NCBI GenBank assembly: GCA_040830765.1
Contig: JBFOMH010000005.1
Coordinates: 1-64,000, forward strand
From: Puniceicoccaceae bacterium
GTDB lineage: Bacteria; Verrucomicrobiota; Verrucomicrobiia; Opitutales; Oceanipulchritudinaceae
DNA length: 64,000 bases
Reading direction: 5' to 3'
In this document: piece after piece, positions 1 through 64,000 of the stretch
Position numbering within the stretch: the stretch's first letter is position 1
Layout: every line of letters begins with the position of its first letter
Position numbers and translations under genes: made by a program
Notes under the pieces: model-generated
Told to the model about the DNA's origin: nothing
The model's input: only the letters and a program-made list of their open reading frames with translations
Databases searched by the model: none

Positions 1-532
1 CGATTGCGCTGGCAACAGCAGCTCGCAGTCGCAGGTCATCACCGTACAGGACACCAGCGCACCGGTTCTCTCCGGCGTGCCCGGCGACACCACGGTGGAA
101 TGTGACAACATTCCGGCCGCGGCCAGCCCGAGTGCCAGTGACAACTGCGATCCGAGCCCGTCGGTAAGCCTCGTCGAGGTCAGCACCAAGGGTGAATGTG
201 CGGATAACTACACCATCACCCGCACCTGGACAGCCACCGATTGCGCTGGCAACAGCAGCTCGCAGTCGCAGGTCATCACCGTACAGGACACAACTGCACC
301 GGTTCTCTTCGGAGTACCCAATGACGTCACAGTGGAGTGCGACTCGGTTCCCACAAAGGCAACCGGCGTTACCGCCTTGGATAATTGTGACAATGATGTC
401 ACCATCACTTACGGAGAAGTTCGTACCGATGGCGATTGCCCGCAAAGCTATATCCTGACCCGTACATGGACGGCCACCGATTGCGCTGGCAACAGCAGTT
501 CAGAGTCCCAGGTCATCACCGTGCAGGACACC
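1..532 (+). repeat. Intragenic tandem repeat units (237 and 240 bp spacing)
   Basis: CGATTGCGCTGGCAACAGCAG begins at 1, 238 and 478. Copies 1 and 2 are identical over about 54 nt. Confidence 0.9.
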
Positions 533-1963
533 ACTGCTCCGGTATTGAGCTTGCCTGGCGACAAGACCTTCGAGTGCTCAATGGGCGATGCTGGTACAGC
601 AACCGCCACCGACAACTGCGATCCTTCACCGGTCGTTACCTACACTGATGACGATACCGGTCTCGATAGTTGCGGTTATGGCACCATCGTCAGGACCTGG
701 AAAGCCGTTGATTGCTCAGGCAATGAGGCCATGGATACCCAGAACATCACCATTCAGGATACTACGCCTCCAACCATTGAGGCGCCACGGGGAGCCATCA
801 GGGCTTGCGGTGACTGCTGGACCTTGGATGAGATTCCAGATGCTGATCCAAGTACAGTAACCGCGTTCGACAATTGTGACGGTGAACTGGTCGCACAGGC
901 CGAGCCACTGCGCCCAATTGGTCTTAGGGACTGTGCCACTGGTGAACTGCTAGTCGACGAGTGCCCACGAGGGTGGGAACGCGTCTGGTATGTCGAAGAC
1001 TGTGCCGGTAACCGTGCTGAAGCTGTTGAGCAGTATCTCTGTCTCTCCAGCAATGAGATCACGGATTCATCACTCTGCATGTTCGACCGCACCTGTGACG
1101 AACCGGACCAGCAGTTCCGTGTTATCTACACACCGGATACCGAAAACGATCCGTACCACATGATCAGTTCGACGAATCCAGGCCAGTTCTTCTACAACAT
1201 CTTCTATGTTGGAACACCTGGCGAAGTGGTTGATGTTGAAATCTGCCTGCCGTTCCCCTTCACCACGAAGGGTGCCAATCCGATCCATGTCTATGACTGG
1301 GTGACGATTGAAGAGTGTGGCATCTTTGGTGTCCGGTTCATTCCGGGTGATGTGGTCTATACAGATTCACAGCAAATCACGCTGGAGGATCACGTCGCGC
1401 CAACGACCCCGGGTGATAACCTTGAGGGTTACTGCTTCGATGAGCTTATCAGCTTCACCGTTCCGGATACGGGAGTCGCCTACCTGAACATCCACCTCGA
1501 ATATGGAGTGGTTCACATGGGTGACTTCGACCAGGATGTGAAGCAGAATGCTGTCGATCCGCGGACCAAGAACATCTACCTCAGGAATAAGGCACCGCAT
1601 TACTTCTCATTCGGACTGTGGGATGCTTCGGCAATAGAAGACGACCCGGATATGACGGGGATGTCAGTCGCCTACAATATGAATGACTTCCAGAAGACTG
1701 CCGGTGTAACCGGACACGTCCTTGATGGCGACGGTGTGGGAGTTCCTGGCGCGGTCATTACGATGACAGCGGGCAACCGCAGAAGGGCTGATATACCCTT
1801 CAGTGTAACGACTGACGCGGATGGTGAATACTTCATCCCGTACGTCCACCAGGGTACACCGACTATGTTCAAGGTGATGCTGAACAGCCCAGGATCGCCA
1901 CAGATGAAGTCAGTCCTGCTGAAGAACAAGGGTCTTGGTGTTGTCGACTTCACCATCGATTAA
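2..1963 (+). CDS. Large Cys-rich HYR-like repeat surface protein with C-terminal carboxypeptidase-regulatory-like beta-sandwich (5' end outside window)
   Basis: The frame is open from base 2 (DCAGNSSSQSQVITVQDT...). It has ~79-aa repeats of the pattern TVEC..A.DNCD...C...ITRTWTATDCAGN...QVITVQDT. The C-terminus GVTGHVLDGDGVGVPGAVIT..VTTDADGEYF resembles CarboxypepD_reg. Confidence 0.75.
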   Translation, partial: DCAGNSSSQSQVITVQDTSAPVLSGVPGDTTVECDNIPAAASPSASDNCDPSPSVSLVEVSTKGECADNYTITRTWTATDCAGNSSSQSQVITVQDTTAPVLFGVPNDVTVECDSVPTKATGVTALDNCDNDVTITYGEVRTDGDCPQSYILTRTWTATDCAGNSSSESQVITVQDTTAPVLSLPGDKTFECSMGDAGTATATDNCDPSPVVTYTDDDTGLDSCGYGTIVRTWKAVDCSGNEAMDTQNITIQDTTPPTIEAPRGAIRACGDCWTLDEIPDADPSTVTAFDNCDGELVAQAEPLRPIGLRDCATGELLVDECPRGWERVWYVEDCAGNRAEAVEQYLCLSSNEITDSSLCMFDRTCDEPDQQFRVIYTPDTENDPYHMISSTNPGQFFYNIFYVGTPGEVVDVEICLPFPFTTKGANPIHVYDWVTIEECGIFGVRFIPGDVVYTDSQQITLEDHVAPTTPGDNLEGYCFDELISFTVPDTGVAYLNIHLEYGVVHMGDFDQDVKQNAVDPRTKNIYLRNKAPHYFSFGLWDASAIEDDPDMTGMSVAYNMNDFQKTAGVTGHVLDGDGVGVPGAVITMTAGNRRRADIPFSVTTDADGEYFIPYVHQGTPTMFKVMLNSPGSPQMKSVLLKNKGLGVVDFTID

Positions 1964-1992
1964 GATCAGGGTCCAATCGGTTTAGAATTCAC

Positions 1993-2025
1993 GAGGCCGT
2001 CTGCCAACGCAGGCGGCCTCTTTTT
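1993..2025 (+). terminator. Rho-independent terminator
   Basis: The hairpin GAGGCCGTCTGC-caac-GCAGGCGGCCTC is followed by TTTTT, downstream of the repeat-protein stop. Confidence 0.85.
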
Positions 2026-2100
2026 ATCCAGCCATTTCGGGCAATTAAACATTGCACCAATTAGGCCTATACCGGAAGAATGTCCTGTACCCGCTAATTT

Positions 2101-3654
2101 ATGCCGCAAGCAGAGCAACGTCATCCATTTCTCGAGGGCCTGAGCCGCCATCGGGGTTCACCGCCAACCATCATGGTGATTTTTGGTGCCTCCGGGGATC
2201 TGACTGCCCGGAAACTGATCCCGGGCATTTACAACCTTGCCCTGGACAGTCTCATTCCCTCGGAGTTCCACCTCATTGGCTATGGCCGCAAGCCCATTCC
2301 GGATGAGGACTTTCGCAAGCTGGCCCGCGAATCCATCGAGGAATTTTCCCGCCGCCCAATGGACGAATCGGTCTGGGGCGAGCTGGAACAAGGATTCCAT
2401 TATCACGCTGGCGGTTACGACGAGGCAGAGGCCTTCACCGGACTGGCGCAGAAGATAGAGGATCTCCAGAAACAGGCCGGCAGTGAAATGCAGTTGGTGT
2501 TCTATATCTCAACGCCTCCGGGAGTGTTTGCGCCGATCATCGAGAACCTCGGCAACTGCGGACTCGCTGCCCATTCGGTGGATGGCAACCTGGCAGCCAA
2601 GGTCATTATTGAAAAGCCTTTTGGGCGCGATCTGGATTCGGCCCGGGAATTGAATGGGGTTCTGACCCGTAATTTCGAGGAGTCGCAGGTCTATCGTATC
2701 GACCATTACCTGGGCAAGGAGACGGTCCAGAATCTCCTCGTGGCCCGGTTTGCCAATGCCATCTTCGAACCCATATGGAATCGCGAATACGTGGATTCCG
2801 TGCAGATTACGGTCGCCGAGGCCGTTGGGGTAGGGAGCCGGGGCGGTTATTACGACAACAGTGGTGCGCTGCGGGACATGATCCAGAACCACACCATGCA
2901 GCTGCTCTCCCTGATCGCCATGGAACCTCCCGTTTCGCTCGATCCGGAATCCATCCGGGACGAGAAGGTCAAGGTCCTCAAGGCTATCCAGCCGCTCGAG
3001 TTGGATCCGGTCGAGCAGGCTGATGTCGTCCGCGCTCGCTACACGGAAGGCTTGATGGACGGAAAGCGAGTTCCCGGATACATGGAAGAGGAGGGGATTC
3101 CGGAAGACTCCTCAACGGAAACCTACGCCGCTTTACGATTGGCTATCAACAACTGGCGCTGGAAGGGGGTTCCTTTCTACATGCGATCCGGCAAGCGGAT
3201 GGCCCGGCGTGTCTCGGAAATTTCGATACAATTTAAAAAACCCCCGGGAATCCTATTCTCCGACAGCCGGCAGTATGACGTCGTTCCCAATGCCCTTGTG
3301 ATTCAAGTTCAGCCGGACGAGGGAGTGACACTGCTGACTAATTCGAAGGTTCCTGGACTGGAGACCCGCACCCAACCGGTTAAAATGCACTTCCGCTATG
3401 CCACAACTTTTGGATCCAATACCCCGGAAGCCTACGAGCGGCTTATCGTCGATGCCATAGTTGGTGACAGCACCCTCTTTATCCGCGGTGACGAAACGGA
3501 GGCCTCCTGGCGGTTGGTGACGCCGGTTTTGGAGTCATGGAAGGAACTCGGCAATAGCGGCATGGCTGAATATCCCGCTGGCTCATGGGGACCAGAGGCT
3601 TCAGAGAATCTTTTGGAAACAAACGGCCATCAATGGCGCCAGATTGGGATCTGA
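2101..3654 (+). CDS. zwf: Glucose-6-phosphate 1-dehydrogenase
   Basis: Motifs IFGASGDL, IEKPFG, RIDHYLGKE, RDMIQNH and AYERL are present. Confidence 0.97.
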   Translation: MPQAEQRHPFLEGLSRHRGSPPTIMVIFGASGDLTARKLIPGIYNLALDSLIPSEFHLIGYGRKPIPDEDFRKLARESIEEFSRRPMDESVWGELEQGFHYHAGGYDEAEAFTGLAQKIEDLQKQAGSEMQLVFYISTPPGVFAPIIENLGNCGLAAHSVDGNLAAKVIIEKPFGRDLDSARELNGVLTRNFEESQVYRIDHYLGKETVQNLLVARFANAIFEPIWNREYVDSVQITVAEAVGVGSRGGYYDNSGALRDMIQNHTMQLLSLIAMEPPVSLDPESIRDEKVKVLKAIQPLELDPVEQADVVRARYTEGLMDGKRVPGYMEEEGIPEDSSTETYAALRLAINNWRWKGVPFYMRSGKRMARRVSEISIQFKKPPGILFSDSRQYDVVPNALVIQVQPDEGVTLLTNSKVPGLETRTQPVKMHFRYATTFGSNTPEAYERLIVDAIVGDSTLFIRGDETEASWRLVTPVLESWKELGNSGMAEYPAGSWGPEASENLLETNGHQWRQIGI

Positions 3655-3658
3655 TTAT

Positions 3659-4657
3659 ATGGAACGGATTTTCGACAGTTTGCCGGGTGTCTCCATGCCG
3701 GTTGAGAAAGTCTCCGAGACTTTGACCCACATGTGGGACGCAGGGATGCAAGGAAGTGAAGGTTCCACCGACTTCCGGGCATCCCAGATGAATCTCATCC
3801 TCCATCTTGGCTTGAGTACGACGGTTTCTGAAGCCGACCAGCTGTTTCAGACCGTTATTGAATTTGCCCAGAAATATCCATGCCGGATCGTTGTCCTTTG
3901 CCCGTCGGAAGTCCCTGCAGGAGAGTATGCCTTTGAGGGCAAGCTCTTCAGTCAATGCTATATTGGCAAGCACCTCCGGGATGTCTGTTGTTGCGAGGCG
4001 CTCATCCTCGGCTATTCGCCGGATGAGTCGGATTTTCTCGAGAACCAGGTCTCCATCTGGCTGGAGTCGGACCTTCCGACCTATCACTGGTTTCACAGGG
4101 TTCCAGCGGACCGGATCTCGCAGCACTATCTGGGCTTCATTGAACGCTGCCGGCGCGTCATTTTTGATGGGGAAATAGAGGGTGATGCCTACGATGCCAT
4201 TGATTGGCCGGTTCCCCAGCGCATCAAGGACCTTGCTTACGCCCGGACCCTGCCGTTACGGCAACACATGGGGCAATTCATTAGCCGTTTTCCGCCCCAG
4301 GAACTCATTGGAGGGCTGCGGTCATTGCAGTTCCAATACCATAAGGGAATGCGCCGGACAGTTCTGCAAATGCTCAAGTGGCACCGCAAGGCACTGGAAA
4401 AGTGTTTTTCCAAGCCTGCGGATATTGACTCTGTCGTCTTTGCCTTCGAACAACTGGTAGAGGAGGGGAGCGACAGTTGCATGCGCATTGAGTGGTCCTT
4501 TGAGAATCCACGGCATTTTCTGAATTGCAGCTATGATGTCTCGCTGCGCTCTGGATTGCTCCGGGCCAGTCTACCTTCCGGCCAGTTTTCACATCCGTTA
4601 CACATTGAACCCCTTCCGCCCCAGCAAAGTCTGTCTGAGGCAATGTTCTTTTGTTGA
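3659..4657 (+). CDS. opcA: G6PD assembly/effector protein OpcA
   Basis: It lies between zwf and pgl. RASQMNL, PCRIVVL, CCEAL and DLPTYHW are OpcA-like motifs. Confidence 0.75.
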   Translation: MERIFDSLPGVSMPVEKVSETLTHMWDAGMQGSEGSTDFRASQMNLILHLGLSTTVSEADQLFQTVIEFAQKYPCRIVVLCPSEVPAGEYAFEGKLFSQCYIGKHLRDVCCCEALILGYSPDESDFLENQVSIWLESDLPTYHWFHRVPADRISQHYLGFIERCRRVIFDGEIEGDAYDAIDWPVPQRIKDLAYARTLPLRQHMGQFISRFPPQELIGGLRSLQFQYHKGMRRTVLQMLKWHRKALEKCFSKPADIDSVVFAFEQLVEEGSDSCMRIEWSFENPRHFLNCSYDVSLRSGLLRASLPSGQFSHPLHIEPLPPQQSLSEAMFFC

Positions 4658-4665
4658 AAGGAATT

Positions 4666-5406
4666 ATGGAGGAGAGAAAGACAATTTACGGAAATGTCCG
4701 CATCGGCAATTTGGAGGAAATCTTCAGCCGGACGGTAGAGGTCATGGAGATCAACGCCGCGACCTGTGGGGATCCATTCACCATTGGCCTCACCGGTGGC
4801 TCAACTCCAAAGGCATTCTACACGTGGGCAGTGGAGAACGAGGCCATCAGCAAGGCTGTCCTTGAACAGGCCATGTGGAGTGTCAGTGACGAGCGGGTAG
4901 TTCCTCTGGATCATCCGGAGAGCAATTTCGGCAATGCCAACCGCCTGCTCTTAACACCCCTTGGGGTTGCCGAAGGGAGAAAGCTGAATTGGCCCATGAT
5001 GCTGGACCCACATTCATTGGCGGCCATGGTCGAACGGCGTTGGCAGGACCGGTTCGGCTACGGGCATACCTTTGACCTCTGCTTCCTGGGCATGGGGGAT
5101 GACGGGCATACGGCCTCGATATTCCCCGAAAGCCCAATGATGGGAGCCATTGCCGCAGGGACTCTTTTTGCTCCCGTTGAAGTGCCGGAAAAAGGTTGGA
5201 GGATAAGTATTACGCCGGACGGCCTCGCCGCCTGTAGTAAGATTGTCATTACCGTGACCGGAGCCGCCAAGGCCGAGCGGCTCAAGGCGGTCCTCGACGG
5301 CGAACCCGACCAATATCCTGTCCAGCTAGTTTCCCGCTTCCCGGAAAAAGTGGAGTGGCTGGTGGATACCGAGGCGGCAAAAGGACTACAGGCGTCCCGC
5401 CTGTAG
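4666..5406 (+). CDS. pgl: 6-phosphogluconolactonase
   Basis: Motifs LTGGSTP, DERVVP..HPESN and LGMGDDGHTASIFP are present. Confidence 0.93.
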   Translation: MEERKTIYGNVRIGNLEEIFSRTVEVMEINAATCGDPFTIGLTGGSTPKAFYTWAVENEAISKAVLEQAMWSVSDERVVPLDHPESNFGNANRLLLTPLGVAEGRKLNWPMMLDPHSLAAMVERRWQDRFGYGHTFDLCFLGMGDDGHTASIFPESPMMGAIAAGTLFAPVEVPEKGWRISITPDGLAACSKIVITVTGAAKAERLKAVLDGEPDQYPVQLVSRFPEKVEWLVDTEAAKGLQASRL

Positions 5407-5439
5407 GTTTCATGTACAGGCCAGAGGCCTGCACTCCTT
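5381..5439. repeat. REP-like inverted pair (family A, consensus GGASTRCAGGC-N5-GCCTGTAS)
   Basis: AAGGACTACAGGCGTCCCGCCTGTAG is followed by the inverted GTACAGGCCAGAGGCCTGCACTCCTT. The first unit recurs exactly, as reverse complement, at 37229-37254. Confidence 0.8.
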
Positions 5440-6615
5440 TTACTTCACTTCAAAGAAGATCCGCTTCCCCGCCTGGATGACCAGGGGCTCTTCCGGCTTT
5501 TCATAGGAGGTGAAGGGGTCATCCACCTTTTCATCGTTCACCTTGACGGATCCCTGCTGGATCAGGCGCCGGGCCTCCTTTTTGCTGGGAACGAGCTTTG
5601 AATTCCCAAGGAGATTGAGCAGGGACTGCGTCTCCTCCGAGGCTAGATCCTCCCAGGCGAATGTTGGCATGTCATCCGGGCGCTTATTCTGGGAGAAGAC
5701 TTTCTCAAATTGCTCCCGTTCGTGCTCGCCCTTTCCTTCGCCGAGGATTTTCGAAGTCAAGGTGACCGCTAGACGCTTTTTCAGCTCCATCGGGTGCTCG
5801 CCCTTCATCGCCTCGATTTCCGTATCCGTCTTCAGTAATAACAGGCGATAATAATCCCACATGACCTCGTCACTGATGGACATAATCTTGCCGAACATGT
5901 CCTTGGCGGTGTCGTTGAAGGCGATGTAATTGTCCTGGGACTTGGACATTTTCTTCACCCCGTCGGTACCGACGAGCAAGGGCAGGGTGAGGACGGCCTG
6001 CTCAGACTGGCCGGCATCCTTCTGCAACTGGCGCCCGACAAGGCAGTTAAAGGTCTGATCACTGCCGCCCAGCTCGACATCCGATTCAATCATCACGGAG
6101 TCGTGTCCCTGCACCAGCGGGTAGAGGAACTCAATGATGGAGATGGGCGTATTGGACTTGTAGCGCTTCGAAAAGTCATCCCGTTCCAGCATGCGGGCCA
6201 CCGTCATCTGGCGGGACAGGCCGAGACAATCCTTGAAAGACATCTCATTGAACCATTCTGAATTAAAGCGGACAGTCGTCTTCTCCGGATCGAGGACCAG
6301 ATAGGCCTGCTCGACGTAGGTCCGGGCATTTTCCTTGATTTCATCCTCCGTCAGGACAGGACGAGTGGAGGAGCGGCCCGATGGATCGCCAATGAGGGTC
6401 GTGAAGTCCCCAATGATGAGAATCGCCTCATGACCCAGGTCCTGGAACTGCCGCAGCTTGTTGAAAACCACCATGTGGCCAAACGTCAGGTCCGGCCGGG
6501 TCGGGTCCACGCCCAGTTTTACCTTCAGGCGCTGGCCGGACTTTAGCTTTTCCAGAAGCTGTTCCTCGCCGTAGAGGGCCTCGGCGTTCTGCTTGATAAC
6601 ATCAATCGGGTTCAT
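5440..6615 (-). CDS. tyrS: Tyrosine--tRNA ligase
   Basis: GVDPTRPDLTFGH (HIGH-like), ELGGSDQ and KMSKS motifs, with a C-terminal S4-like domain. Confidence 0.96.
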   Translation of the reverse strand: MNPIDVIKQNAEALYGEEQLLEKLKSGQRLKVKLGVDPTRPDLTFGHMVVFNKLRQFQDLGHEAILIIGDFTTLIGDPSGRSSTRPVLTEDEIKENARTYVEQAYLVLDPEKTTVRFNSEWFNEMSFKDCLGLSRQMTVARMLERDDFSKRYKSNTPISIIEFLYPLVQGHDSVMIESDVELGGSDQTFNCLVGRQLQKDAGQSEQAVLTLPLLVGTDGVKKMSKSQDNYIAFNDTAKDMFGKIMSISDEVMWDYYRLLLLKTDTEIEAMKGEHPMELKKRLAVTLTSKILGEGKGEHEREQFEKVFSQNKRPDDMPTFAWEDLASEETQSLLNLLGNSKLVPSKKEARRLIQQGSVKVNDEKVDDPFTSYEKPEEPLVIQAGKRIFFEVK

Positions 6616-7154
6616 GAATGGACCACAGCTTCCGAGCGCGAGGCGACAAAGTCAATAATCGCCTCATCGTCGTCGAAGTGGTCCATCACAAAAGCCAGGA
6701 ATTCCGCCGGGTGAATATTGTGCGTCTTGAAAAATTTGCGGTCGCCGCCACAGCAGTACATCAGGTCGTCCGACATCTCGCCCCTCAATTTGGCTCGCGC
6801 CTTCGGCATGAGCCGGGGCAGCCACTCGATCCCGCGCACTGCGTCGGTCTTCGGCGGCAAGTCACCCGTGTCAACCACCACCTCGCTAACCCCTTCCTTC
6901 ATCACATGGAGGTGGTAATGTCGCCGCAGTGCAGCAATGAGGAGGAAGGTTTCGAAGTCTGGCTCCCCGTGGTTGACCTGGTCTTCCGCAAAGTCAAAGA
7001 CTTCGCGTGCAGTGTGGCCATTGGCCTTCAGGAACTCCAGCTCATCGGCATCAAAGTAGGTGCCGCTTTCGCGGTTGCCAGCCTCGTACAAGGTGACTGC
7101 CTTTTCCCAGATGGTTTTCAGGTTCTTTTGAAATTCGTAGTTATTCATGGTCAT
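6612..7154 (-). CDS. DUF5069-like protein
   Basis: GIEWLPRLMPKARAKLRGEM..YCCGGDRKF resembles DUF5069. It overlaps the tyrS start by 4 nt. Confidence 0.65.
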   Translation of the reverse strand: MTMNNYEFQKNLKTIWEKAVTLYEAGNRESGTYFDADELEFLKANGHTAREVFDFAEDQVNHGEPDFETFLLIAALRRHYHLHVMKEGVSEVVVDTGDLPPKTDAVRGIEWLPRLMPKARAKLRGEMSDDLMYCCGGDRKFFKTHNIHPAEFLAFVMDHFDDDEAIIDFVASRSEAVVHS

Positions 7155-7560
7155 TTGAAGGTGATAAATCTTTCAGTTGAGAAATTAAGGGAATATCAGG
7201 AGGGGCCCATGTCAAATGCTCCGCCCATTCTGGTTCAATCCAGCGGATCTCAACGTGGTCCAGCGGGACAGGGGCTACCGGTTGAGCAGGTCGGCAGACG
7301 AAGGGCAGGAGCATCAGTTCGAATCCGTCCCCTTCATATTCCACGCCGGGCAGGGGCTTTAGTACTTCAACCTTCAGCTGGAGTTCTTCCTCCAATTCCC
7401 GATGCAACGCGTCCTCGGGCATCTCCCCGTCCTCCAACTTGCCGCCCGGAAACTCCCAGAGAAGGGGAAAGTGGCGCTTTGGATCCCGCCGGGTCGCCAG
7501 CAACTGGCCTTGATGGAAAATAAGCGCGCAGACAACTCGCATGGGGGGGATCGCAGGCAT
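7141..7560 (-). CDS. MutT/NudG-like NUDIX hydrolase
   Basis: NUDIX box WEFPGGKLEDGEMPEDALHRELEEEL is present. Start taken at MPAIPPM. Confidence 0.88.
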   Translation of the reverse strand: MPAIPPMRVVCALIFHQGQLLATRRDPKRHFPLLWEFPGGKLEDGEMPEDALHRELEEELQLKVEVLKPLPGVEYEGDGFELMLLPFVCRPAQPVAPVPLDHVEIRWIEPEWAEHLTWAPPDIPLISQLKDLSPSNDHE

Positions 7561-7657
7561 AATCAGGGGCCCTTTAAGATGGAAACAGGCCCTCAACGCG
7601 ACCCTTAAATCTTCTTCCTTCTTGCCCGGTGCGGTGGAACGCATTACCTCAAGGAGT

Positions 7658-8047
7658 ATGAAATGGATTCCCCTCATTGTTGTCATTGTCATTTTCCTCT
7701 ATGTCGCCTTGCCCAAGGTAAAGGCCATGAACCCAGAGGAGGCCGTTGCCCTTCTGAGAAAGGGTGCCTTGCTTATCGATGTGCGTACACCCGGCGAATT
7801 TGCCAGCCAGTCAGTCCCCGGTTCCACCAATTACCCCCTCGACCAAATCGAAAAGATGGTCGCCGAGGCGGAAATCAACAAGGACCAACCTATTCTGTTG
7901 TTCTGTCGGAGCGGGCGGCGATCCGGCATCGCGACGTCCAATTTAAAGTCCCTTGGCTATGAACAGGTCTACAACCTTGGCGCTTTTGGGAATGCCATGA
8001 AGACCGCCCAGTTAGCCAGTGCCGGGGAAGCTGAAAAGGACTCTTGA
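7658..8047 (+). CDS. Membrane-anchored rhodanese-domain protein
   Basis: An AAGGAG RBS precedes ATG 7658. There is an N-terminal hydrophobic helix, then IDVRTPGEF and the active-site CRSGRRS. Confidence 0.88.
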   Translation: MKWIPLIVVIVIFLYVALPKVKAMNPEEAVALLRKGALLIDVRTPGEFASQSVPGSTNYPLDQIEKMVAEAEINKDQPILLFCRSGRRSGIATSNLKSLGYEQVYNLGAFGNAMKTAQLASAGEAEKDS

Positions 8048-8049
8048 CC

Positions 8050-9702
8050 ATGGCCGATCGAATCACCGGGGAACCATTTGCCACCCGCAGCGAAGTGCTC
8101 GGGAAGAACGGCATGGTTGCCACCAGCCAGCCGTTGGCGGCTCAGGCGGGCCTGGACATTCTCAAGGGTGGGGGAAACGCCGTTGATGCCGCCATCGCCG
8201 TCAATGCCTGCCTGGGATTGATGGAGCCAACGGGGTGTGGCATCGGGGGTGACCTCTTTGTTCTTCTGTGGGACGCAAAGTCCCGACAACTGCACGGTCT
8301 CAATGCCAGTGGCCGCAGCGCCGAGGGAGCCTCCCTCGATGATATGGGACGGTTGCTTAAGTCCATGGAAATCAACAAAATACCCAACCTCGGTCCGCTC
8401 TCCGTTTCCATCCCGGGCTGTGTTGACGGGTGGTCTGTCCTTCATGAGCGGTTTGGACAACTGCCTATGGATAAAGTCCTCGCCCCGGCGATTCAGTCCG
8501 CCCGGGAAGGATTTCCGGTCACGGAGGTGATCGCTCATTACTGGGCCGCCACAGTGGAGACCCGGGCCCAGTATCCGGGATTTTTAGAGGCTTTGACCCT
8601 CGATGGACGCGCTCCGGCGAAAGGGGAGATCTGGAAAAACCCGGACCTGGCCGATACCTATGCCATCATCGCCGAACTCGGCCGGGATGCCTTTTACACA
8701 GGCGACATGGCCCGAGTCATGGCGGAGTTCCTCGAGAAACATGGTTCCTTCCTCCGCTACGAGGACTTTGCCGGCCACACGTCTGAATGGGTAAAGCCTA
8801 TTTCCACGAACTACCGCGGCTATGATGTCTGGGAACTCCCGCCAAACGGACAGGGACTGGCTGCATTGCAGATTCTCAACATCCTGGAAGGATTTGATTT
8901 TTCTCAACCCTCATTCGGCTGTGTCGACCATCTTCATGCCTTTATTGAGGCCAAGAAATTGGCTTATCACGATCGGGCATTGGAATATGCCGATCCACAC
9001 TTTCACGAAGTGCCCCTGGAACGGCTTCTTTCCAAGGATTACGCTTCAAGCCAGAGAAAGCAGATCAACCCCATGAAGGCCGCTCTCAACATTCCGCCGG
9101 ATCCGGATGAATTGCGGCAAGGCGATACCGTATACCTAGCCACGGCGGACAGTGAGGGGAACATGGTCTCCTTTATCCAGAGTAATTACCGCGGTGTCGG
9201 CTCAGGGCTCTTTCCACCAGGCCTGGGATTTGGATTCCAGAGTAGGGGATCCGGATTTTCCATGGACCCGGAACACGCCAACGCCTATGCCCCCGCGAAG
9301 CGGCCCTTCCACACCATTATCCCCGCCTTTATCGCCAAGGACGACCAACCGCTCTGCGCCTTTGGCGTCATGGGTGGAGATACCCAGCCCCAGGCCCATG
9401 CCCAGATTGTCATGAACATGGTCGATTTCGGGATGAACCTCCAGGAAGCGGGTGACGCTCCCCGTATCGTCCACTCCGGTGATTCCGATCCTTCCGGCAC
9501 CCGCATGCTCGATGGCGGGCATGTCGCCCTTGAGTCCGGATTTCCTCCGGATGCGGTCAATGAGCTGAAGGCGAGGGGACACAGCCTTATCGAGGGCAAG
9601 GGCTCTTTCGGCGGCTACCAAGCCGTCTGGCGGGATCCGGAAACCGGTGTCTATGCCGGGGCTAGTGAGTCCCGCAAGGATGGGCAGGCGGTTGGGTATT
9701 AA
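8050..9702 (+). CDS. ggt: Gamma-glutamyltransferase family protein (no signal peptide)
   Basis: Motifs GGNAVDAAIA, GIGGDLF, ELPPNGQG, the Thr nucleophile in GDTVYL, KRPFHTIIP and GVMGG are present. Confidence 0.93.
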   Translation: MADRITGEPFATRSEVLGKNGMVATSQPLAAQAGLDILKGGGNAVDAAIAVNACLGLMEPTGCGIGGDLFVLLWDAKSRQLHGLNASGRSAEGASLDDMGRLLKSMEINKIPNLGPLSVSIPGCVDGWSVLHERFGQLPMDKVLAPAIQSAREGFPVTEVIAHYWAATVETRAQYPGFLEALTLDGRAPAKGEIWKNPDLADTYAIIAELGRDAFYTGDMARVMAEFLEKHGSFLRYEDFAGHTSEWVKPISTNYRGYDVWELPPNGQGLAALQILNILEGFDFSQPSFGCVDHLHAFIEAKKLAYHDRALEYADPHFHEVPLERLLSKDYASSQRKQINPMKAALNIPPDPDELRQGDTVYLATADSEGNMVSFIQSNYRGVGSGLFPPGLGFGFQSRGSGFSMDPEHANAYAPAKRPFHTIIPAFIAKDDQPLCAFGVMGGDTQPQAHAQIVMNMVDFGMNLQEAGDAPRIVHSGDSDPSGTRMLDGGHVALESGFPPDAVNELKARGHSLIEGKGSFGGYQAVWRDPETGVYAGASESRKDGQAVGY

Positions 9703-9729
9703 AGAGATAACCACAGTATCCAGGAACAT

Positions 9730-9783
9730 GCAGGATGCCTGTACTCTATTCCAACCAAGGGTCTACAAGGCGCCCTGCCTGTA
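9730..9783. repeat. Degenerate REP family A copies
   Basis: GCAGGATGCCTGTACTC nearly matches the reverse complement of GAGTACAGGCATCTTGC at 37307. GGTCTACAAGGCGCCCTGCCTGTA is a second degenerate unit. Confidence 0.55.
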
Positions 9784-9794
9784 TAATCCCCGGC

Positions 9795-11057
9795 TCAATC
9801 TACATCGACCCCCATGCGGATGAAATGGACATCCGCTCCATCGGGTTCCACTTGAATGATGCCTTCAACATCTTCGTAAAGGGGATTCTCCCCTTTGTTG
9901 GCATTCTCTTCATAGATTGGATTGCTCGTACTTAACGGTTCGAAGAGCAATGATTCCGGTGCCATCCAAGGAATCGGACCGATATTCGGATCATCCGTCC
10001 GGCGTCGGAAATTCAAGCGAATAACGGGTCCTTCGGGCGTGTTCATCCTTGTCACCCTGACAGCTTCTTGGGGCAGGGTGAACTCATTGGGATTGGTCAC
10101 GAGGGTGAACTCGACGATTGTCGGGATGTTGTCCTTGTCCGGATCTCCGATCGGCGAAGCAAAGGCCGGGTCAAGGAGTTCCTCGCGGGAAAAATTTGCC
10201 GCCATGAAGGCTTCAAACGGCGTCATCTCCACATCGATCATCACCGCAAAGGAGCGTGAAGTCCGGTTAACCCCGTCGGATACCCGGACTGTGATGCTGG
10301 CAACCCCTGAGTATAGGGCCGAAGTGCGCGCAGTCAGGGTTCGACGCAGCCCCGTGCCGGAAATCGCCAGGTCGAGAATCATCTCCGGCCGGTCCGTCTC
10401 AACCGTGATTTCAAGTTGGTCGGGCGGTGTCTCCACCTCGTTGATGACAATCAGGACGTCGATGGGGGAAGCCGTCCCAGTCGAAACGTCGGGAATCAGA
10501 TCCAGCGTCGGAGGCTCATTGCCCCCGGAAGCCTCTCCGGTATTCGTCGGGATATCCCACCAGCTCCGGGCCTGGTAGAGAACGATCCCATCTGTATCTA
10601 ATTCCCAATACGTTGACTCGATATACGTGTAATTCAGCGAGAAATCCTCCTCAGGAGGATCACCCTCCGCATTTCCGTTGGTTGAGTAGGAAGAAATCAT
10701 CACGTTATGCAGCTTATACTTCAGGTAGGTTGTCTCGCCCCGCGTCGTCAAGCGGGTCACGTCCAGCTCCAGCTCGGCAATCACTTCACCCGTGGCCAAA
10801 GCGCTCATCATGCGCGCAGAGGCATTATCCGTCTTCTTGGTCAGGTTTAATTCACTGAAATCCGGCGGGGGAGGGGGAATCCCCTTGCTGACCGAGATCC
10901 CGTTGAAATAACTCTGCACAGGGATCCAGTTCGCGTGGGCGTCATCCGTCGATTCCCCCTCGACACCCTCCCACCTCAAATAGTGGGGGGCTTCCATCGC
11001 CGTTCCGAAGACAGCCAGAAGGCAAAACAGGAAGAGCAACCTGCGTTGGTGGATCAT
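9795..11057 (-). CDS. Secreted Hcp-domain fusion protein (signal peptide + Hcp + Ig/cadherin-like + C-terminal domain)
   Basis: Signal peptide MIHQRRLLFLFCLLAVFGTAMEA. Hcp motifs GVEGES...H.NWI, FSELNLTKKTDNAS, YLKYKLHNVMISS and E.FSLNY..I. Then NEPPTL...ITVRVSDG and a C-terminal DPDKDN...EF...FIRMGV region. Confidence 0.8.
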   Translation of the reverse strand: MIHQRRLLFLFCLLAVFGTAMEAPHYLRWEGVEGESTDDAHANWIPVQSYFNGISVSKGIPPPPPDFSELNLTKKTDNASARMMSALATGEVIAELELDVTRLTTRGETTYLKYKLHNVMISSYSTNGNAEGDPPEEDFSLNYTYIESTYWELDTDGIVLYQARSWWDIPTNTGEASGGNEPPTLDLIPDVSTGTASPIDVLIVINEVETPPDQLEITVETDRPEMILDLAISGTGLRRTLTARTSALYSGVASITVRVSDGVNRTSRSFAVMIDVEMTPFEAFMAANFSREELLDPAFASPIGDPDKDNIPTIVEFTLVTNPNEFTLPQEAVRVTRMNTPEGPVIRLNFRRRTDDPNIGPIPWMAPESLLFEPLSTSNPIYEENANKGENPLYEDVEGIIQVEPDGADVHFIRMGVDVD

Positions 11058-11091
11058 GGGCCTCAATAGATTAGGACTGGATTACGTCAGC

Positions 11092-11655
11092 CTAGGGGGT
11101 GTTCTGGACCACGTCCCACGTGAAGGGCTCCACGCCGGATGGCCTCCCGTCGGGGAGAGTCGAGTAGTCTACCTTGATACGGGTGAAATTCAGGGTGACG
11201 TTTTCCGTTATCCGGTCCTCGCCGCCACTGCCACCGGTGGATATGGAGGTGATGATCACATCTGTCATCGTGATCTTCATATAGGTCTGGGTCTCGCCCC
11301 CGGTTCCCGTCCGGGTAAGGCTCAATTCAACCGTGCCGAAGACGGTTCCCGAGGCACAGGAAGTCATCAGCGCAGGTGTGGACTTATCGATGTACTTGGT
11401 CATCGATAAATCATCGAAATTGACCCCGCCGGATATCCGCTCACCACCGCCTGCGCCAGACGTGTTCACCGGATTGTACATGCCCCAGTCAATCGACAGG
11501 ACATCGATCCATTTATCATGATTCGAATCCTTCGACTCTCCGTCCACGCCGTCATATTTTGCAAAGACTGCTCCGTTAACCGTGCTCGCCAGTCCCAGGA
11601 TCATCAAGGCCGCGAGCCACCGCCTTGTCCCCCCAAAGCTCGTTATCCAGTTCAT
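11092..11655 (-). CDS. hcp: Hcp1-family tube protein with N-terminal signal peptide
   Basis: Motifs DGVDGESKDSNHDKWIDVLSIDWG, FDDLSMTKYIDKSTPAL, YMKITMTDVIITS and ENVTLNFTRIKVDY. They are preceded by RRWLAALMILGLASTVNG-A. Confidence 0.88.
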   Translation of the reverse strand: MNWITSFGGTRRWLAALMILGLASTVNGAVFAKYDGVDGESKDSNHDKWIDVLSIDWGMYNPVNTSGAGGGERISGGVNFDDLSMTKYIDKSTPALMTSCASGTVFGTVELSLTRTGTGGETQTYMKITMTDVIITSISTGGSGGEDRITENVTLNFTRIKVDYSTLPDGRPSGVEPFTWDVVQNTP

Positions 11656-11791
11656 TCCTTGAATCTAACCACCGGGGCAGGGGCCTGTCAAAGGTTTAGC
11701 ATTAGGTGAACTGTAGAGGCCTATTAGAAGGCGTATTCTCCAGAGAATCAATCTTTTAGACATAATACATATTGTACCTTCTATATGCACA

Positions 11792-11816
11792 GAATCCCGC
11801 TGAATTAGCGGGATTC
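11792..11816. terminator. Hairpin downstream of the DUF4097 gene (probable terminator)
   Basis: GAATCCCGCT-gaatt-AGCGGGATTC is an inverted repeat. The U-tract on the minus strand is weak. Confidence 0.5.
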
Positions 11817-11846
11817 CGTTTCTTGTAAAAACTGAACTGGATGAAA

Positions 11847-12791
11847 TCAGTTTGGATTCAGGTTGATACTGCCGGAACCGGTACTGATTTTGAGATTGGG
11901 GCCGCCATTGGCGGTTGCGCCATCGAGGGAGCGTTTCTTCGCGACAGGATCGACGAGGTCAAAGCCACAGTTGATGCTGCCGCTACCGACACCGGCATTG
12001 AGGACGAATCCGGCTGTCGGCGGGAGAAGAATTTTGACACCACCACTTCCGGTGGCGGCCTTGGAGTCCTCGACCAATTCGACAGACGACTCGATGCGGA
12101 CGCTTCCGGAACCGGTTTTGGCGGTAAACTGGCTGATCTGCCCGACGGCGTTCACGCTGCCGGATCCGGTGGCGGCATCGAGGCTACCCTCCATGTCGCT
12201 GACCTTGATACTGCCGGAACCCGTACGGACTTTTATGTTCCCCTCGACTGCGACGAGATTGATCTGTCCGGAGCCGGACTTGGCTTGAATCTCACCGGTC
12301 AGGTCGCTGCCGCTGACACTTCCGCTGCCGGTCGCAAAGTGAAGGACGCCGGTGATGGCATCGACCGAAACAGCACCGGAGCCATTTTTCAGGTGCAGAT
12401 CCATGTCTTGAGGAACTTTCACGGTAATATTGGCACCCGATGACTTGGAGCTTTTAAAGATGCTGAACCAAGAGCTGTTTTTGCGCTTGGTCTTCACAAC
12501 AACCGCCAAAACGCCTTCCTCCTCCTCAATGGACACTTCAGCTTCATCGAAGATTTCATCAGCTGCGGCCTGGTCCGAGGCCTTGGCGTATAATTCGACT
12601 TCGACAACTACGCTCCCGCGGTCCCAGCTGGAAACCGCTACATGGGCGGATTGTGCCTGAAGGTCGACTTTCTCAATACTTCCGGAATCAAATTCCCGGA
12701 TAATTTCCCTTGTAAATCCCTCGGCCGAGAGAAATCCCGGCGCAGCGAAGGCGACGAGAGCAAGAACAGTGATAGGTTTGATTGGTTTCAT
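11847..12791 (-). CDS. Secreted DUF4097 (putative adhesin) beta-strand repeat protein
   Basis: Signal peptide MKPIKPITVLALVAFAAPGFLSA, followed by many TGSGS(V/I) repeats. Confidence 0.85.
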   Translation of the reverse strand: MKPIKPITVLALVAFAAPGFLSAEGFTREIIREFDSGSIEKVDLQAQSAHVAVSSWDRGSVVVEVELYAKASDQAAADEIFDEAEVSIEEEEGVLAVVVKTKRKNSSWFSIFKSSKSSGANITVKVPQDMDLHLKNGSGAVSVDAITGVLHFATGSGSVSGSDLTGEIQAKSGSGQINLVAVEGNIKVRTGSGSIKVSDMEGSLDAATGSGSVNAVGQISQFTAKTGSGSVRIESSVELVEDSKAATGSGGVKILLPPTAGFVLNAGVGSGSINCGFDLVDPVAKKRSLDGATANGGPNLKISTGSGSINLNPN

Positions 12792-13013
12792 GATATTTTG
12801 CTGCATATGCGATAGAATTGCGATTAATGTGCCAATTGACACAGGTGATTCGCAAACATCTGCCTGCAGGTTACTTATAATTTTGGTCAAAGGCGAATTT
12901 TTTCGCCGAAGCCCCCTTTTTGGCGATAATTTGGCGAAATTTGCCAAATCCGGGCACAAAAAAGCCCTGTCGCGCATTTACGGACAGGGCCTGAAAATTG
13001 GTTCGAAACTCCC

Positions 13014-13259
13014 CTACTTGCGGCGGCGGAACTTCGTTTGGAACTTCTCGACGCGACCGGCGGTATCGACAAAGCGCTTTTCACCGGTGTAGACCGGGTG
13101 GGAATCGCTGGTGATATCCCGCACGACAACGAAGTACTCGACTCCGTCGATGGTTTCCTTCTTGTCGGACTTGATAGTCGAGGTGGTCAGAAAATTCTTG
13201 CCCGTAGAAACGTCACGGAAGCAAACCGGATGGGTTTTCGGATGAATATCAGTCTTCAT
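13014..13259 (-). CDS. rpmE2: 50S ribosomal protein L31 type B
   Basis: MKTDIHP...[23 protein letters not shown], without the CxxC zinc pairs. Confidence 0.93.
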
Positions 13260-13282
13260 GATACGGTTCCTTTCCTTGGAAA

Positions 13283-13408
13283 TTAGCCTTGGCGCGCTTT
13301 GAAACGCGGGTTGGTCTTGCAAATCACGTAGACACGGCCACGGCGGCGAACCACCTGGCAGTCAGGGTGACGGGTTTTCAAGGACTTGATGGAAGATGCG
13401 ACTTTCAT
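13283..13408 (-). CDS. rpmJ: 50S ribosomal protein L36 type B (not in ORF track)
   Basis: Manual translation gives [41 protein letters not shown] (41 aa), the YkgO type. Confidence 0.95.
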
Positions 13409-13494
13409 TTTCGGAAATGGTTAAAAGGGAGGAAGAAAGGTGTTTGGAAAGGGCCTGTCAACCCGAATTCTGGTAAAATTAAGGGTAGGGTCCC

Positions 13495-14298
13495 CTACTC
13501 TTTTTTCAAGCCCTTGGTCAGCTCCTGCATCTTTTCCTGAACTGCCTTCGTAATTACCTCTGGCTGGCCCAAATTCCGGGCGATACAATTGACCAGAGCG
13601 CTGCCAACAACGACCCCATCGGCAACCGCGGCCACCGCCCGAACGTGCTGCTCCTGGGAAATACCGAATCCGACGACCACCGGGCCTTTGGCATAGGTCC
13701 GGATCAAGTCCAGTTTTTCCTGTAAATTACCCGCCATTTGGTCCCTCTCACCCGTAACCCCTTCCTGGCTAACGTAATAGACGAAACCGGTGGTTGCCCG
13801 GCAAATCAGCTCAATACGGGCCTCAGGAGATGTCGGGGCCACGATGTAAACTGTCTTGAGGCCAGTCTTTTCACAGGCCGCATCCATTTCACCAGCCTCC
13901 TCGGGAGGCAAATCAAGGGTCAAGATTCCATCCACGCCCGCCGCCACGGCCCGTTCGGCAAATGCTTCCACACCCTGTGAAAAGACAAGGTTGTAGTATG
14001 TATACAGGACCACCGGGACCTCGGAAAACTCCCGAATCCGGCGCACCAACTCGAAGACCTTTTCCTGGGTCATTCCGGAGGCAAGGGCCCTTTCCGCTGC
14101 GAGTTGGTTCGTCAGGCCGTCAGCCAGCGGGTCAGAGAAAGGCACTCCCAATTCAAGGATGTCAGTCCCCTCCCCGAGCAGGATCCGGCAGACCTCGAGG
14201 GATGTCTCCAGATCAGGATCCCCTGCGCAAACGTAGGAAACGAAGGCTGCCCGGCCCTCGGACCTGGCCGTGGCAAATGCTTTTTCAATGCGATTCAT
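13495..14298 (-). CDS. trpA: Tryptophan synthase alpha chain
   Basis: Motifs ELGVPFSDPLADG, YYVSQEGVTG, VGFGIS and DGVVVGSA are present. Confidence 0.96.
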   Translation of the reverse strand: MNRIEKAFATARSEGRAAFVSYVCAGDPDLETSLEVCRILLGEGTDILELGVPFSDPLADGLTNQLAAERALASGMTQEKVFELVRRIREFSEVPVVLYTYYNLVFSQGVEAFAERAVAAGVDGILTLDLPPEEAGEMDAACEKTGLKTVYIVAPTSPEARIELICRATTGFVYYVSQEGVTGERDQMAGNLQEKLDLIRTYAKGPVVVGFGISQEQHVRAVAAVADGVVVGSALVNCIARNLGQPEVITKAVQEKMQELTKGLKKE

Positions 14299-14414
14299 AT
14301 TAATGAGGAAAACAGCAAGTTGGTCAAAAGACGGCCGCAGCGCAACTATGAACCCCGACCGCTTGCCGTGCTTCTTAATTGACACTATATTCCGCCTCCA
14401 ACCACTCTCTAATT

Positions 14415-17237
14415 ATGATAAAGAAATGCTGTTTCCTTAGCCTTATCGCACTCATCCTTCTCAACGTATCCCTTTCTGGGGCGCAATTGCCTGACAAGCA
14501 CCCGCTGGATGAGTCCGAATCCCGTACCTTGGTTCTCGAAAATGGTCTCAAGGTCCTGATGGTCTCGGACCCGGACCTGAACCTGAGTTCCGCCGCCATG
14601 GCCATTGATGTTGGTTCCTTCAAGGATCCCGTGGACGCCCTTGGTTTAGCTCACTTCCTGGAGCACATGCTCTTCCTGGGGACGGAAAAGTATCCCAGTG
14701 AGGGTGAATACAAGGAGTACCTCACCCAGAACGGCGGCTTCAGCAATGCCTACACTTCAAGGGACCACACCAATTACCACTTCCAGGTGTTTCCGGAGGC
14801 CTTTGAAGGTGCCTTGGATCGCTTTGCCCAATTCTTTATTGCCCCGTTGTTCATCGAGGAATTCACCCAACGGGAAAAGAACGCCGTGGATTCGGAGTTT
14901 GAACTCTACCTTGAGGACGATAACTGGCGCAACCAGCGGATGTTTTCGCTGTTTTCGAGAAAGGGCCATCCCTCGAATCAATTCCTCGTCGGGAACAATG
15001 CCACCCTTGAGCATGTGACCCGCGAACAGGTCATTGATTTCTATAACGAATATTACTCCGCCAACCAGATGGCCCTCAGCCTGGTCTCCACGCACACGCT
15101 TGACCAAATGGAGTCATGGGTGCGGGAAAAGTTCAGTGCCATCGAGACTGACGGTCGCGAAGCACTTAGGTACCCATCCGACTTTCTGGAAAAGACGGAT
15201 GCCGTCCGTATGGTCCGTATCAAGGCGGTGGAGGATAGGAAGATCCTCAACATCTACTTCAATACGCCGGCAAACCGCCAGGACTGGGATGCCAAGTCCT
15301 CCGACATCATTGGGGCAACGCTCGGTTACGAAGGCAAGGGCAGCCTGCTTTCAAGCCTCAAGGAGGAGAATCTGGCCATTGCCCTGGGTTCCAGCGTCTG
15401 GGACGCCACGGTCGATTACACCGTCACGGCCATCAGTGTCGACCTTACCGAATCCGGTCATGCCCATCCCGAGCGCGTATTGGAACTGGTTCTCGATTAT
15501 ATCGAAATGCTGCGCCAGTCCCCCTATCCGGACTATATCTACGAACAGGAAGCAACCTTGGCCAAATTGCGGGAAATCTATACCGACAAGGGCGAAGGAA
15601 TGGACCGGGCCACGAATCTGGCCAACCGCGCACTGCAATTTCCGCTGGAATACGCGGAGGACCTGCCGACCACCTTCCTGAGACAGGATCCGGATTTCTA
15701 CTACGAACTGCTGGATGCCATGCGTCCGGAGAACATGCTGGTGCTCTTTTCCGCCAAGGACATGGAAACGGATCAGCAGGAGGATATTTACGGGGTCGAA
15801 TACAGCTACACTGAAGAAGGTGGTGAACTCTTTGCTCGGTTGTCCAACCCGCAAATCAACGCCAACCAGACCCTGCCCAATCCAAATCCGTTTATTCCGG
15901 AAACAGTCGAGCTGCTCAACGAGCGGCCTGTCTTGTTGGTTGAGGAACCGGGGCTGACCCTGTATTACGGACAGGACCATGAGTTCCAGCGTCCGAAGGT
16001 CGCCGCCCAGTTCAAGGTGCGCCTGCCCGATACCGAACAGGATGTCAACCGGGCCGTCCTGTTCGAACTCTATGAGGCGGCCGTTAACGAGTATGTTAAT
16101 GAGATCGGTTACGATGCCCTCATGGCGGAACTGGTCTACATGGTAAGAGCAGATGCCGAAGGCGTATCTGTAGTGGCATTTGGCTACACGGAATCAGCCA
16201 ACAAGCTGTTGCCATACCTAACCGATGCCCTCAAAGGGTTTTCAATTGAGGAAGAGCGCTTTGAATCTATCAAGCAGCGGATGATACGCGGTTGGAACAA
16301 TGCCGAGTTTGATGCCGCGGCCCGCTACATCCGGTACTTCACCTCCGGTGCCACAATGAGGGATTACTATCTTCCCGGGACCAAGGTGGCTGCCGCTGAA
16401 TCTGTCAGCCTGGCGGACGTTTACGCTTTCCGTGACCAACTCTTCAACCTCGGCAATGTGGAGGCCATCGTTTATGGAAATGTCTCCGCACCGGAAGCAG
16501 TAACCATGGCCCGTAAATTCCAGCAAAGCCTCGCCCTGCAGCCGGTCGATTCGGTCTACGAGAACAAGGTGCTGGCCATGAATCCCGGCAACTCGCTCGT
16601 TTTCAAGGATGTCGTGCCGACCAATAATTCGGCCTACCGACGGGACTACATAGCTGGCATGGCCACGCCGCTAAACCGGGTCGCCGCAGAGGTCCTTGGC
16701 AATCTGATCAATGCCCCCTACTACTCGGAAATGCGGACCCGCCAGCAACTGGGCTATGTCGTCTGGTCGTTCGCTTTCACGCTGGAGGACATGATCCGTG
16801 TCGGGTTCATCATCCAGTCGGGTGACTATGATCCCCTTGAACTGGCCGACCGGTCCGAGACACTGATCGCCACCTTCCCGGAAATGCTCCGAGGGATGTC
16901 CGAGGAAGCCTTCCTTCAGGCCAAGACCGCGGTCCGTTCCGAAATCGAAAAGAAGGACAAGACCATCATGGAGAAAGCGTCCCGCTTCTTCCGGTTGGCC
17001 TATGACCACGGCGGTAATTGGGATCGACAGCAGGAATCCCTCACCGCCCTCGAGGCCTTGACCATGGAAGACGTCATTGCATTCCTTGAGGCTGCCATCG
17101 ATCCGGAGACATCCCAATCCCAGCTCATTCTTCTCTTTGCCCGACAGGAAGAAGAACTCGCCGGGGAAACGGAAGCGGTGACCGACCTTGACGCCTGGAA
17201 AGCGCAGCAGGAATACCGCGACGTCTCCGACCTGTAG
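14415..17237 (+). CDS. Secreted M16A (pitrilysin/insulinase) zinc peptidase
   Basis: Signal peptide, inverted zinc motif GLAHFLEHMLFLGTEKYP, NAYT and MRTRQQLGYVV. Confidence 0.92.
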   Translation: MIKKCCFLSLIALILLNVSLSGAQLPDKHPLDESESRTLVLENGLKVLMVSDPDLNLSSAAMAIDVGSFKDPVDALGLAHFLEHMLFLGTEKYPSEGEYKEYLTQNGGFSNAYTSRDHTNYHFQVFPEAFEGALDRFAQFFIAPLFIEEFTQREKNAVDSEFELYLEDDNWRNQRMFSLFSRKGHPSNQFLVGNNATLEHVTREQVIDFYNEYYSANQMALSLVSTHTLDQMESWVREKFSAIETDGREALRYPSDFLEKTDAVRMVRIKAVEDRKILNIYFNTPANRQDWDAKSSDIIGATLGYEGKGSLLSSLKEENLAIALGSSVWDATVDYTVTAISVDLTESGHAHPERVLELVLDYIEMLRQSPYPDYIYEQEATLAKLREIYTDKGEGMDRATNLANRALQFPLEYAEDLPTTFLRQDPDFYYELLDAMRPENMLVLFSAKDMETDQQEDIYGVEYSYTEEGGELFARLSNPQINANQTLPNPNPFIPETVELLNERPVLLVEEPGLTLYYGQDHEFQRPKVAAQFKVRLPDTEQDVNRAVLFELYEAAVNEYVNEIGYDALMAELVYMVRADAEGVSVVAFGYTESANKLLPYLTDALKGFSIEEERFESIKQRMIRGWNNAEFDAAARYIRYFTSGATMRDYYLPGTKVAAAESVSLADVYAFRDQLFNLGNVEAIVYGNVSAPEAVTMARKFQQSLALQPVDSVYENKVLAMNPGNSLVFKDVVPTNNSAYRRDYIAGMATPLNRVAAEVLGNLINAPYYSEMRTRQQLGYVVWSFAFTLEDMIRVGFIIQSGDYDPLELADRSETLIATFPEMLRGMSEEAFLQAKTAVRSEIEKKDKTIMEKASRFFRLAYDHGGNWDRQQESLTALEALTMEDVIAFLEAAIDPETSQSQLILLFARQEEELAGETEAVTDLDAWKAQQEYRDVSDL

Positions 17238-17255
17238 TCGTCCACCCATCCCAAA

Positions 17256-18548
17256 ATGCTCTTTTACCGGATTCTCTACCTGCCGGGTCTCCTTATCGGG
17301 CTGCCGTATTACCTCTTCCGCATGTGGCGAAGGGGCGGTTACCGAAAGGGATTCGGCAACCGGTTTGGAGTCATGGGGAAGGTCCCGCCGAAGCGCGGCG
17401 ACAGGAAGCGCATCTGGATTCAGGCTGTTAGTGTCGGTGAGCTTGTGGCCATCGAGCCTATGCTCAAGCGGTTGGCCGATGATGACTCAGTGGAGGTATT
17501 CCTGACAACCACCACCAGTACCGGCTATCGTGTCCTGGAGGGTCGCCTGGCCCCGCTGACATCATGGCATGGCGTCTTCCCGCTGGACTTCTGGCTTTTC
17601 AGCAGGAGGGCCTGGAAGCGCTTGCAGCCTGACTTGGCCATTTTGATGGAGGGGGAACTCTGGCCGGAACATATCTACCAGGCCAGCCGGCGGAATGTCC
17701 CCGTGATTCTGGTCAACGCGCGTCTATCGGATCGCTCCTTCAAGCGACACCTGTCCTTCAAGGGATTGACACGACATTATTACCATCGCCTGGAAGGCAT
17801 TCTTGCCGGAAGCCAGACCGACCAGGACCGGTTTACCCAACTCGGCTGGTTGCCTCCAGAAAGGATAGTCTCCACCGGCAACCTGAAATTGGATGTGCTT
17901 CAGGAGGCTCCGCCTGAAAGGGAGGAACGGGCCGCCCTTTTGGCTGAGCTCGGTTTTCCTCCTGAGGGAACAACCGTCCTGCTGGGCTCATCTACATGGT
18001 CGGGCGAGGAGTCCGCTCTCATCGAGAGCTTTATCAACCTGCGCTCAACGTTTCCCGACCTTCGACTGCTCATCGTGCCCCGGCATGCCGAGCGGATCAA
18101 GGAATTGGAAAGCCTTGTCAGCAAATATCCAGTACAGTCCCATTTCCGTTCCAAAGCGAAACAGGCGCCCGCTGGTACGGAAGTCTACATCGCCGACACT
18201 ACCGGGGAGTTGCACATGCTGACCCGATTTGCCGATCTTGTTTTCGTTGGAAAGTCCTTGCCTCCCAATGAAGGTGGCCAGACCCCGGTTGAATCAGCTG
18301 CCCTCGGCAAGCCGATGCTGTTCGGTCCCAATATGAGTAACTTCCGGGATATCGCCCGGAATCTCACCCAGGCCGGGGCCGTACAACGAGTCGAAAGCCC
18401 GGAAGCCCTCCAGGCGTCCATTCATGAACTGCTCCTGGATCCGGGAAAACGGGAAGACATGGCTAAGGCCGCCTATGCCTTTATTGAAGCCAACCGCGGG
18501 GCTACCGACCGGATAATCGGGCACATCAAATCCCGAACTCTTTCTTAA
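17256..18548 (+). CDS. waaA: 3-deoxy-D-manno-octulosonic acid transferase
   Basis: Motifs [37 protein letters not shown] and DTTGEL are present. Confidence 0.93.
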
Positions 18549-19719
18549 CTGCAGCCCAGGCCTCCAAGGTCTTGTCGAGGTCCGACCGCGTATGAGCCGC
18601 ACTGACCTGGGTCCGGATCCGCGCCGTTCCCTGCGGTACCACCGGATAGAAGAAACCCACAACATAGATCCCCTTGTCCAGCATCCTTCGGGCAATTTTC
18701 TGGGAGAGGGCTGCATCCCCTACCATCACGGGGACAATGGGGTGTTCGGTGCCTTTGATTTTGAGTCCAAGGCTTTCCAGACCAGCACGGTAGTAGCGAG
18801 TGTTCTCCTCGAGTTGATCTCGCAGATTTGTGGATGCCTCCAGCATCTCAAGCACTCTAATGGAGGCTGCGGCAATTGGCGGTGCCAGTGTATTGGAAAA
18901 TAGATACGGCCTGGACCGTTGGCGGAGCAGATCGATCACTTCCTTCCGGGCGCTGATGTAGCCTCCGCTGGCACCGCCCAGTGCCTTTCCCAGGGTTCCG
19001 GTGAGGATGTCAACACGGCCCATCAGATCATGGTGCTCGTGTGTACCGCGGCCCTGTTTCCCCATGAATCCTGTCGCATGACAATCGTCCACCATGACCA
19101 GGGCACCATACCGATCGGCCAATTGAACGATACCGGGCAGGTCGGCCACGATTCCGTCCATGGAAAAGACGCCGTCCGTGACAATGAGCTTATTGCGGGC
19201 CCCGGCTGCGACAGCTGCCTTTAGTTGCGTCTCAAGGTCCTCCATGTCGTTGTTCTGGTAGCGAAAACGCTGGGCCTTGCAGAGGCGAACCCCGTCAATA
19301 ATGCTGGCGTGGTTCAATTGGTCGCTGATGATGGCATCCGCAGGACCCAGGAGCGGTTCAAACACCCCTCCATTGGCATCAAAGCAGGCTGCGTAAAGGA
19401 TGGTATCCTCCATGCCCAGAAAGTCACTCAGGGCCTTCTCGAGATCCTTGTGGACGCTTTGGGTACCGCAGATAAAGCGCACGCTGGCCATCCCGAATCC
19501 GTATTCCTTCAAGGCGTTTGAAGCGGCCTCAAGGACCTCCGGATGATCCGCGAGGCCGAGGTAGTTATTGGCGCAGAAATTAATCACCTCACGGCCGTCG
19601 GCTAGTCGGATATGGGCAGATTGGGGGCTGTCAATGATTCCCTCCACCTTGTAGAGGCCGGCTTCCCGGATTTCCTCCAGGATCGTTGACAGTTCATTTT
19701 GAAAGGATTGTGGAAACAT
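18526..19719 (-). CDS. kbl: Glycine C-acetyltransferase (2-amino-3-ketobutyrate CoA ligase)
   Basis: Motifs [36 protein letters not shown] and [11 protein letters not shown]. The start could be 19719 or 19737. Confidence 0.95.
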
Positions 19720-19805
19720 ATGCTCTGGGTAATGCAATTTACCGTATACCGCAACCGCATTATCAGAGCCTTGCCATGCCGGTGGCGGCCTTCTAAATTT
19801 CCATC

Positions 19806-20831
19806 ATGCGCGCTATTCTCAAGGAGTCCGCTGGTCCGGGCCTGGTCATGCAGGACGTTCCCCAGCCGGAACCGGGTCCGGATGATGTTCTCATCCGGGT
19901 CCTCAAGACCTCAATATGCGGGACGGATGTGCATATCGATACATGGGACGCATGGGCCGCATCAACGATCGAGCCACCCCTGGTAATCGGGCACGAATTT
20001 GTCGGGGAAATTGTCGCCATGGGCGAGCATGTAAGCGGGCTCAAGATCGGGGAAATCGTTTCCGGCGAGGGTCATCTCGTTTGCGGCAAATGCCGCAATT
20101 GTCTCCGGGGTCGAATGCACCTTTGCCCGCATACCAAGGGCGTCGGGGTTAATCGGGCCGGTGCCTTCGCCGACTTCTTATGCCTGCCCAAAACGAATGT
20201 GTGGCCGGTCAATTCTTCCATCCCCCTACCCGTCGCAAGCTGTTTTGATCCCCTTGGAAACGCGGTCCACACGGCAACCTATTTCGATGTCCTTGGTGAG
20301 GATGTCCTCATCACCGGGGCCGGTCCCATTGGCTGCATGGCGGCGGCCATCTGCCGGCATGCCGGTGCCCGGAGTGTCGTGGTCACGGATGTCAATCCCT
20401 ACCGCCTCGAGCTGGCGCGGAAGATGGGCGCCACCGTGGCCCTCGATGTATCGAAGGATTCGCTACTGGAAACAGAAAAATTCCTCAGCATGAAGGAGGG
20501 TTTCGACGTCGGCCTGGAGATGAGTGGCAGCCCCAAGGCCTTGTCGCAGATGATCGATGTCATGTTCAGTGGTGGCCGCATCGCCCTACTGGGCATCCTT
20601 CCGCCCGATGCCTCCGTCGACTGGACGCGCATCATATTCAAGGGGCTCACCCTCAAGGGAATCTATGGCCGCAAGATGTACGAGACCTGGTACAAGATGA
20701 GTGTCTTGCTCCGTGGCGGCCTCGACATTACCCCAATCATCACCCACACCTTTCCCGCCGAGGACTTCCGCACTGCCTTCGACCTCATGCACAGCGGCCA
20801 GAGCGGCAAAGTTATCCTGGAGTGGAATTAA
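19806..20831 (+). CDS. tdh: L-threonine 3-dehydrogenase
   Basis: Motifs [36 protein letters not shown] and [10 protein letters not shown] are present. Confidence 0.95.
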
Positions 20832-20844
20832 AATGGCAAAAGGC

Positions 20845-20930
20845 AGTCGGGCCTTTAGGAGTCGGGCCTTCAGGCCCGGTCACGACACAACCGGCGCTAA
20901 AGCGCCGACTCTTTTAAAGCGCCAACTCCC
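20845..20930. repeat. REPIN-like inverted REP pair (family B) with partial duplications
   Basis: GGAGTCGGGCCTTCAGGCCCGG (20858-20879) faces the inverted CCGGCGCTAAAGCGCCGACTC (20891-20911). Flanking partial copies are AGTCGGGCCTT and TAAAGCGCCAACTC. Confidence 0.75.
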
Positions 20931-22075
20931 TTGATCTGTGATGCGTTGACCAGCGTTCCCTTGCCGAACCGTGCATTGAGGGCATCGCTGATCCGGCATA
21001 CCTCGCGCTGCCGTGCCCGGCCCGGCTCAAACAGGTCACCCTGAATCCAGTCAGGGTAGAGATTGCTGAGCTGGACACGGACCTGGTTGAGCTGCACACG
21101 CCTTTGCCAGGCCCGTTTCATCAGCGGCCGGACATAAGGGAAAAAGACCGGCTCAAGGTTACTCGGGTCCGGCAGGCTGTGGCTGGCCTGGGCCACTTCC
21201 CGGTCCGTGTAGCGCAGGCCGATGGTCAGGGTCCGGGCGCATTGGCTCGATTTCCGCAGACGGCGCAGCTGCTCCACGAGGAGCGTCTTCAGTTCCCGCT
21301 CAACAAACGGTTCGCTCCCGCTCTCTCCGGAGAAGGTCTCCTGTCCCCCGAATGACTTCGCCGGCGGCGCGTCGGTGCTGACCGGTTCGTCATCCTCGCC
21401 CCGGGCCAGCTCGAGAAAGCCCTGCCCCTGCTTGCCAAGGATCGGATAAAGGATATCCGCCCCGGCCCGGACCAGGTCCCCGACGGTCTGCAGGCCGACC
21501 TGGCCCAGGCGGCGGGTCGCGACGGGACCCAGTCCCGGCAGATGATACAGGGGCAGCGGGGCCAGAAAGGCGGATTCGCTCCCTTCCGGGACAATCGTGA
21601 ACCCATGTGGCTTGTGCGCCTTGCCGGCAATCTGGGCCACCCGCTTGCGCGCCGCCATGCCACAGGAAACCGTAATCTTGAGCCAGCCGCAGACCTCCCG
21701 GTCAAAATCCCGCAATATCCGGATAGCCCGCTCCGGTCCACCCGATCGGCCCCGGAAGTCGATGTATCCCTCGTCAATGGAGGTCCGCTCCACATGCGGG
21801 GTCATGTCCTCGCACATGTCGAATAGCTGGTTACTGAAGCGTTCATAGAGCTCGAACTGCCCGCGCACCAGGGTCAGGCCCGGACACAGCTGGACCGCCT
21901 TGCGGGTTGGCATGGCACTGTGGATGCCAAAGACCCGGGCCTCGTAGCTGGCTGAGCAAACAACGCCCCGGGCACCCCCACCGACAGCTACCGGCCGGCA
22001 CCGCAGGCGGGGATCCGCGGCCTGCTCTACCGAGGCAAAGAACGCGTCGGCATCAAAATGGGCGATCGTACTCAT
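20897..22075 (-). CDS. dinB: DNA polymerase IV (Y-family)
   Basis: Motifs HFDADAFFASVEQ, SASYEAR.FGI.SAMP, SIDEGYID and LPGLGP, plus a C-terminal QGDLF clamp-binding motif. Confidence 0.92.
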   Translation of the reverse strand: MSTIAHFDADAFFASVEQAADPRLRCRPVAVGGGARGVVCSASYEARVFGIHSAMPTRKAVQLCPGLTLVRGQFELYERFSNQLFDMCEDMTPHVERTSIDEGYIDFRGRSGGPERAIRILRDFDREVCGWLKITVSCGMAARKRVAQIAGKAHKPHGFTIVPEGSESAFLAPLPLYHLPGLGPVATRRLGQVGLQTVGDLVRAGADILYPILGKQGQGFLELARGEDDEPVSTDAPPAKSFGGQETFSGESGSEPFVERELKTLLVEQLRRLRKSSQCARTLTIGLRYTDREVAQASHSLPDPSNLEPVFFPYVRPLMKRAWQRRVQLNQVRVQLSNLYPDWIQGDLFEPGRARQREVCRISDALNARFGKGTLVNASQIKGVGALKESAL

Positions 22076-22079
22076 GAAG

Positions 22080-22104
22080 TACTGTATATTTGTTCACTAT
22101 AATA
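22080..22104. promoter_or_regulatory. Putative LexA/SOS operator upstream of dinB
   Basis: TACTGTATATTTGTTCACTA matches the E. coli-type SOS consensus at 16/20. It overlaps TGTTC-acta-TAATA, which matches TGTTC-N4-GAACA at 8/10. Confidence 0.5.
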
Positions 22105-22230
22105 AACCGTGCAAGCGGTAATCGGTGCGGAGGAACAATTTAACCGTTAAGGCCGGAAAAGGATTGGCATGAAAAGGCAAGCCCTGCACTACTTTGTGCG
22201 AATAACTCCAAAAACACAGCAACCTACATA

Positions 22231-24222
22231 ATGACACAGATTGACATTCTGCAAAAAGCAGCGGCGCAGGCACGGGGCCTGGCCATCGACGCGGTACACA
22301 AGGCCGGTATCGGCCACCTGGGACTTCCCTTGGGATGTGCGGAAATGGGTGCGGCCCTTTTCAGCGAGGCCCTCTCCTTCAATCCGGATGAACCCCGCTG
22401 GATCAATCGCGACCGGTTCGTCCTCTCCGCCGGACACGGCAGCATGTTCATCTATGCCTGGCTGCACCTTTCCGGCCATGATCTCTCGATGGAGGACGTC
22501 AAGGCCTTCCGCCAACTCCATTCCAAGACACCCGGTCACCCGGAGTTTGGAGAAACGGACGGTGTCGAAAGCACCACTGGCCCGCTCGGACAGGGCGTCG
22601 GCAATGCCGTCGGGATGGCCCTTTCGCAGAAGCTGAGTGCGGAGAAATTCAACACCGCCGACCACACCATTTTCGACAGCCATGTCGTCTGTCTGGCCGG
22701 TGACGGCTGTTTCCAGGAAGGCGTTGCCATGGAAGCCAGTGCCCTTGCCGGGCACCTCGGTCTCGACAATCTCATCCTCATTCTCGACAGCAATGATGTC
22801 ACACTGGACGCCATGGCCGACGTGACCCAGAGCGAGGACACCGCCACCCGCTACACCGCCCTAGGTTATGATGTGACCACCATTGACGGCCATGACATTG
22901 CCGGCGTTGCCAGTGCCGTGGAAGCGGCCAAGGCTGCTGACAACGGCAAGCCGAAGCTGATCATCGCCAAGACGGAAATTGGTCGTGGCATCAAGGAAGT
23001 CGCTGGAACCAGCAAGGCTCACGGTGAAGGCGGAGCCAAGTTTGCCGATGAAGCCAGGGCCGGACTCGGGCTGCCGGCGGAGACATTCCATGTCAGTGAC
23101 GATGTCTACGCCCACTTTGCGGAAAAGAAGGCTGAAAAACTGGACCAGTACGCCGAATGGGAAGCCATCTACACCGCATGGAAGGCTGCCAATCCGGAGC
23201 TGGCCGGGCTGTTGGAAGATGCAGTTGCTGGCAAGCGCCCGAGTGCCGATGAATGCCTGGCCGCTATCCCGGAATTCGATCCGGAATCCAAACTCGCTAC
23301 CCGGGCCGCCGGAGGCAAGGTGATGCAGCCCCTGGCGGAAAAGCTACCCCTGATGGTCACGGGCTCAGCCGACCTTTTCGGATCCAACAAGAATTACATC
23401 AATGACGGGGGCGACCTCAGCAAGGACAACTACGCCGGACGCAACATCTGGTACGGGATCCGCGAACACGCCATGGGGGCGGTTTGCAACGGTATCGCCT
23501 ATGATGGCATCTGGATCACCTCCGGGGCCACCTTCCTCGTCTTCTCTGACTACTGCCGCCCGAGCCTGCGCCTTGCCGCACTGGCCAATCTCCCGGTCTT
23601 CCACATCTTCACCCACGATTCTGTCGGTGTTGGGGAGGACGGACCGACCCACCAGCCGGTTGAAACCACCAGTGCCCTGCGGACCATTCCCAATATGGAT
23701 GTCATTCGCCCAGGTGACCCGGAGGAAACAGCTGCCGCTTTCGCCATGGCCATCGCACGCAAGGACGGTCCGACCTCGCTTATCCTGACTCGTCAGGGAA
23801 TCCCGACACTGAGTGCAATTCCCGTTGCAACCCGCCGCCAGGGAACCCTCAAGGGTGCCTATGTCGCCCGCAAGGAAAGCGGTGACCTGAAGGTAATCCT
23901 TCTCGCCAGCGGCAGTGAGCTGCAACATGCGATGGTTGCCGCCGAAGAGCTCGGTGATGGCGTCCGTGTCGTCAGCATGCCCTCAATGGAGGTCTTTGAC
24001 CGCCAGGATGCCGCTTACCAGGAAGAGGTCCTTCCTTCCAGTTGCCGCACCCGTGTCGCCATTGAGGCCGGCGTCGGTGGGCTTTGGCACAAGTATACCG
24101 GACTGGACGGCAAAGTGGTCAGCATTGAGCGGTTCGGCCTCAGTGCTCCCGGCGGTCAGGTCATGAGCGAGCTGGGCATGGAACCTGCCTCCGTCGTGGA
24201 AGCGGTCAAGGGCCTTCTCTAA
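22231..24222 (+). CDS. tkt: Transketolase
   Basis: Motifs [37 protein letters not shown] and [16 protein letters not shown] are present. Confidence 0.97.
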
Positions 24223-24256
24223 GCATCTTGGCCCGCGGGACGCGGACCCTCCACGT

Positions 24257-24309
24257 GTAGCGAGCGGGTTTATCCCGCGATTCTGTCGCGCCATAAAGGC
24301 GCTCGCTAC
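24257..24309. repeat. GTAG-type REP inverted pair (family C)
   Basis: GTAGCGAGCGGGTTTATCCCGCGA ... TCGCGCCATAAAGGCGCTCGCTAC lies between the convergent tkt and cysJ-like genes. Confidence 0.75.
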
Positions 24310-24319
24310 GGCTACCTAC

Positions 24320-25477
24320 TTAATAAACGTCCCGCTGGTAACGTCGTGCCTTCTTCAGTTCCTCGACGGCCTCCTCGGCATATTCCGGGGTCATGCCGCC
24401 GTGCTCGACGTGGATGTCGATGAGGGCCTGGTGGACATCCTTGGCCATCCGGTTGGCATCACCACAGACATAGAAATGGGCCCCTTCCTGAAGCCAGGCG
24501 TAAATCTCGGCGGCATTTTCCCGCATCCGGTCCTGGACGTAGATCTTGTAGTCCTGGTCACGGGAGAATGCGACATCCATGCGAGTGAGGATGCCGTCCT
24601 TGAGGTACTTCATCCATTCCAGCTGGTAAAGGAAGTCCGTATTGAAGTGTTGGTCCCCGAAGAAGAGCCAGTTCTTGCCCTTGGCACCGGTTGCCTGGCG
24701 TTCCTCGATGAAGGCACGGAATGGAGCAATTCCAGTACCCGGCCCGATCATGATCATCGGCACATCACCGTCCTCCGGCATTCCGAAATTCTTGTTGTGG
24801 TGCATGTAAACCGGCACCGTGGAGCCTTCCTCGACGCGTTGGCACAGATAGGTCGAGCATACCCCTTTGCGCTTGCGGCCCAAGAACTCGTATTCGACGG
24901 AACCAACCGTCAAGTGTACCTCTTCAGGATGGGCCTTGAGGCTCGAAGCAATTGAATAGAGCCGGGGCGGCATCTTTCTCAGGAGTTTAAGCAGGCGGGC
25001 GATGTCGAGGGCATGACTCGGTGGATACTCAATGAAGAAATCCCGCAGTTCCCGGCCCCAAAGCCAGTCATTGATGGCCTCCTTCTCGCTGCCCTCAATG
25101 AACGCGGTCAACTTGTCGTTTTCCGCCGCGGCGGCGTATTTCTTCAGGGATGCCAGGTTGACTGTGGTGATGTTATATTGCCGGGAAAGAACGTCCTTGA
25201 GTGGTTCTGACACCTCTCCGTTTTCCACCGGTTCGTCACCACTAAATCCCGTGGCCTTCAGGAAATCTTCGACAACTTCCGGGCAGTTGGTCGGAAAAAC
25301 ACCGGCCACATCACCCGGAACATATTCCAGTCCGGACCCAGCCAGTGACAATTCGAGGTGGCAGGTCTCCTTGGCTGAGCCCCGGCCATTCAGGTTAACC
25401 AGGGCCTTTACAGGCGCTGGAAAGGGATTTTTGACCCCGTATTTCACTTCTGGGACTGGTTTTGCTGTATCACTCAT
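24320..25477 (-). CDS. cysJ: Sulfite reductase flavoprotein-like FAD/NADPH module (no flavodoxin domain)
   Basis: Motifs PRLYSIASS, GVCSTYL, MIGPGTGIAPFR, AFSRDQ..KIYVQ, YVCGDA.RMAKDV and RYQRDVY are present. Confidence 0.85.
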   Translation of the reverse strand: MSDTAKPVPEVKYGVKNPFPAPVKALVNLNGRGSAKETCHLELSLAGSGLEYVPGDVAGVFPTNCPEVVEDFLKATGFSGDEPVENGEVSEPLKDVLSRQYNITTVNLASLKKYAAAAENDKLTAFIEGSEKEAINDWLWGRELRDFFIEYPPSHALDIARLLKLLRKMPPRLYSIASSLKAHPEEVHLTVGSVEYEFLGRKRKGVCSTYLCQRVEEGSTVPVYMHHNKNFGMPEDGDVPMIMIGPGTGIAPFRAFIEERQATGAKGKNWLFFGDQHFNTDFLYQLEWMKYLKDGILTRMDVAFSRDQDYKIYVQDRMRENAAEIYAWLQEGAHFYVCGDANRMAKDVHQALIDIHVEHGGMTPEYAEEAVEELKKARRYQRDVY

Positions 25478-25593
25478 GACGTTTTCTGAAAAACTGAACA
25501 ATCTGTGTTTAAAGCAGTATCCCAAGGGTTAAAGGAAAAAAGGCCTTCCCCTCCCCGCTTGACAAATGCAGGTCTCTTCTGGACGGTTTCTGC

Positions 25594-26064
25594 ATGGCCA
25601 AGATCCAACTCCAAACGAACCAAGGCGCAATAACGGTACAGCTCTTCACGGAGCATGCACCCAAGACAACCGAGAACTTCATCGGGCTTGTTGAAAAGGG
25701 CTACTATGACGGCATCATCTTCCATCGTGTCATTCCCCAGTTCATGATCCAAGGCGGCGACCCGACCGGGACCGGCATGGGTGGCGAATCCATCTGGGGC
25801 AAACCCTTCGAGGATGAGTGCACCCCCGAGTTGCGTTTCAGCAAGGAAGGATTGCTGGCCATGGCCAATGCCGGGCCCAATACCAATGGCAGCCAGTTTT
25901 TCATCACCACGGCACAAACCCCGTGGCTGGATGGCCGCCATACCATTTTCGGGGAAGTGGTCGAGGGCTACGAGGTGGTCCAGGCAATCGAGCAGACCCA
26001 GACCGCACGGGACGACCGGCCCATCAAGGATCAGGTCATCAACAAGGCGGTCCTGCTGGATTGA
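25594..26064 (+). CDS. Cyclophilin-type peptidyl-prolyl isomerase
   Basis: Motifs [32 protein letters not shown] and [10 protein letters not shown] are present. Confidence 0.95.
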
Positions 26065-26098
26065 ATTCTGGGTTTCCTCAGCGAAAGGAAACCCCCGC

Positions 26099-26941
26099 AT
26101 GCAAACGGAAGATATCCGGGTTAAGGTCCAGGTGGCGGGCTATGCTGCCTCCATGTCTCAACACAATTGCGGCGATCCGGCAGCACCAACCATCCTTGCC
26201 CTCCATGGGTTCAGTGGTTCTGGTAAGGATTTCGACCCGCTCAGGCTGGCCCTTGGCAGCACCGTCTCATGGATTTGCCCCGACTTCATGGGTCATGGGG
26301 AAAGCGAGGCTCCGGAAGTCCTGGATCCCTATCGGTTGCCAGCCGTCCTGAGCCTCATCGATCAAGCCCGCTCGATGGCCCATGATCCCGGAAATATCCT
26401 CCTTCTGGGATACTCCATGGGTGGACGCCTCGCCCTCCACTATCTCCGGTATGCCAAGGCCATGCCCGCCCTGCTCATCGGTGCCAGTCCAGGTCTGCAG
26501 GATGCCACTGAGCGGGCGCAGCGGAGGCAATCCGATCAGGAATGGATCAGGCGTCTGGACGTCTCGGTTGAACACTTCTGCAACGATTGGGAGATGCAGC
26601 CATTGATTGTTCCCCAGACATTGATTGAAGAGCCATTCCGTTCGCAACTGGCCTCCAGGCGCCGCGGCAATCGAAAGGTAGGTCTGCAGAATGCTCTTCT
26701 GGCCGGTGGCACAGGCGTCCTTCCCAGCCTCTGGCACCATCTCTCCGAGTTGCCATCGATTTCCCTGTGCCACGGATCGGAAGACGGCAAATTCCGGGAA
26801 ACCGCCAACAGGATGCAAGCTGCCCACGCAGGGTTCACGGTTCACGAATTACCCGATAGCGGTCATTCCCCGCATCTGGAGAATCCGAAAGCAATGGCTT
26901 CCTTGATCTCTGGAGAGCTTGATTCCCCGCTTTACCGTTGA
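26099..26941 (+). CDS. MenH-like alpha/beta hydrolase
   Basis: Motifs LHGFSG, GHGES, nucleophile GYSMGGR, GSEDGKF and GHSPHLENP. The start is uncertain (26099 or 26153). Confidence 0.78.
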   Translation: MQTEDIRVKVQVAGYAASMSQHNCGDPAAPTILALHGFSGSGKDFDPLRLALGSTVSWICPDFMGHGESEAPEVLDPYRLPAVLSLIDQARSMAHDPGNILLLGYSMGGRLALHYLRYAKAMPALLIGASPGLQDATERAQRRQSDQEWIRRLDVSVEHFCNDWEMQPLIVPQTLIEEPFRSQLASRRRGNRKVGLQNALLAGGTGVLPSLWHHLSELPSISLCHGSEDGKFRETANRMQAAHAGFTVHELPDSGHSPHLENPKAMASLISGELDSPLYR

Positions 26942-26971
26942 AAGTCAGGTATTTCGTGCCAAATTGATGGT

Positions 26972-28765
26972 ATGGACTGGGACCTAAGCAGTTATTTCAC
27001 AGAGTTTGGCAGCCCCTCCTATGAGGCTTACAAGAGGGAGTTGGAAGAGAATCTGACCGAATTGGGTCAACGGGCAGCAGAGTTGCTCAAGCAGGACCTT
27101 GTTTCCCTCAATGATTGGGAAACCCTGATCATGGATTACGAGCACCTGCTGGCGAACTTTTCACATTTGGGCAGCTACATTGGTTGTCTAGTATCCGCTG
27201 ACGCCAAAAACGATGCCTACACACGTGAGGAGTCGGCCTACGCCAACATTTCCGCCTCCATGAGCAAGTTGACTGACAAGGTCATCCAGGGCATGGGGTC
27301 CTTCGAGGAAAGTGCGTTCGAGGAGTTCCTCAAAAGGGACCGCTTATCGGATGCTGTGTTCCTACTTCGTGACTTTCGGCAGCAGGCCAAGAACCGGATG
27401 ACCAGTGAATTGGAAGAATTGGCTGCCGACCTTGGGGTCAACGGCATCTCGGCATGGAGCCGTCTCTATTTCACCACCATGGGCAATATCAGCTTCCAGT
27501 ATGTGGACCCTGAAGATGGACAGAAGTCTGTCCCCATGGCCCAGCTAAACAGCCTCCTCAGCAATCCCAACCGGGAACGCCGGATAGCAGCCTCCGAGGG
27601 CGCGGCAGCAACCTTCAGCGAGCACCAGCACACCTACGCCGCCGCCATTAACGCCATCTCGGGCACCCGCCATGCGCTCAACAAGCGCCGGGGCATCCAT
27701 GATTTCCTTGACCCCAGCCTGCGACAATCGCGCATCAGTCACACAACCCTTTCGGCCTTGATTTCGGCAATCGAGTATCAACTGCCCTTTGCCCGGGAAG
27801 TTTTCAAGTTCCGCACCCAGTGCCTCGGTATCAGTGATCCGGGCTATGTGGATCTCCGGGCTCCCCTCCCCCTCGGTGATGGCACCGGCCCCAACTGGGA
27901 TGATGGAGTCTCCCTTATATCGAGCGCCTTCAATTCCGTCTACCCGGCCCTGGGCAAGTTTTTCGATGAGATGATCGAGAAAAACTGGATCGACCACACC
28001 CCGCGTGAAGGCAAGCGCCCGGGTGGCTTTTGCACCGGTTCCCTTGCTACACGGGAGTCCCGCATCTTCATGACCTACAAGGACACCCTCAATGATGTCC
28101 TTACCCTGGCCCATGAAGCCGGCCATGCCTGGCATTCCCGAGTGCTCAAGGACCAGCGAATCCTTGCCGCACGATATCCGATGACCCTGGCGGAGTCTGC
28201 CTCAACCTTTGCCGAGCGCGTACTCACCGAAGGCATTCTCTCCAGCGATGAGTATGACAAGATGGTCAAGCTGATCCTATTGGATGCGGAAGTGGAACAC
28301 ATGTTGGCTTTCCTTCTTGATCTTCCGGTCCGCTTTCGCTTTGAGCAGGCGGTTTATGACCGGCGCGCCGGAGGAACATTATCCCCGACCGAGCTCTGTG
28401 AACTGATGTCGGAAATCCAGCACCTGGTGTTCGGCGACACGTTGGCCCCCGGGCGTGAGGACAAGTGGTTCTGGGCTTCCAAGCTGCACTTCTACATCGA
28501 GGGTGTTCAGTTTTACAACTATCCCTACACCTTTGGATATTTGCTCAGCACGGCTTACCTGAAGCGGTTCCGCGAAGGCCTCGACGGTGCCCTAAATACT
28601 TACGAGCGCTTTCTTTCCAGTTCCGGCAAGATGAGCTGTGAGGATGTGGTCAAGGAGACGCTTGGGGAAGACATAACCGACCCGAATTTCTGGTCCAACC
28701 TCATCGGTGAATTGCGTCATCCCTTCAGCCAGTACCAGGAGATGTTGCGGGACCTGAGTGAATGA
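26972..28765 (+). CDS. M3B oligoendopeptidase F
   Basis: Motifs MDWDLS, GKRPGGFC, LAHEAGHAWH, LAESASTF and FYNYPYTFGYL are present. Confidence 0.92.
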   Translation: MDWDLSSYFTEFGSPSYEAYKRELEENLTELGQRAAELLKQDLVSLNDWETLIMDYEHLLANFSHLGSYIGCLVSADAKNDAYTREESAYANISASMSKLTDKVIQGMGSFEESAFEEFLKRDRLSDAVFLLRDFRQQAKNRMTSELEELAADLGVNGISAWSRLYFTTMGNISFQYVDPEDGQKSVPMAQLNSLLSNPNRERRIAASEGAAATFSEHQHTYAAAINAISGTRHALNKRRGIHDFLDPSLRQSRISHTTLSALISAIEYQLPFAREVFKFRTQCLGISDPGYVDLRAPLPLGDGTGPNWDDGVSLISSAFNSVYPALGKFFDEMIEKNWIDHTPREGKRPGGFCTGSLATRESRIFMTYKDTLNDVLTLAHEAGHAWHSRVLKDQRILAARYPMTLAESASTFAERVLTEGILSSDEYDKMVKLILLDAEVEHMLAFLLDLPVRFRFEQAVYDRRAGGTLSPTELCELMSEIQHLVFGDTLAPGREDKWFWASKLHFYIEGVQFYNYPYTFGYLLSTAYLKRFREGLDGALNTYERFLSSSGKMSCEDVVKETLGEDITDPNFWSNLIGELRHPFSQYQEMLRDLSE

Positions 28766-29790
28766 GCCAATCCGGGAACAAATATTCCCCGGGACGTCTG
28801 CCGTGGTTTAGCCCGGACCGGTTCCCGCTTTACCTGGCCCCGATGGCCGGTTTTACGGACCGGGTCTTCCGTGAGCTCTGCAAGGAGCAGGGAGCAGATG
28901 TCATGGTCACGGAATTCGTCATGGCAAACAAGTTCCTCGATCCGCGCGGAGAGAAGGATGCCTGGGAGATTGTTGACTTTACTCCCCAGCAACGGCCCAT
29001 GGGAGTGCAGATCTTCGGGAGTGACCCGGAGAAAATGGCCGAGGCAGCCTCCCGCATCGCCGATCGGCTCCAGCCTGACTTTATCGATATCAACTACGGC
29101 TGCCCGGCACCGAAGGTGGTGGACAACCTTGCCGGCTCATCCCTGCTTCGGGATCCTTGCCGGTTGCAGGAAGTGGCGGAAACGATTGTCAGGCGCGTGA
29201 CAGACCGTCTGCCGGTAACGGCCAAAATCCGTATTGGCTGGGACGATACAAGTGTCAATGCGGTCGAAGTCTCCCGGCGCCTTGAGGATTCCGGCATCGA
29301 GGCCATTGCCGTACATGGACGTACCAAGGAACAGGGATATCGAGGGGATGCAGACTGGGATGTTATCCATGCGGTCGCGGATGCCGTGACGGTCCCGGTT
29401 GTCGGCAACGGCAGTATCCGGACAGCGGATGACGTCAACCGCATCAAGGCCGCGGGCAAGGTCAGTGGCCTAATGATTGGCCGTGCGGCCCTCGGTAATC
29501 CTTGGATCTTTCGTGAAATCAAGCATGCCGTGGACACGGGGGAAGCCTTACCGCCGCCCACCCTTGAGGAGCGTTGGGATACCATGGTCCGTTACTGCCG
29601 GGAATTGATGGACCATAAGCAGAAAGGAACCTGGAACCAGATCAACTGGATGCGCCCTCGCTTGAAGGCCTTTGCCAAAGGCTGGCCGGGATCCAAGGAC
29701 CTCCGCCGGGCACTGGAGACCGTCAAGACTGTCGAGGAACTGGAGGAATTGAGAACAGCAAACCTGAGCAAGGCGGCGGCCGGCGCCTAG
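28762..29790 (+). CDS. dusB: tRNA-dihydrouridine synthase (DusB-like)
   Basis: Motifs LAPMAG, IDINYGCP, KIRIGW, HGRT and GLMIGRAALGNPW are present. Confidence 0.9.
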   Translation: MSQSGNKYSPGRLPWFSPDRFPLYLAPMAGFTDRVFRELCKEQGADVMVTEFVMANKFLDPRGEKDAWEIVDFTPQQRPMGVQIFGSDPEKMAEAASRIADRLQPDFIDINYGCPAPKVVDNLAGSSLLRDPCRLQEVAETIVRRVTDRLPVTAKIRIGWDDTSVNAVEVSRRLEDSGIEAIAVHGRTKEQGYRGDADWDVIHAVADAVTVPVVGNGSIRTADDVNRIKAAGKVSGLMIGRAALGNPWIFREIKHAVDTGEALPPPTLEERWDTMVRYCRELMDHKQKGTWNQINWMRPRLKAFAKGWPGSKDLRRALETVKTVEELEELRTANLSKAAAGA

Positions 29791-32700
29791 ACCGGCACCA
29801 GACGGGTCTCAATTTTTTCCTCGGCAAGACCGGTTAACACACTGGCCGCTTCCCTGTAACGTTCCAACTGGGTCGCATAGCGATCCATCAGCTGTTGCAT
29901 GGGGTCCTTATCCGGCTCGAGGGCATCGGTCTTGTAATCGTAGATGATGATCCGTTCCGGCTGGCCTGCTGCATCAAGATAGACAACAGCCCGGTCGATA
30001 ATCCCCATGGCGACACTATCCCCCTTGCGCAAGGCATAGGGCTTTTCCCGCCATAAAGCGCATCTCTGTTCCGGCCGGTTAAATATCTCCTTGCTGGCAT
30101 CTGTTTGCAGCAACTTTGCCAGCCGCTCGGCAATGTCATGGTCTGCTTCCTTGAGAAGCCCACTTCGTTCATCTTCATTGCCGAAATCTATCCACTCCAC
30201 GGTTGCCAGGAAGTCATGCATCCGGGTACCAAATTGTCGGCCGGCAGTTGAGCGTAACTTGCGGGGCTCCATGTCTTCTCCATGGGCCTCCTGTGAGGGC
30301 GAAGCTATTCGCCGCAACATCGGCTTGCGCTGGGGTAGCTTTCCGCGGATGGCATCGAGGCGAAGGGTCGGTTTCTCCTTTTTCTCCGGCACCTCAGCGG
30401 TCTCAGACCAGGCTGGATCCCCGAACTCACTCTGCCATCGAATATGGCCTTCCTCGCGTGCATCCTTTTCCGTATCCATGGTTGCGGCAAAGAGCTTGTG
30501 CCAGGTCAAGGTGGACCGGTTCACCGACGGTTCCGGGGCGATGCAGTAGAGGCCACGCTTGGCACGGGTCATGGCAACATACAGCAGGCACATCGCCTCG
30601 AACATCTGATCGTCCGTATAATCCGCATGAGCTGTCTGCAAGGTATAATCCTGCTCCAAGACCTGCTTCCGGGGAAGGTCGAGAATCCAGTCAATCTGGC
30701 CATCGGGATTTCGGCTGACGTGAAGGGATTGCTGCTTCTGGCCAATAACTGGAGATTCCCCGAATCCAGCAACCAGGACCACATCAAAACCGAGTCCCTT
30801 GGCCTTATGGATAGTCATGACCTGTACCTGGGTTGCCAGCGATGCCTCCTTCACTGTCGACTCCTCAAGATACCGGATGAAGGTCTCAAGGCCTTCCATC
30901 GCAGTTGATTCAAACCGGGTTGCCGCTTCCAGTAGTTGCTCCGCGCGGCGGCGAAGAAATGCATCCGGCTTGATGATCGGCTCAAGGAAAGCCAGCAGCT
31001 GACGGATTGCTTCCGCATAACCCTGCTCCGTCAGGAGACTGCGTACCAATCCAGCCAGACGGCGGTATTCCTTTTCATCAATCGGCAGGCCTTGTAATTG
31101 CAGATAGGCTCGCGGAAAGGCTTCATCGGGTCGGGCCAATGAATAAAGGAACGCCAGAATCCAAGTTCCCGCACTGTTATCGAAGGCAATCCGGACAACA
31201 CCTTCCATGCTGGCGGGAATACCCGCCTCACGCAATTGCTGCGTCAGTGCAGCCACTTCAGCGTTGGAGCGCACGAGCACTGCGCAACTCAGGTCACGTG
31301 AAAGAGGATCCACTTTCTCGATGACTTCAATGCACCCTCTTGCCAACGCCTCCTTGTCCTCGACAAGGCCCCAGGCGGCATAGCCACTGAGCTTTTCCGT
31401 TACTGGAGATGGTACATGATTGGCCCAACTCGTTTCCCACCTTTTCCTGGCCGCTTTCCCAATCAACTCTTCCGTCAGCGCATCCCCGAACAAGGTATTC
31501 ACGCAATCCAGAACCGGGGGCACGCTGCGCCAGGACCGGTTGAGAACCGACTTCTGGATTCCCGGTTCCCCTTGATTGTAATGCTCGTAGATCTCCCCGA
31601 AGAGACGGGCATCCCCACCCCGCCAGCCGTAGATCGACTGCTTGACGTCCCCGACGTAGAAGAAACTCCGTTCACCGCTGGCATCCTGCAGGACCTCATC
31701 AACAAAGGTTTCCAATACTTTCCACTGGATACGTGACGTGTCCTGAAACTCATCGATCATCCAGTGTTCCGTCTGGCCATCCAGTCGGTAGATGATATCG
31801 GAGGCATCAAAAACGGGATTTCCGGTGCATAGTCCCTTGATCAGCAGCATCGGGAAATCAGCAAAGACGAGGGATCCAGCCTCCCGGACGGACCGGTCGT
31901 AAAGCATGTCATACTCCGCCAGTAACTGGCCGATCGACTGGGTGATCCCGATCTTGCGCAGGATTTCCTCCCGGATGAAGGTTTGTACCAGTTGGTAAAG
32001 CAATCCACTCAGCGGCTCATCGATTTGGAGTGTCACCCTGCTGAAGGTTACCTCGGCGTGCCCGGCCTGCAGGTCTTCCCGGACAGCTAAGAGGGACTCC
32101 CAAAGCTTTGACTTGATAACATCCAATCCCGGTTGCCATTGGCGAAATTGGTTCAACAAAGTGGCGAATCCTTTAGCAGTGGAGGCCCTGAGCCCAAGCG
32201 TACCCAATTCCTTCTCAATGGAATCGAGCAACTTGCCGACATCCTCTTCCTTGCTCAGCCACCAGGGTTCCTTCCCGAAAATAGTCCCCGGGTGCCCCCA
32301 GAGGATCTCGCTCCTGTCTTCAAGGAAGAGATCATGGTAGTTCTTGAGATGGTCCTCAAATATCCTGTAGACGCTCTTTCCCTCAACCCCCCAGGTGAGT
32401 TGCTTATACATCTGCAGGACCCGGTTCTCCCGTTCCTCGTCACCCCCGGCCAGTAGCTGCTCCATGGCCAAACGGCGGGCCACGTTTTGTTCTATTTCGT
32501 CCATGATGCGATGCGCTCGCGTCAGGCCGAGTTCATAGGGAAAAGCGTTCAGGAGTCGGGCAAAGAAACTGTCGATAGTGCCCAACTGCAATCGCCCGAG
32601 TTCTTGAACCAGGTCCTTCAACAGTTTGCGGAAAAAGGCACTGTCCTTGCCCGGCAATTGAATGTCCTCTGAGAGTTTGTCTGCCGCTTCCTCACTCCCC

Positions 32701-32891
32701 GCTGCCCTGACCAACCGCATGAGGATTTGTTGAAGAAATTCACCGGCTGCCTTGCGCGTAAAGGTCAGGGCATTGATGCGGGCCGGACTGACCTCCAGTG
32801 ACAAAAGTCGCAGATACCGGTTCACCAAGGCATAGGTCTTCCCGGAACCGGCGGAGGCCATGATCATCTCATGCTGAACCGCCTGCTTCAT
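29787..32891 (-). CDS. addA: AddA-like UvrD helicase with C-terminal PD-(D/E)XK nuclease
   Basis: Motifs ASAGSGKT, TFTRKAA, TIDSF, IDEFQDTS, VGDVKQSIYGWR, MTIHKAKGL, YVAMTRAK and GIIDR...DYKTD. Confidence 0.88.
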   Translation of the reverse strand: MKQAVQHEMIMASAGSGKTYALVNRYLRLLSLEVSPARINALTFTRKAAGEFLQQILMRLVRAAGSEEAADKLSEDIQLPGKDSAFFRKLLKDLVQELGRLQLGTIDSFFARLLNAFPYELGLTRAHRIMDEIEQNVARRLAMEQLLAGGDEERENRVLQMYKQLTWGVEGKSVYRIFEDHLKNYHDLFLEDRSEILWGHPGTIFGKEPWWLSKEEDVGKLLDSIEKELGTLGLRASTAKGFATLLNQFRQWQPGLDVIKSKLWESLLAVREDLQAGHAEVTFSRVTLQIDEPLSGLLYQLVQTFIREEILRKIGITQSIGQLLAEYDMLYDRSVREAGSLVFADFPMLLIKGLCTGNPVFDASDIIYRLDGQTEHWMIDEFQDTSRIQWKVLETFVDEVLQDASGERSFFYVGDVKQSIYGWRGGDARLFGEIYEHYNQGEPGIQKSVLNRSWRSVPPVLDCVNTLFGDALTEELIGKAARKRWETSWANHVPSPVTEKLSGYAAWGLVEDKEALARGCIEVIEKVDPLSRDLSCAVLVRSNAEVAALTQQLREAGIPASMEGVVRIAFDNSAGTWILAFLYSLARPDEAFPRAYLQLQGLPIDEKEYRRLAGLVRSLLTEQGYAEAIRQLLAFLEPIIKPDAFLRRRAEQLLEAATRFESTAMEGLETFIRYLEESTVKEASLATQVQVMTIHKAKGLGFDVVLVAGFGESPVIGQKQQSLHVSRNPDGQIDWILDLPRKQVLEQDYTLQTAHADYTDDQMFEAMCLLYVAMTRAKRGLYCIAPEPSVNRSTLTWHKLFAATMDTEKDAREEGHIRWQSEFGDPAWSETAEVPEKKEKPTLRLDAIRGKLPQRKPMLRRIASPSQEAHGEDMEPRKLRSTAGRQFGTRMHDFLATVEWIDFGNEDERSGLLKEADHDIAERLAKLLQTDASKEIFNRPEQRCALWREKPYALRKGDSVAMGIIDRAVVYLDAAGQPERIIIYDYKTDALEPDKDPMQQLMDRYATQLERYREAASVLTGLAEEKIETRLVPV

Positions 32892-35683
32892 GCCCTACCC
32901 TCCGTGTGCCTTGACTGCCACCCGGGTGCCAGGCCGGTTGTGTAATCTCCACCAAACCATGGAAGCCAGTCCTCCTTGTATCGGATGGATCGGCCGGGCG
33001 GGAATTGCTCCTCCTTGATCAGCTGAACAACCGCCCTTGCGCACTGCAGTCCGGCTTCAGCCTCTGCATCACTTGGCGTCCACTCACTGAGCCGCACCTC
33101 CTTGACTGCCTTGGCAAGGTTTAGGTAGGCAACAACAGGTGTTTTCCCAACTGCCTCTCTGACGGCATGATAATACAATATCAGCTGCAGGTCTTTCCAG
33201 CGCCAGTTCTTGTCGTTATCCAAAAAGTCGATCTCTGGAAATAACGGCCCGGGTGAGGCTGCGGTGAGGCGAGTGAGGTGTGCGGCCCGGGCTTCGGTCG
33301 CGTTGTCGGATGTCTTGTAGTCAACAACTCGATACAACCCACTCTCCTCATTCTGCTCGACGAGGTCGATAATGCCAGAAAGCCTGATGCCCTCGATCCT
33401 GTAATCAATTTCCCCGGAAAAACGCCACTCCGCCTTCAACGGTTTCCATCCCAAACGGCGTTGTTCACTGATGACTCCCGCAGCCGCCCTCAAGCGTTCG
33501 CGCATTCCACTTTCCTGAATGATCGCCGGTACCCCCAGTTGGCGTCCGAATTCTTCGCCCATGACGGTCGAAAGCTGGTCCTCAAGAAAGGTTTCAATAT
33601 CAGCTTGGGAAGACAGTCCAATGCCCTCATCGGTCCCGTTCAGGCGTTCAATGACAGCATGCGCCAAACTTCCGAAATGCAACGCGTCCAATTCCACGGG
33701 AAGTTCCCGGGGAAGGTTCCACCGAAGAGAACGTTCGATGAAGTAATGGAAGGGACTGTAGAGATAGGCCGAAAAGTCGGTCACGCTGATCCTTTCCAGT
33801 TCAGCTGGGTCCGGGAGTTGCAATTGTGCACCGAACGTGGCCGGGATGGCTGATTCGGATGGCGTTCCCTCGCTCATCAGCAAGTCGACACGCTCAAGAA
33901 TGTGTTCCTCCTCGGCAAGAAAGAGAAAACGCGAAGGCTGCTCCGGATCATCATCAAGTCCCCTGTCCGGCAGGAGAATGTCCAGCTGGCCCCATTCCTT
34001 GCGGCTCTCCAGAAGCAGTCGCAAGCGGCAGGCATGGAAGGCAGCCGCTTCCTCGGGTCCATACAGGCCGAGGCGTTGGCAGAGCACCGGTGTTAGGAAG
34101 GCATCGGTCCCGTCACTGCCGGGCACTTTACTGTCCGGAAGGCCAAGCACCACCAGATGGGGTGCCCGTTCCCAGGGGAGCTCCAGCCATCCGGAGACCG
34201 GCCGTTCCTCTGCCTCGCGTTCCGGATAATAATGATGGGTCTCCAACAGGTAGTTCAGCACTTCCCAGCAATCGCCTTCAGGCAGCTCATCAGCGCCGAA
34301 GTCGGCCTGGAAGTCCTGAAGAATCTCTTCCAATTGTCCAAGTACCGACCGTGCTTCATCCGATAGTTTGGCCCCCAAAGACACTTCCTGCAGGATGCGC
34401 CAAAGCCATTCAGGAAAACTCGTGCCCGCATTTTCCCCCGCCAAAAGATTCTCCAGCAGCGTGAGAAATTCCCGGACAGTCCCGATTTCGCGGATGGGTT
34501 TCAGGGCTGAATCCAGCAATTGACTGCCATGGGTCAGCAGGCGTTCCTTCATGAGCACCACGCATGCCTCCTCCACCTTTTCAACCTGGCAACCTTGGCC
34601 GGTCGCCCACTTCCTGAAGAGCGAATGACGCAGCAATTCCAGAATCGTCTGCAGGCGCGCCTCACCCTGTAAATGGGCGATGAGGCTAAGGAACCGTCCC
34701 CACGATGTGGCTGAAAGGGATTTTCCCTCGGGCATATAAACGGGAGTTTCCGTCAGGCGACTGCGCTCCATAAGGTACTTGCCAACTTCTGCATCCGGAG
34801 CCCCGAGGACCAGGGCATCGACCTCGCTGCTGTAGACTTCAGCCAGTTCCAGAATCCTCTCCACCAACTCCCGGGGCTCGGCCGAACGTTGCAAAACTCC
34901 TTCCAGGCTCTCCTCAGGCAGACTGCGGCTCTGCCACGTTTCCGGCTTGGGCCTGCCCCGGGAATCCAGGGACTCAGCCTCTTCCTCGGGCAGTGGTAAA
35001 TAGAAGTCAATTTGCATCCCTGCCTCGGCCATCGTCTCGATACAGGCCATCTGGCGTTTGCTGAGGTTGAGAACACCCCCAACCAGAAGCCTTGTACAGG
35101 TCATTTGCCGCAATCCTGCCTGCAGGCGATCGAAGAGTCCGGAATCCGGATCCCTCAGCCCGGAACGGGACAAATCCTCCAGATAGGCAGATTCGAGATC
35201 GGCCAGTACCTTCCATCGTTCGTGGTCATTTTCCAGCCCCGCGGAGGCAACCCCGGCAAAGTCATATCCATCCTGAAGAAGGCGTGTCCGGAGTTGCATC
35301 AACTGCCCGGCAAGGGAAAAGGCCCATGTGCGCTTATGCCGTCCGGGCACCACCGGAAACAACGGTTCCAAGTCAACCGTCCGGGCCTGTATCAGGGCGG
35401 TTTTCCAGCCCAGCAACTGGCGAGCCTCGCTGGCACAATTCTCATCGCGCGGCAGGGAACGCTCAAACTGGACCGGCGTCAGGATGTGCGGCGGATGAAA
35501 GGCCTCCAATCCCTCCTCATCGCCGGAAAAGAGCTCACTCAGGATATGCCGGGCCGCCCTGGCGCTTGGCACCCAGACGAGCCAGTTATCCATGCTGTCG
35601 CCTTCAGCTTCCTTCAGCAGTTGCCGGGAGAATTCCAGGGTGAACGGCCTGGTCCAGCCAAGGTAGTGGCGACGAATTTCCAT
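32888..35683 (-). CDS. addB: AddB-like protein with C-terminal PD-(D/E)XK nuclease
   Basis: It has a degenerate helicase-like N-terminus (VPSARAAR), then ISVTDF..Y..SPF.Y, FGSLAH and GIIDLVE...VVDYKT. It overlaps addA by 4 nt. Confidence 0.8.
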   Translation of the reverse strand: MEIRRHYLGWTRPFTLEFSRQLLKEAEGDSMDNWLVWVPSARAARHILSELFSGDEEGLEAFHPPHILTPVQFERSLPRDENCASEARQLLGWKTALIQARTVDLEPLFPVVPGRHKRTWAFSLAGQLMQLRTRLLQDGYDFAGVASAGLENDHERWKVLADLESAYLEDLSRSGLRDPDSGLFDRLQAGLRQMTCTRLLVGGVLNLSKRQMACIETMAEAGMQIDFYLPLPEEEAESLDSRGRPKPETWQSRSLPEESLEGVLQRSAEPRELVERILELAEVYSSEVDALVLGAPDAEVGKYLMERSRLTETPVYMPEGKSLSATSWGRFLSLIAHLQGEARLQTILELLRHSLFRKWATGQGCQVEKVEEACVVLMKERLLTHGSQLLDSALKPIREIGTVREFLTLLENLLAGENAGTSFPEWLWRILQEVSLGAKLSDEARSVLGQLEEILQDFQADFGADELPEGDCWEVLNYLLETHHYYPEREAEERPVSGWLELPWERAPHLVVLGLPDSKVPGSDGTDAFLTPVLCQRLGLYGPEEAAAFHACRLRLLLESRKEWGQLDILLPDRGLDDDPEQPSRFLFLAEEEHILERVDLLMSEGTPSESAIPATFGAQLQLPDPAELERISVTDFSAYLYSPFHYFIERSLRWNLPRELPVELDALHFGSLAHAVIERLNGTDEGIGLSSQADIETFLEDQLSTVMGEEFGRQLGVPAIIQESGMRERLRAAAGVISEQRRLGWKPLKAEWRFSGEIDYRIEGIRLSGIIDLVEQNEESGLYRVVDYKTSDNATEARAAHLTRLTAASPGPLFPEIDFLDNDKNWRWKDLQLILYYHAVREAVGKTPVVAYLNLAKAVKEVRLSEWTPSDAEAEAGLQCARAVVQLIKEEQFPPGRSIRYKEDWLPWFGGDYTTGLAPGWQSRHTEGRA

Positions 35684-35750
35684 CCATGGCCTTCTCTAGA
35701 GGTCACCCCCGCCAAGGTCAACCCCTTCCCCTGTCATATTTTTTGGATAC

Positions 35751-35782
35751 AAAAAACCCCGGACCCGCCATGGGGTCCGGGG
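35751..35782 (-). terminator. Rho-independent terminator of hpf
   Basis: The stem CCCCGGACCC/GGGTCCGGGG has an A6 run on the plus strand, giving a U-tract on the minus strand. Confidence 0.85.
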
Positions 35783-35804
35783 CCTTAAAGGTGGGCGGAC
35801 GTAA

Positions 35805-36173
35805 TCAGGCGGACTGGGCCTTCGGGATGTCCGCGGGGATTTCCACATCATGTGGCTGTTTGCGCTTCAGTACGCGCAACCGGGAACGGCGGCGAAGCAT
35901 GCGGTCGAGCTTGTTTTCCAGCTGGTCGATCGACTTGTATAGGTCCTCAGAGGCCGCATCCGCAATGAGCGGCTTGCCCTTGATTTCGATCTTCCCCTTG
36001 GCGTGGTATGCATTGCCGTATTTCTGGTCACTGCTTAGTTCCACCCTAATTCGGATGATGTGATTTTCGTGGTCAAAGAGTTTCGAGACTTTTTCGATTA
36101 CCATTTTCTTGAGAGCCGGGGTCAGGTCGAGGTTATGTCCGGAGATAATGATATCGTTGGTCCGATCTTTCAT
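35805..36173 (-). CDS. hpf: Ribosome hibernation factor HPF/RaiA
   Basis: IIISGHNLDLTPALK..V.EK..KL and DLYKSIDQL..KL.R.LRR, with an AAGGA RBS upstream. Confidence 0.9.
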   Translation of the reverse strand: MKDRTNDIIISGHNLDLTPALKKMVIEKVSKLFDHENHIIRIRVELSSDQKYGNAYHAKGKIEIKGKPLIADAASEDLYKSIDQLENKLDRMLRRRSRLRVLKRKQPHDVEIPADIPKAQSA

Positions 36174-36443
36174 TTTGTCTTATCCTTTTTTTATGGTTTT
36201 CAGTTGGTTCCCTTTAATGTTTCAGGCACCCGGGAACTGGGTATGCCAAAATATGGAAAGTGGGGGTCGGGTACGGCACGGTTCACATACTAAATCGCCA
36301 TCGCCCTTGGGCGAATGTGCCAAGATCCCATGTAATAAGTCTGGTATCGAAGACTGGGATCCATAAAACCATAACATCAACTGGGTCGAACTGTAGCACA
36401 GGGTACCAAATTTGCAATCTTTCTCTTCCGGAATCCCCCGATT

Positions 36444-37214
36444 ATGTCCCCCGAAAATAACCATCATAAGGGTAAATCAGCCGCGGCCCCGCTTGTGGAG
36501 CCCGATGAGCTGGAGGCCTGGATTCTCTTGGAGGACGAGGATGTGATTGTCCTCAACAAACCGGGCTGGCTGGTCTGTCATCCATCAAAGAACGGGCCCT
36601 GGTCCAGTCTGGTGGGAGCGGTCAGGGAATCCCGGGGACTCGAGAGGATCCATCTGGTCAGCCGCCTTGACCGGGAAACAAGCGGATTGGTCGTCCTGGC
36701 CAAGCATCACAAGGCGGCCAGTCGCCTGCAAACAGCCTTTGCCAAGCGGAACACCCGCAAACGCTACCTGGCCCTGCTGCAAGGGCAGCTGAAAGAGGAG
36801 CGGAGGACCGAAAGCAACCTCGAGAACGATCCTGAGAGTCCGGTCGTGGTCCAGCAACGGGTCAGCTTCGGAGGCCGGGGAAAGCACGCGGAAACCACCT
36901 TCAAGCCACTGGAGTATTGGGGACCCCATACCTTGGCAGAGGTCACCCCAATAACCGGCCGCAAGCACCAGATCCGTGTTCATGCGGCTTGGCTGGAACA
37001 TCCGATCCTCGGGGACAAGATTTACGGAGGCGATCCAACCTGGTATCTTGAATTCATCGAGCGTGGTTGGACCGACCGTCTGGAGTCGGAACTGCGCTTT
37101 CCCCGCCAGGCCCTGCATGCAGAGCGCCTGGAGGTTTGGGGAGAGGATTTCCGTTACCAGTGGACGGCCCCCTGCCCCTTCGAATCAGAGTTCCGGGAGT
37201 TGTGCGGGGAATAG
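36444..37214 (+). CDS. RluA-family pseudouridine synthase
   Basis: Motifs LNKPGWLVCHP, SRLDRETSG, TGRKHQIRVH, PILGDKIY and QALHA are present. Confidence 0.92.
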   Translation: MSPENNHHKGKSAAAPLVEPDELEAWILLEDEDVIVLNKPGWLVCHPSKNGPWSSLVGAVRESRGLERIHLVSRLDRETSGLVVLAKHHKAASRLQTAFAKRNTRKRYLALLQGQLKEERRTESNLENDPESPVVVQQRVSFGGRGKHAETTFKPLEYWGPHTLAEVTPITGRKHQIRVHAAWLEHPILGDKIYGGDPTWYLEFIERGWTDRLESELRFPRQALHAERLEVWGEDFRYQWTAPCPFESEFRELCGE

Positions 37215-37228
37215 GGCCCAGGCCACAA

Positions 37229-37329
37229 CTACAGGCGGGACGCCTGTAGTCCTTTCGAGGGTCGGCTTTGGGCGAGACGGCTGTAGTCCTTTTCAGGACC
37301 TCAATGGAGTACAGGCATCTTGCCTGTAC
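37229..37329. repeat. REP family A cluster (three units)
   Basis: The units are CTACAGGCGGGACGCCTGTAGTCCTT, a degenerate GGCGAGACGGCTGTAGTCCTT and GGAGTACAGGCATCTTGCCTGTAC, between convergent genes. Confidence 0.8.
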
Positions 37330-37334
37330 ACAAC

Positions 37335-37811
37335 TCAGCCCGCTCCCTCAACCGTCTCTGCCTCAACAACCCAGACCACGGTCCAGCCGCTAGGCTCATC
37401 GATGTAGACAATTGGCGTAGCGCCTTCCAGTTCGGTCTCGACCATCTCCACGGTCGACTCAAGGGCATAGGCCTCGTCGACCTGGCCCATCTTGCGCAGG
37501 GGAAACCAGACCCCCATGCCGACCAGCATGACCGCAGCCGCAGCCGCAACAAGCTGCGGAAAGGTCAGGATACGGGCGGAGCGCTGGCGGTCGGCTTGTT
37601 CCAAGCGCTCCCGGACAGATTCCCAGGCGGCATCTCCATCAACTTTTGAAACATGGGCGCCATGGAGCAGTTCCCGGGACCGGGCAAGTTGGTCAACATA
37701 GGCCCGGGCGGCATCATCCCGATCGATCAGGTTCTCGACTTCGGCATGTTCCTGGGGAGACAGTTCTCCATCGAACCAGGCTTCGAGGCGTTGTTGTGTT
37801 TCATCATTCAT
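37335..37811 (-). CDS. Membrane-spanning anti-sigma factor-like protein
   Basis: The N-terminal LEAWFDGELS..E..EVE helical domain is followed by one TM helix (LVAAAAAVMLVGMGVWF) and an acidic C-terminus. Confidence 0.72.
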   Translation of the reverse strand: MNDETQQRLEAWFDGELSPQEHAEVENLIDRDDAARAYVDQLARSRELLHGAHVSKVDGDAAWESVRERLEQADRQRSARILTFPQLVAAAAAVMLVGMGVWFPLRKMGQVDEAYALESTVEMVETELEGATPIVYIDEPSGWTVVWVVEAETVEGAG

Positions 37812-37833
37812 CGCTGCCAGTTATTAAGTTGGC

Positions 37834-37865
37834 AAAAAGAGGACGGGCCGTCGAGACCCGTCCTC
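37834..37865 (-). terminator. Rho-independent terminator
   Basis: GAGGACGGG-N9-CCCGTCCTC has AAAAA on its plus-strand 5' side. Confidence 0.75.
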
Positions 37866-37883
37866 CTGCAGGAGGATATTTAT

Positions 37884-38327
37884 TCAACCACAGCGGGACC
37901 GGTGGTAGCCCCGGTGCGGCCGTTCAATCCAGATGCGTTTGGTTTCAAAAGTGTAGTGACCACGTGTCCAGACCCGGACCCGGTCGCCACAGTCGTTGTA
38001 GACAACGCTCCAGTGCCCGGGCACCCAGACCTTGTGGCGGGTGGTCTTCCAATAGCCCTTGGGACCGTGGTGACGCTTGGAGCAGCTCTTGCAGCTGTGG
38101 CGGTGGTGTTTGCCACAGCGGGGACCCCGGTAATCGTGCCGGTGGCCGTAGGAAATTTCCACACTGGCATGATGGTGGTCGTTGTTGTTTTCAATGACGG
38201 CTCCAGTAATCATGCCGGCGACAAAGCCTCCGAAGGCGGCCAGGGCCTCGTCGCCTGCATGGGTCGGAGCAGCGGTGAACCCCCCGAGGAGGGCAACTGT
38301 GATTAATGAGCGGATGTATTTCTTCAT
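37884..38327 (-). CDS. Secreted His-rich protein with glycine-zipper-like segment and YXWGXW-like repeats
   Basis: The signal peptide ends THA. It is followed by AFGGFVAGMITGA, a His/Cys-rich linker and GYWK..VWVPGHW..VWTRGHY. Confidence 0.7.
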   Translation of the reverse strand: MKKYIRSLITVALLGGFTAAPTHAGDEALAAFGGFVAGMITGAVIENNNDHHHASVEISYGHRHDYRGPRCGKHHRHSCKSCSKRHHGPKGYWKTTRHKVWVPGHWSVVYNDCGDRVRVWTRGHYTFETKRIWIERPHRGYHRSRCG

Positions 38328-38448
38328 GGCTTTGCTTTGTTGAATGCACCCTTTCAACGAATCCTTCGGCCGCTTTATTCAATTTATTTGAATTTTCTAC
38401 GAAAAGACTGGGCAAACGGGTCCAAACGGGAGAAAACAGGCATACCCG

Positions 38449-38931
38449 ATGCAAGATTTGAAAACAGTTGAATGCGTGGCCGAGGTACCCGCTCCGGTTG
38501 CAGAGGTGTGGAGGGCCTGGACCACCGATGAGGGCGTCACCAGCTTTTTTGCCCCGGCGGTCAATCTGCGGGCTGAGCCGGACGGACCATACGAGATTCT
38601 CTTTAACCCGGATGCACCGGAGGGAACCCGCGGAGCCGAGGGCATGCGCTTTCTCGCCTTGCAGGAACCGACCTTTCTCTCTTTCACCTGGAACGCCCCG
38701 CCCCACCTGCCGGAGGTGCGTGGCCAGCGGACTTGGGTGGAAATTCGCCTCGAAGCGTTGGACGACAACTCAACCCACGTCCGGTTGCTCCATGGTGGAT
38801 GGGGCACTGGTGGTCAATGGGAAGAAGCCTTCGATTACTTTGTCCGGGCCTGGGGAAAGGTTGTCCTGCCCCGGCTCGTCTATCGCTTTAAAAATGGACC
38901 AATCGACTGGTCCGACCCTCCCGTCCTCTGA
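38449..38931 (+). CDS. SRPBCC/AHSA1-domain protein
   Basis: Motifs VPAPVAEVWRAWTT, LSFTWNAPP and THVRLLHGGW..W are present. Confidence 0.85.
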   Translation: MQDLKTVECVAEVPAPVAEVWRAWTTDEGVTSFFAPAVNLRAEPDGPYEILFNPDAPEGTRGAEGMRFLALQEPTFLSFTWNAPPHLPEVRGQRTWVEIRLEALDDNSTHVRLLHGGWGTGGQWEEAFDYFVRAWGKVVLPRLVYRFKNGPIDWSDPPVL

Positions 38932-38945
38932 TTATCTCCAGCTCG

Positions 38946-41084
38946 ATGAACAGACGTGTACTTATGGCTTCTGCGGCAGCCATCCTTCTGGTGGTCGTGG
39001 TCCTCTACTTGTTCCTCCGCGAGAAACCCGCCTCGGCCGAGTTTGAGCAACTTGGACCGATCCTCGAACAGTTTTCCGCTCCCGGGATGGAGCATGCGGA
39101 TCCCGCCCAGTGCATTGAGTGCCACCGGGAGGCCAATGATAAGTGGGAAAACTCCCACCACGCCCTCGCCAACGCACCATTGACCGAAGCCGATCGGGCG
39201 CGCCTCAAGGCAAATGCCGGCGATTTGCTCCAGGAACGCCAAATGCATTGGCACGCCCATCCCGACACCATGGTCCTGCAAGAGGCTGGACTGCCCGACC
39301 AGCCCGTGGTCGGGACCATCGGGATCACTCCGCTCATCCAGTACCTCCACCTTGCCCCGGACGGACGCATCCAGACGCATGATGTCGCATGGGACGTCGA
39401 AAAGGAGGAATGGTTTTCGGTTTTCGAATTGGAGGATGTCGGCGAGGAACCCCGGGTCCCTGGTGAATGGGGACATTGGACCGGACAAGGCATGAACTGG
39501 GACGCCAATTGTGCCTATTGCCACATGACGGAATACTACAAGAATTTCAGTCCGGAGACCAACAGCTATGACCGGAAGTGGAATCACATGGCCATCACCT
39601 GTGCCCAATGCCACCCCGGTTCGGAAACCCACCTTGAGCAAATCCGCAACGGCAATGACCAGTACAAGGAAGTCTTCACTCCCCGCCAGGTCATGGAGGC
39701 CTGCGCCACCTGCCATGCCCGGCGGGACCAGCTGACTCCCGATGGATTTGTTCCCGGTGATGTTTTTGAAGATCACTTCCACCTGACTCTTGGAGACGTC
39801 GAGGGCATTTATCACCCTGACGGACAGGTCATCGGGGAAAATTACGTCTACGGCTCCCTCACCATGAGCAAGATGGGGCATGCCGGAGTGACCTGCATGG
39901 ACTGCCACGATCCCCATACCGCGGAATTTATCCTGCCCGTGGAAAACAATGCCCTCTGCCAGCGTTGTCATGGCAGTGGACTGAATGACGCCCCGAAGAT
40001 TGACCCCATCGCCCACAGCCATCACCCGGGCGATTCTGTGGGTAACCGCTGTGTCGAATGCCACATGCCCTCGACACCCTTTATGGGACGCGATCCTCGC
40101 CGGGATCATTCCTTCAGCATTCCCGATCCCCGGCTCAATATGGAACTCGGAATCCCCGATGCCTGCTCCAAGTGCCACAATACCCAGTCAGTGGAGTGGA
40201 ACCTCCAGCATGCCGAGGACTGGTACGGCCCGGACATGAACGCCGACCGCCGGGCCAAGGCCCGCCTCATGCAGGACCTCTGGGACGGCAAACAGGGTTC
40301 GCTGGCCCGGCTTAAGGAGGCCGTGCGCAAGGAGCCCAACCGGTGGTGGAAAGCCACTTTTATCAACATGTTCCAGTACACCCCGGCCGATCAGGAAGTC
40401 TTTGAGATCCTTACCGAAGCCCTGCGGGACGAGGAATCCATGGTCCGCTCCGCGGCAATCCGGCTCCTCGGCACCAGTAATGTCACCGCCGAGCAGAAGG
40501 AAGCCCTCCTGACGGATCCCATCCGCGGGGTCCGCATCAGTACCGCCCTCACCGTTCCTGGCATGCGCGACCTCCCACCGGATGTCGAAGCCGAATTGCT
40601 CGCCTACATGCGCCATACCGCCGACTCCCCCATGGGATCCCTGCGCCTCGCCTCCTTCTATGCCGACAAGGGCGATCTCGAGAAGTCCCGCTTCCTCGCC
40701 CGTCAGGCGGTTGAGTTTGAACCCCTCAATGCCGAGGCCTACCGGCTCGCCGCCATCCAGTTGCATGCCTCCGGTGATGCTCAAGGGGCCCTCGATATGC
40801 TCGACCGCGCCCTCCGTCTTTCCGACAACAGCCCACTCGTCCACTTCAACCTCGGGCTCCTCCAAGCCGAGCTCGGGGATTTGGACAAGGCCATCTATCA
40901 CCTCAATCAAACCATTCTCGGTAATCCCCAGTTCGAGGATGCCTGGTACAACCTCATCGTCCTTTACTGGCAAATCGAGCAGCTCCCCACCGCCCGCGCC
41001 AAACTCACCGAGGCCCTCCAGGCCCTCCCCCAGAGCCGGCGTCTCCGCCAACTCGCCCGCCAGATGCCGCCGGAGGTGAATTAG
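38946..41084 (+). CDS. Membrane-anchored multiheme (8 CxxCH) cytochrome c with HEAT/TPR C-terminus
   Basis: N-terminal TM helix; heme motifs CIECH, CAYCH, CAQCH, CATCH, CMDCH, CQRCH, CVECH and CSKCH; TPR-like VHFNLGLL and AWYNL. Confidence 0.9.
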   Translation: MNRRVLMASAAAILLVVVVLYLFLREKPASAEFEQLGPILEQFSAPGMEHADPAQCIECHREANDKWENSHHALANAPLTEADRARLKANAGDLLQERQMHWHAHPDTMVLQEAGLPDQPVVGTIGITPLIQYLHLAPDGRIQTHDVAWDVEKEEWFSVFELEDVGEEPRVPGEWGHWTGQGMNWDANCAYCHMTEYYKNFSPETNSYDRKWNHMAITCAQCHPGSETHLEQIRNGNDQYKEVFTPRQVMEACATCHARRDQLTPDGFVPGDVFEDHFHLTLGDVEGIYHPDGQVIGENYVYGSLTMSKMGHAGVTCMDCHDPHTAEFILPVENNALCQRCHGSGLNDAPKIDPIAHSHHPGDSVGNRCVECHMPSTPFMGRDPRRDHSFSIPDPRLNMELGIPDACSKCHNTQSVEWNLQHAEDWYGPDMNADRRAKARLMQDLWDGKQGSLARLKEAVRKEPNRWWKATFINMFQYTPADQEVFEILTEALRDEESMVRSAAIRLLGTSNVTAEQKEALLTDPIRGVRISTALTVPGMRDLPPDVEAELLAYMRHTADSPMGSLRLASFYADKGDLEKSRFLARQAVEFEPLNAEAYRLAAIQLHASGDAQGALDMLDRALRLSDNSPLVHFNLGLLQAELGDLDKAIYHLNQTILGNPQFEDAWYNLIVLYWQIEQLPTARAKLTEALQALPQSRRLRQLARQMPPEVN

Positions 41085-41089
41085 GGTCA

Positions 41090-41124
41090 AAGGACGAAGG
41101 ACAAAGGACCAAGGACGGAGGACG
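41090..41124 (+). repeat. Heptamer tandem repeat (A/G)AGGACN x5
   Basis: The sequence reads AAGGACG AAGGACA AAGGACC AAGGACG GAGGACG. Confidence 0.8.
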
Positions 41125-41233
41125 GAAGTAGTCGGGCTATGGCGGTGGTCAACAGTTGCTGATTTTGTGAAGTAGCAAAACTAATACTGTGCATAGGGCG
41201 TATTATTTTTCTTGATAGCCCCCACCTATATAT

Positions 41234-41261
41234 AATTTAACATCTATTGTAATGTTAAATT
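41234..41261. promoter_or_regulatory. Putative ArsR operator
   Basis: The perfect inverted repeat AATTTAACAT-N8-ATGTTAAATT overlaps TATAAT (41231) and the arsR start codon. Confidence 0.65.
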
Positions 41262-41587
41262 TAGTTGGACAACAATTGCATGAGGAATTTGCCCGTAACG
41301 AGGAAGTCTGCCGGCATGTGATCGGGCTGTTCCAATTAATGGCGAACAAGCAGCGCTTCCGGATCGTCTGTATCCTGAGCCGGGGAAGTTTCTGCGTTAA
41401 CGAAATCGCGGAGATCCTGGGAACGGACAAGCTCTCGAACATCTCCCAGCAACTGAAGGTATTGCGCCTGGCTGGGGTAATTGAGTGCGAGCGCGACTCG
41501 AAGAAGATGATTTACTCGATGAAAGACGAGCGCTTCAAGGAGATCATCCATTTCCTGAAGAGCAGTTACATGGGAGAAACTTTATGA
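41252..41587 (+). CDS. ArsR/SmtB family regulator (BigR/SqrR-like)
   Basis: FQLMANKQRFRIVCIL..CVNEI..NISQQLKVLR.AG forms a winged HTH. Confidence 0.85.
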   Translation: MLNLVGQQLHEEFARNEEVCRHVIGLFQLMANKQRFRIVCILSRGSFCVNEIAEILGTDKLSNISQQLKVLRLAGVIECERDSKKMIYSMKDERFKEIIHFLKSSYMGETL

Positions 41588-42828
41588 AGAAAGTACTGAT
41601 ACTGGGAGCCGGGACAGCCGGCACGATCATGGCGAACACCCTGAGCCGGAAGGCCGGCAAGGACTGGGCGATAACGATCATCGATCAATCCGAGGAACAC
41701 TACTACCAGCCGGGCTTTTTGTTCATGCCCTTTGGCGTGTACACGGAAAAGGACGTTGTCAAACCGCGGAAGAAGTTCCTCCCGGGACGGGCGGTCTATC
41801 GTCAGGCCAAGCTGGACCGGATCATTCCGGAAGAGAACAAGGTCCTGCTAGAAGGCGGGGAAGAGGAAGCCTACGACATATTGATCATCGGGACAGGCTG
41901 CGACATTGCCCCGGATGAAATCGAAGGCCTGACCGGCGCCGACTGGGGCAAGCGCTCCCATGACTTCTACACCTTTGAAGGGGCCCGGCGACTGGCGGCG
42001 GCGATGAAGGACTGGCAAGGCGGACGCCTCGTCATCAACATTGCTGAAATGCCCATCAAGTGCCCGGTGGCGCCGCTGGAATTTGCCTTTCTGGCGGACT
42101 GGCACCTGACCGAGCGGGGCCTTCGCGACAAGACGGAGATCGTTTATGTCACTCCCCTCTCTGGTGCCTTCACGAAGCCCATTGCATCGGCTATCCTGAG
42201 CCATCTCCTGGAGGAGAAGAACATCAAGGTGGAGCAGGACTTCGCCATCGGTTCGGTCGACAACGAGGGTCACAAGATTGTTTCGTGGGATGAGCGGGAA
42301 ATCGGCTACGACCTGCTGGTCTCGGTCCCGACGAACATGGGCAATCCGCTCATTGACCGTTCCGGCCTGGGCGACGAGCTGAACTTTGTCCCGACCAACC
42401 GGGACACCCTGCAGGCCAAGGCTGCGGAAAACATCTTTGTCCTCGGCGATGCCACGGACCTGCCGACGTCAAAAGCCGGTTCGGTGGCCCACTTCCAGGC
42501 GGAAGTCCTGACGGCCAACATCCTCTCCTACATGAAGGGTGAGGAGATGGAGGAACGCTTTGACGGCCATGCCAATTGCTTCATTGAGTCGGGCTATGGC
42601 AAGGGCTTCCTGCTGGACTTCAATTACGACCAGGAACCGGTCCCGGGGCATTTCCCATTCCCGCATGTCGGGCCGTTTGGGCTCCTCAGCGAGACCCGCA
42701 TCAACCACCTGGGCAAGCTGGCCTTCAAGTATGTCTATTGGCACATGCTGCTGAAGGGCTACCCCATCCCATTTGTCGATCACCGGATGTCCTACCTGGG
42801 CAAGAAAGTCCCCAAGGCATCCGCATAA
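41584..42828 (+). CDS. sqr: Sulfide:quinone oxidoreductase family protein
   Basis: Motifs ILGAGTAG, HYYQPG, PIKCPVAPLE, GDATDLPTSKAGS and FDGHANCFIESG are present. Confidence 0.85.
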   Translation: MKKVLILGAGTAGTIMANTLSRKAGKDWAITIIDQSEEHYYQPGFLFMPFGVYTEKDVVKPRKKFLPGRAVYRQAKLDRIIPEENKVLLEGGEEEAYDILIIGTGCDIAPDEIEGLTGADWGKRSHDFYTFEGARRLAAAMKDWQGGRLVINIAEMPIKCPVAPLEFAFLADWHLTERGLRDKTEIVYVTPLSGAFTKPIASAILSHLLEEKNIKVEQDFAIGSVDNEGHKIVSWDEREIGYDLLVSVPTNMGNPLIDRSGLGDELNFVPTNRDTLQAKAAENIFVLGDATDLPTSKAGSVAHFQAEVLTANILSYMKGEEMEERFDGHANCFIESGYGKGFLLDFNYDQEPVPGHFPFPHVGPFGLLSETRINHLGKLAFKYVYWHMLLKGYPIPFVDHRMSYLGKKVPKASA

Positions 42829-42863
42829 TTAATACTGAACCCCCTAATCAAGGAAAAGAAACC

Positions 42864-43178
42864 ATGCCAACAATGGAAATCACAGGAACAACCGTTGACC
42901 TGAACGAAGAGGGCTTCCTCACGGACCGCAGCCAGTGGAACCGTGACGTCGCCGTGGAACTGGCCAAGGAAGAAGGTATCGAACTGACAGACGAGCACTG
43001 GAAGGTGCTGGAGTTCATCGAATCCGACTTTGCCGAAAAGAACGCCGTCCCGGGCATGCGCCGGTTGAACAAGGTTGGTGGCATCCCCACCAAGGACCTC
43101 TACCGGCTCTTCCCCAACGGACCCATCAAGAAGGCCGCCCGGATTGGGGGTTTCCCCAAGCCTGCCAGCTGCGTCTAA
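42864..43178 (+). CDS. tusE: TusE/DsrC-family sulfur carrier (single C-terminal Cys)
   Basis: Motifs EEGFL..W, LTDEHWKV, LYRLFP.GP and the C-terminal PKPASCV are present. Confidence 0.85.
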   Translation: MPTMEITGTTVDLNEEGFLTDRSQWNRDVAVELAKEEGIELTDEHWKVLEFIESDFAEKNAVPGMRRLNKVGGIPTKDLYRLFPNGPIKKAARIGGFPKPASCV

Positions 43179-43193
43179 GCAAGGAGAACGACA

Positions 43194-43688
43194 ATGTCAG
43201 ACGAACCCATCAAGAAAGTTTCCATCATCGTCTCCAAGGGCTCCCTGGAAGGGGTCTACCCTGGCCTCATCATGGCCAATGGCGCCCGCATGGAAGGCAT
43301 TGAAGCCAATCTCTTTTTCACCTTTTTCGGCCTTCACGCCATCGTGAAGAAGAAGATGGAGAAGCTCAAGGTGGCCACCGTGGGCAACCCTGCCCTCTGT
43401 GTCCCGGATGCCATGGGCTTCCCGATGCCGACTATCCTCGGGGCCATCCCCGGCATGTCGGCCTTCGCCACCATGATGATGAAGAACGAAATGGAAAAAA
43501 TCGACATTCCGCCGGTTGGCGAATTCGTCGAGATGATCAGTGATGCCGGCGGTAAGATTTATGCCTGCAAGGCAACCGTCGACATGTTCAAGCTCAAGGA
43601 CGAGGACTTCTGTCCACAGATGGACAAGGTCCTCACCGTTGGTGAATTCTACGAGCTCTCAGCCGGCTCGCAGATTATCTTCACCTGA
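43194..43688 (+). CDS. DsrE2/DrsE-like sulfur relay protein
   Basis: Motifs SIIVSKGSLE, LFFTFFGL and KIYACKATVDMF are present. Confidence 0.85.
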   Translation: MSDEPIKKVSIIVSKGSLEGVYPGLIMANGARMEGIEANLFFTFFGLHAIVKKKMEKLKVATVGNPALCVPDAMGFPMPTILGAIPGMSAFATMMMKNEMEKIDIPPVGEFVEMISDAGGKIYACKATVDMFKLKDEDFCPQMDKVLTVGEFYELSAGSQIIFT

Positions 43689-43749
43689 TCCCCGAACCCC
43701 TAACACGGTTCCAGCTCAAATAGTAACCAAAATACGAATACCTCGAAAA

Positions 43750-45057
43750 ATGAAACATCGAATCGGAAGATCCGTCCTGTTAACGCTCGCCGCTATGGCC
43801 CCTGCCATCGGCTTTGCCACCAATGGTGACAACATGATTGCCATTGGACCCAAGGCCCGCGCCATGGGGGGCGTCTCCATCGCCTATCCCCAGGATGCCA
43901 TCACGGCGGTTTTCGGTAACCCCGCAGCCCTTTGCTTTACAAAATTCTGCCCCTCAACCCAGGTCGACTTCGCCGGCACCCTTTTCATGCCGGATGTGGA
44001 TGCGGCGGTCACCAACCCGCTCGATCCGACCGAGTTGCTGACCGCAGACAGCGATGACGGCATCTACCCGATTCCCGCCATCGGTGTTGCCGTTCCATTC
44101 GGTGAAGACAACCGTGGTCGTTTCGGCCTCGCCGCCTATGGGGTCAGTGGACTCGGTGTTGATTACCGGGACACAGTCCTCGGCGGGACACTCGGCAGTC
44201 TCGGCCAGGTTCCCCCAGGCTTTGAGACCGCCCCAATCATTGCCGGCAGTTACACCAGCCTGCAAATCATGAAGTTTGCCCCTAGTGTGGCCTGGCAGGT
44301 TGCCCCGGGATTCTCCCTTGGTGCAGCCGCGCATATTGACTATGCCATCCTTGACATGGGCCAGGGCTCCTCATCCGGTTACGGTTTCGGCCTGCAAGTA
44401 GGTGCCACCTACCGTCCGACCGAAGATTGGGCGCTTGGTTTCTCCTACACGACGCCGCAGGAAGTGGACCATGACAACGTCATCAACATGGGCATGGGTC
44501 CTCAGGACCTGACCCTGGAAATGCCGCAACAACTCGGTGCCGGGATTGCCTACGAAATTGATGAAGGCAAGCTGGTCCTGGCCGCCGACCTGAAGTGGAT
44601 CAACTGGTCCTCAGCGAAAGGCTACAAGGACTTTGACTGGCGCGACCAGACCGTTGTGGCGTTGGGTGTCCAATACGAGGCCATCGAGGACAAGCTGGTC
44701 CTGCGTGCCGGGTACAATTATGGCAAGAACCCCGTCAAGGAGCACAATGGCTGGGATGGAAGCTTTGACTTCAATACCGGCATGCCCAATGACGTGACCG
44801 TCGTCCAGGGCATTGTCATGCCAACCTACTTCTACGAAACATTTCGTATCATCGGGTTTCCGGCCGTCGTTGAATCGCATATCACCGTCGGGATGACCTA
44901 TCACATGAGCGAGCGCTTTGCCCTCAGCTTCGCTTATATGCGGGCTCTCGAGAAGGGGATCAGCGAATCGGGTACGGGTCCGACTGGAGCCCCCACTGTC
45001 CTGCTCTCCAACCTGAGTGAGGACAGCCTTGAGTTCGGACTGAGCTGGAAATTCTAA
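43750..45057 (+). CDS. FadL/TodX-family outer-membrane channel
   Basis: Signal peptide, then TNG..MI.IGP.ARAMGG, NPAAL, SGLGVDY, LRAGYNYG.NP and a terminal Phe. Confidence 0.85.
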   Translation: MKHRIGRSVLLTLAAMAPAIGFATNGDNMIAIGPKARAMGGVSIAYPQDAITAVFGNPAALCFTKFCPSTQVDFAGTLFMPDVDAAVTNPLDPTELLTADSDDGIYPIPAIGVAVPFGEDNRGRFGLAAYGVSGLGVDYRDTVLGGTLGSLGQVPPGFETAPIIAGSYTSLQIMKFAPSVAWQVAPGFSLGAAAHIDYAILDMGQGSSSGYGFGLQVGATYRPTEDWALGFSYTTPQEVDHDNVINMGMGPQDLTLEMPQQLGAGIAYEIDEGKLVLAADLKWINWSSAKGYKDFDWRDQTVVALGVQYEAIEDKLVLRAGYNYGKNPVKEHNGWDGSFDFNTGMPNDVTVVQGIVMPTYFYETFRIIGFPAVVESHITVGMTYHMSERFALSFAYMRALEKGISESGTGPTGAPTVLLSNLSEDSLEFGLSWKF

Positions 45058-45623
45058 TGCCCCCCATTATACGAAAACTGCGTATACCTACAGGCTGGCT
45101 GGCCATCCCAGCCAGCCTGTTCCTGGTCACCGCTTGCACCACCACGGAGCAGCCAGCATCAAGGCAACCGGCCCCGGTGGCCCATCATTCAGTGATGGAA
45201 AGCTCGGATCCGGACAGTCCCTTTGCCAAGGTGTTTGACGGTGAAGCTGCTGTCGTTGTCCTGACCTTTTACGACCTTTACTGTGTCGCTTGCCAGCAGT
45301 CGGCAGAGAACTTCACTATCCTTTCAAACAGGATTGGGGAATCATTTCCGGATGCGCCCATCCAGGTGAAGGGTGTCGGCATAGGCGACACCGCCTTTGA
45401 GCTCTCCGTCTTTCAGCGGCGCTACAACCTGCCCTATCCTTCCATTCCCGATCCGGAGAAGACCTTCGAGGAACCCTTCCAGATCAAGGGAACCCCGACG
45501 GTCCTGGTCTTTACCCGTAAGGACACGGACTGCATTGAAATCTACCGGCACGAAGGCCGTTTACGGAGCAGCGATGTGGAAAACCTGCTTGAAACTATCC
45601 GCGAAGCTGTTTCCGCTCAGTAA
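45057..45623 (+). CDS. Thioredoxin-fold (TlpA-like) lipoprotein
   Basis: It has the lipobox LVTAC, a CVAC motif and the cis-Pro GTPT. Confidence 0.75.
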   Translation: MPPIIRKLRIPTGWLAIPASLFLVTACTTTEQPASRQPAPVAHHSVMESSDPDSPFAKVFDGEAAVVVLTFYDLYCVACQQSAENFTILSNRIGESFPDAPIQVKGVGIGDTAFELSVFQRRYNLPYPSIPDPEKTFEEPFQIKGTPTVLVFTRKDTDCIEIYRHEGRLRSSDVENLLETIREAVSAQ

Positions 45624-45641
45624 CAACATTTTCTTATCCCC

Positions 45642-46238
45642 ATGGCTTTAACCAGTTTTCTTCTCCTTGGCACCGCCGTCATGTCCTGCAATCCGCAGGT
45701 CATGTGTACCGTCGAGGAACCGGCCAAGTTGCCCATCTTTGAGCCCGGCTACCTCAAGCCGGTCGACAGCCAGACGCATCTGCAAGTCGGGCAAAAGGCA
45801 CCCGACTTCACCCTGCCAAGTACCGATGGACGGGAGATCCGGCTTTCGGAGCTGTTGGAAGACAAGGCAGTCGTCATCACCTTTGTCCCTGCGGCCTGGA
45901 CGCCTGTTTGTTCCGAACAGTGGCCCGGCTACAACGTGGCAGAGCCCTTTTTCGAGGAAGCCGATGCCATCCTCATCGGCATCACGGTCGATAACCTACC
46001 TACGCTCCATGCCTGGACACGGGAAATGGGCGGGGTATGGTTTCCGGTTCTTTCGGACTTCTATCCGCATGGCGAAGTAACGGCCAAGTACGGCATCCTT
46101 CGCGAAGACGGGACATCCGAGCGGGCCCTCTTCGTTATCGATAAGGATGGCATCCTGCGCTACATTGATGTCCATGACATTAACAAGCGACCGCCATTGG
46201 ATGTTTTGATCGAGGAACTGGAAAAGCTTCTGGACTGA
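45642..46238 (+). CDS. Peroxiredoxin (AhpE-like), possibly exported
   Basis: Motifs APDFTL, PAAWTPVC (PxxxTxxC), LSDFYPHG and SERALFVIDK. The N-terminus is hydrophobic and ends MSC. Confidence 0.82.
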   Translation: MALTSFLLLGTAVMSCNPQVMCTVEEPAKLPIFEPGYLKPVDSQTHLQVGQKAPDFTLPSTDGREIRLSELLEDKAVVITFVPAAWTPVCSEQWPGYNVAEPFFEEADAILIGITVDNLPTLHAWTREMGGVWFPVLSDFYPHGEVTAKYGILREDGTSERALFVIDKDGILRYIDVHDINKRPPLDVLIEELEKLLD

Positions 46239-46280
46239 TCAGGCTTGCCGGTGGTCGGCAGTCAGGATTGTATGCCGGCT

Positions 46281-47018
46281 ATGAAGCTGTCTGCAATTTG
46301 CCTCCCTGTCGCGGGGCTGGTCCTGCTTATATCGCCGTTTCTCAACGCCTCTGGAATCGCCAAGGACAACTATCCCCTGCCCTTCACGCCGGATCCGGAG
46401 CGATTGGCCAATGACATTGAGCGCTTTGCCTTCGCGGACGAGGTGGGTATGCCCCCGGAGGGCGGGATTGTCTGTGTCGGGAGCAGTTCCATGCGCTTCT
46501 GGCATGATAGAATCCGTGAAGACCTCGAAGGCTTGAGCATTATTCCCCGCGGATTCGGCGGCAGCCAGTACACGGATGTTATCTATTATGCCGATGAGCT
46601 CATCCTGAAATACCGGCCGCGGGCGGTGTTGATCTATGAAGGCGACAATGACGCCAATGCGGGAAAGCACCCCCAGCGGATATTCGCCGACTTCAAGTTT
46701 CTTGTCGACATTTGCCAATCCCAGCAGCCCAGCCTCCGGTTTTACGTCATTTCCGCCAAGCCCAGCCTTGCCCGCTGGGAAATTGCCGATCAGATGCAGG
46801 AGGCCAACAAGCTGATCCGGAAGCATTGTCGGAAGCGGGAGGGCCTTGTCTTCATCGACTTGTGGAAGGTCATGCTGGGCAAGGATAAGCAGCCCCTGCC
46901 GGACATCTTTACCGAGGACCAACTCCACCTGAATGAGAAGGGCTATGACATCTGGACGGCCGCCATTGCCCCGGTTCTGCAGCAAGGTGAAGCGGCATTC
47001 GAGCAGGAAGCAGAATAA
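46281..47018 (+). CDS. Secreted SGNH/GDSL hydrolase
   Basis: Motifs VGSSS, RGFGGS, YEGDND and DQLH are present. Confidence 0.85.
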   Translation: MKLSAICLPVAGLVLLISPFLNASGIAKDNYPLPFTPDPERLANDIERFAFADEVGMPPEGGIVCVGSSSMRFWHDRIREDLEGLSIIPRGFGGSQYTDVIYYADELILKYRPRAVLIYEGDNDANAGKHPQRIFADFKFLVDICQSQQPSLRFYVISAKPSLARWEIADQMQEANKLIRKHCRKREGLVFIDLWKVMLGKDKQPLPDIFTEDQLHLNEKGYDIWTAAIAPVLQQGEAAFEQEAE

Positions 47019-47027
47019 GTCCGCCCG

Positions 47028-47930
47028 CTACTGCTTTTCAAGATATCCGATCGAAACAAGAAAGGTGTCCATCTTGGAAATTGTATCCTCGTAATACTTC
47101 GGTCCGTTGAAAAAGCTATGACCGGCCCCGTCGTAGGTCACCAGTTCGCATCGAACACCAAGGTCGTGAAGTTTCTGGTTGAACAATTCTGCCGCCACAT
47201 ACGGGACAGTTTCATCCGCAGTTCCGTGGAAGAGGATTGTTGGAGGCATGTCCTCCTTGGCCTGGTGATAAGGGGACAGCTTCACCGGGTCGGTTCCGGC
47301 TCGCTGGTGGCTGTGCTTGCTCTTGAAAATGTCGAGCTCGGACACGCCGTCCACTGGACCAACAACAGCTACGGGGTTAAAGAGCACCAAGGCATTGGGT
47401 CGTGAACTAACCCTGGAATCTTCTTCGGCATTGTCAAAGTCCTGCACCGCGGCGGTTGCTGCGGCCAGATGCCCACCTGCCGAGCCACCACCAGCGGCAA
47501 TATGGTTAGGATCAATGCCCAATCGTTCCGCATTCGCCCGTATCCAGCGCACTGCCGATTTGGCATCCTCAAGACAAACCTTCACAGGGACACCATTACG
47601 GGATTTTACCCGGTAGTCGGCAACCGCTGCCACCATACCACGACTGGCCAAATACTGGCTCTGTCGGGCAAAGTGGCTTGGTGAACCTCCGTTCCAGCCC
47701 CCGCCAAAGAAGAAGACGATGGCAGGCGTCTTGTCGTCAGGCTTGTGTCCTTCAGGATTGAATATCCACAAGCGCAGTTCCATTTCCCCGGCCACCTTAT
47801 AGGTCTCGACCTGTGCCCCTTCGATGATCGGGGGATAGGCAGGCTTGGCGGACAGGACATAGGTAAGCCCGCAAAGCACAAGAAGGCAGAAGGAGAACCG
47901 GAGAATGGGTCGGAATGAAAGCCTATGCAT
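47028..47930 (-). CDS. Secreted alpha/beta hydrolase (carbohydrate-esterase-like)
   Basis: Motifs FFGGGW, GGSAGGHLA, HGTADETVP and GAGHSFF are present. Confidence 0.85.
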   Translation of the reverse strand: MHRLSFRPILRFSFCLLVLCGLTYVLSAKPAYPPIIEGAQVETYKVAGEMELRLWIFNPEGHKPDDKTPAIVFFFGGGWNGGSPSHFARQSQYLASRGMVAAVADYRVKSRNGVPVKVCLEDAKSAVRWIRANAERLGIDPNHIAAGGGSAGGHLAAATAAVQDFDNAEEDSRVSSRPNALVLFNPVAVVGPVDGVSELDIFKSKHSHQRAGTDPVKLSPYHQAKEDMPPTILFHGTADETVPYVAAELFNQKLHDLGVRCELVTYDGAGHSFFNGPKYYEDTISKMDTFLVSIGYLEKQ

Positions 47931-48015
47931 GGTTTGAGCCTGAAGCACCATTTCTTAACTTCAATGCGTAACTCCCGACAAAATATACACACTGGTGCAT
48001 TGGCAGATCCGGCCT

Positions 48016-48483
48016 TCATTCAACACGGAGAATCGTTCCTGAGGCCCCGTTCGAAAGCGTATAGCTGTCTCCTTCAACTTTACCTGCCAAGGATGCCGCC
48101 AGCGGCGACTCCGGGGTGACCACCGTCACTTCCTGGTCCTCGATAATCAGTTCGGTCCCCCCGCAGCAGGGAAGGATGAATACCCACGATTTGTAGCCAT
48201 CAAAGTCGCATTTAACAAGGGCCCCCGTACCGATGGGCTTGTCGGTGAAGGATGCAGGAGAAAGGTCGTTCAGCAGCTTTGCCTGCTCGTTCATCGAATC
48301 AAACTGGGCCGCATATCCCCGGGCAAGGTAGGAGGCCTCCAGTCCCTGGGTATCCCATTTGCTTTCGGCCCGGGATTCGCTGTCGGTCGCTCCGGCCGCA
48401 GCCTGCTTGTTGGCCGCCTGTAACCGCTGAATCTCGGCTTTTAGCTGCTCCTTGAGGAGTTGGAGAATTTCCTGCTTATCCAT
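48016..48483 (-). CDS. GreA/GreB-family protein
   Basis: An N-terminal coiled coil with AESKWDT.GLEASYLA and a C-terminal VVTPESPLA..L.GK..GD. Confidence 0.78.
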   Translation of the reverse strand: MDKQEILQLLKEQLKAEIQRLQAANKQAAAGATDSESRAESKWDTQGLEASYLARGYAAQFDSMNEQAKLLNDLSPASFTDKPIGTGALVKCDFDGYKSWVFILPCCGGTELIIEDQEVTVVTPESPLAASLAGKVEGDSYTLSNGASGTILRVE

Positions 48484-48642
48484 CAATCGCAGGATAAACA
48501 GTTTACTGAAGGAATCAACTGCTTCAGGGGTAATCTTGACGGGCAACCGGGCTATTTACAGTAAGGCATCAACCGTGTTTATTGAAGAAGCCCAATCCGG
48601 TTCGATCAAGTAACCTTCCACACCATTATTTCCTAACATCCC

Positions 48643-49644
48643 ATGAAGTCCCAAGCTGTCGTTTTTACCGCCCCCAATACTGTCGAATTCCAGACTGTCG
48701 ATTGTCCGGACCCGGGTCCGGATGATGTGGTTATTCGGGTGACCCACTCATGGATCAGCAACGGTACAGAGGGTTCCTACCTGCGCGGAGAGCGGATTGC
48801 CGGGGACACCCCGCGGCGGGAAGGGGATCCGTGGCCCTTTCCGGTTGTATCTGGTTACCAGAAGGTAGGAACGGTGGAGGCTTTCGGGGAGGCAGTTACA
48901 GATCTGGCCGTTGGCGAGACGGTCTTTGCCATCTGTGGACAGGTGGAAAGGATGTTTGAGCGCTGTGCCGGGCATGTGAACCCGTCCATTACCAAGCGGA
49001 GCCAGGTTTACAAACTCCCTCCGGAACCGGACCCCCTCGCTTATTCCGGCCTCGTGCTGACCCAAGTCGGCTACAATTGCGGTATCCGGGCACCGATTGA
49101 GAAGGGCCAGGGTGCTGTTGTCATCGGGGACGGCCTGGTCGGCCAGTGGGCGGCGCAGACCCTGGCCTGGCGCGGGGCCGAGGTGATGCTGGTCGGCAAA
49201 CATGATGACCGGTTGAAGCACTTTGCCGATTATCCGGGAGCCCACCTGCACAACCTGAACGATGACCCGGACTGGATCGGCGCCGCCAATCGACTCTTCC
49301 CGGACAAGGCGACCGTCGCTGTTGATACCGTCGGCTCGTCAGAGGTCATGGACCGCTTTTTTGATGTCCTGCACCGCTTTGGGCATGCCATCAGTGCCGG
49401 CTTTTATGGAACCGAGGATATGATTGCCCTGCAGCCGTTGCGCTATGGGGAGCTTTCCATTCACTTGGTCTCCGGCGTCTGGCATCAGCGCATGGTGGAA
49501 ACCATTCCGCTCATCGAGGCGGGGCACCTGCAGACGCTGCCCCTTATCACCCATCACTTCCCTGCAACAGAAGCCGCCCGGGCATGGGAGTTGATCGAGA
49601 GCAAACGGGAACCGGTCCTGGGCGTCATTCTCGACTGGGAGTAA
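48643..49644 (+). CDS. MDR-superfamily dehydrogenase
   Basis: GroES-like domain with ISNGTE and GYQKVG, Rossmann GDGLVG and LITH.FP. Confidence 0.82.
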   Translation: MKSQAVVFTAPNTVEFQTVDCPDPGPDDVVIRVTHSWISNGTEGSYLRGERIAGDTPRREGDPWPFPVVSGYQKVGTVEAFGEAVTDLAVGETVFAICGQVERMFERCAGHVNPSITKRSQVYKLPPEPDPLAYSGLVLTQVGYNCGIRAPIEKGQGAVVIGDGLVGQWAAQTLAWRGAEVMLVGKHDDRLKHFADYPGAHLHNLNDDPDWIGAANRLFPDKATVAVDTVGSSEVMDRFFDVLHRFGHAISAGFYGTEDMIALQPLRYGELSIHLVSGVWHQRMVETIPLIEAGHLQTLPLITHHFPATEAARAWELIESKREPVLGVILDWE

Positions 49645-49648
49645 TGTC

Positions 49649-50620
49649 ATGATGAAATCTCTACAAATCACAACGCCCGGAAAGGCGGAAATCATCGAAC
49701 TGGAAAAGCCTCAGCCGGCAGCCGGGGAAGCCCTGGTGGCCATCGAGGCGGTTGCTACCTGTCCGCACTGGGACCGCCACATCTACGAGGGGGATCCCAT
49801 GTTCGAGGGTCACAAAATGGAATACCCCTACTGGCCAGGCCAACCGGGGCATGAGGCCATCGGACGAGTGGAAGCTGTTGGTGATGGGATTGATGAACAA
49901 CTTGTCGGCCGGCGGGTTGCTGTCTGGCGCGCGGCCCAACCTTACATGAACGGGCTCTATGCGACGCATGGAATTGTTGAATCAGAAAGGCTATTGCCCA
50001 TTGCGGAGGACCTTCCGGCAGAAAAGGTTACCTCCCTTGAGCTGGCCATGTGCGTCCAGGTCTCTATCGACCAGTTGAGTGAAATCAATGCCATTGCCAA
50101 AAAGCGGATCCTGCTCGGTGGTCTAGGACCAGGAGGCATTGTCGGACTGCAGCTGCTCAAGGCGGCTGGCGCCGCCGAAGTTGTGGCAATTGATCCGGTA
50201 GCCGAACGGCGTGAACTGGCCCTCCAACTGGGTGCGGTTGCCGCGGTCGCACCGGGCGACCCTCTGGTCAGTGTTTCCCGTTCCGGCCCGGATGCCTTTG
50301 ATGCCGCTCTCGACACAACGGGTCTGAAGGTTTCCATTGAGGCACTCATGCACGCCTGCAAACGGGCTGTAGCCATTTTCGGGGTTCTACGAGAAAACGT
50401 CTCCCTCGGCCCCGCCCAATGGTATGGCGGATTTTCCCTGATTGCCTACGGGGAGCACAACCGGGGAGCTGCTGAGCGGGCCTACCAGGCCATCCTTGAC
50501 GGTCAACTGGACCTCGCTCCCCTTTTCAGCAAGAAGATGCCCCTCTCGCAGTACAATGAGGCCGTTGCCCTTCTGCAATCAATGGAGGCCATCAAAGTGC
50601 TCTTTGACCCAAATGCCTGA
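49649..50620 (+). CDS. Zinc-binding MDR dehydrogenase
   Basis: Motifs TCPHWD, PGHEAIG and GLGPGG are present. Confidence 0.82.
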   Translation: MMKSLQITTPGKAEIIELEKPQPAAGEALVAIEAVATCPHWDRHIYEGDPMFEGHKMEYPYWPGQPGHEAIGRVEAVGDGIDEQLVGRRVAVWRAAQPYMNGLYATHGIVESERLLPIAEDLPAEKVTSLELAMCVQVSIDQLSEINAIAKKRILLGGLGPGGIVGLQLLKAAGAAEVVAIDPVAERRELALQLGAVAAVAPGDPLVSVSRSGPDAFDAALDTTGLKVSIEALMHACKRAVAIFGVLRENVSLGPAQWYGGFSLIAYGEHNRGAAERAYQAILDGQLDLAPLFSKKMPLSQYNEAVALLQSMEAIKVLFDPNA

Positions 50621-50621
50621 T

Positions 50622-51812
50622 TCAGGCAACGGATTCTTCATCCCGGATTAACTGGCTTACTCCAAGGGAAACAAGGGCCAGGATGGCCCCGAAGACGAAT
50701 ATCACCTGGTAGCCAAAAAAGTACCATGCAAAGCCGCCAATCAGGGGGGCGAGAACTGAGGAGACATGGTTCCACGTCACGCCCATGGAGAGCGTCGGCT
50801 TGATGTCCTCTGGCAAGGCAATCCGGTTGATGTAAGTGGTCAGGGCGATACCGCCGACGAACAGGAGGTTGTCCACGCAATAGAGCGCATAGAGGACCGG
50901 CCGGTACTCAATGAAGGCATAACCCAGGAATACCCCGGCCAAACCGACATAACTCCAGCTGAGACAGGTCCGCTCGCCAAATCGATCGACCAGGCGGCCC
51001 ATGGTCGGACCGGTCAGGGTGACCAGGGTCTGGTTGATGAGGACCAGCACCATCGTCGTCTGCACCGGCATGCCATGGACCTTGACCAGCGCGAAAATGG
51101 CAAAGGTGATGAACATTTGCTTGCGCCAGCCCTGGAGAAACTGGAGGGCGTAATAGACTGCGTAGCGGCGTTTCATGACAAAGGCCCGCTCCACCCCGGA
51201 GGCCCGTTTGCGGCTGGCAAAGAAGATGGCACCGCCGCCGAGGCAGGCAACAATTCCCGCCATGACAAAGAGCCCGTTGTAGCCAAAGGTATCGAACAGG
51301 AGAATCGCCGCGATGATCGTCACCAGCCAGGCAAAGCTCTCCACGCTACGCAGCTGACCCAGCCAGCGTCCCTTCTTGCCCGCCGGGGAATACAATAGCG
51401 CCATATTCTGGCTCAACGGGACCCAGCAATGAAAACCGATACTCCAGACCACCGAACAAATAATCAATCCAGTCAATGTCGTCACTGTGGCATAACCGGC
51501 AATGCCCAATCCCAGAATAACGAGACAGGCGGCTGCAGTCAGCGGTGGATAGACAGCCACCACAATGGCCAGGAAGGCAAAATTGAGAAAGCCCGGAACC
51601 TCCCGCAGCGCTTCCATGTAGCCAAGTTCGTGAGCTTCAATTCCCAATCGCTCGACGATGAAGTTGTTGAAGAGGGTCAACTGGACCCCAAAAAACACCC
51701 CCACCGAGGCCATCGCCAACGCCAGTAGGGTGAAATCCCGGTTCCATTCGCGGAAAAAGCTCAAACCCGGCCGGCTGCCTGGCACCGCTTGTGGAATCCG
51801 TCCTGACTTCAT
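50622..51812 (-). CDS. MFS transporter
   Basis: About 12 hydrophobic segments and the MFS motif GRLVDRFGER. Confidence 0.85.
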   Translation of the reverse strand: MKSGRIPQAVPGSRPGLSFFREWNRDFTLLALAMASVGVFFGVQLTLFNNFIVERLGIEAHELGYMEALREVPGFLNFAFLAIVVAVYPPLTAAACLVILGLGIAGYATVTTLTGLIICSVVWSIGFHCWVPLSQNMALLYSPAGKKGRWLGQLRSVESFAWLVTIIAAILLFDTFGYNGLFVMAGIVACLGGGAIFFASRKRASGVERAFVMKRRYAVYYALQFLQGWRKQMFITFAIFALVKVHGMPVQTTMVLVLINQTLVTLTGPTMGRLVDRFGERTCLSWSYVGLAGVFLGYAFIEYRPVLYALYCVDNLLFVGGIALTTYINRIALPEDIKPTLSMGVTWNHVSSVLAPLIGGFAWYFFGYQVIFVFGAILALVSLGVSQLIRDEESVA

Positions 51813-51837
51813 CCAATGAGGATTGCCCTAAATTTGC

Positions 51838-54255
51838 CTAATGTAAAGGCAGGCCTGCCCATTCACCATCCACCGGGACTTCGGAATCCACAAACGTCTG
51901 GCCGCTGACGTGCAGCTGAGTGGCCCCCGTGGCGCTAACCCAGACCGGCTGCCCATCCCGCTGGTGCACGATGGCATAGGTGAAGGATCCGGAAACCGCT
52001 CCGGCCTCAATAGCCGTCCCATCGGAAAAGATGTGCAGGTCCTCCTCGTTGCCGATGCTGACGCGGCACAGGAGGACATCGGGGTTTTTCGAGTGGCGGT
52101 TCCAGGTAAGGCGTGGCGACTCATCGGGTGAGTCCTCCTTCGTCGGGTAAATAAGCACAGCCATACGGTCCTGTAGTGGATTTCCGCTACTGCCTTTTCT
52201 GAAGGTTATCCAGTCAATATCCCGGCTGGGTGGCTCACCGGGAAGCTCCCCTAGCCCCGCCGGGCCCGTGCGGTGGAATCGTTCTGTTGCTTCCTGTTCC
52301 GAGTCGGGAAGAATGAGCTGCACTCCGGGTGTTTCAGTGGAGGCAAACCCGTAATCGGTCTCTTGCAGGCTCAAGGGCGTGTGGAACTGCCAGTCGAGCG
52401 CCTTGCCCGCATGGGGCGTCTCCACCTCGTCGACAAGGAGCCAGTAGTGGCCCCGGCGAAAGGCAAAGTGGCGCCGGTGAAGGGTGTCATGATAGCGCTG
52501 ATACCCACTGTGGGTTGCGGCAAAATAATCCATGTGCTCCTGGGTCGACCAGGCAAGGTCAAGGCCTTCAACGTTCCGCTTCATGGGGTTGGCCTCTGCC
52601 ACCATGAGCATATTGTGTGCCTTGGCCTGTTTGTACCAGGAAACATGGACGGGGTCGACATATCCCGTCGGCCCAATGGCCGCATCAAGCGCAATGGGAA
52701 TGCCATTGGCGTAGGCTTCAAAGTCGAGAATGTCGTAGTGCCCGTGGTTCTGGAACGGACCGTAGTTGATCTTCATGAAATAGGCGTCCCGGGCCCACCC
52801 TTCCCGCATGACCACGAAATGGCTGCTGGGGAAGAGCTCGGAGGTCGTATCCGGTAGCTCCGGCTCGATGCCGGTGGCCTTCCACTTCTCCTCCGGGACA
52901 ACATGCATGAGCGGACCAATGAAGTCCCCGCGGTTGAAGAACTTCCCCATGTCGACAAGAAGCCCCGCAAAGATGAGGCTGCGGCGGCTGTCGTTGAAGG
53001 GCACATTCACACCCAGTGGCGAAAGTGTCCGCGAGGTGAACTCCATCAGCTTCTCCAGCCGCGGAAGATAGGTCTCGAGCAAACTGGTATCGTCCTCGGC
53101 GTATTTCCAGAGCAGCATGTAGCGATAGAACATGCCAAAGACAAAACTGGTGTAGCTGCCCGTCCGCTCCACATAGCCGCCATCGTCGAAAATGTCCTCC
53201 TGGAAATGCTGGATCATGTTGGCCCGGCTCGTCGCCAGCCAGTCACCGGATTCCTTGAACTCCGGATAAAGGAGCGCCAGATAGGTCTGGGTCATGGCGG
53301 TCTGGGTCTGCCAGTTGTAGGGATGGAAGGGAGTTTGCTCAAGGCATTGGTGCATCCAGCGCCCGGCTCCGAGAAGGTATTTCAGCATCTGTACATGCGT
53401 TTCCGGGGAAAGCTCCGCCCCCATCGCCCGCATGGCATCGATGAACCGGGGCGTCCGCACCCCGAGTCCCAGCTCGTACCAGACCACATTCCGGACCTTT
53501 ACCCCCGGACCGGTCTCTTGTGCTTGAATTTCGTTGCGCTGCGCATACCACTGCTTGAAAAGCGATTCGAAGGCCTCCGCATAACGCTCCTCCCCGGTTG
53601 CCACCCAGGCGGTCACGAGGTCCGTGACAAAGTGCAGGTAATGAAAGCCGTACTTCGACCGGTCCGTCCAATTGACGTTGTAATCCACTTCCCAGCCAAA
53701 ATAGCGCCCGGCCAGTGTGTACCCGCGTTCCGGATCCACGACCGCGTCGCCAGCGGCCCGGACAGCCGCCAGTCTCGCCGGATCCGCCTCCAGTTGCTGA
53801 CGGAATTCCTCTGTAGTGAGGAAAGGAATATTGGCCGCCCGGTCGTAGTGGTACAAACGCCCAATGTCCTCCCGCTGCACAAACCAGGCTTTCACCTTTT
53901 CCGGGGAAAGGGTCCCGTCCGCCTTCATAAAACGCTCCGCATCCGTCAGCGAGGCCAGCAGCTCCGCGTCCGATATCTCGGTAATCTTGTCCCGGAAGTA
54001 ATCCGCATCCAGGTACACATCGTGCCATTCCGACAGGTGCAGCCCAACGTCCACATCCGACCGATCCCCGTTTTCCACCACCTCATTGCACAGGGGACAA
54101 CGCCACTGCCCGTCATCCAGATAAATGTCGGAATACTTGGTGACCACCGGCCCCGTAGGCTCCGCCCCGACTGTCCCGGCACACAGGAACATTGAAACCA
54201 ACGGCAGTAACCCAAAAACCGCCCGAAAACACGCTTTCTTGCTCAATTCGCCCAT
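51838..54255 (-). CDS. Secreted heparinase II/III-family polysaccharide lyase
   Basis: Signal peptide, then WYELGLGVR, NWQ, DGGYVERTGSY, PFNDS, HGHYD.L.F, AHN and HRR motifs. Confidence 0.82.
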   Translation of the reverse strand: MGELSKKACFRAVFGLLPLVSMFLCAGTVGAEPTGPVVTKYSDIYLDDGQWRCPLCNEVVENGDRSDVDVGLHLSEWHDVYLDADYFRDKITEISDAELLASLTDAERFMKADGTLSPEKVKAWFVQREDIGRLYHYDRAANIPFLTTEEFRQQLEADPARLAAVRAAGDAVVDPERGYTLAGRYFGWEVDYNVNWTDRSKYGFHYLHFVTDLVTAWVATGEERYAEAFESLFKQWYAQRNEIQAQETGPGVKVRNVVWYELGLGVRTPRFIDAMRAMGAELSPETHVQMLKYLLGAGRWMHQCLEQTPFHPYNWQTQTAMTQTYLALLYPEFKESGDWLATSRANMIQHFQEDIFDDGGYVERTGSYTSFVFGMFYRYMLLWKYAEDDTSLLETYLPRLEKLMEFTSRTLSPLGVNVPFNDSRRSLIFAGLLVDMGKFFNRGDFIGPLMHVVPEEKWKATGIEPELPDTTSELFPSSHFVVMREGWARDAYFMKINYGPFQNHGHYDILDFEAYANGIPIALDAAIGPTGYVDPVHVSWYKQAKAHNMLMVAEANPMKRNVEGLDLAWSTQEHMDYFAATHSGYQRYHDTLHRRHFAFRRGHYWLLVDEVETPHAGKALDWQFHTPLSLQETDYGFASTETPGVQLILPDSEQEATERFHRTGPAGLGELPGEPPSRDIDWITFRKGSSGNPLQDRMAVLIYPTKEDSPDESPRLTWNRHSKNPDVLLCRVSIGNEEDLHIFSDGTAIEAGAVSGSFTYAIVHQRDGQPVWVSATGATQLHVSGQTFVDSEVPVDGEWAGLPLH

Positions 54256-54337
54256 GCCTGAATTTAAATCCCGCCCGGAAATGCCTAACAAATCCTAATC
54301 TGCTGGCCTGTAAAGCAGTCGCGACGGGCGGTATCAC

Positions 54338-54373
54338 TTGACAAGTTATATTACATAATTATGTTACATATAT
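54338..54373 (+). promoter_or_regulatory. vapBC promoter with palindromic operator
   Basis: TTGACA lies at 54338 and the palindrome ACATAATTATGT at 54353-54364. There is no SD before ATG 54374, so the mRNA may be leaderless. Confidence 0.6.
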
Positions 54374-54628
54374 ATGCGGACAACACTTGTGTTAAATGAC
54401 GAACTAGTTGCGGAAGCGAAACGGAAAGCCGCCGATCGCCGGGTTTCGCTCAGTACCATTGTCAACGAAGCTCTACGGAACGCTTTGCAGGATCCGCCCG
54501 CCGAAGCGGAGAAAACCCCTTTCTCGATGCCAACTTATCGACCTAGGAAAGCAGCGGTTACCGACCTTTCCCCCGGAGACATGAACCAGTTATTGGCGGC
54601 AGAAGAGGCAGCCCCCTATCACAAATGA
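54374..54628 (+). CDS. vapB: VapB-type antitoxin (RHH)
   Basis: MRTTLVLNDELVAEAKRKA..SLSTIVNEALR; it overlaps the toxin gene by ATGA. Confidence 0.85.
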   Translation: MRTTLVLNDELVAEAKRKAADRRVSLSTIVNEALRNALQDPPAEAEKTPFSMPTYRPRKAAVTDLSPGDMNQLLAAEEAAPYHK

Positions 54629-55062
54629 TCCTCTTCGACATCAACGTCCTGGTCTACGCGCACCGGGAAGATCAGGAACATCATGCGTATTTCCGATCTC
54701 GACTGGAAACAATCGTCGGGGGAGACAATCCATTCGGCCTGACTCCCCTTACTGCCGGTGGATTTATCCGAATAGTGACCCAACCGGCCTTTCCGAATGG
54801 CCCGACTCCCCTCCCGCAGGCCTTGTCCGTGATCGATTCCCTCCTCTCCCATCCGCGGGGACACATGATCCAGCCAGGCCGCCGCCATTGGGAAATCTTC
54901 TCCCAGCTCTGCCGCCAGACCCAGGCCAGCGGGAAGTCGGTTGCGGATGCCCAGCACGCGGCTGTCGCCATCGAACATGCCGCCACCTGGATTACCCGCG
55001 ACAAGGACTTCGCTCGCTTCACCGAACACGGTTTGAAATGGCAGCATTGGTCGCCAACTTGA
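54625..55062 (+). CDS. vapC: VapC PIN-domain toxin
   Basis: Motifs DINVLVYA, F.RIVT.P, DAQHAAVAIEH and TRDKDFARF are present. Confidence 0.9.
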   Translation: MILFDINVLVYAHREDQEHHAYFRSRLETIVGGDNPFGLTPLTAGGFIRIVTQPAFPNGPTPLPQALSVIDSLLSHPRGHMIQPGRRHWEIFSQLCRQTQASGKSVADAQHAAVAIEHAATWITRDKDFARFTEHGLKWQHWSPT

Positions 55063-55072
55063 TGATTCTGTT

Positions 55073-55203
55073 GGCTTGCCATCCGAAGCCCGCACGGCGA
55101 AGGATGCCCGCGCTTCGTTCCACCCTGCGGGACTTCGCAGGGCACTCTCGCTCAAACATCACTCCTGGGTGGCTGCGCCATGCGTAGCTCGCAGAGCGAA
55201 GCA

Positions 55204-55206
<3 letters not shown>
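55073..55206. repeat. Degenerate palindromic repeat pair directly 3' of the tRNA
   Basis: GGCTTGCCATCCGAAGCCCGCACGGCGAAGGATG (55073) resembles GGCTGCGCCATGCGTAGCTCGCAGAGCGAAGCATG (55171). Confidence 0.55.
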
Positions 55207-55279
<73 letters not shown>

Positions 55280-55341
55280 GTCAGGAAGGCAATATCTGTG
55301 GCGGAGAAGTGGGTCGGGTCAAGCTTTTGCGGAGGTGTTAT

Positions 55342-56472
55342 TCACTCTGGCCCGGCGAAGCGGAACCACTTCACATTGGCATCAGGTACGGGAATGGTCA
55401 CGGACATCGTCTCGCCGGTGTCGGCCCACTCGGTCAGGTTGTCACTCTGCTCCAGCTTCATCTCAATGGTGGCTTGCCCGTCGATTACCTCGATCATGGT
55501 ACTGCCGGGACGCAGGTCCGCAATTTCGGAGAGGGTGTATTCGTTGGCTAGGGCCTCTTGGTAGAAGTCCAATCTTTCATTTGCTTGATTTAAAAGAGCT
55601 CGAATGCTGTCAAGTCGCTCTGAAAGCAAGTACGCCGGAGTTCCCCAAGTCCAACTCACATTGGTCAATATAGCTCTGTTAAAATTAGCATTATTATAAC
55701 TGGCGCCATAAAAATCGGCCCCTGTGAAGTCGGTCCTCTGCAGGACTGCATAGGAGAGGTCAGCATTGGAAAGGTCTGCACCAACAAGCATTGCACTTTC
55801 CATTCGAGCGGTTGTGAAGTTTGCTTTGGTAAGATTAGCAAATGACAAATTGGCGCCAGTTAAAGTAGCATTCCATAAATCGGCTTCAACTAAGTCAGCG
55901 TACTCCAGATTCGCACCATTAAGTATAGCCTTCCTAAGGCTGCTTTTACTCAGTTTGATCCTTTCAAGCTGGGCATTAGTGAAATTAACTTCTTCCAGCG
56001 TCGTATTACTTAAGTCTGCATCTCGTAGATCAGCTCCGGGTCCAATCAAATGGCCGTCAAATAGATCGGCCCCTTCACCAAGATCGCGAGGAAACACCAA
56101 AGTCCAGTCAACTGGCAAAGCAAGGGGAGTTCCAATTAGTTGACTGGAAGTTATCCTATACAAATTCGCTCCTCTAAAATTTGTTCCATTTACTACTGCA
56201 GCTCTTATGAGCACTCCTGATAGATCGGCGTTGCCAAGATCAACATTTGTTAAATTGGCTCCGGTTAAATCGGCATTGGAGAGGTTAATCCCAACCAGAT
56301 TCACCCCTGCCTGAATATCAATGCCGTCGTAGGGATGGGGATTTCCATTTCTGTCCAGGAGTTCTACCCAGAGGCCCCGTAAGTTCTTATAGCGGGCGGC
56401 TTGCAGATTGATGGCACCGAACAGAGCAATTCCTATCAATACCCACCTCACTAGAATACTGCACTTGGCCAT
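55342..56472 (-). CDS. Secreted pentapeptide-repeat protein with modular C-terminal domain
   Basis: The signal peptide ends LQA. Many A(D/N)L(S/T)x repeats follow, then a coiled segment and the C-terminal YTLSEIADLRPGSTMI...WFRF. Confidence 0.85.
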   Translation of the reverse strand: MAKCSILVRWVLIGIALFGAINLQAARYKNLRGLWVELLDRNGNPHPYDGIDIQAGVNLVGINLSNADLTGANLTNVDLGNADLSGVLIRAAVVNGTNFRGANLYRITSSQLIGTPLALPVDWTLVFPRDLGEGADLFDGHLIGPGADLRDADLSNTTLEEVNFTNAQLERIKLSKSSLRKAILNGANLEYADLVEADLWNATLTGANLSFANLTKANFTTARMESAMLVGADLSNADLSYAVLQRTDFTGADFYGASYNNANFNRAILTNVSWTWGTPAYLLSERLDSIRALLNQANERLDFYQEALANEYTLSEIADLRPGSTMIEVIDGQATIEMKLEQSDNLTEWADTGETMSVTIPVPDANVKWFRFAGPE

Positions 56473-57082
56473 GAATTCTTAAGGAAAATTAATCCTACCA
56501 AGTCAATTAACTAATCACGCAAACTCCCGCAGGGAAAGCCTTACACAGATGCTGCTGAGGGGCCTTTATTGACCTGAATATGAAAGTCACATGCGCCATC
56601 AGAACCATTTTTCGTCGTAGGAACCCCGTCCCAACACCCTGACCGTCCTTTGCTCCTCAAGTTATCCCTTAAGGGCATCTACACTCCTACAGTGGTGTTA
56701 CTATGTTGAGTATTTGTTGCCCAAGCTACCCCGCTGGCCTGCCAGAGGCTCTTTTTTTGGTGTAGATTTACCCGTTTTCTTTTAATGCTTTTCCCGCATT
56801 TTCTGGTGCCTACCCTCACGAAATCCTTATTATTACTGTCCCAGCGGGCGGATGACTTGATTTGGGGTGTGAGGACGGGGCGATTATTTATGCCAGAAAT
56901 AAAGGGTATCCAGTCGGCTTCAGGAGGCAGTGGAAGAGCTCCATCTTATGGCAGAAATAGGCCCGCCTCATTACCCCCCCCACCCAACTATGTTTTTGAC
57001 AATATTAGCCCCCATTGATAGAAAGCCATGTCCCCCGGAGGAAATGCATACCCAGTAGATTCAATATAGGGAGGGAACGATA

Positions 57083-58369
57083 ATGAATCGGTTTCGAAGT
57101 ATCTGTTTGGTGGCAGGGATGTTGCTACCGGTTACGCTGTTTGCCAAGGAGGTGGTGGAATTTGATTGGTTAAGTGATTGGTTCAAGGGCGGACCAATGG
57201 GACCATGGCTTATCGATAATGGGGATGTGGCCATCTTCGGAGAACACAACTGGAATCCGGTGGTTTCCTATAACTATAATAGATGGGAATCTGGAACGAC
57301 AGCCCATTTGCCCGAGCTTGAGGATTATGAGATCTGGGACGTCTCAAATGATGGCTCCGTATTTGTAATTAGCCGAGAGGACCACCTGTTTGTAAAAGTG
57401 AATGACGATTGGCAAGTAATCGAGGACACGTCCGGGCAGTGGGGAGGTCTAACGTGGCTTGGAGTGCATCTATCCGGCAACGGCGAGGTTGCCGTGGGAA
57501 CAGACGGTGACAAGACTTGGATATGGACGGAGGGTGAACTCCGCCTCCTTGATGGCCGCGCAGGACCTCCAGTTGGGATATCGGATGACGGCACCGTCGT
57601 AGCCGGGGTTGAAGATCCGTGGCTGCCGGGTTCAAATGCCTACCGCTGGGTGAATGGTGTCTACGAACAGATACACGAACCCGCAGGCGGGTGGCCTGGT
57701 GGTTCTCGTTGGGTGACAGCAATGTCCGGGGACGGCTCAACTCTGTTTTCCCATACTTGGATATGGAAGTATGGGGAGATACAAGGGTTCGACTTCGGTA
57801 TGATAGATGTTGGTCTCGGACCTCGTACCAATGAAGATGGGACGCTGCTGGTGGGGAGGTATTACCACCACGATTCGGACAAGTTAGATATCGTTATTCT
57901 GAAAGAGGAAGATAATTGGGCTCCAACACTATTAAGTGACATTCCATTGAGGCAAGGGGGGCAATTCGATCAAGCCATTCAAGAACTAGATGCTATAGAG
58001 GTTACAAGCCTCAGTCGTGATGGATCTGTTTTAACTGGTTATGGATGGCGAAACGACAATAGCTGGAGATTCTATCGAATGGAGCTCCTCACCGTATTCG
58101 GCCGCCACCTCGTCCACGAAGGGTATGTTGACACAAAGCAATGGCTGGGCTGGTTGCAGGTGGAATATGACCCATGGGTCTGGTGTCTGGCTACTCAATG
58201 CTGGTTCTACATTAGTGAAGATGTAGCTATAGCGGAAGGAGGCTGGATGTATGCCCCCAACATGGCGTCACTGGAAGTGTACCCTGCTTCAGGATATGGC
58301 TGGAGCTATAAACTGAGCAAGTGGCTCTATGTCGATCCCAGTGGCAGCGGCTGGGTGTATGTGCTCTGA
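57083..58369 (+). CDS. Secreted beta-propeller/HAF-like repeat protein with Trp-rich C-terminal domain
   Basis: A GGAGGG RBS precedes the start and the signal peptide ends LFA. Repeats read VSNDGS, LSGNGE, ISDDGT, MSGDGS and LSRDGS. Confidence 0.72.
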   Translation: MNRFRSICLVAGMLLPVTLFAKEVVEFDWLSDWFKGGPMGPWLIDNGDVAIFGEHNWNPVVSYNYNRWESGTTAHLPELEDYEIWDVSNDGSVFVISREDHLFVKVNDDWQVIEDTSGQWGGLTWLGVHLSGNGEVAVGTDGDKTWIWTEGELRLLDGRAGPPVGISDDGTVVAGVEDPWLPGSNAYRWVNGVYEQIHEPAGGWPGGSRWVTAMSGDGSTLFSHTWIWKYGEIQGFDFGMIDVGLGPRTNEDGTLLVGRYYHHDSDKLDIVILKEEDNWAPTLLSDIPLRQGGQFDQAIQELDAIEVTSLSRDGSVLTGYGWRNDNSWRFYRMELLTVFGRHLVHEGYVDTKQWLGWLQVEYDPWVWCLATQCWFYISEDVAIAEGGWMYAPNMASLEVYPASGYGWSYKLSKWLYVDPSGSGWVYVL

Positions 58370-58584
58370 AGGTTTCCCCCTTGCCAATTTTCCAAAGGGA
58401 TTGCCGGACCCATACGAATCAAGACCCTCTTGATGCGGCAGGTGGGACCCTGTGTGCTTTAGAAACCTTGCAGGCTTGAACAGTCTGGCTTCATTCAGTT
58501 AAATAAACAGCTGATGAAGCAGGTGAAGCTGGTTGATCGAGCCCTTCCTTTTCCGGAGGGGCACGACAAGGAGGTGATTGGATA

Positions 58585-60072
58585 ATGCCACCTTCCACCA
58601 TTCTGGGGATTGACCAGGGAACGACCGGCACACGGGCGGTGGTCATGAATTCCCGGGGGCAGGTGGAATCATCCGCTTACCGGAAACACCAACAGATCAT
58701 GCCCGACCTCGGGAACGGTATCCGGGGGGTTGAACATGACCCGATGGAAATCTGGAACAACACCCGGGAAGTTGTTGAAGCCGTTATTGCCAACCATGAC
58801 ATCGCGGCCATAGGGATCGCCAACCAGGGGGAAACCGTCATGCTGTGGAACCGCAAGACCGGTGAACCGCTGCACAATGCCATCGTCTGGCAGGACCAGC
58901 GAACACAGGACTGGATGGATGAGCTCCGGAATGATGCATCCCTCGTGAAGCATGTCGCGACAACCACCGGATTGCGACTGGATGCCTACTTCTCGGCCAG
59001 TAAGATAAGCTGGCTGCTGAAGAATGTCCCGTCAGCCGGTAAACTGCTGGAGAGCGGCGATCTATGTGCCGGTACGCTCGATGCATGGCTGATCTACAAA
59101 CTCACCGGGGGAAAGTCCTTCGTCACCGATCCAAGTACAGTGGCCCGGACGCTGTTGTTCGACATTCATAAGCAGGAATACGACGAGCAATTGCTTTCGC
59201 TGTTTCAAATTCCCTCCCGGATATTGCCGGAAGTTGTGGATCGCGATTTTGGAACCGTGTCCACCATTGCCGGACTTGAGGGTGTCCCCATCGCAGCCAG
59301 CCTTGTCGACCAGACCGGTGCCGTTTTCGGTCAGGGCTGCCTTCAGCCCGGCGATCTCAAGGCCACTTATGGCACGGGTTGTTTTGTCTTCATGAATACC
59401 GGTCCGGATCCCGCCCTCAATGACAGCGGTTTGCTGAGCGTGATTGCCTGGAGCCGGGATGCCGAGGTTACCTATGCCCTGGATGGAGGCATATTCACCG
59501 CGGGAGCGGTGGTGGAATACCTGTCCAGTCAACTGGGTTTTCTCAAGGATGCCTCTGAGCTGGATTCCATCCTCGAAAAAACCCCTACTTCCGGATCGGT
59601 GGTATGCGTACCTGCCTTTGCCGGACTGGCCGCCCCCTTCTGGGAACGGGGTGCCAAGGCCGCCTTTTTCGGAATGGACTTGTCCACCCCGAGTGAGGTT
59701 CTGGTCAGGGCGGCAATGGAGGGAATCGCCTGCCGAGTGGTCCAGGTTGTTCGGGCAATGGAGGCAGCGGCCTCCACCAAGGTTCGTTCCCTGCGAGTGG
59801 ACGGGGGTCTGGTCCGCAGTCGGGAATTCGCACAAATCCAGGCCGACCTGCTCGGGCTGCCGGTTTCCGTATTGGAGAACCCGGAAGCCACCGTGATGGG
59901 GGTCTGCTACATGGCGGCTAGGATGGCCGGCATCTGGGAAAGCGACCAAGCCGTTCTCGACTGTGTCAGGATTGCCCGGACGGTTTATCCGAACTGCGAG
60001 GCCAAATCACGGGATGCCCTGAATTCCAGGTTTGATAATGCCTGCGAGATCGTTAAAAACTTTAAAAGCTGA
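58585..60072 (+). CDS. glpK: Glycerol kinase / FGGY carbohydrate kinase
   Basis: Motifs GIDQGTTGTR, IVWQDQRT, YFSASKI.W, KATYGTGCF, PAFAGLAAPFW and LRVDGG, with an AAGGAGG RBS. Confidence 0.85.
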   Translation: MPPSTILGIDQGTTGTRAVVMNSRGQVESSAYRKHQQIMPDLGNGIRGVEHDPMEIWNNTREVVEAVIANHDIAAIGIANQGETVMLWNRKTGEPLHNAIVWQDQRTQDWMDELRNDASLVKHVATTTGLRLDAYFSASKISWLLKNVPSAGKLLESGDLCAGTLDAWLIYKLTGGKSFVTDPSTVARTLLFDIHKQEYDEQLLSLFQIPSRILPEVVDRDFGTVSTIAGLEGVPIAASLVDQTGAVFGQGCLQPGDLKATYGTGCFVFMNTGPDPALNDSGLLSVIAWSRDAEVTYALDGGIFTAGAVVEYLSSQLGFLKDASELDSILEKTPTSGSVVCVPAFAGLAAPFWERGAKAAFFGMDLSTPSEVLVRAAMEGIACRVVQVVRAMEAAASTKVRSLRVDGGLVRSREFAQIQADLLGLPVSVLENPEATVMGVCYMAARMAGIWESDQAVLDCVRIARTVYPNCEAKSRDALNSRFDNACEIVKNFKS

Positions 60073-61445
60073 TGGACCCATTCGATGCAGTTGTTGTTGG
60101 AGGAGGTGTTGTCGGTACAGCGATAGCCCGGGAACTGGTCAAGGCAGGTGCGAGAACAGCCCTCCTTGAGGCTTGTGACGATGTCGGGAAAGGCACCAGC
60201 CGGGCCAATACCGCCCTCCTCCACAGTTCCTATGATGCCAAGCCAGGGACGCTCGAAGCGAAACTTCTTCATCGCGGCTTCAAGTTGATGCAGCAATACG
60301 GGCCAAGCGCAGGAATTCCCATTGAAAAAACCGGTGGACTTCTCGTCGCATGGAACGAGGAGCAGATGGAACAGCTGCCGCATATCCGTGAGAGGGCGAA
60401 CCAGAATAATGTTTTGGATACGGAAATTGTCTCACGGGCTGAAGTGTACCGTCGCGAATCGCATCTTGGTGAAGGGGTCCTTGGCGGTCTCCTCGTTCCG
60501 GAGGAATCGATTATCTGTCCCTTCACCCCTACCCTCGCCTACGCGACCGAGTTTGTCCGCAACGGCGGAAGCCTCTTCCTGAATTCACCGGTTGAGGACA
60601 TCTCAATGGTCAACGGCGGATACCGGCTACAGGCCGGCGACAAGACCATCGAGGGTGAGTGGATTATCAACGCCGCAGGGCTTGAGTCCGATACCATCGA
60701 CCACATGGCCGAATTTGAACGGTTCACCGTCACGCCCCGCCGCGGGGAACTGATCGTCTTCGACAAATTTGCGAGGAATCTTTTGAGCCACATTATCCTG
60801 CCGGTCCCGACGGCCTATACCAAAGGTGTGCTCATCAGCCCGACGGTATTCGGAAACGTTCTCCTTGGACCAACTGCCGAGGACCTGGAAGACAAGACCG
60901 ACACAGCTTCCAGTCGCGACGGTATGGAAGGCCTCCTGGAAAAGGGACGAAAAGTAATGCCGGCCCTGCTCAAGGAGGAAGTTACTGCCGTCTATGCCGG
61001 CCTGCGAGCCGCCACGGAACATAGCGATTACCAGATCCATATGGAGAAGGATAAGAAGTACGTCTGCGTGGGAGGAATCCGCTCAACCGGGCTCTCTGCC
61101 TCCCTCGGTATCGCGGAATATGTAGTCATGAAAATGATACAGGAGGGCTTTCCGGAAAAGCCCTCAACGGAATGGCATCCAGCAAGGATGCCCTACATTG
61201 GTGAAGCCGAACTGCGACCCTATAACGATCCTGCGAAGATCTCCGCCAATCCCGACTATGGAAGAATCGTCTGCCACTGCGAGAAAGTCACCCTCGGGGA
61301 GATACGCGACAGCCTCGTATCGGACATTCCTCCGCGCAACCTGGACGGCCTGAAAAGACGGACCCGGAGCAGCTTTGGAAGATGCCAGGGATTTTTCTGT
61401 ATCGCTGAACTGCAATCCCTCTTGGACGGAGACCACACCCGATGA
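60072..61445 (+). CDS. FAD-dependent oxidoreductase (GlpA/LhgO-like) with BFD-like [2Fe-2S] C-terminus
   Basis: Motifs VGGGVVG, GTSRANT, INAAGL, GIRSTGL and CHCE...GRCQGFFC are present. Confidence 0.85.
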   Translation: MDPFDAVVVGGGVVGTAIARELVKAGARTALLEACDDVGKGTSRANTALLHSSYDAKPGTLEAKLLHRGFKLMQQYGPSAGIPIEKTGGLLVAWNEEQMEQLPHIRERANQNNVLDTEIVSRAEVYRRESHLGEGVLGGLLVPEESIICPFTPTLAYATEFVRNGGSLFLNSPVEDISMVNGGYRLQAGDKTIEGEWIINAAGLESDTIDHMAEFERFTVTPRRGELIVFDKFARNLLSHIILPVPTAYTKGVLISPTVFGNVLLGPTAEDLEDKTDTASSRDGMEGLLEKGRKVMPALLKEEVTAVYAGLRAATEHSDYQIHMEKDKKYVCVGGIRSTGLSASLGIAEYVVMKMIQEGFPEKPSTEWHPARMPYIGEAELRPYNDPAKISANPDYGRIVCHCEKVTLGEIRDSLVSDIPPRNLDGLKRRTRSSFGRCQGFFCIAELQSLLDGDHTR

Positions 61446-62692
61446 ACGAGGAAGCCCATCAACAACCGGACGTTCTGGTAATCGGTGGCGGGCCTGCCGG
61501 GCTGGCAGCAGCCGTTCAGTTGAAGCAACTGGGATGCGGGAACGTTGTTGTCATTGAACGGGAAAAAGTTGCCGGTGGAATACCAAGGCACTGCTTCCAT
61601 ACCGGTTTTGGAATCAGGGACTTAAAGAGGATCATCTCTGGCCCGAAATATGCCGCGAATTATGTGCACCTTGCCGGAAATGCAGGGGTTACCCTTCTCA
61701 CTGAAGCAACGGCCATCGCATGGAAAGACGACTTGGCAATCCAGGTAACCTCCCCGCAAGGAATCCAGATGTTCGCGCCCAAAGCCGTTCTTCTGGCCAC
61801 CGGTTGCCGTGAACGCCCTCGGTCGGCAAGGTTTATTCCCGGGGACCGTCCTGCTGGCGTCTACACGACGGCGGCACTTCAGCAGCTGGTATATCTCCAA
61901 TCGCAAAAGGTGGGATCACGGGCCGTGGTCGTTGGTGCGGAGCATGTCAGCTTTTCAGCGGTCGCTACCCTTGCTGCTGCAGGTTGTAAAACCATCGGAA
62001 TACTCACGGAACATCCGCATCACCAGACCTACCGGCCCTTCCACTGGTGGGTTGCCGGACGCAAAAGGATCCCCGTTCATACCGAGTGCAAGGTGGTGGG
62101 AATCCAAGGAAAGGGCCGGGTGGAGTCCATCGAATATCTGGATCTGCAAACGAAACAATCGCATGCCATCGAATGCGATACAGTCGTCTTCACCGGTGAC
62201 TGGATTCCGGACAACGAATTTGCCAGGCTGGGCAACCTGGAGATCAATGAATGGACAGACGGCCCGGAAGTCGATCAGTGCCTCTGTACTTCCCGGCCCG
62301 GCGTGTTCGCTGCCGGCAATCTTCTCCGCGGGGCCGAAATGGCCGACACCGCAGCAGCGGAAGGTCGATATGCTGCAAGGCAAATCGCGACATACTTGGA
62401 AAATCAAAAATGGTTCGCGGAGCATTCCCGCATCCGGATTGTTCCCATATCACCCGTCAAATGGGTTTCCCCTAATACAATCAATCCGGAGGGCCCCGGT
62501 TCTCTGCCGGAAAGCCAATTGGTATTCCGGGTAGACCGCTTTCTTGGAAAAAGCAAGGTGCAACTTTTGGGGGATTCAAGTGTAATTGCGGAACGAACAT
62601 TCAGACGGCTGGTACCCAACCACTGGTACGGACTCCGGTTTCAGTTCAGAAACTTTGATTTCAAGGAACTGGCCGTCCGCGTCGAGGATTGA
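61442..62692 (+). CDS. NAD(P)/FAD-dependent oxidoreductase (partner of the GlpA-like subunit)
   Basis: Motifs IGGGPAGL, GGIPRHC.H.GFG, ATGCRERPR and GVFAAGN are present. Confidence 0.82.
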   Translation: MNEEAHQQPDVLVIGGGPAGLAAAVQLKQLGCGNVVVIEREKVAGGIPRHCFHTGFGIRDLKRIISGPKYAANYVHLAGNAGVTLLTEATAIAWKDDLAIQVTSPQGIQMFAPKAVLLATGCRERPRSARFIPGDRPAGVYTTAALQQLVYLQSQKVGSRAVVVGAEHVSFSAVATLAAAGCKTIGILTEHPHHQTYRPFHWWVAGRKRIPVHTECKVVGIQGKGRVESIEYLDLQTKQSHAIECDTVVFTGDWIPDNEFARLGNLEINEWTDGPEVDQCLCTSRPGVFAAGNLLRGAEMADTAAAEGRYAARQIATYLENQKWFAEHSRIRIVPISPVKWVSPNTINPEGPGSLPESQLVFRVDRFLGKSKVQLLGDSSVIAERTFRRLVPNHWYGLRFQFRNFDFKELAVRVED

Positions 62693-62809
62693 ATTCCTGA
62701 ACAATCGGCAGCCCTTTGTGATCTTGTCATGCGGCCTCCATGGCGTTATGCTGAACGCATGTTCCAACCAAGTATTCTAACCCGCTTTTCAACGCTGAAC
62801 CCCTTCAAG

Positions 62810-63910
62810 ATGAACCGGCACCGCCTGATAGCCTCAATGGCGGCGGTTCTCTTCCTTGCCCCCGGGATTACGGCACAAGTTAAGACTGAAAATGTGATCC
62901 TTATCATTCTGGATGGTGTGAGGACGAATGAGGTTTTCCAGGGAGTTGACCTGGAACTCCTGAGAGCCCATGAGACAAAGAAGCCCGTCGAGGAGTCCGA
63001 ATTGTACAAGCAGTTCTGGGCGGACACAGCGATCGAACGCCGGAAAAGCCTGATGCCCTTCTTCTGGGAGGTCTGGATGGAAAACCACGGTTCCATTGCC
63101 GGGGACCGATGGAACGGCAGCGAAGTCCTCCTGACCAACAACCATTGGTTCTCCTACCCGGGATACTCCGAAATCCTCACGGGACAGGCAAATGACGAGG
63201 AAATTGCCAGTAATGCCGCTGTGCAAAACCCCTATCCCTCTGTGATGGAGTTTTTTGCCTCCAAATTGGAGCTTCCGCAGTCAGGCATTGCTTCCTTCGC
63301 CTCGTGGTCCGTCATGGATTACATCGTCGAGAAGAACCGCGGAACCATTTTCTCCAATGCCGGTTACGAGGCCTATGAGACTCCCGATCCGGCGATTCAG
63401 CTACTGAGCGAGCTGCAATTCAAGACCCTCAGCCCATGGGATACGGTTCGCCATGACGCCTACACCTTCCGCTTCGCCATGGATTATTTGAAAAGGCATC
63501 GTCCCAGGGTCCTTTACATGGCTTTGGGGGAAACCGATGACTGGGGCCACGAGAAGCGTTATGACCGGGTTGTCCAGGCTATTCATGCCAACGATGCCTA
63601 CTTTCGCGAACTCTGGGAATTTCTCCAGTCCGACGACCAGTACAAGGACAAGACGACCATTCTCTTAACGACCGATCATGGCCGTGGGGACCAGGTCGAG
63701 GATTGGCCGCATCACCGCAGCAGCATTGAAAGCTCCAAGTATTGCTGGATCGCCGTAATGGGACCCGACCATAAACAGCGTGGCAGTCTGCAGAACATCA
63801 AGACCATCGGGATGAACCAGATTGCCGCAACCTTGTCAGCGTTCCTTGAACTTGATTACTCGGAATGGAACGAAGAGGCCGGCGAGCCCATTTCCATTTT
63901 CCTCAAATAA
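62810..63910 (+). CDS. Secreted alkaline-phosphatase-superfamily metalloenzyme
   Basis: Signal peptide, then ILDGVR, FSYPGYSE, ETDDWGH and TTDHGRG. Confidence 0.8.
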   Translation: MNRHRLIASMAAVLFLAPGITAQVKTENVILIILDGVRTNEVFQGVDLELLRAHETKKPVEESELYKQFWADTAIERRKSLMPFFWEVWMENHGSIAGDRWNGSEVLLTNNHWFSYPGYSEILTGQANDEEIASNAAVQNPYPSVMEFFASKLELPQSGIASFASWSVMDYIVEKNRGTIFSNAGYEAYETPDPAIQLLSELQFKTLSPWDTVRHDAYTFRFAMDYLKRHRPRVLYMALGETDDWGHEKRYDRVVQAIHANDAYFRELWEFLQSDDQYKDKTTILLTTDHGRGDQVEDWPHHRSSIESSKYCWIAVMGPDHKQRGSLQNIKTIGMNQIAATLSAFLELDYSEWNEEAGEPISIFLK

Positions 63911-64000
63911 GCCAGTCACGGCTCGCTCCTCTTGCGGGAGGGCACCGCATTCCATTTGGGCAGCAGGATCAAGCCTCCCAGCAGGGAGGTGATGCCGAAC

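Follow-up and report, generated by a model that had tools for sequence, protein, structure and literature searches.

The question raised by this locus is what two Hcp proteins, each preceded by a predicted export leader, could do in a bacterium in whose genome no type VI secretion system (T6SS) genes were found. Canonical Hcp (TssD) forms hexameric rings which stack into a tube, and the T6SS core (TssB/C sheath, VgrG, and the baseplate proteins TssE/F) is usually encoded next to hcp. To our knowledge, canonical Hcp has no signal peptide, polymerises only inside the contractile sheath, and exits only when the T6SS fires; the standard assay of T6SS activity looks for it in the supernatant. The window analysed is the whole 64,000-nt stretch of the Puniceicoccaceae contig JBFOMH010000005.1 (assembly GCA_040830765.1), in which the short gene, hcpS, is followed by the long one, hcpL. 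Both are intact open reading frames, co-oriented on the minus strand. The locus contains the following features:

11092..11655, minus strand: hcpS, 187 aa, ATG start, stop codon at 11092-11094; stand-alone Hcp with an N-terminal leader.
9795..11057, minus strand: hcpL, 420 aa from the ATG at 11057, stop codon at 9795-9797; leader, Hcp domain, Ig-like domain, and C-terminal module.
11058..11091, minus strand: spacer of 34 bp from the hcpS stop to the hcpL ATG, with GAGG 3 nt ahead of this ATG.
11662..11691, minus strand: promoter-like site directly upstream of the hcpS ATG, TTGACA-18 nt-TAGATT, with 10 of 12 consensus matches (pattern match only).
11792..11816, no strand assigned: palindromic hairpin with a perfect 11-bp stem, from a terminator-like scan.

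The hcpL frame may also be read from an alternative TTG (9795..11066, 423 aa), and the spacer is then 25 bp. Since the candidate -10 element ends 7 nt ahead of the hcpS ATG at 11655, a leaderless transcript or a very short 5' UTR is possible. The hairpin is flanked by the upstream DUF4097 gene on one side and the hcpS promoter region on the other, and separates the pair from that gene. GC content over 6-16 kb was unremarkable (0.48-0.60) and gave no sign of a recent island; the genes around the pair are housekeeping ones, and no phage genes lie nearby.

Membership of both proteins in the Hcp family was evident from profile searches. Pfam T6SS_HCP (PF05638, cut-off 23.5 bits) was matched over its full profile (1-129) by residues 31-164 of HcpS (E 2e-39, 135.3 bits) and by residues 29-153 of HcpL (E 1.6e-26, 93.5 bits). 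With TIGR03344 (cut-off 58.9 bits), HcpS scored above the cut-off (66.6 bits) and HcpL below it (45.9 bits); no other NCBIfam model matched either protein at E<=1. HcpS matched Pseudomonas aeruginosa Hcp1 (1y12) with E 4.7e-39 over residues 30-186, was 44-53% identical to most of the leaderless Hcps of ~160 aa among the matches listed, and retained the invariant residues of canonical Hcps. The Hcp domain of HcpL is 35% identical to that of HcpS:

10548..10988, minus strand: Hcp domain of hcpL, about residues 24-170.

In the AF2 model of HcpL (mean pLDDT 78.8), this domain superposed on known Hcp1 structures. The top Foldseek matches in the PDB were 4w64, 3eaa, 1y12, and 4tv4, with target-normalised TM values to Hcp1 structures of 0.77-0.90 among the first eleven rows. 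The predicted complex of mature HcpS (29-187) with the HcpL Hcp domain (22-175) scored 0.27 vs. a mark of 0.32 in a run made without controls, and this score speaks neither for nor against contact.

Leaders cleaved by signal peptidase I after Sec export have a basic n-region, an h-region of 7-15 hydrophobic residues, and small residues at positions -3 and -1. Ahead of the Hcp domain, both proteins start with methionine and basic residues, followed by 11-12 hydrophobic and then small residues:

11572..11655, minus strand: hcpS leader, residues 1-28; n-region with RR, h-region WLAALMILGLA, c-region STVNG, then AVFAKYDG.
10989..11057, minus strand: hcpL leader, residues 1-23; MIHQRR, LLFLFCLLAVFG, TAMEA.

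The full leaders read MNWITSFGGTRRWLAALMILGLASTVNG followed by AVFAKYDG in HcpS, and MIHQRRLLFLFCLLAVFG followed by TAMEA and PHYLRW in HcpL. Leaders were called by a purpose-made heuristic combined with inspection and comparison with relatives, and they are predicted only. The predicted cuts lie between STVNG and A in HcpS and after AVFG (before T) or AMEA (before P) in HcpL. Both h-regions were strongly hydrophobic, with a heuristic hydrophobicity of 2.66 over 10 residues for HcpS (2 basic residues) and 3.31 for HcpL; the AF2 model of HcpL had a helix at 2-17 and low pLDDT after it. Aligned HcpL orthologs all start near MIHQRR or MTRR, and 18 of the 19 carry a leader, the remaining one looking N-terminally cut. 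Leader ends coincide with the start of canonical Hcps (MAVDMF...), and across relatives the leader is conserved as a feature, not as a sequence. By inspection, no lipobox L-x-x-C was present at the end of either leader, and the cysteine in the HcpL h-region (LFLFC) has no small residues before it. Tat substrates carry a conserved twin-arginine motif of the S/T-R-R-x-F-L-K type. Tat export of HcpS and HcpL is conceivable, because both leaders contain RR followed by hydrophobic residues (TRRWLA and QRRLLF, respectively), and the pair may use this route; among relatives, only 8 of the 32 leaders have RR. The original prediction had described two co-oriented genes 34 bp apart that encode Hcp1-type domains behind Sec-type leaders. 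Its coordinates proved exact, with the 34-bp spacer applying to the ATG start; the domains matched the Hcp family by profile and the Hcp fold by model (HcpL) or sequence (HcpS), and the predicted leaders showed the n-h-c pattern, kept in relatives.

The search for T6SS genes covered the whole genome, which is 96.9% complete and consists of 3.99 Mb in 40 contigs. No VipB/TssC, Phage_GPD/VgrG, TssF, GPW_gp25, Phage_sheath_1, PAAR, or VipA/TssB was detected by whole-genome profile search at E<=0.01, and the only Hcp matches were hcpS and hcpL themselves. The absence of T6SS genes, originally noted for the 64 kb only, therefore holds genome-wide for these seven T6SS or contractile-machine families. 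In relatives, with TssC as the only T6SS marker, Hcp was found in 25 of 201 genomes of the order sample and TssC in none. The phylum sample (401 genomes) contained 30 genomes with Hcp and 19 with TssC; 17 had both, and 13 had Hcp without TssC. By the heuristic, which left out 13 non-evaluable frames, a leader preceded 32 of 33 Hcp frames from TssC-less genomes and 0 of 19 from TssC-positive genomes. Hcp genes of the TssC-positive relatives are leaderless, start with MA(F/V)D..., and adjoin tssC. One observation counts against this pattern: in a TssC-less genome (G428), the hydrophobic stretch is present, but no ATG or GTG start lies ahead of it. As far as sequences can tell, the presence of a predicted leader tracks T6SS absence.

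The pair itself recurs. The short-then-long order was kept in 21/21 pairs (21 genomes of the order and phylum samples), with a 4-nt overlap of the two genes in two relatives. Because it relied on a single peptide pattern, a locus search with the HcpL alignment gave only three loci (Oceanipulchritudo sp., Opitutaceae, and Opitutales MAGs), a number too small for a survey. When the neighbourhoods of 13 loci were compared, only the pair was common to all of them, and no outer-membrane component, usher, chaperone, CsgG-like, or client gene was conserved beside it. The two genes had been called an orphan operon; the operon does appear self-contained, but "orphan" is too weak a word for a pair that recurs in the same order in 21 genomes. 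Among the best 150 cluster representatives worldwide, 69 were single-domain Hcps with Sec-like leaders and 29 contained six Hcp stretches in one chain. The pair hcpS-hcpL belongs to a large class of leader-bearing Hcps, as predicted from sequence. Some of the six-domain chains begin with a LE.LE.R..L-type tag or end in RTX-type repeats. A quick-method tree of 54 Hcp domains (157 columns; six rows dropped, five of them shorter than 125 residues and one a duplicate) had 9 starred branches among 51 inner ones and did not cleanly separate short, long, and T6SS-type Hcps. A full-text literature search found no paper on signal-peptide-bearing Hcp or on tandem Hcp domains. PMC12904459, considered as a precedent, was set aside: it concerns Helicobacter cysteine-rich "Hcp" proteins, which are unrelated.

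Beyond its Hcp domain, HcpL contains two further regions:

10242..10511, minus strand: Ig-like beta-sandwich of hcpL, about residues 183-272; weak Big_9 match (E 0.015).
9798..10241, minus strand: C-terminal module of hcpL, about residues 273-420; helical part, then beta-sandwich.

In a second model, the Ig-like region had a mean pLDDT of 88.7, and its closest structural neighbours (VIA-align Z 11.3-10.5) were S-layer SbsC domains, a sialidase linker, and the SraP adhesin. The helical part of the C-terminal module has an invariant DPDxD...T..E...NP pattern in the ortholog alignment. PDB searches did not assign the module to a known fold: only generic beta-sandwich rows were obtained (e.g., 6nmy, Z 9.0), and the rows for the C-terminal model were dominated by its Ig-like domain (model residues 1-98). 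In the ESM Atlas, the module matched other exported Verrucomicrobiota proteins with a query-based TM of 0.71-0.80, and the clusters of these proteins also carry fn3, CBM_4_9, LTD, or FAD_oxidored/Golvesin_C families. The helical part recurs in the own genome in a cohesin+Big_7 protein and an Endonuclease_1 protein, which were the only two sequence matches there, both weak and partial. Neither Pfam nor NCBIfam revealed a toxin or enzymatic domain in HcpS or HcpL. The extra domains of HcpL look like surface-type modules and not like toxins, although an unrecognised activity is conceivable, and as modelled they fit an anchor or decoration role.

We consider it probable (roughly 60%) that hcpS-hcpL is a conserved self-contained operon whose products are Sec-exported, have the Hcp fold, and work outside the cytoplasm without a T6SS. 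Export without a T6SS is well supported by the predicted leaders and their distribution, and Hcp seems to have a second role, outside the cytoplasm, undescribed before. HcpS and HcpL would be made with cleavable Sec-type leaders, to judge from the N-termini of both proteins and their relatives. Signal peptidase would cut at the canonical Hcp start, leaving mature HcpS with a near-native Hcp N-terminus. By homology, HcpS would form hexameric rings of the Hcp type, either periplasmic or on the cell surface, which the diverged Hcp domain of HcpL could join or dock on. The Ig-like domain and C-terminal module of HcpL would then point outward from the assembly and serve to tether or decorate it at the envelope. 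Outside the cytoplasm, stand-alone HcpS could occur as rings or tubes, with HcpL as anchor, cap, or adhesin. The six Hcp stretches per chain in 29 of the best 150 representatives would argue that the protein works as a ring. Rather than injecting toxins, the two proteins probably form a structural or adhesive assembly at the surface. The own genome has three secretin genes, and secretins could in principle provide a route across the outer membrane. More tentatively, and with considerable doubt, the Sec-exported rings may form a T6SS-independent envelope appendage or scaffold nucleated or tethered by HcpL, as one of several parallel ways in the PVC group to move the Hcp ring outside the cell.

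Exported Hcp rings might instead stay in the periplasm as a cage or chaperone for exported proteins, with HcpL linking the ring to clients or to the envelope. Canonical cytoplasmic Hcp, whose invariant residues are retained in HcpS, is a chaperone for small T6SS effectors. Moreover, a Sec leader by itself reaches the periplasm only, and the 13 loci had no dedicated outer-membrane component conserved beside the pair. The same loci, however, had no conserved client gene nearby. HcpL variants contain modules of the TSP3, cadherin-like, Big_9, and fn3-like types, which are usual in proteins on the cell surface or outside the cell, and the C-terminal module is common to the Endonuclease I and cohesin proteins, which are probably extracellular. 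A purely periplasmic ring is, in our opinion, unlikely.

It is quite improbable that the pair is secreted via a type II secretion system as a soluble adhesin, lectin, or pore-like ring directed at competitors or a mollusc host and separate from the producer's envelope. The secretin genes and the adhesin-like Ig domains in HcpL agree with such a function, as does the origin of the RNA libraries with the region, which are labelled mollusc metagenome and also include runs of one host organism. Contigs from RNA libraries of two studies span hcpS, the spacer, and hcpL, and this bridging of both genes is a hint of expression; since the runs are assembled contigs, no transcript start, strand, or level is derivable from them, and their uncovered parts carry no meaning. 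Against soluble secreted factors stand the lack of toxin or enzymatic families in the Pfam and NCBIfam searches, the presence of the pair in many Verrucomicrobiota genomes from probably varied habitats, and the fact that contig data give no expression ranking.

Returning to the main reading, the predicted leaders of the pair depend on the start codons. If these were mis-called and the true starts lay after the hydrophobic stretches, the proteins would be cytoplasmic Hcp relics of a lost T6SS. Several details point in this direction: AAGGA lies directly upstream of the ATG at 11655, with zero spacing; an in-frame ATG at hcpS codon 18, chosen by the two automatic gene calls behind P0001 and P0003, would leave only MILGLASTVNG ahead of the domain; and the RNA-library contigs, ending at 11635, 11630, 11563, and 11514, come no nearer than 20 nt to the upstream ATG. 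The loose ends at 11563 and 11635 were rejected as a start site, being adapter-like and different between runs. However, the HcpS ortholog P0002 (78% identity) has the leader MGTRRILAALIVLGLTSAVNG followed by AVFAKYDG and no internal methionine, including at the codon-18 position, and in many leader-bearing frames of relatives, indeed in most, the leader methionine is the last start codon ahead of the domain. In hcpL, no internal start would give the full domain. The leader features persist in both genes and in several families despite diverged sequence, upstream extensions of this kind occurred in 0 of 19 frames from T6SS-bearing genomes, and the frames are intact and present in RNA libraries. 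Mis-called starts are thus very improbable. A T6SS or contractile machine served by the pair but lying in the unassembled ~3% of this 40-contig, 96.9% complete genome, of which 2372 bases were withheld from the data, or too diverged to detect, is hardly credible, since seven independent families are absent, TssC is absent from 201/201 genomes of the order sample and from the 13/13 leader-type genomes of the phylum sample, and a Sec leader would take the protein out of the compartment where the T6SS tube forms.

HcpS and HcpL share family and fold with canonical Hcp/TssD (e.g., PA0085, 1y12) but differ in their Sec-type leaders, in a genome where no T6SS genes were found, and in their arrangement as an ordered short and long pair away from tssBC, whereas the leaderless Hcps of relatives lie near tssC. 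"Evolved" Hcps (Hcp-ET) carry a C-terminal toxin extension and are delivered by the T6SS. In HcpL, too, a single polypeptide continues past the Hcp domain into a C-terminal extension; this extension, however, consists of an Ig-like domain and a lineage-specific module that also occurs in other exported proteins, it matches no toxin family, and the protein has a predicted leader in a genome without a detected T6SS. The fold of Hcp is also that of phage tail tube proteins, and in phage lambda gpV, as in HcpL, the tube-protein fold is followed by an outward Ig-like domain; the Ig-like domains of HcpL and gpV (2l04) aligned with Z 9.1 and rmsd 3.0 over 87 residues, a Z within the generic Ig-like range. 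In contrast to the predicted export of HcpL, gpV is cytoplasmic and assembles on the tail, and no phage genes lie near hcpS-hcpL. Engineered fusions (by PDB titles, GspE-Hcp1 4ksr/4kss, Vps4-Hcp1 6ap1, and TrwK-Hcp1 7o42) show that Hcp1 can carry large partners at its N-terminus and still act as a hexamer scaffold. HcpL, as well as variants bearing a ~450-aa N-terminal domain, would place a large partner on such a six-fold scaffold naturally, whereas the engineered fusions are artificial and cytoplasmic, and no natural exported counterpart was found in the literature searched. In chaperone-usher pili and curli, a functional analogy only, Sec-exported subunits assemble outside the cytoplasm, as HcpS and HcpL may, and a minor subunit that has extra domains forms the tip or anchor; their fold is unrelated, and the neighbourhood of hcpS-hcpL has no conserved usher, chaperone, or CsgG-like gene.

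For leader-bearing Hcps, the annotation "type VI secretion system tube protein" is misleading, and inference of a T6SS from hcp alone is unsafe. The Hcp ring would be a reusable extracytoplasmic module, with naturally secreted self-assembling ring scaffolds as a possible yield for protein engineering. As a simple two-gene system, hcpS-hcpL would make it possible to study the capabilities of a tail-tube ring that lacks sheath, baseplate, and spike. If Sec-exported Hcp rings do form an envelope appendage, the tail-tube fold would have a second life as an extracellular building block.

Two adjacent, co-oriented genes were located on the minus strand of the window: hcpS, encoding a short stand-alone Hcp, and hcpL, encoding a long Hcp fusion. 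As the original prediction had it, they lie 34 bp apart, provided that hcpL is read from its ATG. The region contains the following features:

9795..11066, minus strand: hcpL, ORF of 423 aa from TTG or 420 aa from the ATG at 11057
11092..11655, minus strand: hcpS, ORF of 187 aa with an ATG start
ending 7 nt before the hcpS ATG: promoter-like site TTGACA-18-TAGATT (10/12 matches, pattern match only)
11792-11816: perfect hairpin with an 11-bp stem, palindrome GAATCCCGCTG-AAT-CAGCGGGATTC (pattern match only)
11847-12977, minus strand: DUF4097 'toastrack' gene, 376 aa (E 1.3e-16), upstream of and co-oriented with hcpS

The ATG start of hcpL at 11057 was backed by all aligned orthologs, and a GAGG motif is found 3 bases 5' of it. 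Profile searches bore out the presence of Hcp1-type domains in both proteins: the whole Pfam T6SS_HCP profile was matched by residues 31–164 of HcpS (E 2e-39) and residues 29–153 of HcpL (E 1.6e-26). Against TIGR03344 (TssD), HcpS scored above the cut-off (66.6 bits) and HcpL below it (45.9 bits). Residues 30–186 of HcpS matched P. aeruginosa Hcp1 (1y12; E 4.7e-39), and most ~160-aa Hcps of the aligned set showed 44–53% identity to HcpS; the Hcp domains of HcpS and HcpL share 35% identity. The expected leader-like segment was seen in both sequences, with Met, basic residues, 11–12 hydrophobic residues and small residues preceding the Hcp domain. It is strongly supported that both HcpS and HcpL truly have the Hcp fold and that their Sec-type leaders are conserved.

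HcpL has few family members: at E<=0.001, 23 proteins were found among lengths 231–735, mostly of 417–436 aa, and 18 of the 19 aligned members possess a leader. Two members, one from a Puniceicoccaceae MAG, are named Hcp family T6SS effectors by their sources. The AF2 model of HcpL (mean pLDDT 78.8) has the following parts:

N-terminal parts: leader helix, then Hcp barrel
residues 191-274: first beta-sandwich
residues 280-332: helical stretch
residues 333-419: second beta-sandwich

The Hcp part of the model superposed on solved Hcp1 structures with a target-normalised TM of 0.77–0.90 in the first eleven matches, so that the Hcp fold assumed for this domain held. A separate model of residues 180–420 reached a mean pLDDT of 88.7 and a pTM of 0.80. 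The first sandwich groups with Ig-like modules of the S-layer protein SbsC, a sialidase linker and the SraP adhesin (Z 11.3–10.5), and the Ig-like domain of the lambda tail tube protein was among its matches (Z 9.1). Conservation within the family is highest in the C-terminal ~150 residues, which contain invariant DPDxD...T..E...NP and NPLYE motifs. In the ESM Atlas, many Verrucomicrobiota proteins end in this C-terminal module (TM by query 0.71–0.80); domains present in their clusters are fn3, CBM_4_9, lamin-tail or FAD-oxidoreductase/Golvesin_C. Two further proteins, encoded elsewhere in the window's genome, contain the helical part of the module:

L071:1225-2373, minus strand: leader-bearing cohesin+Big_7 protein
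L072:871-2493, minus strand: Endonuclease I protein

The motif common to all three, W/F..F...E...DP..DPD.D...N..E(Y/F)..G..P, may serve exported proteins as a tag or anchor specific to the lineage. In other genomes, the C-terminal part of HcpL is swapped or lengthened with TSP3, cadherin-like, Big_9 or fn3-like modules. In two variants (L035:7364-9961 in genome G179 and L040:9165-10874 in genome G163), the Hcp domain is preceded by ~450 extra residues that have their own leader and match no Pfam family; Hcp can therefore sit midway in a large exported protein. No toxin domain was found in HcpL or any of its variants.

We propose that the leaders would be cleaved at the Hcp N-terminus and that HcpS would form hexameric rings outside the cytoplasm. 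The Hcp domain of HcpL would join or dock onto these rings, and its Ig-like and C-terminal modules would serve outward display or tethering. An outer-membrane route exists in principle, since the window's genome contains three secretin genes. We assign this explanation as a whole, T6SS-independent export together with a ring-plus-tether assembly, a probability of roughly 0.6. That both proteins are exported independently of a T6SS is very probable, and the ring-plus-tether surface assembly taken by itself is a tentative proposal. The main rival explanation, a periplasmic ring or chaperone role, is rather unlikely, and a released factor for interaction with host or prey is less likely again.

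The whole finding stands or falls with the reality of the leaders, which were judged by comparison with relatives. Hcp-bearing frames from fetched loci were scored by a hydropathy heuristic: an upstream in-frame start had to give a 12–50-residue extension containing a 10-residue window of mean hydropathy >=1.9, with at least one basic residue ahead of it. Among 201 genomes of the window's order, Hcp was detected in 25 and the T6SS marker TssC in none. Among 401 genomes of Verrucomicrobiota, Hcp was detected in 30 and TssC in 19 (both in 17, Hcp without TssC in 13, TssC without Hcp in 2); this phylum sample shows that a T6SS is present in some genomes of the order. By the heuristic, leaders preceded 32 of the 33 evaluable Hcp frames from TssC-less genomes and none of the 19 from TssC-positive genomes. 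The latter begin with ATG (GTG in one case) 2–3 codons ahead of the domain, and their genes adjoin or sit near tssC by coordinates. Thirteen further frames were left outside the count because the alignment stopped short of the domain N-terminus; most of those from TssC-less genomes showed leaders by eye. The lone exception (G428, locus L046, contig C13) is a short Hcp with an in-frame hydrophobic stretch upstream and no ATG or GTG before it, which may reflect an unusual start codon, a sequencing error or a decaying leader. Among relatives, leaders go almost perfectly with the lack of a T6SS, an association that is strongly supported.

The leaders are alike in features, not in sequence. Their ends (..NG|A, ..ADA|A, ..AQA|A) coincide exactly with the MAVDMF start of leaderless Hcps, so cleavage would leave an almost native Hcp N-terminus. 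RR occurs in both window leaders, yet in only 8 of 32 overall, which favours Sec export as the general reading; for the window's pair, Tat export is also conceivable. In many frames there is no start codon between the leader Met and the Hcp domain, and the leader must therefore be translated there. Mis-called starts are a very improbable explanation. For hcpS itself, some doubt about the upstream start remains: the gene calls behind P0001 and P0003 chose codon 18, an in-frame ATG, as the start, and the RNA-library contigs reach 11635 at most and so miss the ATG at 11655. However, ortholog P0002, 78% identical to HcpS, starts MGTRR... and has Ile instead of Met at the codon-18 position.

Absence of a T6SS, originally claimed for the 64 kb, extended to the genome (3.99 Mb, 40 contigs, 96.9% complete) and is strongly supported. 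VipB/TssC, Phage_GPD/VgrG, TssF, GPW_gp25, Phage_sheath_1, PAAR and VipA/TssB had no match at E<=0.01, and HcpS and HcpL were the only Hcp matches. As a control for each of the seven families, 14 well-known genomes were searched, and matches were found in E. coli. A hidden T6SS is accordingly the least credible alternative. The pair's neighbours are housekeeping genes (G6PD, OpcA, 6-phosphogluconolactonase, TyrRS, rhodanese, gamma-glutamyltranspeptidase, the DUF4097 protein, TrpA, an M16 peptidase, Kdo transferase and transketolase); base composition around the pair is even. The DUF4097 protein has GSGS-rich repeats and a hydrophobic N-terminal segment, and its gene was not kept beside the pair in the other genomes compared.

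Of the 25 Hcp-bearing genomes in the order sample, 13 had the pair, defined as two nearby Hcp matches on one strand with the short frame followed by the longer one, and so did 10 of the 13 genomes in the phylum sample with Hcp but no TssC. These make 21 distinct genomes, with the order short-then-long in all 21. Across 13 loci, compared with flanks of up to 9 kb on either side, the pair itself was the only gene family common to more than two. The homologous genes overlap by 4 nt in two relatives. An ordered, self-contained gene pair is strongly supported. The G163 pair (L040/L015, contig C238) looks decayed, with the short gene truncated and a stop within the long one; another decayed relative (L011, G145:C53:20479-20799) is an Hcp match with three in-frame stops. 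The hairpin at 11792-11816 lies in the 190-bp gap parting hcpS from the DUF4097 gene and may be a bidirectional terminator. Both genes were bridged by RNA-library contigs 9554-11563 and 9789-11514 (two metatranscriptomes of one study) and by contig 9744-11635 (a run of a second study, its RNA label being a guess). These contigs fit expression of the pair as one unit, a single transcript being unproven and DNA carry-over possible. Near letter-for-letter copies of 9500-12100 were present in mollusc-metagenome runs and runs of one host organism, including oligo-dT metatranscriptomes; the source bacterium may be host-associated.

A T6SS tube protein is defined, among other traits, by having no signal peptide and by a T6SS in the genome. 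HcpS and HcpL belong to the Hcp domain family by sequence and fold; neither of these two traits applies to them, which is why a TssD label should not be given to either. The one resemblance of HcpL to Hcp-ET proteins is its C-terminal extension.

When 1.84 billion cluster representatives were searched exhaustively with phmmer, 10171 proteins were returned at E<=0.001, and the best 150 were classified. A Sec-like leader on a single Hcp domain was found in 69 of these, a leader together with a longer N-terminal part in another 7, and no leader in 19. Because the query contained its own leader, the ranking is biased; the leader-bearing class is nonetheless large and diverse. Exactly six matched Hcp stretches per chain were found in 29 of the best 150 (24 at a stricter per-domain threshold; P0144-P0216, about 1000–2200 aa), and three chains checked had six TIGR03344 stretches each. 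Several open with an LE.LE.R..L-type motif, and the leaderless P0157 ends in RTX/serralysin-type repeats that score below cut-offs. The full-text literature searched yielded no description of six-Hcp chains and no paper on leader-bearing or tandem Hcps, which may be in print in subscription journals. A working unit in the form of a six-fold ring would lead one to expect six domains per chain, and these proteins look like single-chain Hcp 'hexamers' on other export routes. They also suggest coupling of the Hcp ring to several export pathways besides the T6SS, but the support from these different proteins is indirect.

Follow-up and report, generated by a model that had tools for sequence, protein, structure and literature searches.

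Two adjoining genes of a Puniceicoccaceae bacterium encode proteins with true Hcp domains, each preceded by a conserved, signal-peptide-like leader of the Sec type, in a genome in which the core genes of a T6SS were not found. The first of these, ORF B, is a short Hcp; the second, ORF A, extends beyond its Hcp domain into an Ig-like domain and a C-terminal module which, judging from profile matches and its modelled fold, belongs to an end module recurring in other exported proteins of the Verrucomicrobiota. We lean towards the reading that the pair constitutes a T6SS-independent cassette of exported Hcp-fold proteins, one subunit of which is addressed to the cell surface.

Gene layout and genomic context

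The window, by which we mean the whole stretch of 64,000 nucleotides that was analysed, derives from a Puniceicoccaceae bacterium (G000, hereafter the host genome), with a 40-contig draft assembly of 3.99 Mb that is 96.9% complete. The locus consists of two adjoining minus-strand ORFs, ORF B followed by ORF A (Table 1). Of the two candidate starts of ORF A, the ATG at 11057 (420 aa) is probably to be preferred over the TTG because, in the sequence as read, a GAGG is located 3 nt before this ATG and an identical database entry for the protein also begins there.

Table 1. Features of the Hcp locus, with positions in the window and residues of the encoded proteins
Feature	Position	Strand	Remarks
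ORF within the gamma-glutamyltranspeptidase gene	9202..9729	-	opposite strand to that gene; no family match
ORF A: leader, Hcp, Ig-like domain and C-terminal end module	9795..11066	-	423 aa from TTG
ORF A C-terminal end module	9798..10232	-	aa 279-423; short helices, then FN3/Ig-like sandwich
ORF A putative Ca2+ loop, D-x-D-x-D-x-x-x-T-x-x-E	10110..10145	-	12 residues, aa 308-319
ORF A Ig-like (Big_9/cadherin-like) beta-sandwich	10233..10520	-	aa 183-278
ORF A Hcp (TssD-fold) domain	10521..10988	-	aa 27-182
ORF A signal-peptide-like leader	10989..11066	-	aa 1-26
Spacer, ORF B stop to ORF A TTG	11067..11091	-	25 nt; 34 nt to ATG 11057
ORF B: short Hcp with leader	11092..11655	-	187 aa; Pfam T6SS_HCP, TIGR03344
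ORF B leader	11569..11655	-	about aa 1-29; mature Hcp about aa 30-187
DUF4097/LiaG-like gene	11847..12977		5' of ORF B

The initial annotation of this region had remarked that no immunity gene follows ORF A. This is borne out: there is no small immunity-like gene downstream of it, the next gene being a convergent gamma-glutamyltranspeptidase (PF01019, E 6.5e-153). On the other side, the DUF4097/LiaG-like gene was considered as a further member of the cassette and rejected: it is syntenic solely in loci of the same genus, and contigs assembled from RNA libraries break between it and ORF B. The host genome also encodes three secretins, which in principle provide a way across the outer membrane.

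Both proteins contain a true Hcp domain

Against the Pfam family T6SS_HCP (PF05638; cut-off 23.5 bits), ORF B scores 135.3 bits (E 2e-39) and aa 29-153 of ORF A score 93.5 bits (E 1.6e-26), and these two are the only matches to the family in the host genome. The Hcp that had been noted upstream of ORF A is hence a real one. The NCBIfam model TIGR03344 (cut-off 58.9 bits) separates the pair: ORF B lies above the cut-off with 66.6 bits and ORF A below it with 45.9 bits. ORF B shows 45-53% identity to leaderless Hcps of 160 aa and about 50% to Hcps that are named T6SS tube proteins; going by its sequence alone, it reads as an ordinary Hcp that passes the NCBI cut-off for T6SS tube proteins.

The AF2 model of ORF A, built with 16 homologs (mean pLDDT 83.7), comprises the following parts: a low-confidence helix in the leader (aa 5-20), the barrel of the Hcp domain (aa 28-181), a sandwich of seven strands (aa 194-277), a stretch of short helices (aa 283-335) and a second sandwich (aa 336-420). 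A Foldseek search with the whole model returned Hcp chains only, and the comparison with solved Hcp1 structures, which was made with the ORF A model alone, superimposes it on 4w64, 3eaa, 7fcf and 1y12 with TM by target of 0.77-0.89. The succession of an Hcp domain, an Ig-like domain and a C-terminal module that had been proposed for this protein is accordingly confirmed, and all the sequence strings quoted in support of it are present.

Conserved leaders of the export type

The coordinates given in the initial annotation (9795..10990) misplace the start: ending the gene at 10990 cuts off the first ~26 residues, which make up a signal-peptide-like leader. In ORF A this leader has a basic n-region, a hydrophobic core and an Ala at -1; its c-region ends in MEA followed by P, with no textbook A-x-A site. 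A comparable leader of 21-30 aa, which combines K/R with a hydrophobic core and has a small residue at -1, is seen in 13 of the 16 long-form homologs (alignment A1). Two of the remainder (P0003 and P0018) begin directly at Hcp strand 1 and the third (P0011) is a fragment; L005, whose tail reads as frameshifted, was left out of the alignments.

The leader of ORF B is kept in its 78%-identical ortholog P0069, and leaders like it are found in P0071, P0075, P0092, P0135 and the partner protein at locus L004. The same alignment contains six canonical Hcps of 160 aa; these share 48-52% identity with mature ORF B, and just four residues precede their strand 1. In the databases, the genes for ORF B and its ortholog (P0068, P0070) are called from an internal Met, which leaves a leader of 12 residues. 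The maximum Kyte-Doolittle 10-residue means of the hydrophobic cores fall between 2.6 and 3.5. Leaders and cleavage were judged by eye and with a hydropathy script; as read in this way, ORF A and ORF B both bear conserved, signal-peptide-like leaders of the Sec type.

The Ig-like domain and the C-terminal end module of ORF A

The beta-rich segment that follows the Hcp domain had been called Ig/cadherin-like, in agreement with the seven-strand sandwich of the AF2 model. Its match to Big_9 is below threshold (E 0.015, 16.6 bits, cut-off 23.6), with the relative P0025 reaching 19 bits. The corresponding positions of the ORF A profile also hit repeats arranged in tandem within giant ORFs of relatives.

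The tail of ORF A (aa 279-423), folded alone with 39 sequences, gives a confident model (pLDDT 90.4, pTM 0.81) of five short helices followed by a sandwich of six to seven strands. The FIRM at the end of the tail lies 6 residues before the stop, the module itself extending to within 1-2 residues of it. No Pfam or NCBIfam family matches aa 279-423 at E<=1. A Foldseek search of the PDB with the tail yields nothing at E<=1e-3, the best matches (lowest E 4.9e-3) being to cytokine-receptor FN3 and Ig domains. VIA-align, run against 48,161 chains, likewise ranks cytokine-receptor FN3 domains best, with Z of 8.6 and 8.2, a level that is common for this tool. No enzyme or toxin fold stands out among the structure matches of the tail from either program. 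An enzymatic toxin fold in the C-terminal part, which the initial annotation had named as one finding that would speak against its proposal, was hence not encountered, AF2, Foldseek and VIA-align pointing instead to an FN3/Ig-like fold; and its view that the extension carries no recognisable toxin is upheld, the extension consisting of the Ig-like domain, an EF-hand-like loop and the FN3/Ig-like sandwich.

In that loop, D308, D310, D312, T316 and E319 are invariant in 16 sequences, as is R417 further on. The five loop residues occupy what we take to be positions 1, 3, 5, 9 and 12 of a calcium loop of the EF-hand or TSP3 type. The Pfam family TSP3_bac does not match ORF A at E<=1. From its sequence pattern, the Asp loop at aa 308-319 is likely a candidate Ca2+ site. 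The tails linked to Hcp further share two N-P-L-Y-E repeats and a P-W-M-A-P-E-S motif in the loops of the sandwich, and the mean column identity of the tail across the family is 52%.

A profile of the tail, searched against the six-frame ORFs of the host genome, detects 15 other ORFs of 388-5363 aa (E 9.5e-13 to 8e-3). All of these matches are at E<0.01, and with few exceptions the matched part is close to the C-terminus. Most of the ORFs begin with a signal-peptide-like segment and have, a few residues ahead of the stop, a strand of the F-x-R-L type: these strands read FRLR, FMRLR or FIRLR, as against FIRM in ORF A. A structure search of the ESM Atlas with aa 279-423 recovers Verrucomicrobiota clusters at TM 0.73-0.80, which carry fn3, CBM_4_9, LTD or FAD-oxidoreductase domains. 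With the single sequence of the tail as query, a search over 1.84 billion representatives gives 55 matches: 28 are proteins of 405-455 aa, four measure about 820-860 aa, fragments account for 13, and the remaining 10 have different architectures in which mainly the first ~85 residues are matched. At single-sequence sensitivity the whole tail is therefore found almost only in Hcp fusions, and for this reason the link between the Hcp tail and the general end module rests on the profile and structure matches. The Hcp-linked tail is a distinct and well-conserved subfamily of a broader Verrucomicrobiota end module. By its modelled fold and its profile matches, the tail of ORF A presents itself as neither a toxin nor an enzyme and as part of a clade-wide, uncatalogued module placed near the C-terminus of exported proteins. 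A full-text search of the literature found no description of this Verrucomicrobiota end module.

Conservation of the two-gene cassette

Full-length matches to the ORF A profile occur in 9 of 61 genomes (G000, G007-G011, G015, G032 and G033), and in eight of the nine the gene immediately upstream encodes a short Hcp; for G033, a genome of 69% completeness, the long form is present and no short partner is listed. Three further loci (in G051, in G004 and a second one in G007) combine a short Hcp-like ORF and, downstream of it, one for a protein composed of a leader, an Hcp domain and an Ig-like domain. When the ORFs of 12 loci were compared all against all, only the Hcp pair was common to distant genomes, the flanking genes being shared within a genus only. 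The conserved unit is hence a two-gene cassette, with a short Hcp followed by a tagged Hcp, and the retention of the short-then-long order across distant genomes, with almost no spacer, suggests functional coupling.

The architecture of the long form varies: the protein of an Opitutaceae MAG (L004), like four database entries of ~820-860 aa, carries its Hcp domain mid-protein, after an N-terminal region of ~450 aa that has no Pfam family. Public names assign the ORF A family to the Puniceicoccaceae/Opitutales.

Contigs from oligo-dT metatranscriptome libraries, X5 (9554-11563) and X6 (9789-11514), cover both genes and bridge the junction of ORF B and ORF A. They come from two runs of one study and by themselves show neither strand nor transcription. 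The RNA-library contigs stop before the upstream gene, where those from a DNA run continue. We take them as a weak hint that ORF A and ORF B are expressed and co-transcribed.

T6SS core genes in the host genome and its relatives

Seven core families of the T6SS or of contractile tails gave no match in the host genome, each with a positive E. coli control: VipA/TssB (PF05591), VipB/TssC (PF05943), gp25/TssE (PF04965), TssF (PF05947), VasE/TssK (PF05936), Phage_GPD/VgrG (PF05954) and Phage_sheath_1 (PF04984). TssC was also found in none of the nine genomes that bear the full-length ORF A architecture. Among the 61 relatives it exceeds the cut-off in one, G017 (74% complete, 5% contamination), and adjoins a leaderless Hcp there, which makes that Hcp a useful natural control; G003 has a weak, sub-threshold TssC match. 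By these profile searches, T6SS and contractile-tail core genes were not found in the host genome, nor TssC in the relatives that carry the cassette.

The frame of a T6SS or of an Hcp-ET, in which the initial annotation had set ORF A, is therefore not sustained: both proteins bear conserved Sec-type leaders, and the host genome is without every core gene tested. Outside this frame, its notion of a surface tether for an Hcp polymer remains a hypothesis. Such a tether would fit with the tail being an end module common to other exported proteins of the host genome.

Proposed function and alternative explanations

The favoured reading, of a T6SS-independent cassette of exported Hcp-fold proteins with one surface-addressed subunit, could work as follows: Sec would export both ORF A and ORF B, with cleavage of the leaders directly ahead of Hcp strand 1; ORF B, at ~50% identity to canonical Hcps, would still form Hcp-type rings; ORF A might join or nucleate these rings via its own Hcp domain; and its end module would address or fasten the assembly to the cell surface, presumably as in the other carriers and perhaps after passage through one of the three secretins. 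A predicted complex between mature ORF B and the ORF A Hcp domain scored 0.16 against a mark of 0.32, a value that counts neither for nor against such an association. A more specific form of the proposal is conceivable though rather doubtful, namely a T6SS-free Hcp appendage or cage: the short Hcp would polymerise outside the cytoplasm into rings or a non-contractile tube, and the tagged Hcp would cap or root this structure and fix it to the surface via a calcium-dependent end module.

The main rival is that both proteins are exported and act separately, as stand-alone envelope or surface proteins in which the Hcp ring or barrel serves as a scaffold for binding or for chaperone work. In that case ORF A would be one more cargo of the end-module pathway, with no mixed polymer and no tether. 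We regard this as a serious possibility, albeit of lesser probability: the end module does occur on many unrelated exported proteins and the two Hcp domains have diverged (45.9 versus 66.6 bits with TIGR03344), but the short-then-long order with almost no spacer has been kept across distant genomes and, as weaker counter-evidence, the RNA-library contigs bridge the junction. A different fate of the leaders is also to be considered, in that they could be uncleaved signal anchors which hold the Hcp domains on the inner membrane, facing the periplasm, without release. The long hydrophobic cores (Kyte-Doolittle 10-residue means of 2.6-3.5) and the MEA-P c-region of ORF A, which departs from A-x-A, would agree with this; however, in most homologs the residue at -1, directly ahead of Hcp strand 1, is a small one, and the end module is otherwise found on proteins with ordinary signal-peptide-like starts, and we consider such anchoring unlikely.

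The two remaining explanations would return the locus to familiar categories. According to one, ORF B and ORF A are ordinary T6SS parts, respectively a tube protein and an Hcp-ET-like protein with cargo, of a T6SS whose genes escaped assembly or have diverged too far to be recognised. Both proteins do match PF05638, ORF B passes TIGR03344 and is ~50% identical to Hcps named T6SS tube proteins, and the genome is a 40-contig draft at 96.9% completeness. Nevertheless, we judge this very improbable in view of the seven core families missing from the host genome, the lack of TssC in all nine full-length carriers, the conserved leaders, the internal position of the Hcp domain in the 860-aa forms, and a tail that is an FN3-like end module of other exported proteins, with neither a toxin nor an immunity gene. 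According to the other, ORF A is a polymorphic toxin with an unrecognised C-terminal toxin domain, for which the resemblance of its Hcp-plus-extension architecture to Hcp-ET could be adduced. This appears the least credible of all: no Pfam toxin family matches at E<=1 and the fold is FN3/Ig-like; the module is conserved (52% mean column identity) rather than polymorphic and is present again on 15 or more further ORFs of the host genome; and no small gene adjoins ORF A.

Implications

Hcp is treated as a hallmark of the T6SS, and annotation names proteins such as these T6SS tube proteins or effectors. If the favoured reading is true, such annotations over-call T6SS in the Verrucomicrobiota, and the ring-forming Hcp fold serves a second purpose, outside the cytoplasm. 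Beyond this, the cassette offers a handle on the uncatalogued end module, with a small foldable Hcp cargo that comes in tagged and untagged versions side by side. A full-text search of the literature found no description of signal-peptide-bearing Hcps; passages of PMC3482391 list Hcp1 fusions as T6SS toxins and make no mention of exported Hcps.

Comparison with known systems

With the T6SS tube protein Hcp/TssD, a cytoplasmic protein that has no signal peptide and whose hexameric rings stack into a tube, as represented by P. aeruginosa Hcp1 (1y12), A. baumannii Hcp (4w64) and E. tarda EvpC (3eaa), the two proteins share the fold and the family PF05638. They differ from it in that ORF A and ORF B have leaders of 26-29 aa, whereas canonical Hcps begin near strand 1; in that the host genome, unlike that of a working T6SS, is without genes for the sheath, baseplate, spike and TssK; and, in the case of ORF A, in falling below the TIGR03344 cut-off.

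The Hcp-ET proteins, which are Hcps with a C-terminal extension toxin described for the Enterobacteriaceae, resemble ORF A in having an N-terminal Hcp domain followed by a C-terminal extension. In ORF A, however, this extension is an Ig-like domain and an FN3-like end module, with no toxin and no immunity gene. Moreover, T6SS genes were not found in its genome, and the protein has a signal-peptide-like leader.

The C-terminal sorting domain of the T9SS (Por_Secre_tail) in Bacteroidota offers a further parallel: it too is a small beta-sandwich, placed at the very C-terminus of many otherwise unrelated Sec-exported proteins. The analogy concerns position and fold class, the phylum being a different one and ORF A having no match to the Pfam family at E<=1. 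The tail of ORF A also resembles the Verrucomicrobiota end module, with which it shares its C-terminal location, the Asp-rich loop, the FN3-like sandwich and the F-x-R-[LM] strand near the stop.

Genomic neighborhood of the Hcp pair

The pair of genes comprising ORF A, which couples an Hcp domain to an Ig-like domain and a C-terminal FN3-like end module, and the short Hcp of ORF B is preceded by a gene whose DUF4097/LiaG-like product scores far below the cut-off of the NCBIfam LiaG model (E 3.3e-26). This gene is syntenic with the pair within the genus only, and a break in the RNA-library contigs separates it from ORF B.

Sequence near-identical to positions 9000-13200 of the window is present in sequencing runs that carry the label mollusc metagenome, from both DNA and RNA libraries, and also in runs of the coded 'organism A'; those contigs that were aligned to this region showed 0 differences. 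The source bacterium may be animal-associated.

Among the 61 relatives searched, TssC, a T6SS sheath protein, was above the cut-off only in G017, a genome of the same family, where a leaderless canonical Hcp adjoins it. Completeness of this genome is 74% and contamination 5%, so the locus could have come from a contaminant.

Features and their locations
Feature	Location	Strand	Match or position
DUF4097 'toastrack'/LiaG-like protein, upstream of Hcp pair	window 11847-12977	-	Pfam E 1.3e-16
ORF A, tail motifs	window 9795-11066	-	aa 383-399
5363-aa open frame	G000:C5:393887-409975 (outside window)	+	end-module profile positions 27-143, E 3e-8
TssC locus of G017	G017:C80:46718-48525		
ORF A long form, Opitutaceae MAG	L004:4666-7263		

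The end module and the long forms

In the sandwich loops of the ORF A tail, an N-P-[LI]-Y-E motif is duplicated and a P-W-M-A-P-E-S stretch is nearly invariant, both being specific to the Hcp-linked subfamily of the tail. Elsewhere in the same genome, an end module of the ORF A type forms the C-terminal end of a 5363-aa open frame (tail LFRLRI), and at least 14 further ORFs carry the module.

Long forms of ORF A, of about 820-865 aa, occur in the Opitutaceae MAG and as database homologs P0025, P0027, P0029 and P0030. Since in all of these a ~450-aa N-terminal region without a Pfam family precedes the Hcp domain, the Hcp fold lies mid-protein in a multidomain, putatively exported protein.
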